A DNA stretch of 64,000 nt from a virus (taxonomy: Duplodnaviria; Caudoviricetes), in the IMG/VR virus record IMGVR_UViG_3300025012_000029, positions 64,001-128,000 of that record; one strand, 5' to 3'. Under the pieces are notes generated by a model. That model worked only from the letters and a program-made list of their open reading frames with translations, had not been told where the DNA came from and did not search any database. Numbering within the stretch: the first letter of the stretch is position 1; every line of letters begins with the position of its first letter. Made by a program: the position numbers and the translations under genes. Below are positions 1 to 64,000 of this stretch, one piece after another.

Positions 1-726
1 CATATCGCTATCAACTTCTTCAGCTAAACCGGCCGTGGGTTGTTCAATTGGATTTTCATCTTCGGGACTAGCTGTATCTTCAGTTCCAGCAGAACTTTGT
101 AATTGAGAAATAAGAGATTCTAGTTCCTGTTTTTCTTCAGGAACATTAATCTTTCCTACTGTTGATTCTAGTTGATTAATTGCGCTATCCAATAGACTTC
201 TTGGCACAGGTTTTCCGGCATATGCCAATGAACCAACTTTATAAACTGGATCTCCCATTCCCATATGATACATATGTAATTCAGGTCCCAATTGAGCTGG
301 AATCTCTACTCCATCGGAATCTTCTTCCATAAACATTCCATCTTCTTCCATTGTAGGAGCAAGAGGATCGCCCATTTGTCCAGGGAGTCCACCTAATTCG
401 TCTCCACCCGAACTCATTTGAGAGAGTTCGTCGAAATCAATTTCAATTTCTTCTTCGTCTTCTGGACATGGGCAAGTAGATTCCCCATCAGTGGCAGCCA
501 ATGTTAAATCTTTTGCCAGAGGATCTTCTGTTGGCGGCATGCCCATAGAGTCTCCACCAAGCGGATCTGCTAATGCTAAATCTTCATCATCCTGCTCTAA
601 CAAAGATTCTACTGCTTCCTTAATTTGAGGAGCATACCTTTCAAGAACCATTAGTTCAGCATTTTTAAGTGCTGCCTCTTTTAAAGCCACTGCATCTAGG
701 ATTGCCTGATCGAGCATAGAACTCAT
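1..726 (-). CDS. Prohead core scaffold-like protein (N-terminal part; runs off the window start)
   Basis: Not in the ORF track. Hand translation from ATG at 726: MSSMLDQAILDAVALKEAALKNAELMVLERYAPQIKEAVESLLEQDDED..., no stop to base 1. SD AGGAG upstream; very acidic; lies downstream of portal and protease. Confidence 0.65.
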   Translation of the reverse strand, partial: MSSMLDQAILDAVALKEAALKNAELMVLERYAPQIKEAVESLLEQDDEDLALADPLGGDSMGMPPTEDPLAKDLTLAATDGESTCPCPEDEEEIEIDFDELSQMSSGGDELGGLPGQMGDPLAPTMEEDGMFMEEDSDGVEIPAQLGPELHMYHMGMGDPVYKVGSLAYAGKPVPRSLLDSAINQLESTVGKINVPEEKQELESLISQLQSSAGTEDTASPEDENPIEQPTAGLAEEVDSDM

Positions 727-770
727 TGTAATAAACTCCTAACGTAAAAACGTATAGATATAATCATAGT

Positions 771-778
771 TAAATAGT
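771..778 (-). promoter_or_regulatory. ACTANTTA junction motif (candidate late promoter)
   Basis: ACTATTTA on minus strand, ~45 nt upstream of the scaffold ATG. Confidence 0.5.
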
Positions 779-808
779 ATGTTTTATTACAAAAAGGAAA
801 ATTTTAGG

Positions 809-1087
809 TCAAACCTTTCGAAAACACCATTGGTTAATGTCCAAACCATACTTTTCTGGTCCATTTATATTTAATCCATGAGTGTTGGCTATATAATTGA
901 CTCTTTCTAAAAATAATTGTCGTCCTTTTTTGAAGTCTTCTATTAATCTGTCCTTTTCAATATTTGCTTGTGATAATTGAATTTCTAGATCAGCTAATCT
1001 AACTTTTAGTGCCAAAAGATTTCCATCTATTTCCGTTAATTGAGATACCTCTTCTTCATTTAAAAGGATTTGTTCTTCTAATTCCAT
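809..1087 (-). CDS. Small coiled-coil protein, possible fibre assembly chaperone
   Basis: 92 aa, heptad-rich (LLALKVRLADLEIQLSQANIEKDRL), SD GAGG, two genes downstream of a fibre gene; function is inference. Confidence 0.55.
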   Translation of the reverse strand: MELEEQILLNEEEVSQLTEIDGNLLALKVRLADLEIQLSQANIEKDRLIEDFKKGRQLFLERVNYIANTHGLNINGPEKYGLDINQWCFRKV

Positions 1088-1100
1088 ATTGACCTCTTTC

Positions 1101-1337
1101 TTATACTATTCCTTCTTGTGTATTAATTGCTGCTTCAACCGCTTCCCACATCTGTTCTATTGTGTCTGCAGCTTGAACAGTTATACGTAAAGCACCATAT
1201 TTCACGAATGAGGGTTCGTCAATTGATGAAACTCCATATGAAACATCTACAGTGGCAGGAAAATCCAAAGGAAGTGCTTCTGTCAGATTCATACTAATTG
1301 TAATAGAACCAGATATAATTTGTTTTGTAATTGCCAT
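1101..1337 (-). CDS. Small fibre-associated hypothetical protein
   Basis: 78 aa, SD GAGGA, directly downstream of fibre gene 1356..3101. Confidence 0.6.
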   Translation of the reverse strand: MAITKQIISGSITISMNLTEALPLDFPATVDVSYGVSSIDEPSFVKYGALRITVQAADTIEQMWEAVEAAINTQEGIV

Positions 1338-1355
1338 ATGTTTATCCTCTCATAT

Positions 1356-3101
1356 TCAAGTAGATTTTATTTCCAATCCTCCAAGCCCTTCCCAATGTTT
1401 TATTGCGTCTGGATCTTTCCTGGTTCCAACAACTAGCACATTGTATTTTCCAACAGAATCCGCCTGAATAATTAAGCTTGTATAGTCATCGTTTATTTTA
1501 CCAAATGCTTTTCCAAAATGTCCGTCTGCATTAACCCATACCTGTACATTTTCATTTAAATACTTAAAATAATCTGGCAATTCGACAACCGTCATCAAAT
1601 AATCTTTTACTATAGCTGAAAATCTATAAAGATTGTCTCCTCTCGTTGGAGACTCTACGAAACTATGACGAAGTTTTGTTCCACTTTTTTCTGGAACGGG
1701 GTTATTTATTAAAAAAGAACCAGCGGTTTTGCTTAGAGAACCTGAAACATGTAAATTAGTCCTAAACATGCTTCCGCTGGCAGCCAATTCGAGCGCACTA
1801 GTCAATGCATTCAAGGAAGCGCCAGAAGAACCAGACGGAGATACTTGGAAATGTATATTTCCTTGTCCTGTGCCAGTTGATTTTCCAGAAGCAATTATCA
1901 TTTTCCCGCCATCAACATTAGAACCAGAAGCATTGGTGGCGTGATATATTACCGTTCCAGGAGAAGCTGCAATTTCTCCCTGTCCAATGTAAACATCCGT
2001 TATCGTTGACGTAGAACTTCCAACAATAAATTGTGAAGAAGAAACAGAAGTTGCCTGATTTCCTAAAACAATAGAATTCGACGCCGAGACGTTTGTAAAT
2101 GCTCCAATAACGATACTGTTCGAGCCAGATAGCTGACCAGTTCTGCCAATCAGAATAGCACGGTCTCCATCAATAGTAGAGGTTGCTCCAATTGTGATGG
2201 AACCGCTTCCGCCACCTTTGTGTAAAGCAGTTTGTCCAATTGTAATTCCTGCCAAGCCTCCAATACAAGCCGCGGAATGTCCAAAAACTATATTAGTTCC
2301 GCCGCCGCCAACAGTTGTTACGGCAAAATGTCCTATGGCAATATCGTTTGCTCTAACTGTAGCTGACGAATTTCCGATGGAAATACACGTTGATCCTTGT
2401 GCCTGAGCAAAATCTCCAATCGCAATACAACTCGCCGCAACTGCACGTGCTCCTTCGCCGACGGCAACGTTTCCAAGAGAAGTCGCTTCCGAAGACTCTC
2501 CTATGGCAACAGTATTCGTAGCCGAACCAGTAGCTAGCTTACCAATAACAGTACTATCGACGCCAGACGCAAGAGCATTTCTGCCTATACAAACAGAACC
2601 AATTCCAATTGTCCCATGTGACCCAGAACCTAACAAAGTTGACGTTTCGTCTGCTTTTAAGATTATGTTGCCATCAGAACCAGAAAACGTAATCGAACCA
2701 GAACTAGATATCGTTATAATTGGTTGCAATTTTATAACAACTGGATCAGGATAGGTCCCAGACAAGTCTCCACCAGCAGGACCCGACGGGGCTCCACCGC
2801 TACCAGTTGCAGCAGTAATCGTTACTGTTCCATTTGAACCAGTCGCAAGAGTTATGTTTGTTCCAGCAATGAGGTAATCAGAGCCATCAAAAACTTTTTG
2901 TATAGAGCCTGTTAAACCACTGCCAGCAATAAAATTTCCAGTTATGGCAGTTGTTCCAGATATCTGAATATTTGATCCACTTATGATTATTCTATTAGAT
3001 GTTTCCCAATACGGTTCCGATGATGAACTGTTGGCAATAATGGTATATCCATGAGAGCCAGACTCGGTAGATAATTGTTTTAACCTAGTTTTGCCAGTCA
3101 T
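1356..3101 (-). CDS. Fibre/adhesin with YadA-head-like beta-roll repeats
   Basis: Run of ~14-aa repeats of type A-x-G-x-x-S/A-x-A-I-G (e.g. ALASGVDSTVIG, ATGSATNTVAIG, AVAASCIAIG); Gly/Ser-rich; C-terminal HSFVESP...VELPDYFKYLNENVQVWV domain typical of phage fibre C-termini. Confidence 0.75.
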   Translation of the reverse strand: MTGKTRLKQLSTESGSHGYTIIANSSSSEPYWETSNRIIISGSNIQISGTTAITGNFIAGSGLTGSIQKVFDGSDYLIAGTNITLATGSNGTVTITAATGSGGAPSGPAGGDLSGTYPDPVVIKLQPIITISSSGSITFSGSDGNIILKADETSTLLGSGSHGTIGIGSVCIGRNALASGVDSTVIGKLATGSATNTVAIGESSEATSLGNVAVGEGARAVAASCIAIGDFAQAQGSTCISIGNSSATVRANDIAIGHFAVTTVGGGGTNIVFGHSAACIGGLAGITIGQTALHKGGGSGSITIGATSTIDGDRAILIGRTGQLSGSNSIVIGAFTNVSASNSIVLGNQATSVSSSQFIVGSSTSTITDVYIGQGEIAASPGTVIYHATNASGSNVDGGKMIIASGKSTGTGQGNIHFQVSPSGSSGASLNALTSALELAASGSMFRTNLHVSGSLSKTAGSFLINNPVPEKSGTKLRHSFVESPTRGDNLYRFSAIVKDYLMTVVELPDYFKYLNENVQVWVNADGHFGKAFGKINDDYTSLIIQADSVGKYNVLVVGTRKDPDAIKHWEGLGGLEIKST

Positions 3102-3133
3102 TATGAAAAATTCCTAAATTATAATTAGGCAAA

Positions 3134-3691
3134 TTAGACTTTTATTTCAAGCCACGCTCCGTATATGAGAACCGCGTGTTTATTTTTTTTCATTATGTCT
3201 ATTGTTACTCTGAACAGTTCATTTCTCAATAAAAGAGATTCGTCCAATGTAAAATATGCTCTTTCTTTTTTTCCTGTCCTACCAACAATCTCAGATGTTT
3301 TTCCTAAATGAAGTTCTGACGGATCACCACAACCATAATTGACGCGAAAATCAAATTTGGCATTCTTATCTGCCTCGTATTCGATAACGACATTAAATTG
3401 TTTCTCTCCCCATGATCTTGGAATTGGCACTGGAAGATATTTTACATAACAATGTCCAAATCCTTCTTCATCAACATTTCTTTTTCCTGCTATTTTAATC
3501 CCACCCAAAAGAATATCATCGTAACTCCACCAAGAAGCGCCATCGCATAACTGAATTGGCATTAATAAAGCTGTTGCCGGATCTTCAACTCCTTGAAGTT
3601 GTTTTGCTGCAATTTTTCTTTTAGTAGGAAAAGACGAAGGGGGGATTGCCCCCCCTTCTGTTATTTGTAAAACCGCCTGAAATTCGCCCAT
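3134..3691 (-). CDS. Hypothetical protein in fibre cluster
   Basis: 185 aa ORF filling the gap between two fibre genes; no family recognised. Confidence 0.6.
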   Translation of the reverse strand: MGEFQAVLQITEGGAIPPSSFPTKRKIAAKQLQGVEDPATALLMPIQLCDGASWWSYDDILLGGIKIAGKRNVDEEGFGHCYVKYLPVPIPRSWGEKQFNVVIEYEADKNAKFDFRVNYGCGDPSELHLGKTSEIVGRTGKKERAYFTLDESLLLRNELFRVTIDIMKKNKHAVLIYGAWLEIKV

Positions 3692-3714
3692 ACACTATAT
3701 AGGCGCATCATTCA

Positions 3715-4902
3715 TTAAGTTGCGCTGAAGTAATAAACTAGCAATTCATCGTTGGTAGCAAGATCAACTGCGGTTCCTGTTCCAGCAAGCCATGTAATGG
3801 TCGCTCCAGAAATCGTGTAATCAAATCCTGAACCTTGACGTTGTAGCAAACCATTCAAATAAACATGAAGATTGCTCGAAGTAATTGGTGTTCCGGCAAA
3901 AGATGGCAAACCAGAGTCAGCAGTTACTGAGGCAGTAATTGCTACATTTTCATAACGAGCAAGATCGCGAACGTGAGTATGATCTGCACGAGCAAGTGCA
4001 TTGGATGAACCTTCCGCATTTGCTGAAGCAAGTCCTACTGCTGTTGCTGTAAATACCGCATGAACGTGATCACCGCGAGATGCCGAAGGTGAAGTTCCAA
4101 GTGAAGCGGCAACACCAGCACTTACTGCTGATACTGAACCAGAGAAATAAGAAACTTCTACATTGTCGGCAAGAACAATAATACCTGGTCCGGCACCAAC
4201 ATCAAGTATGTTTCCAGTCTTTGTGAGACCTTGACCAGCCGTGATAGCTCCCGTTCCAGTGAATTGCGTAAATGTAAGAGAAGTTGTTCCAAGTGTAATT
4301 GGATTATCTGTATTTAGAACCCAACCTTGATCTCCATTTGTTGTTCCTTCTTCAACAAACATTGCCATACCGGCAGTAACTTCAACATCAGCATCAGCAT
4401 CCGTTGCTCTAGTCCACGCACCAGCAGCAATAACATAGATACCATTTTGAGATCCCGATGTTTGATTCTTTACAAGAACGCGATCTCCTATGGATGCTGA
4501 AACGCTGTCAATTTGTTGAGAACCAGTAAGAGCAATTGAGCTTGTAGTTGCTAAACGAACACTATTTTTCCAATCAAGACCATTAGCTAGTGAATCTACA
4601 TATGATTTTGAAGTCGCATCTCCAGCTAAAGTGGGAGTACCCAAATTGGTAAGCTTAAATCCGCCGATCGATTGATCGGCAGTGAATGCTTGTCCACCAT
4701 CAGCTTGAATAACCGCTTCTTCGAGTTTGGTTAGTGCTATCGAAGCAGTTGTAAATTTTGTGCCTACAGTTGTAAAATTAAAATAGTCAGTTTGAATTTT
4801 CGCACGGCCGGCGGAATCTGCACTAAGAACGTTATCGGTTAAATTCGCGGTAGCGACACCATCTGATCCGGTTGCTATCTGTTTTCCTTTCAAAAAACTC
4901 AT
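3715..4902 (-). CDS. Fibre/decoration protein
   Basis: Contains the common phage module WKNSVRLATT...DRVLVKNQT...QNGIYV...WTRATDAD, plus a C-terminal VYLNGLLQ...DYTISGATITW beta module; SD TAAGGAG. Confidence 0.75.
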   Translation of the reverse strand: MSFLKGKQIATGSDGVATANLTDNVLSADSAGRAKIQTDYFNFTTVGTKFTTASIALTKLEEAVIQADGGQAFTADQSIGGFKLTNLGTPTLAGDATSKSYVDSLANGLDWKNSVRLATTSSIALTGSQQIDSVSASIGDRVLVKNQTSGSQNGIYVIAAGAWTRATDADADVEVTAGMAMFVEEGTTNGDQGWVLNTDNPITLGTTSLTFTQFTGTGAITAGQGLTKTGNILDVGAGPGIIVLADNVEVSYFSGSVSAVSAGVAASLGTSPSASRGDHVHAVFTATAVGLASANAEGSSNALARADHTHVRDLARYENVAITASVTADSGLPSFAGTPITSSNLHVYLNGLLQRQGSGFDYTISGATITWLAGTGTAVDLATNDELLVYYFSAT

Positions 4903-4916
4903 ATATATATTCTCCT

Positions 4917-4966
4917 TATGCTAAAGCAAATTATTTTTATAATAAACTTTAGCATACCTGCTAAAG
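4917..4966 (-). promoter_or_regulatory. Triple CTTTAGCA/TGCTAAAG repeat in 5' UTR (alternative hairpins)
   Basis: Copies at 4959-4966, 4947-4954 (inverted) and 4919-4926; the last abuts the SD. Confidence 0.5.
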
Positions 4967-4973
4967 CTATTGA

Positions 4974-4981
4974 TAAGTAGT
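4974..4981 (-). promoter_or_regulatory. ACTANTTA junction motif
   Basis: ACTACTTA on minus strand, ~72 nt upstream of ATG 4902. Confidence 0.5.
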
Positions 4982-4999
4982 TTTATTGTTATAAAAAAG

Positions 5000-5500
5000 C
5001 TACTTTAATCTTATAAAATTTTTTCCTAACCTGCAGCGCTCAATTAAATCCTGTGGAGTTGTTCTTTCTGGATCTAAGTCCATCCATTCTTCAATCAATT
5101 TCTCGTGATCGACATGGCAAACGAACTCACTACAAACTAATGCTATTGGAGACGCTAAAGGATTTTTCATTTTTTTCCTAAACCATCTCCACATAATAAG
5201 TATTATTGCATATCCTAGCAAACCGACATAATCATATCTTTCACCTAAATGTTCGCAGGCATGTTTTATCCCATCGGACATGTTGGGAACAAATTCATAT
5301 TCTTCGACAACATAATTATTTGTCATCCATTTATCTCTTGGACTAATTTGTACACCACCCATCGTAGAATGTATTAATACTGGCACTCCATATATCTCCA
5401 GTCCAATGGCAACATGACTTGATTCGCTCTTTGTAAACTTCTTTATTAGCCACGAAACTAAAGACCATGTTTTACCTGTAGTAAAAACTAAAGTAATCAT
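5000..5500 (-). CDS. Permuted papain-like (NlpC/P60 superfamily, YiiX/YebB-like) amidase/peptidase
   Basis: His-before-Cys order: SHVAI ... RYDY ... LVCSEFV. Confidence 0.75.
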   Translation of the reverse strand: MITLVFTTGKTWSLVSWLIKKFTKSESSHVAIGLEIYGVPVLIHSTMGGVQISPRDKWMTNNYVVEEYEFVPNMSDGIKHACEHLGERYDYVGLLGYAIILIMWRWFRKKMKNPLASPIALVCSEFVCHVDHEKLIEEWMDLDPERTTPQDLIERCRLGKNFIRLK

Positions 5501-6222
5501 ATCGATGTATCCCTCCTAAAACAAAGCAACCATGCTGCTACATCTCCCGCTCCATCGCTTTGTTTATCAATTTTCATTACCATTTTCCAATTTGGATGTA
5601 TCCATTCAACTTTATATACATCAATATCTAGTACTCCCGTTTGATGCCCAAGAGGAATTTTCATAAGGAAGGCTACTTTTATTTCCGCAGTTATCAAGTT
5701 CCATCTAGCAGAACCTGGAGAAGCTGACATGGAAATGACTCCAGTATTATGATTTACGTCCCAATAGCCAGTTGAATCGTCAGATGGAACTGGGACGGCT
5801 TTTGCCAAATCTACGTCGTGCGCTCCAGAAATTGCTGGAATTATTATGTTAAACCCTTGTCCTGTGTCGATTGAATTGCAATTGCCCTCGCCAGAATCGT
5901 TTACACTCACATACGTAGATGACAAAACGGCATAAAAAGTAACAGAGTCGTCAAAACTCCAATTGTCAACTGGTTTAAATATTACTTGTCCGTCATGAAT
6001 TTCTGTTGGCGAATTAAATGAAAATTCTACAGTTTTTTCTCCTCTTGAATCTCCAGCAGACCAAGATAAATGAAACTTATTGCCAGCGCCTTTTATAGAA
6101 CCAGAATCACCAACGCCAGTGAACCAAGTTTTAAAACCATCCGTGGAGGGAGAAGTAACAACAAGTTGTTTACCGTCCTCTTCAAGAGCAGGTAGCAAAA
6201 TTCCAGGCATTATTGAAGTCAT
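5497..6222 (-). CDS. Hypothetical beta-rich protein, probably virion-associated
   Basis: 241 aa, 4-nt overlap coupling with the next gene. Confidence 0.6.
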   Translation of the reverse strand: MTSIMPGILLPALEEDGKQLVVTSPSTDGFKTWFTGVGDSGSIKGAGNKFHLSWSAGDSRGEKTVEFSFNSPTEIHDGQVIFKPVDNWSFDDSVTFYAVLSSTYVSVNDSGEGNCNSIDTGQGFNIIIPAISGAHDVDLAKAVPVPSDDSTGYWDVNHNTGVISMSASPGSARWNLITAEIKVAFLMKIPLGHQTGVLDIDVYKVEWIHPNWKMVMKIDKQSDGAGDVAAWLLCFRRDTSI

Positions 6223-6223
6223 A

Positions 6224-6730
6224 CTAAGTTCCCTCTCTTCTTATTTTAACTCTTATATTGTTAGATGTTTTCTGTGTAGAATAGTTGTAAGTTGCTGTGT
6301 CTTCTACCGAACCAGAAGCGTTGTAAGTATCCACTTTTTTGTTTAAAAGTATTCCGCTACTGTTGTAGGTGTAAGATGTTTTTTTTCTGATGTCTGCAAA
6401 GTTTTCGTCTGCCCCTTTTGAGGCATATTCAGATAAATTCAATAGCCTTCCTTGGGAATTGTATTCTTCTTCGACGTATTTTGGTTCGAAGACGACACCA
6501 GAACTGCCTGTTGTCTGAGTTATATATTCGTCTTTTCTGTGAAAAGAAAGCCTTCTGGTTTTCATAAATTCATCTAAAGAATGTTTTTCGACAGATGTTA
6601 GGTCGTCGTTAAAGATGATGGCCACTTCTGGAACCCACGCACTTTTTATAAAACTTGGCGATAGACCAGTGGACCCTGATATTTTTGTTTCAAGATCTTG
6701 AATTTCGCTTCTGTAAATAAACAACCACAT
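6224..6730 (-). CDS. Hypothetical protein with YD-like beta-hairpin stretches
   Basis: 168 aa; EEEYNSQGRLL / SYTYNSSGILL repeats. Confidence 0.55.
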   Translation of the reverse strand: MWLFIYRSEIQDLETKISGSTGLSPSFIKSAWVPEVAIIFNDDLTSVEKHSLDEFMKTRRLSFHRKDEYITQTTGSSGVVFEPKYVEEEYNSQGRLLNLSEYASKGADENFADIRKKTSYTYNSSGILLNKKVDTYNASGSVEDTATYNYSTQKTSNNIRVKIRREGT

Positions 6731-6739
6731 ATTAATTAA

Positions 6740-6747
6740 TAAATAGT
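6740..6747 (-). promoter_or_regulatory. ACTANTTA junction motif
   Basis: TAACTATTTATTAATTAATATG: motif ~10 nt before ATG 6730, no SD. Confidence 0.5.
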
Positions 6748-8213
6748 TAAAAATTCTTTAATCTTATCAGAGGAACAACATCTAAAATACTAGCTGTAGT
6801 TTGTGTTGTTGGGTAAAAAACACTTCCAGTCGTATTAGCTAGAATCGTCGTTGTAAAACATGTTGGATGCAAACCATTAGGGACTTCTACATTGACCAAA
6901 TCTAATGTTTGAACTGTGTAAGTCCTAAGTGTTGCCGAACCAGTAGCGGAATTTCGTCCCCACAAACAATAAAATACTCCTTGTTGAATCCACGTTTCCC
7001 CTTCTTGAATTGGAAATTCGTAAATCGCTGCTCCATTTGGCAAACTAGCAGAAAAAACAGTAGCAATTCGATGAGCAACGCCATGTGCGCTTCCATTTGC
7101 CGTTTGAAATATTTGAAATGTCATTGTTGGATTTGATGTAACGGCAGTAAATTTAGCCACAATTTTAGAGATTTCCATCGATGACAATGCCAAAAATGAA
7201 GCTCCCTCTAAAACTGTTTGAGCAACCCTAGTAGAATTTCCAGCAACTCGTGTTTCTGGAATTGGTAGATATTCTGTATGTTCTAACCCAAACGACTTGG
7301 CAAAATACATATCATCAATTCCAACCATCGGAAAAGTTGCACTAGGCATGGAATGTAAAATATAAATGGAATGTTCTTGAGAAAAGCCGTCAGCAACATG
7401 GACTGTCAGTCCATGTTGTATCAACGAACCGCTATCAAAATCTGACGACCGCGTCCACGACCCTGTTGAGGCGAGATATATGCCATTAACAACTTTGTTG
7501 GATTGATTTTTTACTAAAATTCTATCCCCAAAAGATGGAGAACCATATGTTCCGCTTATATCATCGTCAATTGGATATAACCCAGACAATATTAACGAAG
7601 CCGTGGAAGCAAATCTAACCGTGTCTCTGAAAAGAGAAAATGGTGTTGTAGAGGCTGAAACGACAATAGTATTATTCGAACCTGATTGAACAGAAATCAC
7701 CTGACTTCCTGATAAACTTCTAAATCGTAAATCAACTCCAACTTTGTTAACAAAAATTCCCTCTCCCGAGCCTAGATTCGATGCCGTATTTGCTTCCCCA
7801 GTTCCAGAGCCAGAAGCGGCCGAACTAGAAATTATTATTGTTCCATTCGAACTTGAAACAACAACGCCTCCGCTACCAGAAATACTCTTAAAAATAAAGT
7901 TTGTTCCTTGTTTGTCAAAAAACGTTCCAACACCAGAGCCAGTATTTGATGCTGATAAAATAGCAGAGCTGGAAACGTTATTCAATAATGCCAAGGAAGA
8001 CGATAAATTTAATATTCCTTCTCCAACATCAAATACGACAGAGCCGCTTTGAACATATGCTAATAGTTGTTCATCAGACTGTATTTGGTATACTTTATTA
8101 AAATCAGTCAATACCGTACTTCCACTTCCTGAAGCTGGCAATATTCTGTTTGGAACAGATAAATCATCAAGCGATAAAGAACTAGTAGTTTGATTATATG
8201 CTATTATTCCCAT
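6747..8213 (-). CDS. Fibre/decoration protein
   Basis: Two copies of the ASNxGxGxGxFxxK...F(K/R)SxSGS repeat plus a VRFASTA...DRILVKNQS...NGIY...WTRSSD module like that of 3715..4902. Confidence 0.7.
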   Translation of the reverse strand: MGIIAYNQTTSSLSLDDLSVPNRILPASGSGSTVLTDFNKVYQIQSDEQLLAYVQSGSVVFDVGEGILNLSSSLALLNNVSSSAILSASNTGSGVGTFFDKQGTNFIFKSISGSGGVVVSSSNGTIIISSSAASGSGTGEANTASNLGSGEGIFVNKVGVDLRFRSLSGSQVISVQSGSNNTIVVSASTTPFSLFRDTVRFASTASLILSGLYPIDDDISGTYGSPSFGDRILVKNQSNKVVNGIYLASTGSWTRSSDFDSGSLIQHGLTVHVADGFSQEHSIYILHSMPSATFPMVGIDDMYFAKSFGLEHTEYLPIPETRVAGNSTRVAQTVLEGASFLALSSMEISKIVAKFTAVTSNPTMTFQIFQTANGSAHGVAHRIATVFSASLPNGAAIYEFPIQEGETWIQQGVFYCLWGRNSATGSATLRTYTVQTLDLVNVEVPNGLHPTCFTTTILANTTGSVFYPTTQTTASILDVVPLIRLKNF

Positions 8214-8219
8214 AATATA

Positions 8220-11200
8220 TTATCTTCTCCATCTAACTCTGAACCAACCCTGCACGTCTGTAGCTGTATTGCCACCAGATTGATTCCTTACAGAAATAGT
8301 TTGACTAGCACTAAAATTAGAATTAATTGTATAATCCGCTCCAGACGTTACACTGGAAGATATAAAAGTAATTTGTGTTCCATTGGATAAAAATTCAAAT
8401 ACGGCTGCGTCAGAGTCGTCTCTGGCGTATCCGACCGCGACAATGGTTCCACTAAACGGCATTGTATAACCATTTGTAGAAGTAAAAATCACATCAGAGC
8501 CTTTAAAAAATACTCCTTGAGCCGTCGTACCAGCGCGACCATAAGACATCATAACAGATTCATTAGAAAGCCACTTGCTCCTATATCCATCATAAACCAT
8601 CTCTAAATGCATATCAGTATTGTAATATCTATCGCCGTCAGAAGGCGTTGGAGAAGAAGGGTCAACCCCAGATTTGTTGTAAAATCTTATTCCATTATAT
8701 TTTTCTTGATTATTGTCAAGAGCGCCAGAAATATCAATTGTGACCAAAGAATTTTGTATTAATTTTCCAGACGTACCATCGTAAATTGTTACTGCCCTGT
8801 CAGTTGCAGACGAAGGTCCAAAAACATCACCACCAACAGAAGCGGAAATTGTGATTGCGTTCGAGCCAGAAATTAGCGATATCGATCCAGTTGCAAGAAG
8901 CGTTCGAAAGCGTAAATCTACTCCAACTTTATTGGCAAAGACACCTTCGCCAGAGCCAGTATTTGACGCTGTATTCGTTTCGCCAATAGCCGACCCAGAA
9001 ATTGTTATTTCGTTTGAGCCAGAAATTAGTGATATCGATCCCGTCGCAAGAAGCGTTCTAAACTGTAGATCAACGCCGATTTTATTTGCGAACACTCCTT
9101 GTCCAGTTCCAACATTAGAAGCAGTGTTAGATTCTCCTGACGTAGAAACACCACCAATAGCACTTCCAAATTTTCCAGCAGCAATAAATTTTGCTCTTGC
9201 TGGATTTGTTAAATCTGTCGTATCAGATCTGAGAATTAACCATCCCCTAAATGTCGCTCTTGCAAAATTTGGTTCAATTTCTACTGGATTATCTCTGCCA
9301 ACGTCAGCATCTCCCATAGTTGGGTAAGTTGCTTGGCCAGGCTGGACATAGGTATCGTTGTCGGAAGCAAAGAAAAATATTAATTGAATTGTAAACCGAC
9401 CACCAGGAACGGTTGCTAAAATTCCAGTACCGTCGTCATACAGTCCTGGCTCAATATCTGTTACGTCAGTTGGGTTTACCCAACTTCCAGAACCATCACG
9501 GTATCTATAACTAAATGGTAATGCCGATCCAGAAGCGCTCAATATTATATTTGGATCTTTAGCAGAATTTTTATAGTTTGCTCCTAGATCAAATGTTCTT
9601 CCTCCGCTCTTGTTTAATTTTAAATTTGCTCCATTAGCGTTATATTCATTTCCAGTTATATTCATAGGACCAAAATTATGAATAAAATCATAAGCATTTA
9701 AAACGCTATTATAGACTAAATGTGCATGATTTCTTATGGCATCAATCCACAAATGATTTGTATGAACAATTCTACCAACCAACAACAAATCTCTCATTTG
9801 TTCTGTGTCAAAGTCTGTCGTTTGTTGAACAACGCCACCAGTTAAATTGAGAGCAATATTCGTTGTAATATTTGTCGACAAATATGAAGCTGAAATAGCT
9901 GTTTGAGTCGGCCAAGTTACAGTTGTGATTGAAGCACTAAGTGGGTTGGTATGATTATCGACAACATAACCAGTTCCAGATGAAATATCAAATGACGCAC
10001 TATTTCCAGTATTGATTGACAGAATGCCACCACTTACAATACCAGTAAACTTAAACAAATCAGATGATAATTTGTCGCCAGAAGACATAAAACCAGCAGA
10101 ACTAGTAGTCGCTAATGCATGCAAACTTCCTCCACCAAGGTTGCCGTGAGAAGAAGATATATTAATCGTATTAGAGCCAGAAATTATAGAAACAGAACCA
10201 GAAGCGGTTAAACTTCTAAAGCGTAAATCAACACCAACCTTATTTGCAAATACACCTTCGCCAGAGCCAATATTTGATGCTGTATTTGTTTCGCCACTTC
10301 CAGAAACCGCAGAAGAAGAAATTGTTATCTCGTTTGTTCCAGAGATAATAGAAATATTTCCAGCGCCCAAAATACTTCTGAAATTGAAAGTGACACCTGT
10401 TTTATTTCTAAAAACTCCTTCTCCTGATCCAACATTTGCAACAAGATTTGTTTCCCCTGGAGAAAGAGAACTAGAAATACTATAAGTAATTTTAACATCA
10501 TCAGTGTTGGATAATGTAAACGGTACATCCAGCCAAGTTACAGTAGTGCCGGAGACGGTGAAATGTTCTCCAACGTCATAAGCAAAACCATTGACATATA
10601 ATATTACATCACTTGGGTCAACTGGAGATTGGTCAAGTGTAAAAACTGTTTGGAAGTTGGTAGCAACCTGATCTTGAACATATTCTTCAAATAATGTTCC
10701 ACCACCTGGATTACTAAAAATTGTAATCGTATTAGAACCAGATATAATAGAAACAGAACCAGACCCAACTATACTTCTAAATTGGAATGTTGAGCCCGAT
10801 AAAGTAGAAAATATTCCTTCACCTGCTCCAATGTTTTGTGCAGATGTAACGGTGCCGCCCCCACCACTACTCGAAAATAAAATATCAATTTCATCATTAA
10901 CGATATCCTGTGAGGCACTTATGAAGATGTTGCTACCTGTTATGAAATTTAGTCTTGGACGAGATCCAACATTAATTCCGTCATTTACTCTGATTGTGAC
11001 TTTTTGTGGATCTGCCAATTCTCCTAAAAGGTTGCTTACAATAATTTCATCGATGCCAGCGTCTTGATGTTGTGTGGCATGTAGAGATGGAGCAGCGCTT
11101 CCAGAAATTGTTATTGTGTCGCTACCAGAAATTAAAGTAATAGAACCTGTTGCCAATAGGGTTCTAAAGTTGAGAAATGTTCCACTTTTTGTTTGAAAAA

Positions 11201-11531
11201 TACCTTGACCAGTGCCAACATTGGCAGCGTTGGTTATATCTCCAACTCCAGCACCACCAGAAGCAGAAGAAGAAATAAATATTTCAGTAGCGCTAGACGA
11301 TATAGAAACAGAGCCGATTCCAACAAGACTCTTAAATTGTAAATCAACTCCAACTTTTTGCGCAAATACACCAGTCCCAGTACCAATATTGGAAGCTGTT
11401 TCTGCAGAACCAGAAAAGCTTGAACTTCCAAGAACAATTATGCTCCCGGAAATAACTATATCACCATCAATTACTACATTTCCGCCAATATTATTTGGTG
11501 ACGGACGGAAACGAGAACTGGCAAACGACAT
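8220..11531 (-). CDS. Long repeat-built fibre protein
   Basis: 1103 aa; seven ~50-aa repeats (consensus NTASNxGxGEGVFxNKxGVDLxFRxLxxxGSISxISGSNxITIS) with other beta modules in between. Confidence 0.75.
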   Translation of the reverse strand: MSFASSRFRPSPNNIGGNVVIDGDIVISGSIIVLGSSSFSGSAETASNIGTGTGVFAQKVGVDLQFKSLVGIGSVSISSSATEIFISSSASGGAGVGDITNAANVGTGQGIFQTKSGTFLNFRTLLATGSITLISGSDTITISGSAAPSLHATQHQDAGIDEIIVSNLLGELADPQKVTIRVNDGINVGSRPRLNFITGSNIFISASQDIVNDEIDILFSSSGGGGTVTSAQNIGAGEGIFSTLSGSTFQFRSIVGSGSVSIISGSNTITIFSNPGGGTLFEEYVQDQVATNFQTVFTLDQSPVDPSDVILYVNGFAYDVGEHFTVSGTTVTWLDVPFTLSNTDDVKITYSISSSLSPGETNLVANVGSGEGVFRNKTGVTFNFRSILGAGNISIISGTNEITISSSAVSGSGETNTASNIGSGEGVFANKVGVDLRFRSLTASGSVSIISGSNTINISSSHGNLGGGSLHALATTSSAGFMSSGDKLSSDLFKFTGIVSGGILSINTGNSASFDISSGTGYVVDNHTNPLSASITTVTWPTQTAISASYLSTNITTNIALNLTGGVVQQTTDFDTEQMRDLLLVGRIVHTNHLWIDAIRNHAHLVYNSVLNAYDFIHNFGPMNITGNEYNANGANLKLNKSGGRTFDLGANYKNSAKDPNIILSASGSALPFSYRYRDGSGSWVNPTDVTDIEPGLYDDGTGILATVPGGRFTIQLIFFFASDNDTYVQPGQATYPTMGDADVGRDNPVEIEPNFARATFRGWLILRSDTTDLTNPARAKFIAAGKFGSAIGGVSTSGESNTASNVGTGQGVFANKIGVDLQFRTLLATGSISLISGSNEITISGSAIGETNTASNTGSGEGVFANKVGVDLRFRTLLATGSISLISGSNAITISASVGGDVFGPSSATDRAVTIYDGTSGKLIQNSLVTIDISGALDNNQEKYNGIRFYNKSGVDPSSPTPSDGDRYYNTDMHLEMVYDGYRSKWLSNESVMMSYGRAGTTAQGVFFKGSDVIFTSTNGYTMPFSGTIVAVGYARDDSDAAVFEFLSNGTQITFISSSVTSGADYTINSNFSASQTISVRNQSGGNTATDVQGWFRVRWRR
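8840..9138 (-). repeat. Tandem 153-nt (51-aa) intragenic duplication
   Basis: Anchor gatatcgatcc at 8878 and 9031; encoded units nearly identical (FRTLLATGSISLISGSN). Confidence 0.8.
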
Positions 11532-11600
11532 TCGTTATTTACCTCTTACCATTGATGTAATTTTATCAAGCAAACAAATGCACTTATACACCAACAACAA

Positions 11601-11608
11601 TAACTAGT
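11601..11608 (-). promoter_or_regulatory. ACTANTTA junction motif
   Basis: ACTAGTTA on minus strand, ~70 nt upstream of ATG 11531. Confidence 0.5.
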
Positions 11609-11631
11609 TGTTTGGGATAAGTTAAGAATTT

Positions 11632-11876
11632 TTAATTTGATGACGGAAAAGTGGGAGGAGAAAGTTTTTCTTTGTCCTGGACTTCTTCTATCACTTCGAA
11701 TAGAAAATTTTCTTTTCCGTATATATTATAAGAATTTTGAAGATGGTCGTTGTCGTGTTTTTGGTTTTTAAATAACGAAAATGATAACTTTTTCTGCTAC
11801 TTAAACAGGAAGCGCTTCCAATGTAAACTTTTCCATTGGCCAAATTGCGAATTTGATATATTCCATGTTTAGGCAT
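11632..11876 (-). pseudogene. Frameshifted, truncated GIY-YIG homing endonuclease
   Basis: GIYQIRN...YIGS in frame 0. After ACC-AAAAA the -1 frame continues HDNDHLQNSYNIYGKENFLFEVIEEV, matching intact 22855..23523 (THLQNSWNKYG..FLFETIEE). Stops before the LEREQ helix. Confidence 0.85.
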
Positions 11877-11890
11877 ATTGTACTAACAAT

Positions 11891-12316
11891 CTAGATCGTG
11901 AGCCCGCTACCTGTGAGCGAAAACATTTCTGTCACAGGGATGTTAGTTAATTCTCCGAATAACTCGAACTCACCGTTCGCGGACCCAGTCGCTAATGAAA
12001 TGTAAAGTTCTTTAGTTTTCACTGAAAAAGTTATGCTATCCTTCGACTCGCTGAGTGTAATATAATGGTGGTTTGCCTCAACGTTGCCGTCCGAAAGAGA
12101 ATTAAAATGTAACCGTATGTCGGTTGCTGATCTGTTTATCACCGTTACTGAGCGCGTAATATACGGAAATTCTATTTTAACTTGTGCATTTAATGTTGAA
12201 AAGCTAGACGACAATAAAACCGCCCCCGTAACGTACGGTATTCCTGAGCTCAAATATGAGTTCGTATTCCAAATTCCTGGCCCTATTGGTTGAAAAACGT
12301 TGGGTGTTCTAGCCAT
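11891..12316 (-). CDS. Small beta-rich protein, probably virion structural/decoration
   Basis: 141 aa; SD AGGAG; head-module context. Confidence 0.6.
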   Translation of the reverse strand: MARTPNVFQPIGPGIWNTNSYLSSGIPYVTGAVLLSSSFSTLNAQVKIEFPYITRSVTVINRSATDIRLHFNSLSDGNVEANHHYITLSESKDSITFSVKTKELYISLATGSANGEFELFGELTNIPVTEMFSLTGSGLTI

Positions 12317-12335
12317 TATATTCTCCTGCCTTCAC

Positions 12336-12343
12336 TAATTAGT
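12336..12343 (-). promoter_or_regulatory. ACTANTTA junction motif
   Basis: ACTAATTA, ~20 nt upstream of ATG 12316. Confidence 0.5.
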
Positions 12344-12344
12344 G

Positions 12345-12602
12345 CTAATCATCCATTTCCAACTCTAGCATTTCTTTTCTCTTCATTCTTTCCAGAACAA
12401 GAATTCTTCTAAATTTAGCTTCTCGTCGTTTGGTTGTAGGTTTTTTAAAATGCTTTCTTTCCAAAATTTCTTCAATCAATCTGTCTTTCTTTAATTTCTT
12501 GAGATGTCTTTTTATCAAAGACTCCACTGATTCTTCTTTTCTCAAACGAACTGTGAAATTACCACCATCATATTGGTTATTCTTTTCTCTTTTTTCAAAC
12601 AT
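12345..12602 (-). CDS. rpsU: Phage-encoded 30S ribosomal protein bS21
   Basis: TVRLRKEESVESLIKRHLKKLKK..LIEEILERKHFKKPTTKRREAK matches the bS21 pattern V-x-V-R-x-x-E...LRRFKR...E-x-R-x-R-x-F-Y-E-K-P-x-x-x-R. Confidence 0.8.
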   Translation of the reverse strand: MFEKREKNNQYDGGNFTVRLRKEESVESLIKRHLKKLKKDRLIEEILERKHFKKPTTKRREAKFRRILVLERMKRKEMLELEMDD

Positions 12603-12619
12603 ATTTGCCTTTCTTATTT

Positions 12620-13174
12620 TTATAATACTTTAGCCCAACGGTGTCCAGCTACATTAAGGATTCCCTTTATGTTAACGCCAGGATCACGAGGATCGATATT
12701 TCTCAACGCTGTTCCTTGAGATTCCATCTTTGATTCTTCTGGAGCTGCCGTTGGAGATTTTTCAATCATTGCTTCTTGAATTAATGGAGCAGTTTCTATT
12801 CCTTTAAATATATCGATACCCATTCCAGCGGCATCAGTAACCTTTTTGAATCTTTCATTTAGTTCCATTGATCTTTGTTTTTCCATAGCTGCAGCTCTAA
12901 CAGCATTTTTTGCTTTTGATACTTTTTCAGACATTTCTTGTGGAATTTCTCTTTTTCTACTAGCAACCATAGGTTCGTATGCTAGCTCTGTAGTCGAAGG
13001 AATATGTTCCCTTATTATCTCTTTAATAACAACTTTATTGGTGTTGTTGAGTCCAGTAGCAACTTCTGTTATTAATTGTGATAAAACTCCAGATTCGAAC
13101 ATAACTTCTTTCACTGCCTCAAGTATTAATGGCTTGAGAATTTTTTGAAGTTCTGCTTTATTCATTCCAAACAA
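12620..13174 (-). CDS. Hypothetical head-module protein
   Basis: 184 aa (likely ATG start 13165); N-terminal amphipathic helix KAELQKILKPLILEAVKE. Confidence 0.65.
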   Translation of the reverse strand: MFGMNKAELQKILKPLILEAVKEVMFESGVLSQLITEVATGLNNTNKVVIKEIIREHIPSTTELAYEPMVASRKREIPQEMSEKVSKAKNAVRAAAMEKQRSMELNERFKKVTDAAGMGIDIFKGIETAPLIQEAMIEKSPTAAPEESKMESQGTALRNIDPRDPGVNIKGILNVAGHRWAKVL

Positions 13175-13213
13175 CTCCTATAGATAAAAGAATTTCCATA
13201 TGTCTTTTCATTA

Positions 13214-13816
13214 TTATTTCCTCAACACTTCATTCAAAGCATTTAAGATGCGATCTGATTTTCCTAATATTACATGATTTTTTACTTCTGTTAAGTGCAT
13301 AAATGCTCCTTGTGTTGATGGCTCAGAAACGACATCAAAACAGATCAATTGGAAATCATCTTCAACCATTAATCCGCCTTGAATTTCCTTCACAGAACCT
13401 AAACCCCTAGAAGAAAGTCCTATAGCAACGCCATCATTTACAAGCGAGCGCAATTGTTGTCCTGGGGTTCCTGATAAGACTTTTAATTTTATCATTACAT
13501 CTTTGCCTTCCATCCATATATCAGTAATTACATGAGACACTTTTTCAAGCTCTACTACAGTAGAATCAGGATGATCTAATTGTCCTAATGATCGTTTTTC
13601 TGTAACTACTCTCTTATAATTCTCCACTTCACGACGCAATACATGTTCTGGATAAATTCTGCCATTTCCATTTTTGTGGTCGGCTCTCTGAGCTATTCCC
13701 GTTAAAATTATGGCTCCATTTTTTACTTCTAACTTCTCTGATTCTGAGAGTAAGTCGGTACATGTACCGCCGTCGCATAATTTATAAAATTCACGTAGTA
13801 AAAATCGTTTAGTCAT
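13214..13816 (-). CDS. Prohead core protease (T4 gp21-like)
   Basis: QRADxKNGNGRIYP, LGQLDHP, IGLSSRGLGSV, FDVVSEPST motifs. Confidence 0.93.
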   Translation of the reverse strand: MTKRFLLREFYKLCDGGTCTDLLSESEKLEVKNGAIILTGIAQRADHKNGNGRIYPEHVLRREVENYKRVVTEKRSLGQLDHPDSTVVELEKVSHVITDIWMEGKDVMIKLKVLSGTPGQQLRSLVNDGVAIGLSSRGLGSVKEIQGGLMVEDDFQLICFDVVSEPSTQGAFMHLTEVKNHVILGKSDRILNALNEVLRK

Positions 13817-13855
13817 TGTTTTTCTCTCTAAAAAATCTCTTTCAATAATATTTCC

Positions 13856-13878
13856 GCTCTTCTCATCACAAGAAGAGC
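13856..13878 (-). promoter_or_regulatory. 8-bp hairpin between the small ORF and the protease gene
   Basis: GCTCTTCT-TGTGATG-AGAAGAGC on minus strand, starting in the TAG of the 24-aa ORF. Confidence 0.5.
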
Positions 13879-13952
13879 TAGTTACACGAACCCCGGCAGC
13901 ATCTCCTGACAGGCTGCAGGATCCATTTCTTAGTCCATGCGTTTTCGAACAT
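13878..13952 (-). CDS. 24-aa Cys/Arg/Trp-rich peptide MFENAWTKKWILQPVRRCCRGSCN
   Basis: Hand-read ORF; GAGGGA SD-like sequence 7 nt upstream; occupies an otherwise empty gap; overlaps the end of 13930..14265. Confidence 0.55.
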   Translation of the reverse strand: MFENAWTKKWILQPVRRCCRGSCN

Positions 13953-14265
13953 AATTAATTCCCTCATCTCCAAACGTGGTACATAAAATATAGCTAGTTC
14001 CACTAGAAAGACACGCTAACAAAAATCCAGTTATTAGCGAATTGTCAAATGTAAATAGTTGAGTATAATCTTTTAATAACCACAGAAACCAGCCAATCCA
14101 CCAAGCCGCACACTGGGGGCACTTGAATAATTTCCAATTTGGTCTTATTTTGTTAAAAATGACTCCGTAAACTATTATGGAAGTCAAACCATACGAAATT
14201 AAAATAAAATAAACTAAATTTAACAAAAGCTTAACACGCCTTCTTAAGCGCCTGGGGCATACCAA
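13930..14265 (-). CDS. Small membrane protein with CxxC (DUF1360-like)
   Basis: Three hydrophobic segments and CPQC-x-x-WW; true start may be TTG at 14226. Confidence 0.65.
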   Translation of the reverse strand: MVCPRRLRRRVKLLLNLVYFILISYGLTSIIVYGVIFNKIRPNWKLFKCPQCAAWWIGWFLWLLKDYTQLFTFDNSLITGFLLACLSSGTSYILCTTFGDEGINYVRKRMD

Positions 14266-14786
14266 CGTCTGGTTTTATACATATTCGCGTCTTTTGGCAA
14301 ACTTCCCTTGATCGCCCTTTGCGGCACTTCGCCAAGCTCTGTGCTCTCGTCTCCCTCTGGCTCTGTCAATCTTTCTTCAAATTCATCCTGGATATATTCA
14401 TCCATGTCCATGTGTGGTTTTTCTTCTTCAATAAATTTTCCTATTGTAAAAACACTTATTTGAATTGGATTGATTCCGGCAACGGGTTCAGGAATTTCAG
14501 CCTCCATACTTCCGTATACATTACCAGACCGCACACTCTCTCTTTTAATAACGCCTTTTGTTCCTAGATAATTGAAAAGACGATCTTGAGTAGAATAAAC
14601 GCTGTCTTGAAGACTTTTTTTGGGAAAAGCAATTATTTTTTTCTTTTCTGGTAAAACAACAATATCAATATCATTATGGTCCATTATGAGGATATTGCCA
14701 TCAATCGATTTACGCGCAACAAGAGACATTTTTGTCTCTGTTTTTTGTACTGTATCTCCTACTTTAATTTTGATTGGTTGTGTCAT
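14244..14786 (-). CDS. Hypothetical head-module protein
   Basis: 180 aa; overlaps both neighbours in an operon-like chain. Confidence 0.65.
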   Translation of the reverse strand: MTQPIKIKVGDTVQKTETKMSLVARKSIDGNILIMDHNDIDIVVLPEKKKIIAFPKKSLQDSVYSTQDRLFNYLGTKGVIKRESVRSGNVYGSMEAEIPEPVAGINPIQISVFTIGKFIEEEKPHMDMDEYIQDEFEERLTEPEGDESTELGEVPQRAIKGSLPKDANMYKTRRWYAPGA

Positions 14787-15606
14787 TTATTTTAATCTCT
14801 CTAACCAAATTCTGAATCTTTATGACCTGCTCAATCATTATATTGCTGATTTCCTGTTTGGCATATCCCTCTAACATCATTAGAACTTCTTTTATCATTG
14901 AAGACATTTGTAAATTGGACTTTATTTCATCTAATTCAGTGGATTTTTTTACTTCATCTTTGAGACGGCTTATTTCTTCATTCAAGAACGTTTTGAGTTC
15001 AAGTCCATTATCGCTAAATGAAATAATATATTTTCCTAAAAGAGATTTCTGTTCTTCATGAAGATTGGAATATTGATCATTGAATTTCTTCACAAACGTT
15101 TTCAAAACTAAATTATCAATTGGAACCATTTGAGATTCAGTTAAAATTGATTTATTTGTCATAGTAGCGAGAATTTCTTTTTCTAATAATATTCTCGACT
15201 TAATGGATACGTCACGGTTGAATATTTGCGAAAGAGAGGCAAGATTTTTATAATTTGGAACAAAATTACTAAATACTGAATCGCCAAGATACTTTTTTAT
15301 CTTAAACATCAACTTACTTTGCTCTCTAAACAATTGATCTTTATCTAGGGAATCATATTCGCGCTTTATCTCCTGTAAAACTTTTTCAGCAGAAATGGCA
15401 TCATCTGGACTGTCATTAATACTCTTATAAAGTTTCAATTCTTTATTCAAAAGAGTGCTCTTCTTCCCAAAATGCTCTTTTATTATCGTTTTAATAACAT
15501 TTTGTCGTTCAGAATTATTTGAAACGACAGATTTTATGAGTTCTATTATAAGAACTTCATACAGAAAGGCTACATTCCTCTTTTTATTATGTTTATATTT
15601 ATTCAT
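14764..15606 (-). CDS. Hypothetical helical head-module protein
   Basis: 280 aa starting KHNKKRNVAFLYEVL; 8-nt overlap with the portal stop. Confidence 0.7.
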   Translation of the reverse strand: MNKYKHNKKRNVAFLYEVLIIELIKSVVSNNSERQNVIKTIIKEHFGKKSTLLNKELKLYKSINDSPDDAISAEKVLQEIKREYDSLDKDQLFREQSKLMFKIKKYLGDSVFSNFVPNYKNLASLSQIFNRDVSIKSRILLEKEILATMTNKSILTESQMVPIDNLVLKTFVKKFNDQYSNLHEEQKSLLGKYIISFSDNGLELKTFLNEEISRLKDEVKKSTELDEIKSNLQMSSMIKEVLMMLEGYAKQEISNIMIEQVIKIQNLVREIKINDTTNQN

Positions 15607-18600
15607 CTGGTTTATTGCCTATTTTACTGCTTTTAATCTTTTCTTTCCACGAATCATCCTTTTCTAACGATTCAATCATTAGTTTTATGCTACTGGCATT
15701 ATCAGTTAATTGTTGAGTCTCTTCTATAGAAGACTCTGAACACTCTGCTTCAATAGCAATAAAATTATCTTCTTTATTGTTTTCATCCGTCATCGTTTGT
15801 TTATAATTATGTTCATACTCCTCAAATATACCTTTTGATAGAGTCCTCATTTCACTTCCACCCTTAAAAACATTTCTAAATGTATTTCTACCCATTTCAT
15901 CGGAGTATTTGCCCCTCATGCTTCTTCGTCGAGCACCACCAGAACGCTGATCGGATACAACAGGAGTATATACTTTTCCTTTTGAACCAGCAGTAATGTG
16001 TCCTTTGGTTCTCAATTGTGGCATCATAGAATTAAAATCATGTCTTTTTCCGGGAGGAATTTCAGGTTCTTTACCGGGAGCTGCCAATAAAGTTTCATCT
16101 TCTGGCGATTCTTCTTCTCCACCAAGATCTCCACCCAAATCACCTAAATCTCCTCCACCCTCTGCAGCCATTTCACCAGCACTAGCTATAGCTTCTAATT
16201 GTGCTGCCAATTGAGCATCAAAAAACATTTCTCTAGTGTTGCGCAAAAATTCCTCATCAGACATTCCAAGAATCTTTTTAGCTATTGTCCGTCTGCTGTA
16301 ATAACCTTCAGTAGCAGCACCAGCAACATCAAATTTTGTTTTCAAATGTTCTAGCTCTTGTAGTTCGGCAATCTTGGATGGGTTTGGAAGTTCCAACTTG
16401 AAAGATATTAAATCCTTTCCCCTGTATCCAAGAACAAACAAATGAATATATCCTATTTTTTCTAACTCAGAAACCACGCTCCTCTGAATTCTTTGAATTG
16501 TTTTTGCGAAAAGAATGTCTTTTTGTGAAAGAGTTGTTTTATCTTCCATGGAGCCTTCAGTCGCTACAATATATGAGTGAGGTATCTTTAATCCCGACAT
16601 CATCTTGTCACGAAGGTATTTAACGTCATCAATATCTCCGGTATATGATCCACCTGGAAGGGATTCTATTCTAGTTCCTCCGGTGTTGCCTATTACCGGG
16701 ATAAAATAATCCTCTTCGATCGACATCGGATTGAATCTTTTATCGGCTTGCCCACTATCCGGATCCACGATGGTATTTCTTTTCATGGTTGTCATGATTT
16801 TTTCCATGTGTTGTTCAACGTCTTTTTCGTTAATTCCACCAACATCAACATAAAAAACTCTACGCTCGGGCGAATTATGAACTATAACACCATCTGATAT
16901 AAAATTATGATTATCATTATCAACTCGAATGTCATATACATTGTCGAATATTTCTGTTGAACTTACCTCAACAATATTTTCAAATAAATCAGATTCTTTT
17001 TTAGAAACACATGGCATTACAAACATATGTTTATTTGGGATCAATTTATCAACTGAAACATATTCAATAATATTTGTGTCTTTATCTTTCACAAGAATAG
17101 GGTGATTAAAGTTAGTCCTAATCGTTCTATGTTTAGATTTTATTTCCCATATTTGTTGAATGCCATTCTCAACCCAATCTAAAACATTTGACAATACCAA
17201 CTTATCATTATCATATGAATATACTTTATCGCCAACTTTAATGTCTTTTATCTCTTTATATCCATCTTCTGTCCAAATCTTCGAAGACCCATGTAAACAG
17301 CGGACGATTCTATATGCCATCATAGCTTGCTCTTGTAAATCGAGCTGACGCCATATTCTTCTAACTGGATCTAATATAGAATTTCCGTAGGGCGCGAATT
17401 TATCATTGCCTAAAATTCTAAAATGTGCGACTTGCCAATTTTCAAATGTCATCCCGGCAGAATTCCACTGAAATTGAACATAATTTGGGTTGGTTTTATC
17501 TTCGCCCTCAATGCGTTCAATTTCCATTAATGGCAAACCCACGAAATTGGTAATACCGTGTTCTTCATCGATGTCGAGATAAAGAATCTTATCGCCATAC
17601 TTACATGTGTCGCGACACCAACCAAATAAATTAAATTCTAGGTTGAGAACATTGTAATAAAGATTTTCGAGAACACTTTTTATTTCTTCGTTTGGACATT
17701 TGATTGTCAATAGTTTTTGAATTGGAGAAGAAGTTGTCATTTCGTCAGCATATATGTCAAGACTTGAATTCGAAACTATAATACCGCTCTCTAGACAAAA
17801 ATTCTCAAAATGATCAACAGTTAAATCATAAACATCGCATATTTTTCCTGTCCATTCTATATGTTCAACCTTATGATTTGAATATTTATAGTTTGTTTTA
17901 TAATCTTCCCAACTTTTAAAACCACAACTTCTTAATCTTCTTTGCAAAAATTGAACTTTTCCATTATAATGTTTAAATGTTTTGGTATCAAAATTAAAAC
18001 CATCTGCAAATTCTTTCAAAGTTTTATAGTTTAAACCTTCCAAAAGAACCATTTCATTTGTTACAGATTTTTCAAATCTTCCGTTTTCACTTCTTATATG
18101 TTTGATTCTATCTTTATATGAAGGATCATTTGCAAATTTTAATTTCAATGTCTCGGAATGATGGTTTCTCTTCCATAATGCCCAATCTTCATTTTCCCAA
18201 AGAGATCTAGCGTGATTTGAAAATATTTGAGTCATTTTTGATACGTACAATAAATCATTTTTCCATCTTTCTTTATTCAAGAAAGAAGCATGATCAGACA
18301 TAAACTTTTTACCTTCTAACGAAGATTGCCACCGTGTAAATCCAGAAATTCTTTCTTTTTTTTCATCATCGTTGAGATCATTCCAATGTTGCCGACAAGA
18401 TTTAGATATTTTTTCAGTTGTTATTGTTGATTTACCGTGTAAACGAGCATGATCAAGAGCATTCAATAATTCAAGATTATCTGTTCTGTTGTCGTACTTT
18501 CGATGATTTTTGTGATGTACGTTAATTGAATTAATTTGTCGCTCAAACACATCTTCGAAGATATATCGATGTGCTGATTTATATTTTCCATTAGGTTTTC

Positions 18601-19213
18601 TGATACGTAAATATTCTCTCTTCTGAAATTCAAAGGGCATCACTGCATCTAAATTATTTAATTGTTGAGCTTCTTTGTATGTTCCATCAATCATTAAAAT
18701 TCGATGTTCTGGAGTACACTCTAAAAAATTACCATTATCGAACCATACTTTTATAACCTCTTTTGTGCCTGTTTTTCTTGGATTATGTGCTTGTCCGATT
18801 GTGTATTTATTTTTTTCATTATCCCAAGCCCAAATTTCAAATGTTTCGTTATTTTTATATTTATCGCATAATTCAGAAATAGTAAAAATACCTTCAAGAC
18901 ACATTATGCGTGTGTTGCCCTCTAAACATGCGATTTCAGCGCAAAATTCCATCTGATCAAAATCTATATAACGTTCTGCCCTATTGACATTGCCTCTGGA
19001 ATTGGCATATATTTGTGCCAATGGCGATGAAACTGCTTTTTTGAATGGCTGGTTTGAAGCAGATTTGAATTTGAATTTATCTAATTGAAGTCTTTTTAGT
19101 TGACGAGGATTTTGTCTTCTATAGTTTGTTATGGGTCCAGATAAAAGGCGCGTTAAACCTCTAAACAAAAATGATTCTGCGTTTTTTGGATTTCTTTTAT
19201 AAAATTTTGCCAT
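15599..19213 (-). CDS. Portal vertex protein (T4 gp20-like) precursor with two inteins
   Basis: Exteins join as EIA/SSLDIYADE and YRIVR/SPERRVFYVDVG; later EEDYFIP...IESLPGG...DIDDVKY portal motifs; predicted spliced length 675 aa. Confidence 0.92.
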   Translation of the reverse strand: MAKFYKRNPKNAESFLFRGLTRLLSGPITNYRRQNPRQLKRLQLDKFKFKSASNQPFKKAVSSPLAQIYANSRGNVNRAERYIDFDQMEFCAEIACLEGNTRIMCLEGIFTISELCDKYKNNETFEIWAWDNEKNKYTIGQAHNPRKTGTKEVIKVWFDNGNFLECTPEHRILMIDGTYKEAQQLNNLDAVMPFEFQKREYLRIRKPNGKYKSAHRYIFEDVFERQINSINVHHKNHRKYDNRTDNLELLNALDHARLHGKSTITTEKISKSCRQHWNDLNDDEKKERISGFTRWQSSLEGKKFMSDHASFLNKERWKNDLLYVSKMTQIFSNHARSLWENEDWALWKRNHHSETLKLKFANDPSYKDRIKHIRSENGRFEKSVTNEMVLLEGLNYKTLKEFADGFNFDTKTFKHYNGKVQFLQRRLRSCGFKSWEDYKTNYKYSNHKVEHIEWTGKICDVYDLTVDHFENFCLESGIIVSNSSLDIYADEMTTSSPIQKLLTIKCPNEEIKSVLENLYYNVLNLEFNLFGWCRDTCKYGDKILYLDIDEEHGITNFVGLPLMEIERIEGEDKTNPNYVQFQWNSAGMTFENWQVAHFRILGNDKFAPYGNSILDPVRRIWRQLDLQEQAMMAYRIVRCLHGSSKIWTEDGYKEIKDIKVGDKVYSYDNDKLVLSNVLDWVENGIQQIWEIKSKHRTIRTNFNHPILVKDKDTNIIEYVSVDKLIPNKHMFVMPCVSKKESDLFENIVEVSSTEIFDNVYDIRVDNDNHNFISDGVIVHNSPERRVFYVDVGGINEKDVEQHMEKIMTTMKRNTIVDPDSGQADKRFNPMSIEEDYFIPVIGNTGGTRIESLPGGSYTGDIDDVKYLRDKMMSGLKIPHSYIVATEGSMEDKTTLSQKDILFAKTIQRIQRSVVSELEKIGYIHLFVLGYRGKDLISFKLELPNPSKIAELQELEHLKTKFDVAGAATEGYYSRRTIAKKILGMSDEEFLRNTREMFFDAQLAAQLEAIASAGEMAAEGGGDLGDLGGDLGGEEESPEDETLLAAPGKEPEIPPGKRHDFNSMMPQLRTKGHITAGSKGKVYTPVVSDQRSGGARRRSMRGKYSDEMGRNTFRNVFKGGSEMRTLSKGIFEEYEHNYKQTMTDENNKEDNFIAIEAECSESSIEETQQLTDNASSIKLMIESLEKDDSWKEKIKSSKIGNKPDE
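16874..17299 (-). mobile_element. Intein 2 (142-aa mini-intein)
   Basis: Starts CLHGSS; block B IRTNFNHPIL; block F NVYDIRVD; ends VIVHN followed by Ser; no endonuclease. Confidence 0.92.
17768..18928 (-). mobile_element. Intein 1 (387 aa) with internal HNH endonuclease
   Basis: Starts CLEGNT; block B LECTPEHRIL; HNH AHRYIF...VHHKNH..YDNRTDNL; block F DVYDLTVD; ends IIVSN followed by Ser. Confidence 0.88.
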
Positions 19214-19216
19214 TCA

Positions 19217-20803
19217 CTATCCCTTCAAAAGACCGATATATGCTCTTTGTTCGTCTGTAATTTTTGGTTTAAACACAGATGTTCTTGAGTTATATCCAAT
19301 TTGTCCTGGAATTGTTGTATTAAAATTACTCTTCTTAACTATCATTGATTTTAAGAAAGTTTTTTTATATTCTAATCCTCTACTGCTTTCTTTTAAAGCG
19401 GTTTCTCTCACCCAACAAGCTATTGCCAATGGAATTATTAAATCATCATTATGTCCTTTCATAGCTTCAGCCTTTCCATTGTTCCATATAAAAGTTGTAA
19501 ATTCATTATATGTTCTTTCTGAATTAATGATTAGAAATGAATTTCTAATGTATTCGTCGAGCTTATTAATAATCCACGGACGAGTTTTAGAAGAAGTCGT
19601 AAATCCAGGAATAACATTTTCTCTTCTAATTGCTTCATATGCTGGAACATATTCGTGAGAACCTTTTTCTGAGAAAAAAACATTTGGATATTTCATTTCT
19701 ACCATTTTTTTAGCCACTTCGAAACCCAACATGTTATTTTCCACAACAGCCATTGCATTTCCATATTCTACTCCAACATCAAATAATAGTTTTGAAAAAA
19801 GATCATATTCAATTTTGCCTTTATATTCTAAGACTTGTTCAAACGTTTCTAAATTAATAACATGAATAGCTGAATAATCAGTGCCATCGCCACGAGCCAC
19901 ATCGGCTGTGACAAGATAGCTGTATATGCCATTGTATCGTTCCCAAATCCACATATTGCCATCTATTCCACCTTTGACAATAGGGTCTTTAATGCCTTTA
20001 AAAATTTTTTCAAGATAAGAAGACTCTATTACGGTGTCTCCAGATGCCAAAAAACTAAGTTCATACTCTTGAGCAAATTGTCTAGTAGAATATTTCTTTC
20101 TCTCTTCTATTTCCCACTTTTTATCTCTTTCAGGATGGACATACCATGGAAGCTTAGTTAATTTAAATTCATTCTCTTTTACTTCTGCCTTCATACACTT
20201 ATTATAGAACCAAGATCCGATGCCGCGAGGCGTCGATATCGAAATACAACGCCCTCCTCCTGACATTGCTGGACCAGCAGCTACCCACATTTCATCAAGA
20301 TTTTCTATATGTGCTGCTTCGTCAATAACAAGTAAAGAAAGAGCTTCAGAACGTCCAATATCTACTGCTTTCGAACCGGCAATAATTTCAGAACCATTTG
20401 TAAGAGAAAATGTTTGTTTATTGTCATCTTTTATTTTTGATAATTTAGTAAAAAACTCAGGAAGATTTTTAACAATGGATTTAACTTTTCTAACTAGGTT
20501 AACAGCAACCTTGAGTTTGATCCCAACTACCATGATTGATTTTTCACGATGAAACAACATCAACCAAGCACAATAGGCAGCGGTTAATGTAGAAACTCCG
20601 AGTTGTCTACCTTTTAATATTATATTAAATGGATGATCGCGATAATCTTGTATGAGTTTTTTTTGAAAATCCCAAGTTTTAAAAGAAATTAAACCATGGA
20701 CTTTGTGCGTAATTTTACAATAAGTGTCAATGAAATATACTGGATCTTTGCCACATCTGAGAAACTCTCTAGTGATGTCTTGTCTGGAAAGTAACTGAGA
20801 CAT
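19217..20803 (-). CDS. terL: Terminase large subunit (T4 gp17-like)
   Basis: LKGRQLGVST (Walker A region), LLVIDEAAHI (Walker B), ISTPRG, ADVARGDGTDYS and HNDDLI nuclease motifs. Confidence 0.95.
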   Translation of the reverse strand: MSQLLSRQDITREFLRCGKDPVYFIDTYCKITHKVHGLISFKTWDFQKKLIQDYRDHPFNIILKGRQLGVSTLTAAYCAWLMLFHREKSIMVVGIKLKVAVNLVRKVKSIVKNLPEFFTKLSKIKDDNKQTFSLTNGSEIIAGSKAVDIGRSEALSLLVIDEAAHIENLDEMWVAAGPAMSGGGRCISISTPRGIGSWFYNKCMKAEVKENEFKLTKLPWYVHPERDKKWEIEERKKYSTRQFAQEYELSFLASGDTVIESSYLEKIFKGIKDPIVKGGIDGNMWIWERYNGIYSYLVTADVARGDGTDYSAIHVINLETFEQVLEYKGKIEYDLFSKLLFDVGVEYGNAMAVVENNMLGFEVAKKMVEMKYPNVFFSEKGSHEYVPAYEAIRRENVIPGFTTSSKTRPWIINKLDEYIRNSFLIINSERTYNEFTTFIWNNGKAEAMKGHNDDLIIPLAIACWVRETALKESSRGLEYKKTFLKSMIVKKSNFNTTIPGQIGYNSRTSVFKPKITDEQRAYIGLLKG

Positions 20804-20804
20804 A

Positions 20805-21689
20805 TCATGTTATCTTATGATACTTAGACTTCTTTTCTTCGAGAGTATCTTCTTGTTTTTTACTATGTTGTAGTAGTCTGTTGGCAGTTTCTTGAGGAGT
20901 ATCATTTGTTTGAAAATAATAAAATTGAGGACCAACTTTGCCAAACATTCCGTTGGGCGATTCCATTCGCATAAAATCTTCCATTGATAAATTTGGCATC
21001 TGCTGTTTGACTAATTCATGTGTTTGCCTTATAAATTCTTGTCGTCCTGGGCGATTCTGTTTTCCAGTTGCTAATACTTTGGATTCTTCCATTTTTACTT
21101 GATAAAGTTTGGCAAGTTGTTCTAAAACTTCCCTTAAATGATTTGGATTCATTATTCTAAGAAATTCACTCATAAATTTCTCGACGCCTAAATGTTGTGT
21201 AAGAGTTTTATACATTAATTGTAAATCCGTTGTCATCTTTTTTTTAGGAGGCACAATAGGCGTTCCTTTTACGATAGGAGAGCCTTTTACAATTGGAACA
21301 GTTCCAGCTTCACCCAATTCTTCAGCAATATACGAGTATGAAGGTTCCTCAACATCTGTTTCTTCTGGCATGTGAGGTTCGTCTTGGTTAGGATCTTGAC
21401 TAACCTGCTGTAATACTTCTTTACTTGTAAGTTTAGTGTCTAAAATATAGCCTTTCTTAGTCCACTCTACAGCTTCTTCAACCGCATCTTCTATATCAAC
21501 AGTTTTAAGCTCTGCCACTGGCGTATTACCGTCTGGAGAATTAGCAATGACATAATATTGATACTCCATCTCTGGCGTGGAATATTCTTCATGTTCGTCG
21601 TTTTCTTTTAATGATTCATCAATAAAATACCTCTTGATTTCATCAATTACGATTTCTTTTAATTCAGAACCTTTGAAAGAATACTTCAT
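20805..21689 (-). CDS. Acidic, modular hypothetical protein (candidate internal head protein)
   Basis: 294 aa; N-terminal SELKEIVIDEIK helix; PIVKG-S-PIVKG-T-PIV micro-repeat. Confidence 0.6.
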   Translation of the reverse strand: MKYSFKGSELKEIVIDEIKRYFIDESLKENDEHEEYSTPEMEYQYYVIANSPDGNTPVAELKTVDIEDAVEEAVEWTKKGYILDTKLTSKEVLQQVSQDPNQDEPHMPEETDVEEPSYSYIAEELGEAGTVPIVKGSPIVKGTPIVPPKKKMTTDLQLMYKTLTQHLGVEKFMSEFLRIMNPNHLREVLEQLAKLYQVKMEESKVLATGKQNRPGRQEFIRQTHELVKQQMPNLSMEDFMRMESPNGMFGKVGPQFYYFQTNDTPQETANRLLQHSKKQEDTLEEKKSKYHKIT

Positions 21690-21690
21690 A

Positions 21691-22386
21691 TTATTTTCCT
21701 TTATTATATGATGACCAGGACACTGCCCATGGATTGCTTTCTTTTCTTTTACCTGTTTTTGGATCTGTATATGTTTTTGGAAGTTCTTTTTTCAATCTCT
21801 TTACTTGTTTTTCTCTTCCTGGAGGAGCTTCTTCTTTCAATCTTTCGAAAGATTTTATTACCTCAGATAATATATCAACAATTTCATTGTACGACATTCG
21901 CCTAAGAACATGATCGGCAAACATTTGATCAAAAGCAACTTCTGAAACACCAGCAGATTTAATTGCTCTAGTGTAGATTTCTTCTATCTTTTGTTGCTGA
22001 TCGTTAGATTCTTGAAATTTTAATTTCTCTTTGCCTATTTTTTGTTCTCTCTGTGACAATTTTTGTGGCGGAAGTTTTGGTTTATTATAAATCCTTCTTT
22101 CTGGGAATGGCATATTTTTTGGCGCATACATAGACCATAATTCTTTAGATTCTTCTGGTGGGAGTTTGCTAAGTAAACCAATAATAATAGACTCTGATTC
22201 GCGTCCTGCTCTGTGATATCTTGAATCGTCAGACCATTCATATGCCCAATCATGTCGTTTCATTTTGTTTCTTAACTCTTGTTTAAATTCGGCTGATTCT
22301 TCCTCAAGGATTACTTCTCTTATCGTATTTAACAAGTATTTCTTTACTAGAACAGACATTACTTGTTGCCCCCTAGAGAAAGCCAC
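21691..22386 (-). CDS. Modular hypothetical protein (candidate internal head protein)
   Basis: 231 aa; LNTIREVILEEE near the N-terminus; HDWAYEWSDD module; C-terminal NPWAV. Confidence 0.6.
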   Translation of the reverse strand: MAFSRGQQVMSVLVKKYLLNTIREVILEEESAEFKQELRNKMKRHDWAYEWSDDSRYHRAGRESESIIIGLLSKLPPEESKELWSMYAPKNMPFPERRIYNKPKLPPQKLSQREQKIGKEKLKFQESNDQQQKIEEIYTRAIKSAGVSEVAFDQMFADHVLRRMSYNEIVDILSEVIKSFERLKEEAPPGREKQVKRLKKELPKTYTDPKTGKRKESNPWAVSWSSYNKGK

Positions 22387-22844
22387 TTCTCAAAAGATTT
22401 ATCGATTTCCTTTTCGTTTGTTTCTTGATTAATGCCTTCAATTTCATATATACAGTGCGCTAGCACCCAGCTACGAATTCTATTCATATGTTCAACTCTA
22501 ACGATTGGTTCTCCGATCATCTTAAGTCCCAATGAATTCTTCGTAATAGATTTATATTCTTTCTTGAGAAAGGAGATACAGTCGGACATAATATCTGTAA
22601 TATTTTGTTCAAATTTCTTTCCATGAACTTCTTTGAGCGCAATCTCACTTTGGTACGTAAGTTTGAGCTTATTACCCATTATGTTGACGCCGAATCCATC
22701 CATAATTCTTTTATCGTGGATAGAAGTTGGTTGTTCTCTTCTTAATCCTATTTCAACTGGTTTTCCATCTTCATCAAGGGCGCCGTCATGAGATTTCATC
22801 ATTGCTTGTGAAATACCATTAACTATTTCAATTGTGCTAGCCAT
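22359..22844 (-). CDS. Hypothetical protein
   Basis: 161 aa; SD TAGGAG. Confidence 0.7.
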   Translation of the reverse strand: MASTIEIVNGISQAMMKSHDGALDEDGKPVEIGLRREQPTSIHDKRIMDGFGVNIMGNKLKLTYQSEIALKEVHGKKFEQNITDIMSDCISFLKKEYKSITKNSLGLKMIGEPIVRVEHMNRIRSWVLAHCIYEIEGINQETNEKEIDKSFEKWLSLGGNK

Positions 22845-22854
22845 TTATCTTCTC

Positions 22855-23523
22855 CTATATAAAGTTCCACAATTCTTTATTAACTATCCTATAAGTATTA
22901 GAAACACTGATTTTGTATCTAGCAGATATCATTTTAACAGATGTTCCATTTTGATGTAAATTTCTAATTTCCAAAATATTGTTTTCGTTAAGTTTTGAAC
23001 TCGGATTTAAAGAACCTTGCTGTTTGGCATTTTTGTATCTTTTTCCTAAATTGTGAGGAATTTTACCTTTTTTTGCATCTGACATTTTTTGTTTGGTTTC
23101 TTCTGAATGTCTCTTTCCATGGCATGGATGCTTAATGCCTTTTATCCCAAAAAAATGATGGTTTTCTCCTGATCTTTTTTTTAATTGCTCTTCTGACCAT
23201 TTATACCCAAGCATACTTACAGCTTTTGGAGATAAGTTGTAACAATTATCTTTACCAAAGTATAAGTCTAAATAAAACTGTTCGCGCTCTAGAATTATAT
23301 TTTTGTCGGCAGAAGTTTCTTCTATTGTCTCAAACAAAAAGCAATATTCTCCATATTTATTCCATGAATTTTGTAAATGTGTTGAAAAATGTATGTTATT
23401 TCTTAACAACGACTTATGTTTACTAAGCCTAGCAGATATATTTATACTACTGCCAACATAAAACTTCCCATCCATTAAATTGGTTATTCTATAAATCCCA
23501 GCTCTTTCAATTTTGTCTTCCAT
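22855..23523 (-). CDS. Free-standing GIY-YIG homing endonuclease with NUMOD3 and HTH tail
   Basis: GIYRITN...YVGSS, LEREQFYLD, KRHSEETKQKMS, C-terminal VKMISARYKISVSNTYRIV. Confidence 0.9.
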   Translation of the reverse strand: MEDKIERAGIYRITNLMDGKFYVGSSINISARLSKHKSLLRNNIHFSTHLQNSWNKYGEYCFLFETIEETSADKNIILEREQFYLDLYFGKDNCYNLSPKAVSMLGYKWSEEQLKKRSGENHHFFGIKGIKHPCHGKRHSEETKQKMSDAKKGKIPHNLGKRYKNAKQQGSLNPSSKLNENNILEIRNLHQNGTSVKMISARYKISVSNTYRIVNKELWNFI

Positions 23524-23888
23524 TTTTCTTCTCGATATTCAACATGCTCCACATAACACTCAAAACAACACTTAAATTTGTTCATATATAAGTCGTCTTT
23601 TCTATTAAATGAATAAACTTTACAAGATACACAAATCCTATTGTTATCTTTGATAAATAGTTTCTTGGCAATAGAAACACCGCCATTGTTGACCATCTCT
23701 GGTTCTGGTGGAACAATACTATAAATTTCTTTTATTTGCTGAAGATAATTTTGTTCTTTTTCTATATCCCAAGATGCTTTGGGATTGGTTATGGCTTCAA
23801 TGCCATATTTTTCTTTAATAGCTTTTTCGAGATTTGCTAAATATTCCAGAGTTGGTTTAGGCATGTTATCGCAATTGTCCCGCTGCAT
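23484..23888 (-). CDS. Hypothetical protein with C-terminal Cys cluster
   Basis: CVSC...CCFEC; 40-nt overlap with the GIY-YIG start. Confidence 0.7.
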   Translation of the reverse strand: MQRDNCDNMPKPTLEYLANLEKAIKEKYGIEAITNPKASWDIEKEQNYLQQIKEIYSIVPPEPEMVNNGGVSIAKKLFIKDNNRICVSCKVYSFNRKDDLYMNKFKCCFECYVEHVEYREEKWKTKLKELGFIE

Positions 23889-24333
23889 ATACAGATAAAG
23901 CAGTTAATGCTACACCAGCTAAAAAACCGCCACCTATGTATAACCAGGAATAGTCATTTGAATTGAGAGCCATATCGCGAAGCTTTTCTAACTCTTTATC
24001 TTTTTCTTCTATAATGATTTTTGATGTTTCTTCTTGAGTTTTGAGATTGATTTTCAAATTATCAATATCGAGTTTATTTTTTGCTTTTTCTTTTCCCAAT
24101 TCGAGATCAAGCTTGAGCTTAAACTGTTCTTCGAGATTTTCTTGCTCTGTCAATAAAACACCAGTAGCTGTTGGATCAAATAATGTCCCGTCGAATTCAA
24201 CTATATCTCCTTTATTTAGGATAGAAAATACACCAGTAGTAGATGTAGTTGTTTGAGCGTAGGATATGTTAATGCCTGACGATATACACAAAAAACTAGC
24301 GAGTATTGCTATTGGTTTTTTTAACTGGAACAT
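23866..24333 (-). CDS. Secreted coiled-coil protein with C-terminal TM helix (spanin-like partner?)
   Basis: Likely start ATG 24333 (the ORF track starts at 24387): signal peptide ending SYA/Q, coiled coil, C-terminal WLYIGGGFLAGVALTALSVYAA. Confidence 0.6.
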   Translation of the reverse strand: MFQLKKPIAILASFLCISSGINISYAQTTTSTTGVFSILNKGDIVEFDGTLFDPTATGVLLTEQENLEEQFKLKLDLELGKEKAKNKLDIDNLKINLKTQEETSKIIIEEKDKELEKLRDMALNSNDYSWLYIGGGFLAGVALTALSVYAAGQLR

Positions 24334-24688
24334 ATATAAATCCATACCTTTCTTGAATTTGGGACGCAAGTTTTTCTGGTTCAGCATGATATTTGACTAT
24401 CACTTGGATCTTTCTTTTACGTTCTACGTCTAACGCATCAGATTTCTTTTTGTAATCATCTTCTAAGGATTTTACTTTATTCTCAAAATCTTTAATAGCT
24501 TTATCGCGAAATTCTAATTCTTTTTGATGTAGATCGCGAACTTCTGTTATTTGTGTATTGTAAGAATCAACAGTTAATTTTAAAATTTCTTCAGCATTAC
24601 CTAAACGAATGTGAATATAAGTGATAACTGCGCCTATAATTACAAAAACGAGCCAATATTTTTTTAGAAATCCTAGAACTAATTCCAT
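24296..24688 (-). CDS. i-spanin-like protein (N-terminal TM plus coiled coil)
   Basis: KKYWLVFVIIGAVITYIHI followed by a long charged helix; coupled to the holin-like gene. Confidence 0.55.
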   Translation of the reverse strand: MELVLGFLKKYWLVFVIIGAVITYIHIRLGNAEEILKLTVDSYNTQITEVRDLHQKELEFRDKAIKDFENKVKSLEDDYKKKSDALDVERKRKIQVIVKYHAEPEKLASQIQERYGFIYVPVKKTNSNTR

Positions 24689-24951
24689 TACGGACCTTTT
24701 TCATTGACTGGGGGCACTGGTTCAACTTTTCCTTTTTTATTAGTGACCGAACCGTGTTTCCATGTAGTAGCGGTATCAACTGTTGCCTGCACACCGAGAT
24801 ATACGATTGCGATCATCTCCCACACATCTTCACTTATTTTTGTATACCAAAGAAGAAAAGTGGCGATCAAAAGAACAAATAATTTCTTAGAGACCCAACG
24901 ATTATATACTATATCGGCAATTTTTTTAACCTGTTCTACTATTTCTTTCAT
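24688..24951 (-). CDS. Holin-like small membrane protein
   Basis: 87 aa, two hydrophobic segments, basic C-terminal tail. Confidence 0.55.
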   Translation of the reverse strand: MKEIVEQVKKIADIVYNRWVSKKLFVLLIATFLLWYTKISEDVWEMIAIVYLGVQATVDTATTWKHGSVTNKKGKVEPVPPVNEKGP

Positions 24952-24974
24952 ATCTGTCCTCCAAAGTTAAATCA

Positions 24975-25208
24975 TTACTGCCAATTAGAGCCAGTTGTAA
25001 TGGAAATAATTTCCTCTTGCGTATAAGCCGCAAGTCCAAGACCCTGTAAACTAGGCGGCGCGCCGTTGGCTGTTACAAATTTTAAAATTGCCTGCGAGCC
25101 ATCGTTCGATGTGCGAAGCGTTTCACGAGAAGTCTGCACACAGTCTATGATTTGCTGATCCGTTATATCAGAAGTGTTCATTATTGCATATGTATATCTA
25201 TTTGGCAT
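24975..25208 (-). CDS. Small hypothetical protein
   Basis: 77 aa, between the LamG gene and the holin-like gene. Confidence 0.6.
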   Translation of the reverse strand: MPNRYTYAIMNTSDITDQQIIDCVQTSRETLRTSNDGSQAILKFVTANGAPPSLQGLGLAAYTQEEIISITTGSNWQ

Positions 25209-25213
25209 ATATT

Positions 25214-26080
25214 TTACGGAGCAGAACCAGTAATATCTCCAGCCTCCATATTTTGCGCAGAACCAGAATTATTGTTTGTTGAATAATCAAAAAACGTTGG
25301 AAACGCATCAACACCGTCTCCCATTCTCCACCATCCAACTAAGTTTGAAGCAGCGGCAACAGACAATAGATTATTCGGCGCTCCCGAATTATATATTTCT
25401 GATCTATCAGATGATGTTAATTCTTTGTTCCAAATCGCCAATTCATCCATATATCCTTTATATAGTTGAGCGGCTTCGGCGTTCTGCGCTATTCGAGTTC
25501 GAACGGTTCCAACGGGAATAGTTGTTGTCGTACCAAGATTATTTAATGTGTAATCCGTCGATAATAATACATTATTACGATAAATTTTCATATTACCTGC
25601 CGCCGCTGTTCCATCAAACGTTGCAAAAACATGTTGCCATGAACCAGTAGTCATCACAGCAACAGAACGCGCAGTTATTTCTTTTGTAGCTGGAATGGCA
25701 AATAATCTAAATCTTAATTGCCCATTAACGTCTAATCCCAAAGACCATCCTACATTGGAATTATGGCGTGACACTATGTTATCTGAAGATTGGAACCCAG
25801 TCGGCTTAAGCCAAACCGAAATACTGAACGGTTGGTTGTAATCAAATGCAAGTTCATTGGCGGACCCACATTCTAAATATTCGTTCACACCATCAAACAA
25901 AAGAGAATAAGTGTTAGAATATGCTGTCACAACAACTTCGGGAGGCAAAGCTATTCTAGTAAGTTGCCCTAGATTATTCGTAATATAATTTTTACCTAAA
26001 TTATCTCTTCTGTTGGCTCGGAAATAACCATCTTGTCTATATCTCAACGTTGTCATTATTGAGCTATCCTGTGAACCCAT
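25214..26080 (-). CDS. LamG/concanavalin A-like domain virion protein
   Basis: SLLFDGVNEYL, FSISVWLK, WQHVFATFDG, YMDELAIWN, LVGWWRMGDG. Confidence 0.85.
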   Translation of the reverse strand: MGSQDSSIMTTLRYRQDGYFRANRRDNLGKNYITNNLGQLTRIALPPEVVVTAYSNTYSLLFDGVNEYLECGSANELAFDYNQPFSISVWLKPTGFQSSDNIVSRHNSNVGWSLGLDVNGQLRFRLFAIPATKEITARSVAVMTTGSWQHVFATFDGTAAAGNMKIYRNNVLLSTDYTLNNLGTTTTIPVGTVRTRIAQNAEAAQLYKGYMDELAIWNKELTSSDRSEIYNSGAPNNLLSVAAASNLVGWWRMGDGVDAFPTFFDYSTNNNSGSAQNMEAGDITGSAP

Positions 26081-26412
26081 CCTGTAATGTTTACGATACT
26101 TCCCGTTGTCGCATGAGCGCGAACAACCGCAGAATTATTTAATACCGCGCCAGGTAAAACCAACGACAATCCTTGCGTACCAGTTAAGGCAAGCTTAATG
26201 TTGTCGTCCGGACTTGTTGTTCCGCCATATTGAATTGTAAGAATTGAATTAGAACCAGTCGTAGCGCAAGCAGCATACAGCCAAATTTCATCAAAGTTAG
26301 TTGTCCCGGCAACAGATGTATGGATTGCGGTTCCCGGAGAGCCCGTCGCTGCCACAAGTATTGGGCGCCCATTTGTGCTTCCCGAAAGTAGTTGTTTTGT
26401 AAACGTTGCCAT
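26056..26412 (-). CDS. Small beta-sandwich protein, probably virion structural
   Basis: 118 aa; DEIWLYA...LTIQYGG; SD AAGGAG. Confidence 0.65.
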   Translation of the reverse strand: MATFTKQLLSGSTNGRPILVAATGSPGTAIHTSVAGTTNFDEIWLYAACATTGSNSILTIQYGGTTSPDDNIKLALTGTQGLSLVLPGAVLNNSAVVRAHATTGSIVNITGWVHRIAQ

Positions 26413-26427
26413 TATAAATCTCCTTGA

Positions 26428-26826
26428 TTAAGAAAAAGTCCTGACTGCGATGATAAAATCTTCTTTATTCACTTGTCCAGTGGCATCCCCAATCGTTCCA
26501 CCGTATTCATATATAAATGTTATTTTATCCCCTGAACTAAGCGAAAATGGTGTATTCAGCCATGTAGCGGCAGAACCTGTTACTGTATAATCTGTTGTTA
26601 GATTATACAGAACTCCATTAACATTCATTCTAACATCTGTATTGTCTTGTGGAGTTTGGGTAAGAGTAAATGCTGTTTGTGACGCAGTTGCCGAAAAAAC
26701 ATCAATCTGTTCTGATGGCATTGAGAGAGTTTGCGGTTCCCACATTGCTGAAGAGGAATTATATGTAACAATTTCGTTATGAGTCGCACCATCTTGATGT
26801 AGTTGTTTTAATTTAAGCAAACTCAT
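26428..26826 (-). CDS. Small decoration-like protein
   Basis: QTAFTLTQTP...VRMNVNGV...DYTVTGSAATW module shared with 8220..11531 and 3715..4902. Confidence 0.7.
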   Translation of the reverse strand: MSLLKLKQLHQDGATHNEIVTYNSSSAMWEPQTLSMPSEQIDVFSATASQTAFTLTQTPQDNTDVRMNVNGVLYNLTTDYTVTGSAATWLNTPFSLSSGDKITFIYEYGGTIGDATGQVNKEDFIIAVRTFS

Positions 26827-26877
26827 ATATTGTCCTCTCTATTAAAAAATAAAAAATTTTACATTTAATACTCTCTT

Positions 26878-26885
26878 TAATTAGT
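26878..26885 (-). promoter_or_regulatory. ACTANTTA junction motif
   Basis: ACTAATTA, ~52 nt upstream of ATG 26826. Confidence 0.5.
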
Positions 26886-26912
26886 TATGATATTTCAATT
26901 TGTCAACTCTAA

Positions 26913-29519
26913 TCAAAAAACAACACTAGCAAATCCATCTTTGTTGTCAATAGAAATAATAGAATCTACAGAATCCTTTAATACATCCAAATGAGATATG
27001 AGAATAACACATTTGAATTGAGATTTAATTACATCAAGCATACGAATAAATCCAGCCATATTGTCTTCATCTAGTGAAGTTCCTGGTTCGTCGAGAATGA
27101 ATATATCAGACTTTGGAAGCGACGATATATTGATGAATGCTAATCGAATTGCCATTGAAGCAATACATTTTTGAGCACCTGAACCCATTTCGATCGGAAG
27201 CGGCTCATTATCGTTAGGTTTTTTCATGTAGATTTCTAATCTATTATCTTCATTTTCAAAATAAACTTGAAACTCCACTATGTTTGAAAGAATTTTGGAT
27301 ATTTCATCATTAATGTTTGGCAAACTCTTCTTGATGATGTCATAAGAAATACCGCTAGGGTGCATACATTTCATAAACAAATCATATGCTTCATAATCGC
27401 TGCGCATCTTATTTAATTCTTCTTTTTCTTGAGATAATTTCTCTATTTTTTGTTCAATGAATCCGGCATTTTTATACATGTCCTTCAATTTGTTTTCACA
27501 TGATACAAAATTAGACTTATAATCCTTTAAATCTTTTTCTTTGCTTTTTCTTTCGTTTAACAAGCTTTCTATTTTATCTATCTTTTCTTTATTTTCTTTA
27601 TACTTTTGTTCTCTAGCTAAAAGATTGAAAATTTCCATTTCAACTACTTTTAAAAGCTGCAACTTAATTTCAACTTGCGGCTTTAAATTTTTTATCTCGC
27701 GAACAAACATTATCTTTTTTTCAAGAAGTAGATTATATTTTGAAATTTGTTCCTCTACTTTGGCAGTATCTAATTTCTTAATTTTATCTTGAACATCATT
27801 TTTTTCTTGCTGCTTTTTTTCAATAAGAATTTTAATAATATTAATTTGTTCTTTAGCTTCGTATGCGCCACGAATGAATTTACAATGTGAATACTCAGAA
27901 CCACATGGAACCTCTTTCAAAATAGAAACCTTTTTCAAATCATGGTCCATATCTTTTTGACTATTATCAATTTCTTTTAAAAGCAACTCTAATGCGCTTT
28001 CATGATTTGAAATTATTTCTTGTTTATCTTTCAAAGATTGAATATCAAAATTTTCAATAAATTCATCAACTCTTTTGAGTTTAGATTCACTTTCAACAAT
28101 TTTATTCTCTATCTCTAAAATTGAGTTTTTAATATTTTGAGATTCATCGTTTTTCTTTTTTAGAGAACTACGGACTACATCGATGTCAATTAGTTCATCC
28201 GGAGAAGACTCAATAATTTGAGTCAAAACAATAATTTCTTTATCAAAAATAGAAATCTTATTTCCTAAATCAGAACAAGCAATTTCACATTCGGCAATTG
28301 AATTTTTGTTTTGAACTAATTGAATTTCTGCTTGAGAAATTTCATTATCAAAATTCTTTCCCTCCAATTTCTTAATTACGGATTTAATATCAGCAGATTC
28401 TTTATTAGCTAATTCAAACTTTTCCGAAAAGAAATCTACATCAAGAAATTTAGCAAGAATTTCTTTTCTTTCTGTTGAACCTTTATCAATATAAGTTAGC
28501 GCACCAAGTTGTGAAGACATTGATGTCAGCAAGAAATCATCAAATGAACCAAAATATTTAGTTATATTCTTATCGGTTTCAATTCTATCAATGCCGTTGA
28601 GAGATTCAATTTCTCCTGTCTTCATATCCTCAACTGAAAAATCGAGATATGTTTTAGCTTCAATTGTTTCCGAGCCATGAAGTTTTTTCACATATTTTTC
28701 TGAATCTCTTTTAATAAGGAATTTCTTATTTCCAGAACGCAACGTTGCCCTTCCTGATCCAGCATTACAATCTTTATTGATTATTTTTGTCTTCTTGCGA
28801 GAGTTCTTTGTAATAGAATTAAATAAAGTATAGAGAAAACTATCTACAATGCTTGATTTTCCAGAAAAATTCTTTCCAAACACTCCTATAGTTCCACTCA
28901 AATGATTAAAATCAATCTTATTACCAGAACCATAATTAAATAAATTATCCCACTCAAAATTCAAAACTTGATAATCAACATTTCTAATCGACGATTGTTT
29001 GGATTCTGCTAACAAATTTAACTTCTTGTTAATATCAAATAATTTTTCATAAAGACATTCATCAATATGATAATCTTTGAGATATTCTCTAATCAATTTT
29101 TCTTGGACGTTGACATTTCTTAAATCTTCTTTTTTTAATATTCCATCAATAGAAACAAAAGAATTTTTGTTATCTGCTTTATTTAAAAATGTAACACTAT
29201 CTGGGTTGAACTTTGTCTTTACTACATCAATAGATTTACGAATCGTATCAATGGGTAAATTAGTTTCAGAAATAACACGTAAACGAGCGCCAATAGGAAT
29301 GTCAATATTGGGATTTAAAGAACCGTCTGGTTCCAACACTATTGAAATAAATGGATTAGGATTTGGAATAGAAATGTGTTTAACTGTAAATGTTGTTTTA
29401 TCTTGAATGTCCCAAATTAAGAAACCTTTACTATTTTCCTCACCATGGTTCTGCTGAATTAATGAACCGGACCAGCGCACTTCGGGTGTTTTACGAAATA
29501 TCTTTATTTTTTTACTCAT
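26913..29519 (-). CDS. sbcC: Fusion of the SbcD/Mre11 C-terminal half to an SbcC/Rad50 (gp46-like) ATPase
   Basis: N-terminus WSGSLIQQNHGE...KGFLIWD (SbcD motif V region); then GKNFSGKSS Walker A, coiled coil, MGSGAQK signature, FILDEPG Walker B, LISH. Confidence 0.9.
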   Translation of the reverse strand: MSKKIKIFRKTPEVRWSGSLIQQNHGEENSKGFLIWDIQDKTTFTVKHISIPNPNPFISIVLEPDGSLNPNIDIPIGARLRVISETNLPIDTIRKSIDVVKTKFNPDSVTFLNKADNKNSFVSIDGILKKEDLRNVNVQEKLIREYLKDYHIDECLYEKLFDINKKLNLLAESKQSSIRNVDYQVLNFEWDNLFNYGSGNKIDFNHLSGTIGVFGKNFSGKSSIVDSFLYTLFNSITKNSRKKTKIINKDCNAGSGRATLRSGNKKFLIKRDSEKYVKKLHGSETIEAKTYLDFSVEDMKTGEIESLNGIDRIETDKNITKYFGSFDDFLLTSMSSQLGALTYIDKGSTERKEILAKFLDVDFFSEKFELANKESADIKSVIKKLEGKNFDNEISQAEIQLVQNKNSIAECEIACSDLGNKISIFDKEIIVLTQIIESSPDELIDIDVVRSSLKKKNDESQNIKNSILEIENKIVESESKLKRVDEFIENFDIQSLKDKQEIISNHESALELLLKEIDNSQKDMDHDLKKVSILKEVPCGSEYSHCKFIRGAYEAKEQINIIKILIEKKQQEKNDVQDKIKKLDTAKVEEQISKYNLLLEKKIMFVREIKNLKPQVEIKLQLLKVVEMEIFNLLAREQKYKENKEKIDKIESLLNERKSKEKDLKDYKSNFVSCENKLKDMYKNAGFIEQKIEKLSQEKEELNKMRSDYEAYDLFMKCMHPSGISYDIIKKSLPNINDEISKILSNIVEFQVYFENEDNRLEIYMKKPNDNEPLPIEMGSGAQKCIASMAIRLAFINISSLPKSDIFILDEPGTSLDEDNMAGFIRMLDVIKSQFKCVILISHLDVLKDSVDSIISIDNKDGFASVVF

Positions 29520-30486
29520 ATTTTTTTATACATTCTAAAAATGATTGTTCAAAATCATTTTTTAATATTTCAGTTTCCCAAAATCTTAATAAGATAAATC
29601 CACCCTTTTGTGCTAAATTATTTTTAAAAACATCATTTTCAGCATTTTTACGTTGAATATCGTTTAATATAAAGAATATATCAGGATTGGCATGCCAATA
29701 ATCTCCATCACATTCTAATAGAATTTTTTTATTAATGAAAAAATCATAAACCTTAAATTTATGACTATCATAATAAACTCTAAATGACTTTGAATAAACA
29801 ACATTATTCTTAATAAGAATATTTTCCAAAATATTTTCAATTTTAGTTGATTTTGTTCTAAACAACTCTTTTTGTCCTATTTCCCAAGAATAATTCCCAT
29901 ATCGTTCTAAACAGGTTATCTCGCATTTTTCTCTTATTTCTTCATTTTGCCAATTATGTTCAACTCCATATCTCCTAAATAAAGTTTGTTTTCTTTTTTG
30001 AATTGAAGCAGGATCCCAACCTGGTGAGTATTCATTATTTTCCTTATATTTTTGTATTCCTTTTTTAATTTTTTCTACATATTCGGCATCTTTCCACGCT
30101 TCTTTCATTATTATAGAATGCCAATCTCTTTCTTCTTTTGGAGCTTTTCTTCCATAAACAGGACTTCCTTTTCCAGAATATAATATTTTTTGATGCTCAT
30201 CCTTACATTTTCTTGAACAATATCTATTCTTTTTTGTTTTTCTTATTCTAAAAATATAACCACATAAAATACACTTCCTATTTTCTCTTTCTATTTTCTC
30301 AATTCCTCTAATATTTTCATGTTGACATTTTTCGCTACAAAAAACTTCATTTTTGGTTTTTATTCCACATATTTTACAAATATTTTTTGGCTCTTTTATA
30401 TAACCAATATTTCTACATTTCAACGAACAATAAGTTTTGTAATTCGTGTCTACTCCGCATATACGACATTTTATCATTTCATTCAC
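29512..30486 (-). CDS. Free-standing Vsr/DUF559-like putative homing endonuclease with Zn-ribbon repeats
   Basis: Three CxxC...YCSxKC repeats; C-terminal YDF...LLECDGDYWH...LLRFWETEI. Confidence 0.8.
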   Translation of the reverse strand: MNEMIKCRICGVDTNYKTYCSLKCRNIGYIKEPKNICKICGIKTKNEVFCSEKCQHENIRGIEKIERENRKCILCGYIFRIRKTKKNRYCSRKCKDEHQKILYSGKGSPVYGRKAPKEERDWHSIIMKEAWKDAEYVEKIKKGIQKYKENNEYSPGWDPASIQKRKQTLFRRYGVEHNWQNEEIREKCEITCLERYGNYSWEIGQKELFRTKSTKIENILENILIKNNVVYSKSFRVYYDSHKFKVYDFFINKKILLECDGDYWHANPDIFFILNDIQRKNAENDVFKNNLAQKGGFILLRFWETEILKNDFEQSFLECIKKYE

Positions 30487-30522
30487 CTTATTTTTCTCGC
30501 AAAACTATGGAGAACTATAAGA

Positions 30523-30530
30523 TAAATAGT
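30523..30530 (-). promoter_or_regulatory. ACTANTTA junction motif upstream of the inserted endonuclease
   Basis: ACTATTTA in the 49-nt gap after the SbcD N-half stop. Confidence 0.5.
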
Positions 30531-30535
30531 CATTA

Positions 30536-31189
30536 TTACACAATTTCCCATCCATTTTTCAAATATATTTCAATTTCTTTTTCATCTATTTCTATTTCTT
30601 CATAGTTTTGTTCTGATATTTGTTGATTCGACTTGTGGATGTCGCCCAACATCACATAGTCCATCTTTTTGAATATAGAAACATCATCATCGGCATTTTC
30701 CATAGTCCAACCAATATCTGTCTCACAACCACTAATTGAACCATGATAAAGAGCAATATTAATATTGTTTTCATTTGTAGGATCTATCCAATTATCTCTA
30801 TCAAAAACATTCATTACGTTTAATGTAGTGTTGTCATTAAAAGGATATTCGCCAGATTTTAAGAACAGCTCTAAATTTGGATGATTAATTGCGTTAACAA
30901 CTGGAGAAACAGCATCTAATCTATTATTATTTTTATATACTTTGTCGTGATTTCCAAGAATCAATTTAGTGGGAGCAATATTAGCCAAATTTCTGAGAAA
31001 ATCTGATGCCATTTGGACATACTCTGGTGAGATATTACACTTAGTGTGAGCCAAATCCCCACAAAATACTATCAAATCTGGTTTTTCATCTCTTAAGATA
31101 GAATACAATTTTTCAAATATATAAATGTATTCTTCGTGACGAATTGTATTTCGCAGATGCAAATCACTCAAATGGATAATTTTAACCAT
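30536..31189 (-). CDS. sbcD: SbcD/Mre11 (gp47-like) metallophosphoesterase, N-terminal half
   Basis: HLSDLHL, FCGDLAH, LGNHD, LYHG, MLGDIHK; lacks the following YSGS motif, which is in 26913..29519. Confidence 0.9.
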   Translation of the reverse strand: MVKIIHLSDLHLRNTIRHEEYIYIFEKLYSILRDEKPDLIVFCGDLAHTKCNISPEYVQMASDFLRNLANIAPTKLILGNHDKVYKNNNRLDAVSPVVNAINHPNLELFLKSGEYPFNDNTTLNVMNVFDRDNWIDPTNENNINIALYHGSISGCETDIGWTMENADDDVSIFKKMDYVMLGDIHKSNQQISEQNYEEIEIDEKEIEIYLKNGWEIV

Positions 31190-31533
31190 TACTTTTTTCT
31201 TTCTAAAGTTCGTCTTTCTCGCAATTCCCTATCTGCTCCACATTTTTTACAACAATCAAATTTATCTGAACAGGAATCACACAACGTTGGCACCGAACGA
31301 CCATATCCTTTATGTAATTCTCCACACCCCCGGCAAGTCCACTCAAATTTACTATCCACTCCCATTCCTGTGCCCCAAATATAATAACAAGCTAAACATT
31401 TGCGAACTTTAATTCTATCGTCCTTCTTTGGATCAAGTTTATAATTTTCTAATGCTTTTATTCTTCTTTCAACATCTTCTTGAGCAACGGAAGTTTGAAA
31501 TCGAAGTTGATACAAATCAAATTTTTTTGTCAT
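31189..31533 (-). CDS. Cys-rich putative zinc-binding protein
   Basis: CLAC, CRGC, CDSC, CCKKC; stop overlaps the SbcD start (TAATG). Confidence 0.7.
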   Translation of the reverse strand: MTKKFDLYQLRFQTSVAQEDVERRIKALENYKLDPKKDDRIKVRKCLACYYIWGTGMGVDSKFEWTCRGCGELHKGYGRSVPTLCDSCSDKFDCCKKCGADRELRERRTLERKK

Positions 31534-31539
31534 ATAAAC

Positions 31540-32463
31540 CTACTCACTTAGTGAATTAATGAGATACTCTAAATCATTATCACTATTAATCTTTAAGGCA
31601 TTTTTCTTTCTTTCGTTGAATTCTTCTTTAAGCATGCTGCCAACGTCCTTAAATAACTTAACATTTATTTTCCAAACTTCTACACCATATGATGCCAAAA
31701 GTAGCATTATTTGTTTTTCTTTTTCTTTGGCATCTGGATCTAAAGCTACAAAAACTTTTGGACAATTAGACACAATTTTCTGAAAAACATATGAATCTTC
31801 GCGCAAAGTTGAACCCAATAAAGGAATTGCGTTTCTTGCCACAATGGCATCAAAGACGCCCTCTACTATTGTAATTGGAGCATCCCAACTTATAAATAAT
31901 TCATTAAAAATAATATCTTTACTCGAAGGCGGATTCAAATATGGAACTTGATGTTCGAGATATGTTCTAGCGACAAAATAATTCACATTTCCATTCATAT
32001 CAAATGATGGAACAATAATCCTGTTTTTATATTTGCCTTCAAGACAAACTCCCATTTTCCACCACAAAACATCATTAAAGGATAATCCTCTATTGTAGAG
32101 ATATTGGCGAGCATGAATAGTTGCCGGGTGTGGCTTTTTTGAAGTTAGAGTGATAAATTCTTTAGGCAATTTAACTTTTTCTTCAACAAAATTATCTTTG
32201 TCCACAATATCAGAAAAATCTACTTTTTCCTCAAATTCGCTCCACGCATTAATTTGTTGTTGATTTCCAAAAGAACGAACGGCAGAAAAAATTGATTTAC
32301 CGGAATAGTTGCAGATCCAGCATTTGAAACAATTCTTGCTCAAAGAAAATGAGAGTTTTTTTTTATGATGTTTACATTTGCTACATGTAAAAAGATATTC
32401 GCCACCAGAACAATAATAAGTTCCAAATATTTCCTCAAGAATTTGAAGTTTCTTCTCAAGCAC
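31540..32463 (-). CDS. dnaG: DNA primase (Zn finger plus TOPRIM)
   Basis: CSKC...FKCWIC, YLYNRG, RIIVP, IVEGVFDAI, ALDPDA, KDVG. Confidence 0.9.
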   Translation of the reverse strand: MLEKKLQILEEIFGTYYCSGGEYLFTCSKCKHHKKKLSFSLSKNCFKCWICNYSGKSIFSAVRSFGNQQQINAWSEFEEKVDFSDIVDKDNFVEEKVKLPKEFITLTSKKPHPATIHARQYLYNRGLSFNDVLWWKMGVCLEGKYKNRIIVPSFDMNGNVNYFVARTYLEHQVPYLNPPSSKDIIFNELFISWDAPITIVEGVFDAIVARNAIPLLGSTLREDSYVFQKIVSNCPKVFVALDPDAKEKEKQIMLLLASYGVEVWKINVKLFKDVGSMLKEEFNERKKNALKINSDNDLEYLINSLSE

Positions 32464-32471
32464 TCTAAACC

Positions 32472-32500
32472 ATACTACACAAAAAAGAAAGATGTGTCAA
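32472..32500 (-). promoter_or_regulatory. Sigma70-type promoter for the primase gene
   Basis: TTGACA-17 nt-TAGTAT on minus strand, ending 8 nt before the GTG start. Confidence 0.6.
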
Positions 32501-32892
32501 ACCATAAATGGAACAGCAAGTCCTTCTTTCAAAAGAGCATCATTAATACAAATATCATTTCCATCTTTTTCAACAAACACTTTTGCCAAATAACGCCCAT
32601 ATTTATCTTTTTTATCTTTAATAGTTTCTACTCTCAATGGAGCGGAATTGATTTTATCTGGAAATAAAAGAGTTTTGATGAAAACAACAGCTTTGAGTCC
32701 TAAAGCTTTTTCTTCAGCTATTTTTGACTTTTTTCCATGCGTTTCTGCCGTATCTATTCCATATAAACGGAATCTATCAACAAAAGATAAACCAAATCCA
32801 ATTTCTAATTTTAGCTCCAAAGTATCGCCGTCAATAATTCTCAAACAAATCGCTCTGTATTCATAATAAATCTCAGGATTAACATTTTCCAT
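32497..32892 (-). CDS. Thermonuclease (SNase-like) family protein
   Basis: IIDGDTL, RLYGIDTAE, DKYGRYLA, INDALLKEGLA. Confidence 0.9.
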   Translation of the reverse strand: MENVNPEIYYEYRAICLRIIDGDTLELKLEIGFGLSFVDRFRLYGIDTAETHGKKSKIAEEKALGLKAVVFIKTLLFPDKINSAPLRVETIKDKKDKYGRYLAKVFVEKDGNDICINDALLKEGLAVPFMV

Positions 32893-33415
32893 AATATTTT
32901 AAATAGCCAGCTTTAGATACAATAAGCGCGTCGGCCATATCAAAATATTCTGGAGATGGATTTCCATGTTTAGTGAATTGAACAATATCGGCAAAATCGG
33001 GTTCAGTTTTCAATAAATGTTCCATCACGCATTTTTTTGCTTTTTCTCCTCTTGGAGCTATAACACCACACAATTTTCTAGCTGAAACAGCAGGAATAAA
33101 TTCTGGAATTATTCCTGTTTCCTCATAAATTATCCAAGATACGATTCCGTTGAACTTAAGCAACATTGAAATTGTTGAAGCAGAACTTTTCCCAGGTGAA
33201 AACATCATCAAAGCTGATTCAATGAAAACTCGATCAAATTCATAAGTTATATGAAGGTGTCTTATTTGATTTTGAATGTATAAAGCTTTTGAAAACAGAT
33301 CTGGAAACTTAGTTTTATTTTTCAGAATAAAGGCATCAGCCTTTATAAATTTACCATTAGTATTTAATATTGCCCAACCAGTTGTTGAAGTTGATACGTC
33401 GATCCCAAGAATCAT
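32879..33415 (-). CDS. ruvC: RuvC-like Holliday junction resolvase
   Basis: MILGIDVSTSTTGWAIL, VFIE, DMADALIV. Confidence 0.85.
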   Translation of the reverse strand: MILGIDVSTSTTGWAILNTNGKFIKADAFILKNKTKFPDLFSKALYIQNQIRHLHITYEFDRVFIESALMMFSPGKSSASTISMLLKFNGIVSWIIYEETGIIPEFIPAVSARKLCGVIAPRGEKAKKCVMEHLLKTEPDFADIVQFTKHGNPSPEYFDMADALIVSKAGYLKYYGKC

Positions 33416-33432
33416 TTACATAAATATATCAC

Positions 33433-33792
33433 TTATTCATCAGGATTTAAAACAGTACGTTCTTTATTCCATCTCGGAAGACTTCTATATTCAACTGGAA
33501 CACCAAGCTTGTTGGAATGTTCAATTCCGAGCTTCATACCTGGCGAAATTCCCAAGTCATCATAAACGACAGTCTTTTTGGCAACTGTTCTAAACACAAA
33601 TCCTGCTTCGATTCCCAAATTTCGCTCATCACGAATATTATCGTCGAGAACTCCTTCTTGAGTATAGAGAACATGCGATACAAAAGGGGATTCACCCCTC
33701 AAAAGAGAATCTCTCATGGCAGCACGAGCATAACAAAGATTTCTTTGAACGTTGCCAGCGAACGGAGATTCGATCACTACGATTGGTTTCAT
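33433..33792 (-). CDS. DUF4406-like / nucleoside 2-deoxyribosyltransferase-fold protein
   Basis: VVIESPFAG...ESPFVSH...GISPGMKLGI pattern. Confidence 0.6.
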   Translation of the reverse strand: MKPIVVIESPFAGNVQRNLCYARAAMRDSLLRGESPFVSHVLYTQEGVLDDNIRDERNLGIEAGFVFRTVAKKTVVYDDLGISPGMKLGIEHSNKLGVPVEYRSLPRWNKERTVLNPDE

Positions 33793-33859
33793 ATTTTTTC
33801 CTTTAAAATCAGAACTGTTTATAACAGTAGCAAATAGAAAAAAGAAAGTAAAGTGAATT

Positions 33860-34996
33860 TTACGTATCTATTTTCATTTTTATACTAAATGAGTCCGTCT
33901 CTCTTTTTCTTATCGGCGAGGCCAATTTAGCAATTGCTATTAAATTTCTATCACGATCATATATTCCAACACGAGACAAATATGTGACATTATCAAAACT
34001 TCCGGTAGGCTCTATAAAATTACTTTTCACAATATTTTTTATTTCTATTTTATCACTTTCTCTATATTGCGTTGAACTAGAATGTGGAGTAATAGATCCT
34101 GTTTGTCCATGTTTGAGAAATGTTGGATTATTTGAAAAATTCAATTGCCCTTTTTGTGCGTGAGCAAACATAGTAATAACTGGAGTAAAAGTAGTTCCTT
34201 CAAAATCAATTTCAAAACTCGACGAAGCCACGTTCGTAAGATCGGCAGGAGTTGCTGAACCCGTTGTTCCAAAAAAAGTCCATCTAGGAGATTTAGAAAC
34301 TGGATCATGTATATCATAGCGTTCCTGATGCGATGGATGAATTGTCCAGCTTCCAGTTAAAGAAATAAATCCTTCTCTGTATAGAACAACACCAGCAACG
34401 CTGCCACTATTAGAATCTTGTGGTAGTTTCTGTCTCAATTCTCCATTGCCCTTATCGTCTGTAAGTTCTGCAGCAAGAGTTCCAGTTACATAAAATTTAC
34501 ACGACACACTTCCTTTTCTAATTGAAGAACCATAAAATATAGATGGAACACCGATCAACGTAATCTCTTGAGAGCTTTTATTCCCCAAAGATGATTCATA
34601 TGTAAAGTGTTTACTAAGAGTTTTATTATTGAAAATATTTCTGAGGGCATCAATATGAGACCGAACAACACCAGCAACATATCTATCAATTGAAATGCCA
34701 GCAGCTAATGGATAAGATCCTGTTACAATATCGCCATAAGAAAAATCAGAATTGAATTCAGAAGTGCTAACAGTTTTAAAAGATGTCAATGACCCGTCTT
34801 TTGTAATAAATGGATAGGTGTTTCCTGCTCCAGGAATTGGATGTAGAAATTCATGTATATCAATTTGTCCATTTGGAACAGTAACGGGCAATTGGTTGTT
34901 ATAGTAAATTTGCCCATCATAAATTTTGAAGTTTATGTTTGGATGGGCTTTAATTTGATTATAAAATATATCGTTTTTACCAAATTTGTGGTACAT
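33860..34996 (-). CDS. Virion structural (tail/baseplate region) protein
   Basis: C-terminal VGIYDRDRNLIAIAKLASPIRK shared with 35298..36386. Confidence 0.7.
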   Translation of the reverse strand: MYHKFGKNDIFYNQIKAHPNINFKIYDGQIYYNNQLPVTVPNGQIDIHEFLHPIPGAGNTYPFITKDGSLTSFKTVSTSEFNSDFSYGDIVTGSYPLAAGISIDRYVAGVVRSHIDALRNIFNNKTLSKHFTYESSLGNKSSQEITLIGVPSIFYGSSIRKGSVSCKFYVTGTLAAELTDDKGNGELRQKLPQDSNSGSVAGVVLYREGFISLTGSWTIHPSHQERYDIHDPVSKSPRWTFFGTTGSATPADLTNVASSSFEIDFEGTTFTPVITMFAHAQKGQLNFSNNPTFLKHGQTGSITPHSSSTQYRESDKIEIKNIVKSNFIEPTGSFDNVTYLSRVGIYDRDRNLIAIAKLASPIRKRETDSFSIKMKIDT

Positions 34997-35005
34997 TACT
35001 GGTAA

Positions 35006-35013
35006 TAAATAGT
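35006..35013 (-). promoter_or_regulatory. ACTANTTA junction motif
   Basis: ACTATTTA ~10 nt before ATG 34996, no SD. Confidence 0.5.
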
Positions 35014-35014
35014 T

Positions 35015-35287
35015 CTAGAACTCTTTTACAAAAACAATATTTCCAAGATCCCAGATGCGATCATACCCATTGTTTTGAAGATTTTCCCATTCTGTTAGTG
35101 ATACATCAAAATTTGATATCACATTCTCAAGTTTATGTTTTATTTTAACTTTTTGTTTGAGAGATTTATATGTGAAGATTTCTTCCAAAAAATAGTCTTC
35201 ATTTTGAAGTGCTTCTAAAAATTTATTTCCATTTGCGTAATTCTTTTTCATACCTGTAATATACCACAGGTTCAGAAAGCTTTTCAA
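35015..35287 (-). pseudogene. C-terminal remnant of a putative homing endonuclease (Hef-like tail)
   Basis: FDVSLTEWENLQNNGYDRIWDLGN resembles the C-terminus of that phage family; the rest of the protein is missing. Confidence 0.55.
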
Positions 35288-35297
35288 TGGTTAGAAA

Positions 35298-36386
35298 TTA
35301 ATAATCTAACCTTATTCTTAATGTTAACTCATTTGTTGGGTCTTTACGTAAGGGCTCTGAAAGTTTAGCAACAGCAAGAAGTTCGTTATCTGCTGAGTAC
35401 AAACCGCAAGTTGTTATGTAACTTACGGGCGCATCAAGTGTATTGTTCTTCACAACAATTTTACTACCACTCAGATATGTGGGATTGGCTGAGTAATTAA
35501 AATCATTATTATTAATCCTGCAGAAATGAATCGTCGAATTCAACTCTGTCGTATTATTAAACGATAAATTATACATCCTGTGTCGAAGAGCGTCAGCGGC
35601 GCTAGAAATTGTTGATGTGCGAAATAGAGTATTTACATCTTCTCCAGCAGAATTCATTTGAGCTTTTATTCTCAATTTTCCGTTCGAACCAGTTGTATTT
35701 TCAAAAATAGAGCCAGTAAGAACTGCTATTCCCGCTTGATAAAACACAAGCCCACAATTTCCATTTAATACTGTTGCGCCATAAGAAGCTGAATAAGCTC
35801 CGGCGATGGACGCACTCAAAATTCCATATTCACCTACGGGAGAATTAACTCTAAAATCATTTTGAGCACCAGAATCTGTTATTGTAAACAATGTTTGGAA
35901 TGGAGAAGTCGTTTCATACGTATCAAACGCTCCCAAAACAAGAGAAAATGATCCTTTCTTTATTTCGTCTTTAGAAAGAAGACGTGAAAAGTTTAAGAAA
36001 TAACATTCCTGTATCTTTGTGCCACCAGCAAGTAAATCTCCATCTTCATCCAATAAATTTATACCACCAGTTACATCATGTCCCATCAATATTTGAGACA
36101 TTTGATTATACATGTTTATTTTCTTACTGTTTTGAGAATTAGCACTGCTTGATAAGGCAGAGTTAGAAGAATATCCCATAGTAATATCAAAGATGTGATT
36201 GGAAGAAGCGGAAAGATATGGGTAATCATATACGCTCTGAAAAATTCCGTGAGAATAGTTTTTAATATTAGATTCAGCAGCATATGTTCCAGAAACAATT
36301 GAACCTGTAATAGGAATTGCTTCGTGTAATAGCGTTCTCGTCGAAACGACATCTCCATTAAGGAAGGTCTTAAATACACTGCTCAT
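35298..36386 (-). CDS. Virion structural protein, paralog of 33860..34996
   Basis: IKKGSFSL; C-terminal CGLYSADNELLAVAKLSEPLRK. Confidence 0.7.
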   Translation of the reverse strand: MSSVFKTFLNGDVVSTRTLLHEAIPITGSIVSGTYAAESNIKNYSHGIFQSVYDYPYLSASSNHIFDITMGYSSNSALSSSANSQNSKKINMYNQMSQILMGHDVTGGINLLDEDGDLLAGGTKIQECYFLNFSRLLSKDEIKKGSFSLVLGAFDTYETTSPFQTLFTITDSGAQNDFRVNSPVGEYGILSASIAGAYSASYGATVLNGNCGLVFYQAGIAVLTGSIFENTTGSNGKLRIKAQMNSAGEDVNTLFRTSTISSAADALRHRMYNLSFNNTTELNSTIHFCRINNNDFNYSANPTYLSGSKIVVKNNTLDAPVSYITTCGLYSADNELLAVAKLSEPLRKDPTNELTLRIRLDY

Positions 36387-36415
36387 CGAGAATCTCCTCT
36401 TTCCAAATCCTATTA

Positions 36416-37327
36416 TTAAATCTTCTTGGCAAACCTTATAGGTATATCTACACGATATCCTGTTGTTGCCCCTGTTATCCTTGTCATAGAATCAATATAT
36501 TTAACAGACGTGCTATTAATGGTTGCTGTAGATCCCAATTGATCAAACAAGAAGTCGCTTGTGTTTAATTCAATTGAAGATCTCAATTTGAATTTCAAAA
36601 TAGTTCCTCTTGGACCTCTGATTGTTTCGGTACCAGAAGATTCATCTCTCACGGTATTTTCTGACACATACGCAGCATCAGTTCCGAGCGACAAATAATA
36701 GCTAGCAATATTATCATCATCAATAAAACTTATACGAGCCTGACTACCATTATTATCAACAACGCTTGCTAATCTATTGTCTATTTCAATAATGTATTGA
36801 GTTTCAATTAAGTCCGCATCAATTACAAAGGAAGGTGAAATTTCAGTTGTATCCAGTCCTTGATCCAAACGAATAATTGAACCTCCACCGTCACCCGCTC
36901 TAGCACCTTTCATAATGCCTCTGTTATTTGCTCCATTTGCCGATTGAATGAGGGCGTCTTCCGTCTCTTCGTCAACAGCAAGAATAAATGCTCCAGAAGA
37001 ATGTCTGGAACTATCTGTTGGAAGTTCATTTAGTTTTATTATTGGAAGATAGAGAAGATTTGTTCTTGGAATAGAAATTAATTTTGACTGCATTGTGGCA
37101 GTATTGTTTGTAAAAGCTTCCAATATTGGAGTTTGAAGAATATCTAAATCATAATAAGCACTACCAGAAGAATGATTCTTGTTGAAATTCCGATAATTAA
37201 TTTCGTCGTCTCCAAGCGCAAATTTTACAATTTTAAAAGATCCATCTCCCTTAGCAAGTCTAAAACGACCAGTATCAGTAATCGTAGAATCTAGAATTAT
37301 GTCCCCGCTGCTATCAATGAATGCCAT
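36416..37327 (-). CDS. Virion structural protein
   Basis: N-terminal IILDSTITDTGRFRLAKG..F...FALGDDEINY resembles the N-terminus of 45599..46516. Confidence 0.7.
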   Translation of the reverse strand: MAFIDSSGDIILDSTITDTGRFRLAKGDGSFKIVKFALGDDEINYRNFNKNHSSGSAYYDLDILQTPILEAFTNNTATMQSKLISIPRTNLLYLPIIKLNELPTDSSRHSSGAFILAVDEETEDALIQSANGANNRGIMKGARAGDGGGSIIRLDQGLDTTEISPSFVIDADLIETQYIIEIDNRLASVVDNNGSQARISFIDDDNIASYYLSLGTDAAYVSENTVRDESSGTETIRGPRGTILKFKLRSSIELNTSDFLFDQLGSTATINSTSVKYIDSMTRITGATTGYRVDIPIRFAKKI

Positions 37328-37350
37328 ATAAGTTATTTCTTCTCCTCTTC

Positions 37351-38262
37351 TCAGATAAATAGTACCTTATTACCTTTCTTGGTGTTTTCTTTAGAATCCA
37401 TCGGTCTTAGATTTTCCAAAGACCAGCATTTCAAAAAATTTGGATGGTCCATCGAATCATAAGGAAGAAAACTTTGAGGAATAATATGATCTATGTTCCA
37501 AGTTCTTTTCTCATTATTTAATTTTCCATAATTATCCCAATTCATCCATAACTCAAATTGTTTTTCAATATGTTCTCTCAGTTGTTTTGGCGTATACGGT
37601 AAATACACCCAAATAGAAGAATTATTTTTGCTACCATTATTTTCTTTCAAAACTCTTTGGATAATACTTGAGATGTTATGTGGTAATGGATCTTTCTTAT
37701 GTCTTCTTCTGTCCAATGCTCTTACTTTTTCTCTCCCGATGTCCGAACGTTTATATTCGGCACTTCTTTTTGCTCTGCAATTATTACAGTCGTAAGTAAA
37801 TCCTGTTGGAGAGTATTTATCTTTCGTAAATTCCTCCATTGATTTCTCAATTTTACAAATATAGCATATTTGTTTCTCTGGGGAAGTTTTGTTTTGGGTT
37901 GAATTTTTGTCTCTGCATTTTTTGGAATAAGAAGAACATTTTATTTTATTCTTATTTCTCCATTTTTTATTATATGCTGCGCTTTTTTCCTTGTAAGAAA
38001 ATTTTGCTTTTCTTTGTTCTTTTCGACAAACTTTGCAATGAGGGTCTAGTCCATCATGTCTAGCAGCATTTGGTCCAAACAATGTTTTATCTATAAGGTC
38101 ATCGCACCCGGGACACCATTTTTTATCAGGAGGTAATTCACAACCAAATACTTTCTTGCCTGTGCAGAATTTACACCAAGAATGAAGAGAATTTGGATTG
38201 TCCGAACGCTTACTAAACTCCCAATTCTCCTTTTCTACACGACATCTACTACACTTTTTCAT
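37351..38262 (-). CDS. Free-standing HNH endonuclease with CxxC repeats
   Basis: Three CxxC...CxxC units; C-terminal WMNWDNYG...WNIDHIIP...NLRPM..KENTKKGNK. Confidence 0.85.
   Translation of the reverse strand: MKKCSRCRVEKENWEFSKRSDNPNSLHSWCKFCTGKKVFGCELPPDKKWCPGCDDLIDKTLFGPNAARHDGLDPHCKVCRKEQRKAKFSYKEKSAAYNKKWRNKNKIKCSSYSKKCRDKNSTQNKTSPEKQICYICKIEKSMEEFTKDKYSPTGFTYDCNNCRAKRSAEYKRSDIGREKVRALDRRRHKKDPLPHNISSIIQRVLKENNGSKNNSSIWVYLPYTPKQLREHIEKQFELWMNWDNYGKLNNEKRTWNIDHIIPQSFLPYDSMDHPNFLKCWSLENLRPMDSKENTKKGNKVLFI
37356..37363 (-). promoter_or_regulatory. ACTANTTA junction motif
   Basis: ACTATTTA, ~29 nt upstream of ATG 37327. Confidence 0.5.
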
Positions 38263-38287
38263 GAACCCAATTCTACTATATTATTAT

Positions 38288-38656
38288 TCAGTATTCAGTC
38301 GTTTTCCTAACCGGATTCCACAAAGTTCCTCCACCAAAACCATGTTCGAGTCCTAAATTCTTTTCTAGTATTAAAATATCGTTGTTATTCTTTGCCACAA
38401 TTGGAAGATCTTCTCTTTTGGTGACAACTTGATACACCTTGAGTATTTTTTTATTATTTTTATCATATGATATTTCTGCATCCCATATTAAGCGTCCTCC
38501 ATTTGTAAAGAACCTTATGAATGGTGCCTGTGTTTTTTCTAATTCACTAACAATAACTGACTCTATATTGGCATCAAATGACTCTTGAGAATTTTCAACT
38601 GAAAATAATCCGTCTTCAACAATCAAATCTTTTGTTATTACATTTTCAACAATCAT
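38288..38656 (-). CDS. Hypothetical protein
   Basis: 122 aa ORF filling a gap on the coding strand. Confidence 0.6.
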   Translation of the reverse strand: MIVENVITKDLIVEDGLFSVENSQESFDANIESVIVSELEKTQAPFIRFFTNGGRLIWDAEISYDKNNKKILKVYQVVTKREDLPIVAKNNNDILILEKNLGLEHGFGGGTLWNPVRKTTEY

Positions 38657-38685
38657 ATTATATTATTTCTTCTCTTTCCGAAAGA

Positions 38686-41600
38686 TTATTCAGTCCCTTT
38701 GATATGAGTATGATTGAAATTTACATTAAAGTCAATCTTTTTTCCTGTTCTTTTTGAAGTAACTCTTATTTTAAATGTCTTTCCCCACACAGATTCATCA
38801 GCTAATCCCAAAAAAATGTTATTATTATTCAAAGCAGTTTCTAACCTTTCTCCATTTACTATTAATCCAGATTTCTGCTCATTGATGATTCTTTGATTAA
38901 ATGCTGGAATGATTTTTATCATTTTACGGAAATTCTTAAATGGCGATTTTTGTTCTTCGTCTGTATCAAATTCAACAGAACGAATAATTGGATAAATAGA
39001 ACCATCAGCATCTACAATTTCTAATTCATAGAGAGATGTGGGATTTGATATGTGTCCGTGATTATCAATGGTTCTAAAAATATAATAATACTTCTTATTG
39101 GGAATAATATTATCGATAAAAGATGCTGATGTTGCTTTTTGAACTGTAATTGAATCAATATCTGTTTGAACCAAAGCTATTCTATTGCCAGCAAAATCCT
39201 TGTAATGTTTAGGTTTGCGATTGAGTCTAAAAATTTCAAAAGCGGCGGCGTGATCATCGCTTTCATACTCCAGAAATTCATTTTCTGAAACTTTTTGAGC
39301 TTCTCTCAATAAAGCAATTATGGCTGAATCGGATGGTTCAATTATTATCGGTTCTAATTTGAATTGTCCGATTCCAGAATTGATATTAAATAATATCTGA
39401 TTGTTGATACCTCTATAGGGTATTATATCGACATTAGGTGAGATTGGAGGATTATCCATTATTCGTCCCACAAACTCATGAAAAAGAACTTCTACTAATT
39501 TTAACGTCGGCGAGTTAATAAAATGTATGTTAGCTGTATCATCTGAAATAGATTCAAATTGATAATGATATTTGTTGCCCAAAACCATTTGATAAACAAA
39601 AATTTTATAGCTATATTGTTTATTGTATTTTACTTGAGTATCAATGAATCTCATAATATCAATTCTATTTGAATTCGGAAGGTAAAAATTTTGAATAACT
39701 TCTCCCGTAGCAGCATCTCTTTTCTCAATTCTATAAAAAACACTTTCCGAATAAGACATCTTTCCAGATAATAAATCATGATATTGACGCAAATTATTTT
39801 CCACTATTTGTTTAACTTTTCCAACAAAAATAATAATCAATAGATTTTTAAACAAATCAAACTGAGGATTAGATGTCAATTCTATACTATTGTTTAACGT
39901 CCCAAGAAAAGTTCCATCCTGAAGTGATTCAAACGACCCTACGGGATTATTTTTAATAAGTTCAATCCATGTTGGTATATCCCATGATCTTAAAATTTTC
40001 TTAGAAGAAACTATAGAACGCTGAACTATGCCATCCGTTTGATTTGCGTCTGCTAAAGATTCTTGTACGAGAAGTTGTTCCTGTGGAAGATTGCCCTCAA
40101 TGATGTCTTTAATTAAAAGACTTGATAATTGGGAGTCTTCCAAAACTTGCGCAAACTGAGTTGAATTATCGGAAGTAAAACTTATATCCCAATACATTGG
40201 GAATAATTCTCTTTTTTCGTTAAAATCTTTGAAAAGATCAATATTTTCTATAGGAGTTACGAGATTGGTAAATTTTCGTCTTAGTTTAATTTCTTCCGAA
40301 GGAGCAACCCTCATTAATTCAGCAAAAGCTTGTCCGTATTTATCGAAATATTGTCCCGAATCTTTCTCTCCAATTTTTTCACCTTTATTATTAGTGACAT
40401 CTACAAAAGTATCAGGAATTGTTCCAGCTAATGTAATGTGTTGTTTGAAAATTGTATTTTTCTTATCTGTATTTTCATTTTGTAGTTCTGTGCAAAAAGC
40501 ATACATATTCGGCAGCAATTGCTCTTTAACGTTGATATTTTCCATTGCCGTCTCATAATCATCTATGAAAAAATTATACGTTGGTTGAATATCGATAAAA
40601 AGAGATCCAATTGGAGCGCCCAAAACATCCAATGTTTTTTTATCAAAAGGCACACTCATTTCAAATGAATTATCAAAAAATATTACTCCAGGTTTAACTG
40701 TTGGTTCAACATTCTTAAACGTAGTGGACGGCGCCGTGACAGATAGACCGCGTGGAGATTCTGTTCCAACTCTTTGAACACTTAATCCTTCTTCAAATGC
40801 TCTTAAACCGACATTAGATTGTAAAACGCCCTGATCTGATTCTCTATTAAATTGAGCTGATCTTAACCCAGTCGGACTTGTTGTTGAAACTTGCCTACTT
40901 TGTTCTTGGGGCAGAGGCTGTGTTGTAGTGGTCCTAATTACAGCAGATGTATTAGAAAGTTGACGTTGTTGAATTGCGAAATTTGTATTGCGACGAGATT
41001 GATGTCTACTAACGGCATCATTAGTTTGTTCTGTATCAGATGAATTTAAACTTAGTAGCGCAGGCGTAAATGCTACTTGTACTTGTGGAGGTGCCTCTAT
41101 TATATCTAAATTGGCTAAAGAAGTACTAGAATCAACAGGTTGTAATGTTGGCTGCTCAGGAGGAGTTATTGTGCCTTGTAATTGTAATGGTTGTAATGAA
41201 ACTTGTAATAATGGAGGAGGAGGCAAATCTGAAATGCCTAAAATAAAAGCTTTCCAATATTCTGGATTATAATTTGATATCGTAACAAGAGGATTTCCAG
41301 GAGCAAATTTAAACAATTCCTTATTTGACACCAATGTTAAAGCTTGCGATGTTTCGTGAAATAGCTCTTTATTTTCATCATCTTCTTCCAATGATTCAAC
41401 ATTCATATCAACTCTAATTGAAAAAGCTGCCTTTGGTGGAGTTGTCGTATGTATTGGTAAAGAATCAGGTTTATCTTTCCAATAATTATCAGAACGTCCT
41501 CGAACTAAATCTGCTATTGGAGGTTTAGTGTTTACAAGATTTTGGTTCGATACTGCGTCCTCTACATCTGAAAAAATGTCAGAATTGATTATTTGTTTAA

Positions 41601-41697
41601 TCTTGCCAGCAGCAACCAAATAATTGTGTGTAATTGGCTTTGAAGAAGAAGCTTCTCTTACTTGATTGCCAACATTGATTCGTGTATGACTAGACAT
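38686..41697 (-). CDS. Large protein, probably virion structural (C-terminal FN3-like stretch)
   Basis: 1003 aa; FIDTQVKYNKQYSYKIF and FIDNIIPNKKYYYIFRTID patterns; Q/P/T-rich low-complexity segment. Confidence 0.7.
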   Translation of the reverse strand: MSSHTRINVGNQVREASSSKPITHNYLVAAGKIKQIINSDIFSDVEDAVSNQNLVNTKPPIADLVRGRSDNYWKDKPDSLPIHTTTPPKAAFSIRVDMNVESLEEDDENKELFHETSQALTLVSNKELFKFAPGNPLVTISNYNPEYWKAFILGISDLPPPPLLQVSLQPLQLQGTITPPEQPTLQPVDSSTSLANLDIIEAPPQVQVAFTPALLSLNSSDTEQTNDAVSRHQSRRNTNFAIQQRQLSNTSAVIRTTTTQPLPQEQSRQVSTTSPTGLRSAQFNRESDQGVLQSNVGLRAFEEGLSVQRVGTESPRGLSVTAPSTTFKNVEPTVKPGVIFFDNSFEMSVPFDKKTLDVLGAPIGSLFIDIQPTYNFFIDDYETAMENINVKEQLLPNMYAFCTELQNENTDKKNTIFKQHITLAGTIPDTFVDVTNNKGEKIGEKDSGQYFDKYGQAFAELMRVAPSEEIKLRRKFTNLVTPIENIDLFKDFNEKRELFPMYWDISFTSDNSTQFAQVLEDSQLSSLLIKDIIEGNLPQEQLLVQESLADANQTDGIVQRSIVSSKKILRSWDIPTWIELIKNNPVGSFESLQDGTFLGTLNNSIELTSNPQFDLFKNLLIIIFVGKVKQIVENNLRQYHDLLSGKMSYSESVFYRIEKRDAATGEVIQNFYLPNSNRIDIMRFIDTQVKYNKQYSYKIFVYQMVLGNKYHYQFESISDDTANIHFINSPTLKLVEVLFHEFVGRIMDNPPISPNVDIIPYRGINNQILFNINSGIGQFKLEPIIIEPSDSAIIALLREAQKVSENEFLEYESDDHAAAFEIFRLNRKPKHYKDFAGNRIALVQTDIDSITVQKATSASFIDNIIPNKKYYYIFRTIDNHGHISNPTSLYELEIVDADGSIYPIIRSVEFDTDEEQKSPFKNFRKMIKIIPAFNQRIINEQKSGLIVNGERLETALNNNNIFLGLADESVWGKTFKIRVTSKRTGKKIDFNVNFNHTHIKGTE

Positions 41698-41702
41698 TAA
41701 TA

Positions 41703-44700
41703 TTATCCTCTACGAAGTGACGACTGACTATTCCCAGCACTGATTGTTGAACTTCCTCGCTTAGTAGTGTCCGAATTAACGTTTGTAGTATTATTAACTA
41801 TATTATTAGACATATACTCTGTTCGAACAGCCATTTGATTCCTATTTTCTGTTGCCATATTAATTCCACCAGGAATAGCCTGTGACAAGCTCGGATTACT
41901 AGCAATAGTAATTGTAATTTTATTAACACCACCTTCTTTGATTAAATTATCAACACTCTCCATTTGTGTCGCAAAAGACTGTACACGAACATCTGTAAAT
42001 ATCTTAACTTCTTTTTGAAAGTTTTGAGAAATTTTCAAATTATTCTCCAAAAGAGAAGCAGACTTAGGTAATCCAACAACTTCTATCCTCGGGGTGGCAA
42101 TACGAGGAGAAATCGTAAGAACTGGTGTGGGAATAATTTTCGGCAATTCTACACCGACAGCATCTACTTGAGGAGTTAAAAGAAAATATTCATCATAAAC
42201 TGGCAAATCCAGACTTTTGTCTCTCACTATCCCTATAACTTTATTTTCATATGACTTCATTCGACATAACATAACTCCACCTGTAGCTTGATTATAGGCA
42301 AATAAAGTAAGCGGCATCCATATAGGATTTTTCAAAAGTAACTCACCATCACTTGATTTTTGATATCCATTAAATACTTGAATAGTATTAATCATTTGGT
42401 AATCTAATCTAAACTCTGTTTTTAATTCAGGAGTTTTAAGCGGATCCGTTGGATGAGAAAAAACATTCTTCCTCACTATGGTTGGAGATGTTCTCGAAAG
42501 ATAAAGAGACTTAACTTGATTTGGAAGACTAGACATGGCAAAATTAAATGTTGTGTTATGTGGCTTTCCTTGAAAGAAACTTTCGGCCGAAGACAGTTTC
42601 TTATCTTGAATGACTTTGTTTATCAAACTATCTTCAGAAGCAACATCAAACATACGTACTGAAGCTGGTTTTCCACCAATAGTTTTTGAATTAGAAGAAA
42701 AACTCAATCCTTTAGTTTGACTAGATGTTTTGGAAATTTGATGAGTGTCAAGTTTTTTTATCAAATCTAATAAAACAGGAGTTGGATTCAAATTAACGCT
42801 AACTTTTGGAGCGTCGCCCTTGTTGTTAGTATCACAATTCGAATGAATATCTATAATTGGATCAATAATTTTTGAGTCACGTACCGAGTTTCTTCCTTGT
42901 ATAATATTAACCAAAGGAATTCTATTTTTGTTAATCTCTAATATTGGCTCTACATTTAATTTTGCCAGCATCTTAAAGGCATCATCAGAAACTTCATAAG
43001 TTGCTTTATTGGATGTATTTTTTGAACTATTATAGGATTTATCTCTGGTCGGCGTTAGATTGGTATTAAAAGATTTAATTGATAAATCTAAATGTGCCAT
43101 CTGAGCTCGATCGACAATTGGAGTTGGTGAATTTCCCAACCTCATAACATTGAATTTCTCAGCAAATTTAATTTTTGCCGGAGTAAGATAAGAAAAACTA
43201 GTATTATCTATTGAATCTCCAAAAGTATATTGTTGATCTCTAAATTTGATGTTAATGTCTGGTTTTGTGTCATTGGATGAAATAAAATAATGATTATTTT
43301 CTCTTTCTACTCTTGCCGCATATTGTCCGCCAGTGATAACTCTCAATCCATTGAGTTGATCTTGAATATCTGAAGCATCTAGGAAATCGTATCCAATTGA
43401 TTTCGGAACGCTTGCGTTAAATGGAGTGTTATTAAAAAACTTAACAACGTTGAAAGATTTAACGGATGTCTTTCCTTTTTTCATAACTTTAGTCATTCGA
43501 GGAGCAACATTTTGAATCATTCCCAATTTTGAAAGTGGTTTTCCAGAAGTTGTTGATGGAACAGAAGACGTTCCAGAATCTCCAACAGCTTTGGATAAAC
43601 TTGTTTCTAACGTATCCATCAAATTCAAAAGTTTTAATATACCAGATGGATTTCCTGTTGCCGGATGTACGAAATAGAACAAAGATTTCTCAAATTTATC
43701 AAAAGGAATAGAATCGCTATTTTGAGCGAACAGTTTCATCATATCAATGTATACTTTAACTGCTGTTCCCCAAGGAGTAACAGCAATATCAGTAGTTCCA
43801 TACTTGGCAATTTGTTCATTAATGAATTTTTGAGTAAATCTATTCAATATAGTGTTAAAATTACCTGGTGTGGTAGTTGTTTGATCTACTTTTATTTCTC
43901 CTGGGAAGTCTATGTGAGGATTGTTGTTAGAAATGAGTGTTTTTGAAGATTCTAACTTTGTAGCATTATGAAAATACTTCAAAAGTTCATTTCTTGCGCC
44001 ATGTAGTTCACCAAGTTTTGATCTCAAAAAATCATACGATGGATCGACAATCTCCATCTCAATTCCATACACATAATATCCATCCGTTATATCAGAAATT
44101 GATTTATCTACGCCCGTAAAGTGTCGTATGTCTGATAAGTTCTGTGGTCCTTCAATTCCTTGTACAAAAACATCTTTTATCTCTCTAATCGAAGATATTT
44201 GAGTGTTTTTTTCAAAAAATCCTTTATAGAATCTCTCTCCGGAGATGGATATCACATCGTCTATTTGATTGCTCTCAAATAATTGAGAAGCATCGGCAAC
44301 AGAGCCTATTTCTGGGCTTCCTTTAATGCGACGCCGAACAATTTTCATAGACAAAATGAATGAATCCAGCATTGCCAATGGACCAGTTTTGGGATTTGAA
44401 AATAATTTTCCATAAATGCCATTTAAAGACAATAATTTTCGAAAATTAACAGAAAAAAAGAACCTAGCACGACCTTCCTCGTCCCTAGCAGTTTGAAAAT
44501 CCGAAAATGTTGACTCTATGGCTTGTATGTCGAGCGCATCTCTACGAGGACCAACTAATTTTGTATTCAAAATCTCATTTTCTACAATAGAGAAGTCTAA
44601 AACTAAGCGATCAATGTCTTTAAAGTCTCTAAAATCTTGAATTTTTGAATTTCCGACAACAGTTCTCGTAATTGGAATCTTTGTTCCATCTTTTGTAATA

Positions 44701-45599
44701 CCAAAAGACCCATTTGTAGATGTTTCATCTATTGGTCCAACCCATAAAGCTCCGGTTTCATCTAAATAAACAAAAGATTGTCCTATAATTTCTCCATTTT
44801 CAAACACTATATCAGAAACAACCTTACCAAATGGTTCTGAAATAAGACGACTATCGAGCTTTAGTTTGAAGTCTTTTGCCAATTGAAATAAATCAAGATA
44901 AGAAAAAGCAAAATAAGATAAATGTTCAGGGTTTTGATTAGTAAATTCAAAACAAACTCTAAAAACAAAACTTGTGATAGTATTTCCGTCCGAATCAACT
45001 TCACTATAATGTTGTGTAAGATTGGTTTTATCTCCAACTATATCGTCTTTAACACTCAGGGTTCTTGATTGAATAGAACGATCCATAGCATCGCGAACAT
45101 TACTCAAACTCTTAGAATCAAATATTTGTAAACTTCTTGCCACCGAACTCAATCCATTTATCAAACCTCTTTTAGAAATAGGAACAACAGAATCTTTGCT
45201 CATGACAAGTAAAAGATTTTTATTATTTGTGGCAGCTTGTGTAAGTGCTGGTTTGGTACTTTGAATCACTTTTAATTTGAGATATTTTGAGAAATCTTCA
45301 TTCTTAAACCAGGTTCCAATAAGTCCGTTATCTAGTTTCTCTTTCAAAATCAATTCAACAGTAACAGAAAGTTTTTCTGCTGTTCCTGCGTTTTTATCAA
45401 ATAAACTAGCACCAAGACGCGGTTTTACCAATTTTCCAGTAAGAGGATCTATCTGTTTTTCTGGTGACTTACTCAAATCTATATGAGGATTTTCTTCTCT
45501 TAGAATTTGTGCGCCACCAACAGTTTCTAAAATTATTTTAGAAATATATACATCTGGAACTAACGCGCCGAGTAGTTGATTTTGATTTAATAATACCAT
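41703..45599 (-). CDS. Large protein, probably virion structural
   Basis: 1298 aa ORF coupled to its neighbours; no family recognised. Confidence 0.7.
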   Translation of the reverse strand: MVLLNQNQLLGALVPDVYISKIILETVGGAQILREENPHIDLSKSPEKQIDPLTGKLVKPRLGASLFDKNAGTAEKLSVTVELILKEKLDNGLIGTWFKNEDFSKYLKLKVIQSTKPALTQAATNNKNLLLVMSKDSVVPISKRGLINGLSSVARSLQIFDSKSLSNVRDAMDRSIQSRTLSVKDDIVGDKTNLTQHYSEVDSDGNTITSFVFRVCFEFTNQNPEHLSYFAFSYLDLFQLAKDFKLKLDSRLISEPFGKVVSDIVFENGEIIGQSFVYLDETGALWVGPIDETSTNGSFGITKDGTKIPITRTVVGNSKIQDFRDFKDIDRLVLDFSIVENEILNTKLVGPRRDALDIQAIESTFSDFQTARDEEGRARFFFSVNFRKLLSLNGIYGKLFSNPKTGPLAMLDSFILSMKIVRRRIKGSPEIGSVADASQLFESNQIDDVISISGERFYKGFFEKNTQISSIREIKDVFVQGIEGPQNLSDIRHFTGVDKSISDITDGYYVYGIEMEIVDPSYDFLRSKLGELHGARNELLKYFHNATKLESSKTLISNNNPHIDFPGEIKVDQTTTTPGNFNTILNRFTQKFINEQIAKYGTTDIAVTPWGTAVKVYIDMMKLFAQNSDSIPFDKFEKSLFYFVHPATGNPSGILKLLNLMDTLETSLSKAVGDSGTSSVPSTTSGKPLSKLGMIQNVAPRMTKVMKKGKTSVKSFNVVKFFNNTPFNASVPKSIGYDFLDASDIQDQLNGLRVITGGQYAARVERENNHYFISSNDTKPDINIKFRDQQYTFGDSIDNTSFSYLTPAKIKFAEKFNVMRLGNSPTPIVDRAQMAHLDLSIKSFNTNLTPTRDKSYNSSKNTSNKATYEVSDDAFKMLAKLNVEPILEINKNRIPLVNIIQGRNSVRDSKIIDPIIDIHSNCDTNNKGDAPKVSVNLNPTPVLLDLIKKLDTHQISKTSSQTKGLSFSSNSKTIGGKPASVRMFDVASEDSLINKVIQDKKLSSAESFFQGKPHNTTFNFAMSSLPNQVKSLYLSRTSPTIVRKNVFSHPTDPLKTPELKTEFRLDYQMINTIQVFNGYQKSSDGELLLKNPIWMPLTLFAYNQATGGVMLCRMKSYENKVIGIVRDKSLDLPVYDEYFLLTPQVDAVGVELPKIIPTPVLTISPRIATPRIEVVGLPKSASLLENNLKISQNFQKEVKIFTDVRVQSFATQMESVDNLIKEGGVNKITITIASNPSLSQAIPGGINMATENRNQMAVRTEYMSNNIVNNTTNVNSDTTKRGSSTISAGNSQSSLRRG

Positions 45600-46516
45600 C
45601 AGCAGTCTTTAATTTCTTCTTCGCGAACAGAGCTTGAATATAGTATTCTTTTTACATCTGTTGGCAAAAGTTCATCTTCAACCTCGTCATCTATAATTAT
45701 GTCAAAGAAGTATTCTACACATGACGTATCTAACGGAGGGATATTGGTATTTATTTGATTTTCATCTAAAAGAATGTTATTTTTGATGAGTTCCGGTTTT
45801 TGAGAAACAAACCGTAAAGGAATGAGAACTTCTTTAGAACCATCTTCCGTGATCTCAAAAACTTCTATCTCAAAATTTTCACTTCCATAAATTGTGTTTA
45901 GCTCTTCAACGTCAATAACAATAGAATCTTCAATAACGTCAATATATGATCCATCTTTAAATTCATTGACAAGCAGTCCCAAATCGGTCCTATTAGCTTG
46001 AATTTCATCTAAAGAAAGTTGCTTAGTGATTGTTCTATACTCTATATCTTTCATTTCCAGTTGTGGTATTTTTAACGTCGTATGCTCTCCCTCTTTAAAA
46101 GAGATAGAACTGGAGATTTCTCCATCTAATACTTTAATAGACCAACCAGGAGCAGACGTTGCTTCAAGACTAATTGTCCCAATTGGAGCAGTTAACGAAT
46201 AATGTTTTTCAGCAGTAGGTTGAATCTTTTTACTACCTAATTCAGATTGCCCTTGTTTTATGAATTTATTTATTTTTATAACTTCTGTTTCAACTCCATG
46301 AAACAAGTGTTGAACTTCCAATTGAGGTATCTCTTTAATTCTGTCGTGAACATTATTTTGAGGCTCACTTAAAGACGCATATTGAGAATCATATAAAATT
46401 TCAGTATCAAAAAAAGCATACGAGTCAGGATGAAATTGTCCCTTTGAGAGAAGATATTTCCCATATTGTGTGATCTCGATATCGAGCACTTCCTCTTTGT
46501 TGTTGAGAAATTTCAT
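45599..46516 (-). CDS. Virion structural protein
   Basis: N-terminal VLDIEITQYGKYLLSKGQF...AFFDTEILY, similar to 36416..37327. Confidence 0.7.
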   Translation of the reverse strand: MKFLNNKEEVLDIEITQYGKYLLSKGQFHPDSYAFFDTEILYDSQYASLSEPQNNVHDRIKEIPQLEVQHLFHGVETEVIKINKFIKQGQSELGSKKIQPTAEKHYSLTAPIGTISLEATSAPGWSIKVLDGEISSSISFKEGEHTTLKIPQLEMKDIEYRTITKQLSLDEIQANRTDLGLLVNEFKDGSYIDVIEDSIVIDVEELNTIYGSENFEIEVFEITEDGSKEVLIPLRFVSQKPELIKNNILLDENQINTNIPPLDTSCVEYFFDIIIDDEVEDELLPTDVKRILYSSSVREEEIKDC

Positions 46517-49500
46517 TAGAATTTAATCCCTCCGCCACCCTTTGGTGAACTACTTTTTACACCTTTAGTTGATTTACCAAATACACTTATTCCTATAGAT
46601 GGTTTAACTGTAATTGAATCCATCACACTCTTTTTACCTACTGAAATTCCTATATTAGATGAAACAGTTTGATTTGACACATTTAATGTCGGCGCCACTG
46701 TACTAGGAACAATCCTAGAAATGGTACTAGATAAACCTCCCACTCCTGGTGTTGGAATTGGTATATCTTTTGGTATTGGAGCAATTGTTACTTCGGCTTC
46801 AATTTGAGCTAATTCAACTAATGAAAAATAATCATATGGCCAGTTAAAGGAATAATCTGGAGCCTTCACTCCTACCTTAAAATCAAACTTAAACCTATCA
46901 TCATCTTTTGAATCAGCCGTCTTCTCAAAATAATTGATTGCCGCTAGCTTTTTGACTTTAAAAACTAACCATCTTACGTTAGAAGGCAATTTCTTTCCAT
47001 GGAAAAATTCCCATGGACGCATGGGATGCGACAATTCTACTTCATCTTTTTCTGATGTCATGCCAATTTTAGGCATAACTCCTTGCCATATATCCACCAC
47101 ATCTTGTTTATCGAGAACGTGTTTAAATTCAAAAATATACATTACAAATGGAGGAATATCATCATATTTCAAAAAGTTCATTTCAGGTGGAATTACATAT
47201 TGACTCATTTGCTGCGGCAGTTTTGATATAGACGTTTCAGAAATATGAAAATCTCCAAATCCAGAAGTTGGATCGATGGCGTCTTGCCCAGCTTCAATTT
47301 TGCTTTTTTGTGTCCTCCATTGGGTCTCGTCTATTTTGAAAAAATTCCTTCCCATCACATTAGTAGTAACTGCAAATTCGTCATCCTTAAAAAGATTATC
47401 AATAAATGGAATAGCAACAATTGCTTCTGCAATTTCTTTGCCAGTATTTGGTTCTCCTAAACGCAAAGGTTCTGTATTAAATCCAAATACATTGATCAAT
47501 GAACCCGTTACTAGTTGTTCTTCTAAAGTTAAATTTGAAAAACTCTCCTCAACAGACATATATACACCAGTAGATCCAGAACAAAATTCTCCATATCCAC
47601 TCCACATTCCCTTTGGTATTTGATATCTTTTTATTGCTGTGTCATCCACGATGATGTCATAATATTCAGTTGGTTGGTTCTTAAAATTCAGAATTGGGCA
47701 TTCAAAACGAGGAGAAATTGCCCACGAATTAAATGTGGAATCGGCATCCTCGATCGATTGTGCTGCTGCTTTTCCAGTTATAGTATTAAACGATTTTGTA
47801 TCATACGTAACTTTCAATCCTTTACTTACTCCAAATAAATTAATAGAAGAACTTACTGTAGAGCGTCCTTGCCAAGCAGGACGAAGGGGAACAGCATCAT
47901 ACCCATCATGATTATAAAAGGCTATAAAATCCCTTAATGTATTATTATAATTTTCTACATTTGCTTTAGATAGCACATACGAAATAGGATCAAACTTCTC
48001 TTTTTCGGTTCCATCTGCTTTATATGAAATTCTAGCAACAGAATCTTTGAAATAATAAGGTGGCAAATATGGAGCATATGCTGGATCGGCGTAACGTACC
48101 AATCTCATATGACTTCCTATAGCTGTAGCATTTCCAAATGCAGCAATACCAAATGCGTAAAGACGGTCAGCGATATCCGTTGCACGATCGTTAAAATCAT
48201 CAGCCCACTTAAAAGGATGCCCAAAAAATCTTCCCGTATATGTTAATGCTGCATAATCCGGCACAATTTCTGTCGAATCCGGTCCGGCGCCGTTCGGTCC
48301 GGACGGTCCATAAGCAAACGAAGCAGTATGAAATAATTTATCTGTACTATTCCAGCGAGAACCATACATCAACAAATCGTCACTTTTATATAATTTAACG
48401 TCCATATAATAAGAGTTGCCAGAAACCATTGCTCGCATTTTGTTAGAAGGTTTAGAAATAATGGCTTTTACCTTACTTCCTTCAAGAAAAAAATTAATTG
48501 ATTCAGCAAGAAAATTATGCATAGACAGTTTATACAAAGAATTTGATTCACCTCCATTCCAATCAAAAAATATATCTCTTCGATTACCTGGAAGGTTCGT
48601 GGCGCCGGCGAGAAACTCAACGAGATTCCAATATATCGAACCAGATCCATTTGAGGAAGAAATAGGCACTCCACCTCTATTAGATCCATTCTTGATATCT
48701 AATAAAGATTCGAATTGAATTTTATAATTTGGATCATCATAAAATAAAAGATTTGCACCAGCTCCCAATGTTCCTATATCTCCTTGAGAACCAGTAAAAA
48801 CTGGAAAATCCATTGCGATACCAGATTTAATAGTATTATACAAAATGCCTGGAGCGAAAAACGGCTGCAATAAAGACATTACAGCAAGATTTCCAGAATG
48901 TGGATTCATGCTCGAATCGCGAGGTTTTCCGTCTTTCCAATACAATCCACCAATATGTGGAGCATAAGATTGAGAAAACAATGTAGCTAATTGAACTGTT
49001 CTAGTGACTGGATAGAATCCATTGTAAGGTAATAATTTTTTAATACCTTTACATTTAAGAGTTATTCTTTCAACATGATTATCAATATCGTTATGATCGT
49101 TATATATAACATCATAATGTTTCATTATGTCTGAATGTGAAAATGTTTTGAAAAATGTCTCATCAAGTCCAGACTCTTCGGTCGTAGCACTTTGTGTAAT
49201 AAATGCTCCAACATTGGATAAAAATTTATTATTTGACTTTCTAAAATTTCCGCCTTGCTTGTTAACATAAAAATCCATATTCTGTGATATATTAAATTCT
49301 GGAATGATTGAGTAATCTTTACTTAGACTTTTGATATCATCAAAAAATTCTTCGTACGAATCAAACCACGGATTCTTGCCTGATAAAATACTTGTTCTAA
49401 ATCGATGCTCATAAGTATCTTGAACAAGTTCATAGGATTTTCCGTTTTCAGAAAAATTAAAGTCATGATAAGTGTTGGCAAAAAGATCACCAAAAGGTTT

Positions 49501-52500
49501 GTTATATAAGGCAGATGCAGTTGGATGTAAAAAGTAATAGAAGTGACTTCCGGAACCGAAATCCGCACTGGCACTGGCACCTCTTTGTATATAAAACCAA
49601 TCTCTAACGGCAAATGTAGGAGGAGGCAGATTAACTTCATAAATGGTTCTATCCGGGGATAATTCTCCAGAGTCGTAATTTCCCCACTTACCCATATTTT
49701 TAGAATTTCCATCAGGGTATTCATATGACTGAGTGTGATAAAGTTCAATTCCAAACGGCCAAAGACTTGGAGCGTCGCCATCCCTTATCCCTTGTGAATT
49801 TATCAAAGGAGTTGTAAGAGAACCAGATCTTACTATATATGAACCTTCTTCGAGATGTCCATCTATCAAGCCAAATCGATTTCTTTTCTTCGGATCATTT
49901 CTCCAAAACGTTCTTCTCTCTAAAGGATTTCTATCTATTCCATTATGACCATACGAAGCAGATGAAACATTTTCTAAAACAAGAGCCTGATTTGAATCGT
50001 AGAAATTATATACAAAAGTACCAGATACTGACGCATCTTCAGCATGGTTTGTTCTGCCTCTTATTATTTTCTTTCCTGTATTAATTTCCTTCGGATAAAT
50101 AACTTCACTATATTGTAAAGATAAAAATCCATCTATCGGATTCTCTAATTCATTTTGATCGGCATCAATGTATAATTCCTTAATACGATCATACATCTGA
50201 TCATCACACTTGCTCAATCCCAATTTATTATTCAAATCTGTATTGGCAAACATGCCTATATTATTTGAATATGAATGTCTTAAGGAAACTGGAGTGTTAC
50301 TTCCTTTAACATTCAAAGTATGAATCATTGGTCTATTGCGAAATACAACAGCAGGTTCTTCATAATTTGTAAATGTATCTGAACGGCGATCCTTGTAAGG
50401 AATCCTTTGTCCGGTGTTTGTCGTTATAAGTCTTTCCTTGGTAGGATCGCTTACAGACAAAATATTTGTTTCTCTATGTTTTCTAGCAATTGGATGTTCA
50501 CCAGTTCTGATTTGTTTCCATGATGGATATTGGTATGGACCATTGCGATGTAATAATAATTTATTCAATACTTCATGTTCTGGAATTGTTCCAAATAAAG
50601 TATTTTTATATTCTGAAGAACTCAACAGATTGATAGAAGCAGTAAGTGAATCTTTAATGAGAGTATTAATTCCTGCGAAATCTACCCTTATTCCGCTTAT
50701 ACCTTCAATATCACTGCTAGCAGAAATAAAAACCAAATCAAAACCAGGAACTGATGTGCTTCCACTGGGAACATAAAATTCTGAAGCATAACCAATTGGA
50801 CAAAGTTCAGGAATGGCAGAAGACGTTATCCAAGCATATTGTAATTCACTTTGAGGAATGGGTCTTTGAACAAAAGCATTATCATAAACTGAAGCGGTTA
50901 TGAATGCGCTACCATCCTCTTCTATTCTCCTCGACGTGTTTCTGTTTATTTTATGATAATTCGCATATGCTGATGCCGTTGGATGAACTCCGAATTGTCC
51001 AGCATGAGTCGATTCGTCAATATTTAACCTATTTCTAACCAGAGAATTTCTATAATTGAGATCATTATAGACAGAATATTCTTCTGCCTCTCTGTCCAAA
51101 TATCCCCTAGATATTGTTTTTTGTTCGCCAGGAGAAGAAAAATGTTCTACAAAAACATGTTCAGAGTTGTATGCGGTCCTATCTGGAAGTGTGAACTCTC
51201 GTCCTCCAAGAACTGGAGTTTGTAATGTAAGGGATTGACTTCCTTCGGTTCTTGTTAGAAATCTATTATTGTTTGTTCTTCCAGATGTTTGAACAATCTC
51301 ATAGTCAGACGCATAATTTCCCAATGGAATATGCGCGTTTCTAACTGAAGATGATATAGAAAAAAGAGACCTACTATTTTTAATATTCTCTATTCTCATT
51401 GGTTCTATAAAATCGCTTGCCGTCACTTGTTGAGAAGCGTCAAGGTGTAATGGAGTTGTAAAACTTCTATTCAATGCGCTTGTGCGAACAGAAAATATTC
51501 GTGTTCTGCTAATATCTACTGATGTGATACCTGATGAATTAATTCCTGTTTTTTCTGCTCTATTTTTCCACCAAAACTCATTTTCAGATTGAAGTCCAGA
51601 AACTGGAGCGGAACCATCTTTCCAGTCATAAAGAAGTTCATTAATGCTTTTCATTCCACCTTCGGGTGGATTGCCTTTGAATTCAATGGTTGGTAATTTA
51701 TTCCAATACTTATTTCTTTCTAGAATATGACTTTCAATTAACGTTCTAACTTCACCAGAAAAATGAGCAGATGCCGGAATAAGTTGTTGAAGCATCATTG
51801 AAATTGAAGAATCAAACCATTTGAAGTAATCAACAAATTTCTCAAAATCAATTGAAGAATTCTTAACTCTTTCAAAATAAAGATGACGAAGTTGTGTAAG
51901 ATTTTTATATTCTTGTCTGTAACGATTAACAGGTTCTCCAATGAGATTATTGAAATCTTTAATTGTTCCAAATATCTTTAATACTTCATCTGTTATTATC
52001 GCATATGGACTTTTTTCAATAGCATAGAAGTGTTTGACTGGACGTGTATCGCGAGTAAACAAATCATCATCGCTAGTTCTAATTTCGACCATATTCGAAC
52101 TATTGAGAACTTCCGGTGGCAATTGTTTTGCTGATGGGATATATTCAACATTTACAGCGTCGATATCAAATGGCAAGAAGAAGTCTCCTTGTCCTGGATG
52201 TTGATGATATCTGATTGGTCCAAACCAACTATATCTGTTTGTTAATTCAAGAGAACCTGAAGTGGTATCCTCTACAATAAATTTAGCGTCTGATGTTGTT
52301 GGAAGTCCATCGCTAGAATTGCTAGATCCAGTAACATTTTCAAATGTCCAATGAAGAACTAATGTCTCCATTTCTGGAACTTCTATAATTCTTCTTGGCA
52401 GTAAGAAAGGATCATCGCAGGCACCAAGAGATGAAGAAAACAAATTAAAAGATGTATCTGCTGCCGTTATGTAAATTCTAACATCAAAAGATAAAGAGCC

Positions 52501-53100
52501 AGAAGGATCAATTACAACTGAATAACCATTTCCATATGCTGTGTATGACGAACTTGGACCATTGAAGGGCGCAACAAATGAACCAGATACTAATGCTTCC
52601 TGTAAAGAACCTGTTCCTTGTTGAACAAAAATATGAACTGAATTGCTGTCAACAGATGAACCAACATCTAAAACTTTGAAAGTAACATTATCGTTTGGAT
52701 TCGCATCAGTTGGGTTTGGTATGATTAAGTCATCAATATAGGGAGTCAACCCATATCCATTAAAATCATACGATAGAGGCGATAAAGAAATATTTTGATA
52801 ATCTACAACTCCAGAAACTATGTTTAAGGCATAATTTGATGACCCATTTGTCATCTCAGTATTAAACGATAAGTCAATATAGGTTGGATATGTTATTATT
52901 TGAGCAGAAGCACTTACTACGGATAATCCAACACTTCCAAGATCTGCTGCTATACTATAACTGCCCGTTGAATTAAACAGGGCAGACGAACTCATTGGAG
53001 AGGAAAATCCAACTCTAACAGTGTCAGTATCTATAGCAATGATACTTGTAATGCTGACTGAAGGGCCTACCCCAGTGAAGGAATTTGTCAAATGTGCCAA
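46516..53100 (-). CDS. Giant virion protein with two N-terminal Ig-like modules
   Basis: 2194 aa; TTG start with TAAGG upstream; VRVGFSSPM...NYALNIVSGVVD Ig-like pattern; then LVLHWTFENV. Confidence 0.75.
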   Translation of the reverse strand: MAHLTNSFTGVGPSVSITSIIAIDTDTVRVGFSSPMSSSALFNSTGSYSIAADLGSVGLSVVSASAQIITYPTYIDLSFNTEMTNGSSNYALNIVSGVVDYQNISLSPLSYDFNGYGLTPYIDDLIIPNPTDANPNDNVTFKVLDVGSSVDSNSVHIFVQQGTGSLQEALVSGSFVAPFNGPSSSYTAYGNGYSVVIDPSGSLSFDVRIYITAADTSFNLFSSSLGACDDPFLLPRRIIEVPEMETLVLHWTFENVTGSSNSSDGLPTTSDAKFIVEDTTSGSLELTNRYSWFGPIRYHQHPGQGDFFLPFDIDAVNVEYIPSAKQLPPEVLNSSNMVEIRTSDDDLFTRDTRPVKHFYAIEKSPYAIITDEVLKIFGTIKDFNNLIGEPVNRYRQEYKNLTQLRHLYFERVKNSSIDFEKFVDYFKWFDSSISMMLQQLIPASAHFSGEVRTLIESHILERNKYWNKLPTIEFKGNPPEGGMKSINELLYDWKDGSAPVSGLQSENEFWWKNRAEKTGINSSGITSVDISRTRIFSVRTSALNRSFTTPLHLDASQQVTASDFIEPMRIENIKNSRSLFSISSSVRNAHIPLGNYASDYEIVQTSGRTNNNRFLTRTEGSQSLTLQTPVLGGREFTLPDRTAYNSEHVFVEHFSSPGEQKTISRGYLDREAEEYSVYNDLNYRNSLVRNRLNIDESTHAGQFGVHPTASAYANYHKINRNTSRRIEEDGSAFITASVYDNAFVQRPIPQSELQYAWITSSAIPELCPIGYASEFYVPSGSTSVPGFDLVFISASSDIEGISGIRVDFAGINTLIKDSLTASINLLSSSEYKNTLFGTIPEHEVLNKLLLHRNGPYQYPSWKQIRTGEHPIARKHRETNILSVSDPTKERLITTNTGQRIPYKDRRSDTFTNYEEPAVVFRNRPMIHTLNVKGSNTPVSLRHSYSNNIGMFANTDLNNKLGLSKCDDQMYDRIKELYIDADQNELENPIDGFLSLQYSEVIYPKEINTGKKIIRGRTNHAEDASVSGTFVYNFYDSNQALVLENVSSASYGHNGIDRNPLERRTFWRNDPKKRNRFGLIDGHLEEGSYIVRSGSLTTPLINSQGIRDGDAPSLWPFGIELYHTQSYEYPDGNSKNMGKWGNYDSGELSPDRTIYEVNLPPPTFAVRDWFYIQRGASASADFGSGSHFYYFLHPTASALYNKPFGDLFANTYHDFNFSENGKSYELVQDTYEHRFRTSILSGKNPWFDSYEEFFDDIKSLSKDYSIIPEFNISQNMDFYVNKQGGNFRKSNNKFLSNVGAFITQSATTEESGLDETFFKTFSHSDIMKHYDVIYNDHNDIDNHVERITLKCKGIKKLLPYNGFYPVTRTVQLATLFSQSYAPHIGGLYWKDGKPRDSSMNPHSGNLAVMSLLQPFFAPGILYNTIKSGIAMDFPVFTGSQGDIGTLGAGANLLFYDDPNYKIQFESLLDIKNGSNRGGVPISSSNGSGSIYWNLVEFLAGATNLPGNRRDIFFDWNGGESNSLYKLSMHNFLAESINFFLEGSKVKAIISKPSNKMRAMVSGNSYYMDVKLYKSDDLLMYGSRWNSTDKLFHTASFAYGPSGPNGAGPDSTEIVPDYAALTYTGRFFGHPFKWADDFNDRATDIADRLYAFGIAAFGNATAIGSHMRLVRYADPAYAPYLPPYYFKDSVARISYKADGTEKEKFDPISYVLSKANVENYNNTLRDFIAFYNHDGYDAVPLRPAWQGRSTVSSSINLFGVSKGLKVTYDTKSFNTITGKAAAQSIEDADSTFNSWAISPRFECPILNFKNQPTEYYDIIVDDTAIKRYQIPKGMWSGYGEFCSGSTGVYMSVEESFSNLTLEEQLVTGSLINVFGFNTEPLRLGEPNTGKEIAEAIVAIPFIDNLFKDDEFAVTTNVMGRNFFKIDETQWRTQKSKIEAGQDAIDPTSGFGDFHISETSISKLPQQMSQYVIPPEMNFLKYDDIPPFVMYIFEFKHVLDKQDVVDIWQGVMPKIGMTSEKDEVELSHPMRPWEFFHGKKLPSNVRWLVFKVKKLAAINYFEKTADSKDDDRFKFDFKVGVKAPDYSFNWPYDYFSLVELAQIEAEVTIAPIPKDIPIPTPGVGGLSSTISRIVPSTVAPTLNVSNQTVSSNIGISVGKKSVMDSITVKPSIGISVFGKSTKGVKSSSPKGGGGIKF

Positions 53101-53121
53101 AACTTATTTACCTTACTGTAA

Positions 53122-55815
53122 TTATTGTCCTTGTCCAAAAGATCTTGTAGTCTCTGTCAACCAACTGTTGCGTAATGGATGAGCAGAACCATAATTGGTA
53201 GCGTCTTTAGCGTGTGCTATAATTTCTTCTTCTTTCAAATATTTCATCCATACTCTCAAATTTGAAATCTTCGCATCTGAATAATTCACAACGGAACCTG
53301 TGAAATTAGTGCGATGAGATCCAACAAAAAATCTTTTGGCATTGGTTATAAACGCTATAGCGGCATCATACGTAATAGATCCACTAACGCTAAAACTATT
53401 ATTGATAATATCAACTGTCGTATTGTGTCCAGAAAATTCTACAACAAAGTTATTGGTGGCGCTTCCAGTAACTCCGCCTGCCCATGGATAAGTGGAAGGT
53501 TTAATTCTAACTGTAAATAACCATCTTTGATTATCATAAACATCTCTAAATGTTTCACTGTTTAATTCTGGCAAAACATATCCCGCCGTCCCACTCAACA
53601 TAAAATACGCTTCTTTGGATTCGAGTTGTGGTCGAACAGCATAAACTTGAAAATTAGCATAGTCTGGAAGAAACCATTCTTTACTATCTGACTCTAAACA
53701 TTCTGCCGTATGCGCACCATATATGGAAGCCATTGTGAATGGCGTCTCAAAATACAATTGAGAATCTTTTTCAAATTTCTTTGGAAAGATTGCTTCACAT
53801 TCATATGTTTGTCCGTGATAAACCGTATTTGAAGGAGCAGCAATATATGAACGAGAAGAAGGAGCACTAGATGTATGTTGGTATACTGTTGAATCAAATC
53901 TGTCAACATTGTTAAAATCAACATACTTCTTTTTAGCTGCTACATATCGATAATTGTCTTTCAAATCATAAACTACATTATCGCCATATAAATTAATCTT
54001 AACTAACTCATCATCTATACCAAAACATCTAATGAGATTTCTAAATGATTTTTCTGTTCCCTTTGACTTGTAGATATAAACCAAATTATTGTAAATGTTT
54101 TGATAAATCTTGTTCCTTATATCTGATAGTTTCTCAGAGAATTCTCTAAAATCATCTCGTCCAGCAATAGCTTCAAGTTCTTCAGCTTCTGTAAAAATTT
54201 CTGGCGCAATCATTCCTGCTGACTCTAAAAATCTTGAAACAAAAGGATATGGTTTACTACTACCACTCACATAATTTGGAGTTTTAAGTTTTGGTAATTC
54301 TTGGATTTGTAGGAATAAATTATCTAAGTAACTTGCTAACACTTGTGTCATTTTACGCAATACACGATGTTCTTTTTCTTCATCGCCTGTTGTTATCCAC
54401 TCCGGAAATGAGCCGTAAAGACTAGCGTTGTTTGTTGAATCATGTTCAAATCCTATTTCCTGTTTTTGAAGAATAAGAGCGCCAACATCTGGATGATTAG
54501 AATAAAGAATTGGATCCATAAATTCAAACGCTGCGGCGCCACTTTCTACCATGGCAGAACCTGTATGACGAGAACCCGTGACATATCCAATCCAACGCCC
54601 ATTAGAAACTCTTCCTGAATAATCTAAAACTTTAGTATCAGTGGAATCAACCGAGCCTGTAGAAATTATACCTTCATTAAATTTATAATAGACGCCTAAT
54701 TGCGTATTTGCTTCATCAGTATTTGTTCCAGCGCCTATTTGTGTAAACCAATATCTCCCTATTTGTTTGGCATTTCTTCTATTCTTCCAAAATCTAAACT
54801 CATCTAATGATCCAGATAATTTAGCAAATCCAGACCCACCAGAACCAGAAACTGTGCTAATCAAAGAGCCAACAGAAGCTAACATTGGTCCTCTTACTAG
54901 TCCTATATTGGAACCAGAAATAATAGTATCATTGAGCGTTCCGCTAGCATAAAGTTGTGCTACCATACTACTTCCACTATTAATAACTGAAATAGAAAAT
55001 TGTTGCCACCCAGAACCAGTTATATTGAGCCCATTTCCAATTGGAATAACTCCATATGGTTGACTGACAGATATCCCGGATGAACCAGATTGTAATTCAA
55101 TATAAAATTTTGATTGTTCGCCAGATACTCCAGGATGTATCTCCACTCTGAACCGTCCATAGTCGGCAGTTCCATACGAACCACTATTCCAAACATCAAA
55201 AACAGATTGCTTTGTGGATTCATTTCCTGAAGAGAATCCATTTTTCTTAAGCCAAAATTCAATAGTTACTCCGGTAGAACCATTAATTTCGAGATTTGAT
55301 TCTCTTCTTGAATCTACATTGTAAAAGTTTGAATTTGTGAATGTTTCATATAAAGGTTTTCCAACCATTCCTTCAGAAGCAGAATGAGGACCACCTTTGA
55401 GAAGGATATAACTTCCAGAAGTTGCCGAACTGTATCCATTAGAAGATGATATAATCGTTCCATAGGATACTCCAAAATTGGCATATCCTGTTGTTCTTGG
55501 ATACTCGTGTTCAAAAATATATTTGTCTAAATAAGAAGCAGAAAGTTCCCATTCAACTTTTTCCTTCGAAGAACCATCATATGGGTAATCGTTAAGAATG
55601 TAATTTATGCTATCTTCGTAATATTGCTGGGATAAACCAAAATGCGCAAAATTCTTTGGTTGAGAGTAATCAATATTTGGGACGAACCGATTTTTGTTTT
55701 CTATTTCCCGTCTGACGAAATCAGATGATTCTACTTCTGCACCGACTTCTTCAAAAGAAACTGATGGTAAAACTTTTTCTGAAATCTCGTTATTGAATAA
55801 ATTTTTGAGACTCAT
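53122..55815 (-). CDS. Large virion protein with LamG-like domains
   Basis: VTIEFWLKK, LDEFRFWK, LGVYYKFNEG, ISNLRVWM. Confidence 0.8.
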   Translation of the reverse strand: MSLKNLFNNEISEKVLPSVSFEEVGAEVESSDFVRREIENKNRFVPNIDYSQPKNFAHFGLSQQYYEDSINYILNDYPYDGSSKEKVEWELSASYLDKYIFEHEYPRTTGYANFGVSYGTIISSSNGYSSATSGSYILLKGGPHSASEGMVGKPLYETFTNSNFYNVDSRRESNLEINGSTGVTIEFWLKKNGFSSGNESTKQSVFDVWNSGSYGTADYGRFRVEIHPGVSGEQSKFYIELQSGSSGISVSQPYGVIPIGNGLNITGSGWQQFSISVINSGSSMVAQLYASGTLNDTIISGSNIGLVRGPMLASVGSLISTVSGSGGSGFAKLSGSLDEFRFWKNRRNAKQIGRYWFTQIGAGTNTDEANTQLGVYYKFNEGIISTGSVDSTDTKVLDYSGRVSNGRWIGYVTGSRHTGSAMVESGAAAFEFMDPILYSNHPDVGALILQKQEIGFEHDSTNNASLYGSFPEWITTGDEEKEHRVLRKMTQVLASYLDNLFLQIQELPKLKTPNYVSGSSKPYPFVSRFLESAGMIAPEIFTEAEELEAIAGRDDFREFSEKLSDIRNKIYQNIYNNLVYIYKSKGTEKSFRNLIRCFGIDDELVKINLYGDNVVYDLKDNYRYVAAKKKYVDFNNVDRFDSTVYQHTSSAPSSRSYIAAPSNTVYHGQTYECEAIFPKKFEKDSQLYFETPFTMASIYGAHTAECLESDSKEWFLPDYANFQVYAVRPQLESKEAYFMLSGTAGYVLPELNSETFRDVYDNQRWLFTVRIKPSTYPWAGGVTGSATNNFVVEFSGHNTTVDIINNSFSVSGSITYDAAIAFITNAKRFFVGSHRTNFTGSVVNYSDAKISNLRVWMKYLKEEEIIAHAKDATNYGSAHPLRNSWLTETTRSFGQGQ

Positions 55816-55821
55816 AGCTCT

Positions 55822-57234
55822 TTAATCCACTCGAAATCGAAATATTTCTGGTTGCTCAGCGTAGATTCCATCCTCTAAAAATACAAATCTAAAAGCATAA
55901 GTATAACTTGGTTCGAACATAGACATATCACAATCAAACCACATACCTTTACCATCGTAAGATAATTTCGTGTGAGATGTGGAACTTGTTCCATAATCAA
56001 CTATTGTATGATTATCATTTATTCTCATTACTTTAAAGAAAGAATTTTCAACAATAGTTCCTTGGATATCTGCTGAAGCAATCGATACTAAATTCGGACT
56101 CCAATCACGAGGGCGAATAAACAATCTTATTCTGGCAGTTTCTTTATTCGAATACGATGGCTTCAGATTTGTTATAGATGTTACATATCCACGAGTTTCT
56201 AAATAATGATCCAAAGAATCATATGCTAATGGATTAATAGATCCAGTGTGATACACAATTGAACCGCTAAACCATCGATCATACACGACAGATTTTGTAG
56301 TATTTAATTCAAATGAAGCAGAATATATTCCTGTGGAAACCCAGCCACCAGTTACCGGAGATGGAATAGTATTAACTAAAGTGCCTTCCGAAGCGGAAGT
56401 GTAAACTTGGAGATAAATTGAGCCACTGCTAATTCCAGGTATGTTTTTAAGTTGACCTCCAACATAATTGTAAAGATATACCGTGTGTGTATTGTCAGTT
56501 GTGCTCAATAATGGACTGGTAGTAAAAAATTTATCTCTATCGTCAGTAGTTGATGAATTCCATCTAGCTTCTATAATTGGACGACTAAAAAAGAACTCAC
56601 TTGTTCTGGCCAAAAATCTCTTCGTATAAAAACTTCTATTTGTATTTTCGTGACTTGATGACAGTGCCACTCCAACACCATAATTTGGAATTGTGCCAGC
56701 CAGCCAAGACTCAACAAGAGGAGTAATATTTATCTCCAAATCTTCTAATCCTTCATCGAAGAATTGACTTGAAGTTAACGTATTGAGATAATCCCCCCCA
56801 GCAGTCGTCCATACTGAAGCAGAACTGGCATTGATCCAATTTGCTCCTTCTCCGTTCCTGGTTATATCACTGCCATTTTCATGATCTAGCCCCACTCCTG
56901 CTTGCCAGGAACGAGACACGGGAGAAACAATTAAATTGAATTGCCTTGGCAAAGTTTCTCCATGAGGAGCATTAAACATCTTGAGGTAGAAATCTACGCT
57001 TCCAGAAGATGGAATTTTTCCAGAACTTCTATCAGAAGAAATAGAACTAATTGGAAATTCCAATAATGCCCTTTTTAACTCTGAAGATGAAGAATTTGCT
57101 TGAGCATAAATTGAAAAGATTTCGATTATGTCCGAAGCGCCATAGTTACTTCCCGTCTGCCTTGTTCTCAAATTAGACATAAAGGCATTTGAAATGCTGG
57201 TTGTCTTATTGGATGTATATCTTTTAATTGACAT
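55822..57234 (-). CDS. Virion protein with DNRLRE/CBM-like N-terminal domain
   Basis: GSNYGAS...RALLEF...W..G.G...W..AGGD...ITPLVESW....NYGV pattern. Confidence 0.65.
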   Translation of the reverse strand: MSIKRYTSNKTTSISNAFMSNLRTRQTGSNYGASDIIEIFSIYAQANSSSSELKRALLEFPISSISSDRSSGKIPSSGSVDFYLKMFNAPHGETLPRQFNLIVSPVSRSWQAGVGLDHENGSDITRNGEGANWINASSASVWTTAGGDYLNTLTSSQFFDEGLEDLEINITPLVESWLAGTIPNYGVGVALSSSHENTNRSFYTKRFLARTSEFFFSRPIIEARWNSSTTDDRDKFFTTSPLLSTTDNTHTVYLYNYVGGQLKNIPGISSGSIYLQVYTSASEGTLVNTIPSPVTGGWVSTGIYSASFELNTTKSVVYDRWFSGSIVYHTGSINPLAYDSLDHYLETRGYVTSITNLKPSYSNKETARIRLFIRPRDWSPNLVSIASADIQGTIVENSFFKVMRINDNHTIVDYGTSSTSHTKLSYDGKGMWFDCDMSMFEPSYTYAFRFVFLEDGIYAEQPEIFRFRVD

Positions 57235-59039
57235 TATTTTACACTTCCACGCAAATCTTGGTTCGGATATTTAATTTCAAATATAACATTTTGTGGACAA
57301 CTTATAAAGCGTCCATTAGGAGTAATAAGAGAATCAATGTCTATCCTAACATCACTATAATTTCCGCCCTTTTTTTGATATATCCTTACCTTAATCACAT
57401 CAACAACCCCAATGGCTTTTTGTAATCGTTTGTGAATTCTGGTTATAGAAAATGGCTCTCCCACTTCTTCTTTCTTTGAAAATTCATCTCTAAGAACAGA
57501 TATACAATTGTTTAATATATCATATTTATTGATTTCCAAATCCCCTGCTACAACAAAATCAATACCTAAATTAATAATCTTCGCATCCAAAATATCGATT
57601 GTATCGTTAACCATTTTTCCTTGCTGCAGCCATATTTTGAGATTTTCTTTTATTGTTTGATTTGTAGTTATCAATGAACCATCATTATCCTCAGAAATAA
57701 CATACATATTCAAATTTCTTTTAAATGAGTCCGGGTCTTGAATTACATTAACTCTTTTTATTGCTCCAAATTCTGGTGGCATAGCATAAACAAAACTCTT
57801 ATAGTCTAATGACGTAACTGCTCTATTTTGAGACGAGAAATTATCAAAAATTCTCAATTTGAGTTCTTGAACTGTTGGGTTGGTAATGTCTCCAATAATG
57901 GCTTCTTCGTTTGTAATTTCAATTGAATCTATTATTCCTCTAACAACTTCGAGGTTGAGAGAATTCATGTCGGCAAACTCCACAATTGGATTTACGACTT
58001 GTGTAACAGAATTAACTGCCGCATTAACATTATCAGCAGTGTTGACACGATAAGTAACTCTCAAAATAGTATTAGAAGGAGCAATACCTAATTTGTCCGT
58101 TCCAAGAATATTTGTTGGATCAAATGTTACATCCGAGATATAATTCTTTCCATGAATATCTAATACTACTTGTGTAGGATCTATCAGAGGATCGCTGATA
58201 ACATCTCTATCGGAACCAAAACCAAATTGTAGGAAAGTTTTTGTTCTTTCTCTGTCGACCATAAATCTTCTAGGCACAACAAATGGTCTCAATAATGATG
58301 GAGCAGTTGTAGAAGTATCTGCTCTATTCGGAATCGCTTTATAAATGATATCTTGAGAAAGATAATCAACTTCAAAATATTCATTTCCTTCCGAATCTAC
58401 AACAGAAACAACTTCACTTATATCTCGTCCACTCAATTCAAGACGTAAAAATTTCTGAAAATCTCCAACATTTATAACTTCTTCTACCATCCTTCCGGAA
58501 ATAATTTTTCCGTGAGTTTTGACAGCATACGCTGTTGGAAGTCCAGTGCTCTCGTTTACTCTAGCAACAACAACTGAATTTTGTGGATTAGCAAAATCAA
58601 TATCTTCATTCAAAAGAAATCCATTGCCGCCAATGGATGACAATTCAGAACCACGCTTAAGTGTAAAAAGATAAGCCGAATCTGGACCTAGCCCGCCAGC
58701 GTTAGCAGGCACAATGGCAAAAAATGTTCCTATGCCAGTTGATGTTGGATTGCCCCTGAATTTGTATCCCAATTGCTTTCCAAGCTTTAGAACATTATTA
58801 AACTCAATTGCGGTATCTAAAAAAGATTCATTGACAGAATAATCTACATAAAATGATAATTGATCTCCAACATAAGAAACTAAATCCATCATTAGATCGT
58901 CAAAACTCGATTCATTTTGATCTTTTGATATATTAGGATAATATCGTTTCTTGTAATCAAGAAGAGATTCTTTGATGCTTTCAAAATCACGATTAGTATA
59001 TTTCACTAAAGGAAAATTTTTACGTTTTGAGGATGCCAT
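57234..59039 (-). CDS. Baseplate wedge protein (T4 gp6 / baseplate J-like)
   Basis: YTNRDFESIKESL, LSFYVD...NESFLDTA, QNRAVTSLDY. Confidence 0.88.
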   Translation of the reverse strand: MASSKRKNFPLVKYTNRDFESIKESLLDYKKRYYPNISKDQNESSFDDLMMDLVSYVGDQLSFYVDYSVNESFLDTAIEFNNVLKLGKQLGYKFRGNPTSTGIGTFFAIVPANAGGLGPDSAYLFTLKRGSELSSIGGNGFLLNEDIDFANPQNSVVVARVNESTGLPTAYAVKTHGKIISGRMVEEVINVGDFQKFLRLELSGRDISEVVSVVDSEGNEYFEVDYLSQDIIYKAIPNRADTSTTAPSLLRPFVVPRRFMVDRERTKTFLQFGFGSDRDVISDPLIDPTQVVLDIHGKNYISDVTFDPTNILGTDKLGIAPSNTILRVTYRVNTADNVNAAVNSVTQVVNPIVEFADMNSLNLEVVRGIIDSIEITNEEAIIGDITNPTVQELKLRIFDNFSSQNRAVTSLDYKSFVYAMPPEFGAIKRVNVIQDPDSFKRNLNMYVISEDNDGSLITTNQTIKENLKIWLQQGKMVNDTIDILDAKIINLGIDFVVAGDLEINKYDILNNCISVLRDEFSKKEEVGEPFSITRIHKRLQKAIGVVDVIKVRIYQKKGGNYSDVRIDIDSLITPNGRFISCPQNVIFEIKYPNQDLRGSVK

Positions 59040-59049
59040 AATTCTAAAA

Positions 59050-59057
59050 TAATTAGT
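59050..59057 (-). promoter_or_regulatory. ACTANTTA junction motif
   Basis: ACTAATTA ~11 nt before ATG 59039, no SD. Confidence 0.5.
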
Positions 59058-59464
59058 TATAGAACAATTATATCATCGTTTTCTCTAGCTAAGTTTATTT
59101 CATCGATAGTGCTCAAAGGAGTAATTCTGTAAATGATTTTGATAGAAAGTAAATTTCTATCTATTAATTCGTTCTCTGATGCTGATTTAAAGTCAACTTT
59201 TAGTATCTCTATATAAGACAAAAACCTCGCAACTTGTTGAATAATAGAAGCTTTTATTTCAGCTCGAAGAAGAGCATTGTCGTTTTGGAATAAATATCGT
59301 TTCATTCCTACGCCAAAATCTGTGATCATCACGCGCTCGCCAGGTATACAGAGAAGAAGATTAATTAGGTTTTGTTTTGCCACTTCTTGATATGTTTTAT
59401 TTAACGCTAAGCCATCGTCTGGATCTAGTGAAAGTGGTAGTTTTGTTGAAATGCCAAATGCCAT
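59057..59464 (-). CDS. Baseplate wedge gp25-like protein
   Basis: QNLINLLLCIPGERVMITDFGVGM; start reassigned to ATG 59464 (SD AAGGAG) instead of 59599. Confidence 0.88.
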   Translation of the reverse strand: MAFGISTKLPLSLDPDDGLALNKTYQEVAKQNLINLLLCIPGERVMITDFGVGMKRYLFQNDNALLRAEIKASIIQQVARFLSYIEILKVDFKSASENELIDRNLLSIKIIYRITPLSTIDEINLARENDDIIVL

Positions 59465-59468
59465 GATA

Positions 59469-62400
59469 TTACTCCTTGTTTTCTTCTCCATCATCAATAC
59501 ATTTAGTTGGACCACTGAAAGATTTAAAATCAATTCCAACTTCAGTTCCGATCGCTTCTCTTTTAATATCTTTACCTTTTGCAGAATTAAATATTTCATC
59601 TATATTTAGCGCTAAATAAATGAAGCCAAGAGGGCTGATTGGTGGTCCGATTCCAGGTCCCATTGGTGGAGGTGGAAACACGTTCATTGGAAGCAAACCC
59701 AAAGACGCAGCAAGAATAGGTATGTCTTTATTTCTTGTTTTAGCTGCATCAACAATTTTTCTAGCAATAGAAATATTCGGATCTATCAATTCGACCAAAC
59801 CTTTTAATATTAAAAACGGCGTTCTAATTGCCATGGCAGCCACATTGGTTCCAGGCACTTCTGGATCTGTATTGGCATTATTTAAACCACTCGTATTGAG
59901 TCCTATGTTGCCACCTAACCGATTGACATATTGATCCTCATACCTATAGTTTCCACTATTCAATAAGGCTTGAAACACACTCTTGATGGCAATCTTCGTT
60001 CCATCAAACAATTTCGAAACTTTTTCAATATTAGAAAGATAAGTTATGTTATAAATCGAAAGAAGAGTAAACATCCTATCGATAGGCAAACAATAGTGGA
60101 ATAGGAACTTGTATTCTTCCGACGCTATCAGATCATTCAGAAGTCTATTTGAAACATTATTCCATCTTCGTTCAATATTGATGTTGTTAATGGAGTTTGG
60201 AAGTGTTCGAAGATTTTCTGATGATTCTATACATATGATCGGAAACTGATGGATTTGACGAGACTTTGGAGTTGGCTTTGGCTTTCCAGGAACTCTTTTC
60301 CCATCTGGAGTTAAACTAAAAATTGTTTCTATTTCCATTACTTGTTCTGTTATAGAAAATGATTTATTAATATCAAACTCATTTTTAACCTTAATTGGAT
60401 TGTTGTTATTGCCAATGACGCTAGAGAAAGTCTGCGTAATCCCTGTTTCCTCTGTTTTGTTTTCGAATTCTTGTTCACGATTTAACGGAGGAACATAAGT
60501 CAATCTCAAACCATAGTTCCAACTTTCAAAAATGCTATTTAATCCAGCAACAAAATCAATCGTTTGTGATCCGACGCTATCATAATCAGGTTGTTGATTC
60601 ACAATTATTTCAGGCTCAATTACTTCTTTCAATAAATTATTAAAATCCTCAAAACTCAAAACACCAAATTCTTTGCTTCTAATTTCTGTTTCAAGTTCTG
60701 ATTGGCGCTGGGCACTCAGAATAATACTGGCATCGGAAAGAGTTTGATCGACAGCAATATTCCCTTCTCTTAAGTGTTTGAGTTGTTTTCCTTCCCAAGA
60801 TCCCCATTTTCCGTATGCTGACCTTTGAGCGCGAATTATATTTATTTCATTTTGTTGTCTACTTGCGATTCTTCGAATTAATCTATCTTCTTCATTTTTG
60901 TATGAAACTCTAATGTATCTTTCTAAGACAAAGTTTCCATTACCAAAATTAAACTTAGTTCCAGAGCCAATGAAAGAGCGTCCCTGATTAATATTAGTGG
61001 CAATATCTATTTGTTTTCTTACTTTCTCTTCTCCTTCTACCTTTACCTCTTCGAGAAATTGAAAGGATCTTCCTTCTCCACTAAACGTTTTTCTTTCAGT
61101 TGTAGCAAATCTTGCTTTCAAAATAGGACTGTCTTCGGCAAATGTTGGTGACGCAACAAAAGACGTTGGAGCATCAAACAAAGGAATATAATGTTTAGCT
61201 AATATCTCATCTAAATCAAGTTGATTGCTTCCATCTCGTTTTTTAACAAGAGCAAATAAATCCTTTACAACATCTTCAATCTCAGTTTTAATGAAAAATT
61301 CAGCAGCTATGGAAAAGTCATTTGTTTTCTGTTTTTCAAATGAATTGTATGACAGCAGTGTCTGTTCGGTAAACTCATTTTGAAAATTTGTATCACCTGT
61401 TATCTGTCCAACATTTTTGAGTTCTCTCAAAACTCTATCAGAAATAAATTTAATAATAGAATTGTCAACATCTCCAAAAGTATCAATTCTGAATTCTGAA
61501 AATACAAATATAGAACGAAGAATATTTTCAATCACGATTAGTCGAATGAATGTTCTAATGGCACCATCAATTCCTTCTCGCTCCATAGAATTTGGAGTTG
61601 ATTTACCCAATCCATCTACTATTGGAAATAAATCTTCTTCACAAGCAGAATCAGTAATCGCTTTTTTCATCTTCTTCTTAATTTTTTCCAAATCCAACAA
61701 ATGAGGATGGCATTGTCCAGGAATTGGATCAGGAGTAAAATCAACCAAAGATAAAACTTTCAAATTAAACAATGGAGATTTAGCAACTTGATTTGAAAAA
61801 GCTGCAAATGTATCAATAAATAAATTTTGATGAACAGATGTTTTAAATTTATCACGAAGAATTGTATCAATAGAAACTGTATTACTTGGAGATGAAATAC
61901 CTCTGGCATATGTTGGTGGCACAATATATGTTCCATTTCTATAAATTGGAGCGCCTTCTTTCCATATTTTAGCTAAAAATGAACCAAAATATGCTTGAGG
62001 AAAAGGAGTAGCAGTAAGTCCAAATGTGTTAGATGGATCTCTCTCTAAGCGTCTTGTTTGAATAAAGTTCAATATATTTTGTCTTATTGGATCTTCTCCA
62101 ACAATTGGAGGTTCATCAGAAATAATATTATGAGTGTTTGCGTTTCTTTTATCAATTTTAATCGAATATTGATCAACATCTTCTCTAGCTACATGCCCAG
62201 GCAAATAATTTATAAAATAAGAACTTACTTGAGTTTGTTCAGCTTGTTGTTGTATCGTTTCTATGGCAGCACGAATTGTTTCATCTTGTATATTTGACGC
62301 ATTAAAATTTGGATCTGAAACATTAGATAACAAAGCTTTGGAGTCAACTTGATTGGGAATAACTAAGGACACAACTCCATTAGTGTCAACATTAAACAAG

Positions 62401-64000
62401 TTAGAGTCTTTCTGTATGTTTTGTAAATTTTCTTTTAAACCTTTCGCAGCAAAATTTGTTGTGAACTGTATATCTTCAAATACAACAACAGGATCTCCAT
62501 CTTCATCTGGATCTTCTACAGAAACTCCTTGAGAAATTAAACGACGAAATTCTGGATTCTCTAAATCATCCACCTCTCTTCCATCTGGAAGTTTAACGCT
62601 TATTCTTCTTGAAACCTCTCTTGGTATTTGAACAGTCGTTATTTCTTTGAGCGCATTAACAAAGTTAGAAATTTCATTATTGAAAGACATATGAACTCCA
62701 TCATATATGACATCAATAGTTTTATCTAACATGTAAGAAAACGATGGATGATCTCTTTGAACCATCCCCTGTTCTTTACCGTCAGGACTTTTTTTACAAA
62801 AAACTGGTGGGAGCGCATCTTTTAAAGGATTACCTTTTAAGAGATTGTCTAAAAGATTATCAAACATATCTGCTTTACGTTTTTGTGCTGCAGCAACTTG
62901 TTTATCGATTTCTTCTTTTGTTAATCCTTTGTCGGCAAGTAATCTTCTATAATTTGAGTCTTCTGGAAGTTCGCATATTTCTCCGCTTCTCAATATCTCA
63001 GGACGTGACTGTTGAGCAATTTGCTCCAGCAAAGGACGTTTATCTAATACATCTCCAAGAGATTTAAAAAAATCGTCAATCTTCGCTGAAGAATTAAATG
63101 ACGATTTAAGTCCTTGATATTTCGTATCTATGAGACAATTTGCGAGAGCAACAACCTCTATGTCAGCATTACCGTTGAGCAAATTTGCCAGCTCTGACGG
63201 GGAAATAAGCGCAGTAATGTCTCCAACCAAACCTACAAGAGCATTGGTCGCAGCTTCCGTGCCTAAGGCACCCGCGCGAAGTGCTAACGTTCCCATTAAA
63301 TTAGATTGAAGAGAAGAGAATGATTCTGTATCTAATCCAACATCAAACGTCTTTGCCAATAAGTCTGCCATATTCAACGAACCAAAATTTGGAGTTCTGA
63401 AACTATTTTCGCAATTTAAAATTTGTTCTATCATTGCTTTGATGAGTTCTATTAAAGCAACTAAAATAGCATCTGTAATAGCAATTTCAATCGAAATGCT
63501 TATGCTAGCTATGATATCAATCGTTGGAAAGAAATTTGGAAGCTTAATAGTCGGTATTTCACATTTTTTGATAATATCACTCAATTCCATATTGAGAGCC
63601 GAACAGACATCATCTGGAATGGCATTGACAATGGCTCTTCTTGCTGCTGGGTCATCGCAGATTGCTTCAAGAAACTCTCTTCCTCTGTCACCAAGAGCAT
63701 TAATTATTACATCTAAACTAACTGTCGATAAATCACTAACAGTCGTAATTGGGAGACCAATCGCGAATTGAATTCTGCCTAAAAGAAAATTTCTATCATC
63801 TATATCAAGTCGGCTTAAACAACCAATTATTCTATTTCGAACAACCATTTCTAATTCAGGAATATTAACCAGTCTCATGATAAGACTTCCTGAAAAGAAT
63901 TCTAAAAAATCATCGCATGTGGCACTTATGAGCCAAGCTTTACTAATTCGACACGCTCTATCAGGAATCTTTAGACAATCTATCGCAACTTGAAGAATAC
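59469..64000 (-). CDS. Very large hypothetical protein, 5' end outside the window
   Basis: The frame stays open from 63878 to the window end (ILQVAIDCLKIPDRAC...), so the protein exceeds 1500 aa; baseplate-adjacent. Confidence 0.75.
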   Translation of the reverse strand, partial: ILQVAIDCLKIPDRACRISKAWLISATCDDFLEFFSGSLIMRLVNIPELEMVVRNRIIGCLSRLDIDDRNFLLGRIQFAIGLPITTVSDLSTVSLDVIINALGDRGREFLEAICDDPAARRAIVNAIPDDVCSALNMELSDIIKKCEIPTIKLPNFFPTIDIIASISISIEIAITDAILVALIELIKAMIEQILNCENSFRTPNFGSLNMADLLAKTFDVGLDTESFSSLQSNLMGTLALRAGALGTEAATNALVGLVGDITALISPSELANLLNGNADIEVVALANCLIDTKYQGLKSSFNSSAKIDDFFKSLGDVLDKRPLLEQIAQQSRPEILRSGEICELPEDSNYRRLLADKGLTKEEIDKQVAAAQKRKADMFDNLLDNLLKGNPLKDALPPVFCKKSPDGKEQGMVQRDHPSFSYMLDKTIDVIYDGVHMSFNNEISNFVNALKEITTVQIPREVSRRISVKLPDGREVDDLENPEFRRLISQGVSVEDPDEDGDPVVVFEDIQFTTNFAAKGLKENLQNIQKDSNLFNVDTNGVVSLVIPNQVDSKALLSNVSDPNFNASNIQDETIRAAIETIQQQAEQTQVSSYFINYLPGHVAREDVDQYSIKIDKRNANTHNIISDEPPIVGEDPIRQNILNFIQTRRLERDPSNTFGLTATPFPQAYFGSFLAKIWKEGAPIYRNGTYIVPPTYARGISSPSNTVSIDTILRDKFKTSVHQNLFIDTFAAFSNQVAKSPLFNLKVLSLVDFTPDPIPGQCHPHLLDLEKIKKKMKKAITDSACEEDLFPIVDGLGKSTPNSMEREGIDGAIRTFIRLIVIENILRSIFVFSEFRIDTFGDVDNSIIKFISDRVLRELKNVGQITGDTNFQNEFTEQTLLSYNSFEKQKTNDFSIAAEFFIKTEIEDVVKDLFALVKKRDGSNQLDLDEILAKHYIPLFDAPTSFVASPTFAEDSPILKARFATTERKTFSGEGRSFQFLEEVKVEGEEKVRKQIDIATNINQGRSFIGSGTKFNFGNGNFVLERYIRVSYKNEEDRLIRRIASRQQNEINIIRAQRSAYGKWGSWEGKQLKHLREGNIAVDQTLSDASIILSAQRQSELETEIRSKEFGVLSFEDFNNLLKEVIEPEIIVNQQPDYDSVGSQTIDFVAGLNSIFESWNYGLRLTYVPPLNREQEFENKTEETGITQTFSSVIGNNNNPIKVKNEFDINKSFSITEQVMEIETIFSLTPDGKRVPGKPKPTPKSRQIHQFPIICIESSENLRTLPNSINNINIERRWNNVSNRLLNDLIASEEYKFLFHYCLPIDRMFTLLSIYNITYLSNIEKVSKLFDGTKIAIKSVFQALLNSGNYRYEDQYVNRLGGNIGLNTSGLNNANTDPEVPGTNVAAMAIRTPFLILKGLVELIDPNISIARKIVDAAKTRNKDIPILAASLGLLPMNVFPPPPMGPGIGPPISPLGFIYLALNIDEIFNSAKGKDIKREAIGTEVGIDFKSFSGPTKCIDDGEENKE

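What the first reader, a model, noticed from the sequence alone, without database searches (positions are those of the whole stretch)
26913..31189. SbcD/Mre11 nuclease gene fractured by an endonuclease, with a candidate split 'clasp' domain at the break
Seen: the phosphoesterase is cut between motif IV (GDIHK, in 30536..31189) and the WSGSLIQQNHGE motif (start of 26913..29519, fused to SbcC), with a Vsr-like endonuclease gene in between. There is no intein (no Cys/Ser...HN junctions). There is no room for an intron core: a 49-nt gap on one side and an 8-nt overlap on the other. The N-half ends in an extra 26-aa tail SEQNYEEIEIDEKEIEIYLKNGWEIV (9 acidic, 2 basic; 30539-30616). The C-half begins MSKKIKIFRKT (5 basic, 0 acidic). 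Established: phage genes split by homing endonucleases exist (Aeh1 nrdA by mobE; split-intein 'fractured' loci with Vsr-like endonucleases). Inference: tail plus head read like one small beta-alpha-beta-beta domain (strand, helix, GWEIV, ..., IFRK; DUF4177-like spacing) whose last strand comes from the other chain. That would be a non-covalent, charge-complementary clasp that rebuilds an active site from two polypeptides without splicing.
Basis: partly seen in the sequence, partly recalled or inferred. Interest (0 to 1): 0.82.

Follow-up and report, generated by a model that had tools for sequence, protein, structure and literature searches.

The report
Endonuclease-split phage SbcD gene with clasp
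A selfish endonuclease gene has cut a groundwater phage's DNA-repair nuclease (a fused Mre11-Rad50) into two separately made proteins, and their extra acidic and basic ends are predicted to be the two pieces of one small conserved fold that probably holds the halves together; one locus of this type was noted in 2009, so this is a well-supported new example, not a new kind of thing.

Summary
On the minus strand lie an SbcD N-half (217 aa, phosphoesterase motifs I-V), a 324-aa free-standing endonuclease gene (Zn ribbons, DUF7487, Vsr/DUF559-like core) and a C-half (868 aa: last nuclease strands, capping domain, Rad50-like ATPase). Unsplit relatives read GDIHKTNQIL-DKEG-RIRYCGS, so the break lies in the turn of a beta-hairpin.

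The 26-aa acidic tail and 11-aa basic head are conserved in at least 30 split loci. Those loci carry three different nuclease domains at the same break. Two loci have lost the endonuclease but keep the split, the tail and the head.

Seven unsplit proteins carry tail and head as one contiguous insert. AlphaFold2 folds that insert, and a read-through of an endonuclease-less split locus, as strand-helix-strand-loop-strand (pLDDT 83-97). The gene break falls in the loop.

Insert-bearing genes do not form one clade (AU p = 2e-7). The window's nearest relatives are unsplit and lack the insert.

No intein or intron was found. Assembly of the two halves is inferred, not shown.

Dassa et al. 2009 described one such SbcD-like locus (25 + 9 extra residues). 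Crona et al. 2011 showed that such tails are essential in split Aeh1 NrdA. This scan has noted the same arrangement in another genome.

The parts
30536..31189 (-). SbcD/Mre11 N-half, 217 aa, with phosphoesterase motifs I-V (D9xH, G44D, G79NHD, H149, G182DIH); ends in a double stop TAA TAA
   Evidence: ORF; Pfam Metallophos 2.3e-15 and phrog_100; motif positions; stop codons read
30539..30616 (-). Acidic 26-aa tail (net charge -7). Predicted strand b, helix and strand c of the split mini-domain; consensus YEEIEVDExELxxYLxNGWEIV
   Evidence: Absent from unsplit relatives; conserved in at least 30 split N-halves; fold from AlphaFold2 models of homologues
30487..30535 (-). 49-nt spacer with the promoter-like motif ACTATTTAT (30522-30530) and an SD-like GGTGA ahead of ATG 30477
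   Evidence: Sequence. The motif occurs 6 times in the window, always on the minus strand. Near-identical forms (CTATTTA / TATTTAC) lie in the spacers of L014, L015, L019 and L022
29512..30486 (-). Free-standing homing-endonuclease-like gene, 324 aa: N-terminal Zn-ribbon repeats (CxxC...YCSxxC), DUF7487 middle domain, Vsr/DUF559-like nuclease core
   Evidence: Homologous ORFs lie at the same break in L014, L015, L019, L021, L022 and L023, and a TnsA-like one in L002
29512..29519 (-). 8-nt overlap ATGAGTAA between the endonuclease stop and the C-half start. The C-half has no SD of its own, so translational coupling is likely
29487..29519 (-). Basic 11-aa head MSKKIKIFRKT (net charge +5); predicted strand d of the mini-domain
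   Evidence: Absent from unsplit relatives; conserved pattern M-x-KK-[IY]-K-[IV]-[RK]-KK in 10 loci; AlphaFold2 models
26913..29519 (-). C-half, 868 aa: last nuclease-core strands (EVRWSGSLIQQNHGE), capping domain, then Rad50/SbcC-like ATPase (Walker A at 215, hook-like CGSEYSHC at 539, signature SGAQK at 780, Walker B at 806, H-loop at 841)
   Evidence: Collinear with unsplit fusions of about 1050 aa

Best explanation
The host gene is a single-chain Mre11-Rad50 (SbcD-SbcC) fusion of about 1050 aa, common in aquatic tailed phages. In this phage a free-standing homing-endonuclease gene sits in the tip of the beta-hairpin that follows phosphoesterase motif V. The nuclease is therefore made as two polypeptides: N (217 aa) and C (868 aa, probably translationally coupled to the endonuclease ORF).

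The endonuclease is flanked by 26 codons on one side and 11 on the other that the unsplit relatives lack. Together these encode a small strand-helix-strand | strand module that lengthens the native hairpin. The acidic strand of the tail and the basic strand of the head most likely pair side by side, and the helix and the GWEIV strand cap them. The gene break lies in the loop before the last strand.

The two chains would therefore reassemble without splicing, by complementation of the phosphoesterase sandwich strengthened by this split mini-domain.

The unit tail-(endonuclease)-head behaves as a mobile polymorphism. It is scattered over the host-gene tree, it occurs with three different nuclease domains, it persists after endonuclease loss, and it also occurs fused in frame as a domain insertion.

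Shown: the anatomy, the conservation, the distribution and the predicted fold of the contiguous form. Inferred: strand pairing across chains, assembly, activity and homing.
For: Anatomy and break point relative to unsplit relatives.

Conserved tail in at least 30 split N-halves, and conserved head in 10 loci. Tails have net charge -3 to -11 and heads +2 to +7 in all 10 pairs.

The tail is about as conserved as the catalytic core, and its identity is decoupled from core identity. The window's tail is 62-71% identical to tails whose cores are 36-56% identical to the window's core. For the one of those loci whose endonuclease was compared (L023) the endonucleases are 35% identical.

Split loci without an endonuclease keep the tail and head: L017/L018 (stop, 9 nt, ATG, in frame) and L020 (overlapping ORFs).

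Seven unsplit proteins hold the contiguous insert.

AlphaFold2: the L017 read-through gives E208-215, H216-224, E228-230, E237-244 with block pLDDT 91-97. Natural unsplit P0237 gives E199-206, H207-215, E219-221, E230-237 with pLDDT 83-94. The L017 read-through model matches solved Mre11/SbcD structures.

All catalytic and ATPase motifs are intact in the window.

The insert-bearing set is not monophyletic: 22 state changes on 182 tips, and the AU test rejects one clade with p = 2.25e-7. The window's nearest relatives are unsplit and lack the insert: P0004 at 70% on the N core, P0116 at 67% on the C part.

Experimental precedent that insertion-derived, oppositely charged tails are essential for a split phage enzyme: Crona et al. 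2011, PMC3045599.
Against: No two-chain prediction or experiment was possible. Both models are single chains, one of them with an artificial G-EKN link. I could not read coordinates, so tail-head strand pairing is deduced from topology and equal strand lengths, not from measured contacts.

The window's own pair was not folded; transfer rests on 50% tail identity to L017 without gaps.

In Aeh1 NrdA the tails were not needed for heterodimer formation but for a higher-order assembly step, so 'clasp' may be the wrong job description.

The insert exists in unsplit genes, so it may have another role and simply offer a permissive loop.

No RNA data exist for this phage: only groundwater DNA runs hold it.

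The tree rests on about 190 columns and a quick search.
Confidence: 0.7

Rival explanations
1. The mini-domain is an ordinary lineage-specific insertion of the hairpin, with a job of its own such as DNA or partner binding. It existed in unsplit genes before any endonuclease arrived. The endonuclease merely homes into its exposed loop. The halves would reassemble through the large phosphoesterase-sandwich interface whether or not the tail and head are present.
For: Seven unsplit proteins carry the contiguous insert. Hairpin length varies continuously from 16 to 57 residues across the family, with intermediates at 24-31 residues in the second clade. In Aeh1 the tails were dispensable for heterodimer formation.
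Against: In the window's own clade the native hairpin is 18-19 residues. The insert is present in all 16 split tips of the clade, and none of the clade's unsplit tips in the tree carries the long insert. Opposite charges on the two sides hold in all 10 pairs. The unsplit-with-insert forms could equally be re-fused split genes, because L017 is one stop codon away from such a fusion.
Confidence: 0.2
2. The two halves are a dead pseudogene pair left by a destructive endonuclease insertion.
For: No expression or activity data exist for this phage.
Against: Both ORFs are intact with every catalytic and ATPase motif. The same two-piece layout is kept in dozens of diverged phages at 35-60% identity, including ones that have lost the endonuclease. 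The added peptides are under clear constraint.
Confidence: 0.04
3. The halves are rejoined by RNA splicing, protein splicing or translational bypassing.
For: Phage genes interrupted by endonuclease ORFs are often introns or inteins. No RNA data are available to exclude a joined transcript.
Against: No intron family in Rfam at E<=1 over 26500-31600. The endonuclease ORF fills all but 49 nt of the gap and overlaps the C-half, so no room is left for a ribozyme core. No Hint/intein domain, no junction Cys/Ser/Thr or HN, and only 37 extra residues. The gap is about 1 kb, against about 50 nt for known bypassing. The N-half ends in two stop codons.
Confidence: 0.03

Closest known systems
'SbcD-like' intein-less fractured gene from Lake Gatun GOS data (Dassa et al. 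2009, Nucleic Acids Res 37:2560, PMC2677866)
   Same: N- and C-halves of an SbcD-like exonuclease separated by a Vsr-like putative homing endonuclease. No split intein. The endonuclease 3' end overlaps the downstream half. 25 extra C-terminal and 9 extra N-terminal residues lie next to the break.
   Different: That paper had one locus and proposed no role or fold for the extra residues. Here the arrangement is a large family (at least 30 loci) with a conserved tail/head consensus, three nuclease types, endonuclease-less and re-fused forms, and a predicted split mini-domain. Whether the Lake Gatun sequence belongs to the same consensus could not be checked, because its supplement is not held.
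Aeromonas phage Aeh1 nrdA-a / mobE / nrdA-b (Friedrich et al. 2007, cited from memory; Crona et al. 2011, Nucleic Acids Res 39:1381, PMC3045599)
   Same: A free-standing endonuclease splits an enzyme gene. The two halves carry insertion-derived, oppositely charged tails. There is no RNA or protein splicing. The tails were shown to be essential for activity.
   Different: Different host enzyme and an HNH endonuclease. Charge polarity is reversed there (basic on the upstream half, acidic on the downstream half). The tails are unique to one phage, with no known fold, and act in dimerisation of heterodimers rather than in joining the halves. Here the peptides form a conserved, predicted-folded module that is also found contiguous in unsplit genes.
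Split-intein 'fractured genes' with GIY-YIG or Vsr-like endonucleases (Dassa et al. 2009)
   Same: Same locus architecture and the same endonuclease family. The association of the two fragments is proposed to be driven by electrostatics between paired beta-strands.
   Different: No Hint fold and no splicing residues, and the extra peptides stay in the product. This locus is a functional analogue of the association step only.
Phage T4 gene 39 / mobA / gene 60 topoisomerase split (as discussed in Crona et al. 2011)
   Same: An enzyme subunit split by an endonuclease cassette, with charged tail-like extensions on both products.
   Different: Different enzyme. T4 gene 60 in addition uses a 50-nt translational bypass. 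The role of the tails is untested.

Membership tests
Intein-less gene in pieces made by a free-standing homing endonuclease | The host coding region is interrupted relative to collinear unsplit homologues | tested here: met
   Unsplit fusions of about 1050 aa in IMG/VR, Mel-JY01, LR756501 and metagenomes read straight through the break
Intein-less gene in pieces made by a free-standing homing endonuclease | An endonuclease ORF with its own start and stop lies between the halves | tested here: met
   324-aa ORF at 29512-30486; DUF7487, weak DUF559, phrog_3339; homologues at the same break
Intein-less gene in pieces made by a free-standing homing endonuclease | No intron or intein that could rejoin the halves | tested here: met
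   No Rfam intron; no Hint domain or junction residues
Intein-less gene in pieces made by a free-standing homing endonuclease | The two products assemble into an active enzyme | not testable with these tools
   Only indirect evidence: intact motifs, family-wide retention, predicted fold of the contiguous form
Intein-less gene in pieces made by a free-standing homing endonuclease | The endonuclease cuts endonuclease-less alleles and spreads by homing | tested here: inconclusive
   Patchy, non-monophyletic distribution and mosaic nearest relatives fit mobility. Cleavage itself is untested
Split intein (fractured gene with trans-splicing) | Hint fold of about 100 + 35 aa, with N-terminal Cys/Ser and C-terminal HN followed by Cys/Ser/Thr | tested here: not met
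   The extra peptides are 26 + 11 aa. The tail starts with S-E-Q after NQQI. The head ends ...RKT-P with no HN. No Pfam intein domain
Vsr-like homing endonucleases (Dassa 2009) / Pfam Vsr, DUF559 | Vsr-type catalytic core (Asp, Glu-x-Asp-Gly, His motifs) behind a separate DNA-binding region | tested here: met
   The window ORF scores DUF559 16.4 bits, below the 20.6 cut-off, so it is weak on its own. It is 42% identical over 306 aa to the L021 ORF, which passes Pfam Vsr at 30.2 bits. The motifs YDF...LLECDGDYWH...RFWE are read
Mre11/SbcD nuclease | Five calcineurin-like phosphoesterase motifs and the nuclease plus capping-domain fold | tested here: met
   Motifs, invariant columns. The model of the L017 read-through, a homologue of the window's protein, matches Pfu Mre11 and E. 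coli SbcD at Foldseek E of about 1e-12
   No Pfam hit at E<=10 for four contiguous inserts; no Atlas look-alike. Only a likeness in secondary-structure order remains

The most novel reading that the evidence does not exclude
The unit tail-endonuclease-head is a self-contained mobile cassette that carries its own 'antidote': the two halves of a small foldable domain that re-zips the invaded enzyme without splicing. That would make it a protein-level analogue of a split intein's association step. The cassette can swap its nuclease domain (Vsr-like, HNH-like, TnsA-like). After the endonuclease is lost it leaves first a two-gene enzyme and then, by loss of one stop codon, a permanent domain insertion in the host protein. 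That would be a route by which selfish DNA creates both gene fission and new domain insertions.
Probability: 0.4. Interest if true: 0.65.

Novelty: new member of a known kind. Interest (0 to 1): 0.5.

Why it matters
Free-standing homing endonucleases that land inside essential or useful genes should be harmful, yet they persist. The only tested answer so far is one phage, Aeh1 NrdA, where insertion-derived tails rescue the split enzyme.

The SbcD case offers a natural series:
- unsplit genes without the insert
- genes split with an endonuclease of three catalytic types
- genes split without an endonuclease
- unsplit genes with the contiguous insert

It also offers a short, conserved, predicted-folded module. 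That makes the 'mobile element brings its own repair kit' idea directly testable by deletion, charge swap and transplantation. It may also yield a compact natural heterodimerising tag of about 26 + 11 aa.

The series further documents how gene fission and domain insertion can both come from one selfish element. The Mre11-Rad50 single-chain fusion that hosts it is itself little described.

Tried and rejected
(1) Alignments for folding. MAFFT put the tails of N-half rows onto the QQNxGE region when many full-length unsplit rows were present (A1, A4). It piled C-part rows onto the N-terminal region when unsplit proteins were cut in two (A2, A3). These were discarded. The folds used A5 and A6, which hold only full-length-type rows.

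(2) The window's own two chains could not be folded together, because the tool takes one chain and only unmodified sequences. As proxies I used the in-frame read-through of the endonuclease-less locus L017 (TAA read as G) and the natural unsplit P0237.

(4) Pfam and the ESM Atlas gave nothing for the isolated insert. The DUF4177 link was dropped.

(5) Recent horizontal transfer as the reason for tail similarity was rejected. The window and L023 share a 67% identical tail, but their endonucleases are only 35% identical and the DNA differs at many synonymous sites. Constraint explains the similarity better.

(6) Rfam found no intron, and the scan found no intrinsic terminator inside the locus.

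(7) No second copy of the endonuclease is in the window.

(8) Sequencing runs: only groundwater DNA assemblies hold the stretch and none is RNA.

(9) Supplementary Figure S2 of Dassa et al. is not held.

(10) The literature searches for DUF7487 and for split Mre11 genes in phage found nothing beyond Dassa 2009 and Crona 2011.

Full report
WHAT IS THERE. On the minus strand of the window, one search lists in order:
- a DnaG-like primase (31540-32463)
- a small Cys-rich ORF (31189-31533)
- a 217-aa ORF (30536-31189)
- a 324-aa ORF (29512-30486)
- an 868-aa ORF (26913-29519)

Pfam and PHROGs make the first of the last three a calcineurin-like phosphoesterase of the SbcD type. The last is an SbcC/Rad50-like ATPase preceded by about 190 residues of something else. 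The middle one is a homing-endonuclease-like protein (DUF7487, weak DUF559/Vsr-like, phrog_3339).

Motifs I-V of the phosphoesterase all lie in the N-half. The Rad50 motifs are intact in the C-half. GDIH is motif V, not IV.

THE HOST GENE AND THE BREAK POINT. Relatives found by tblastn and by pattern scans carry one uninterrupted gene of about 1050 aa in the same neighbourhood (resolvase, primase, nuclease). These are Microcystis phage Mel-JY01, the huge phage LR756501, ten IMG/VR contigs and over 3000 metagenomic proteins. The host gene is therefore a natural Mre11-Rad50 fusion.

Across the break these relatives read GDIHKTNQIL-DKEG-RIRYCGS...QQNHGE. The window reads GDIHKSNQQI + 26 residues + stop, and then Met + 10 residues + P-EVRWSGSLIQQNHGE. 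The interruption thus replaces the 4-6 residue turn of a beta-hairpin, and 37 residues are extra.

IT IS A FAMILY, NOT AN ACCIDENT. A search with the N-half returned about 30 stand-alone N-halves of 217-244 aa. They are 37-57% identical to the window's N-half. All end in the same tail, with consensus YEEIEVDExELxxYLxNGWEIV(EE).

Ten loci were read in context. Their C-halves start with a conserved basic head, M-x-KK-[IY]-K-[IV]-[RK]-KK-x-P. Tails carry net charge -3 to -11 and heads +2 to +7 in every pair.

The ORF between the halves shares Zn-ribbon and DUF7487 regions but has different catalytic ends:
- Vsr-like in the window, L021, L022 and L023
- a weak HNH-like end in L014, L015 and L019 (phrog_6050 6e-5, Pfam HNH 0.05)
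- TnsA-like in the huge phage LR756508

Two loci have no endonuclease at all yet keep the split, the tail and the head. In L017/L018 a TAA stop is followed by 9 nt and the ATG, in frame. In L020 the two ORFs overlap.

THE INSERT ALSO EXISTS UNSPLIT. An exhaustive HMMER search used the L017 junction region read through its stop. It found seven full-length proteins of 1083-1189 aa in which tail-like and head-like segments are contiguous, joined by a loop of 3-9 residues. An example is P0237...NIEFEVPMDDLKTYTENGFTII-PNDELKND-VYKVLKKTP.... Most family members have 16-19 residues between GDIH and the GS of the next strand. One clade shows intermediates of 22-31 residues.

PREDICTED FOLD. AlphaFold2 was run on alignments of 103 full-length-type rows (A5, A6).

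For the L017 read-through (425 aa, mean pLDDT 92) the insert is strand 208-215, helix 216-224, strand 228-230, a loop that holds the break, and strand 237-244. It lies between the native hairpin strands 202-205 and 246-249, with block pLDDT 91-97.

Natural unsplit P0237 gives the same order (199-206, 207-215, 219-221, 230-237) at pLDDT 83-94.

The L017 read-through model matches solved Mre11 and SbcD structures.

The two 8-residue strands continue the two arms of the native hairpin. I therefore infer that they pair antiparallel, acidic against basic. I could not read coordinates, so this step is inference. The window's tail aligns to L017's without gaps at 50% identity.

MOBILITY. A tree was built from the N-terminal core only, leaving out the insert columns. 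On it, 37 insert-bearing tips among 182 need 22 changes of state (shuffled labels: mean 34, minimum 30). An AU test rejects holding them in one clade (delta lnL 1167, p = 2.25e-7).

In the window's own clade the native hairpin is 18-19 residues. There are 16 split tips, most of them lying singly among unsplit ones, and none of the clade's unsplit tips in the tree carries the insert.

The window's nearest relatives are unsplit and differ for the two halves. P0004 is 70% identical on the N core. P0116 is 67% identical on the C part but only 58% on the N core. The best split relative is 60% and 51%.

Tail identity does not track core identity. The window's tail is 67% identical to that of L023, whose core is 40% and whose endonuclease is 35% identical to the window's. 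This argues for constraint on the tail rather than recent transfer.

Whether the mini-domain first arose in an unsplit gene and was later split, or travels with the endonuclease, is not settled. For the window's clade the data favour arrival as a unit.

ALTERNATIVES. No intron family was found. No Hint domain or splicing residues are present. There is no terminator inside the locus.

A promoter-like motif ACTATTTAT in the spacer recurs six times in the window, always on the coding strand. Near-identical forms (CTATTTA / TATTTAC) lie in the same spacer of four other loci. [quoted passage not shown]

A pseudogene reading is hard to hold against the family-wide retention of both halves.

The stretch is held only by groundwater DNA metagenomes, and no RNA run holds it.

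WHAT WAS KNOWN. Dassa et al. 2009 (PMC2677866) reported one Lake Gatun locus. It had SbcD-like halves, a Vsr-like ORF, no intein, 25 + 9 extra residues and an overlapping downstream start. They proposed no function for the extra residues.

Crona et al. 2011 (PMC3045599) showed that the oppositely charged tails created by the mobE insertion are essential for split Aeh1 NrdA. They predicted that similar tails would be found in other fractured genes. In their case the tails act in dimerisation, not in joining the halves.

Earlier notes of this scan describe the same SbcD arrangement in another genome, and comparable cassettes in N4-like DNA polymerases.

VERDICT. The locus is a new member of a known kind.

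- the family-wide consensus of the tail and head
- the three nuclease types at one site
- the endonuclease-less and re-fused forms
- the predicted split mini-domain

Assembly and the need for the peptides remain to be tested.

Noticed in passing
window 26913-31189 and loci L001, L003-L012: The host gene is a single-chain Mre11-Rad50 (SbcD-SbcC) fusion of about 1050 aa, with over 3000 metagenomic relatives at E<=1e-10. The endonuclease split restores a two-subunit enzyme, but at a point about 190 residues upstream of the canonical SbcD|SbcC boundary.
   Followed up: partly
window 6739, 14051, 23653, 30522, 35005, 37355 (all minus strand): The motif ACTATTTAY occurs 6 times against 2.1 expected, always on the coding strand. 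At least one copy lies just upstream of a gene start (35005-35013, before the ORF starting at 34996). It is a likely phage promoter element and is also present in the spacer ahead of the endonuclease.
   Followed up: partly
window 31189-31533 (-): A 114-aa Cys-rich ORF (phrog_15241, unknown function) sits between the primase and the SbcD N-half, and its stop overlaps the N-half start. Related loci have a different small ORF there (119 aa in L014; 52-aa DUF7336 in L019) or none.
   Followed up: no
window 26913-29519, C-half residue 539: The Rad50-like coiled-coil apex reads CGSEYSHC (C-x6-C) where L017 has a canonical CxxC (CVFC). It may be a variant zinc hook.
   Followed up: no
L008 2447-3403; L001 626-1138; L017 3600-4022: The primase-nuclease neighbourhood is a hot spot for other selfish genes: an extra 318-aa ORF between primase and nuclease in one IMG/VR relative, and GIY-YIG / SegE-like ORFs next to the primase in Mel-JY01 and L017.
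   Followed up: no
window N-half versus C-half: The two halves have different nearest relatives (P0004 for the N core; P0116 for the C part, whose own N core is only 58% identical). This suggests recombination at or near the break.
   Followed up: partly
L020 5668-5705: In this endonuclease-less split locus the N-half stop and the probable C-half start overlap in different frames (ATGAAGTATTATAA). This looks like a compact translationally coupled pair left after endonuclease loss.
   Followed up: partly
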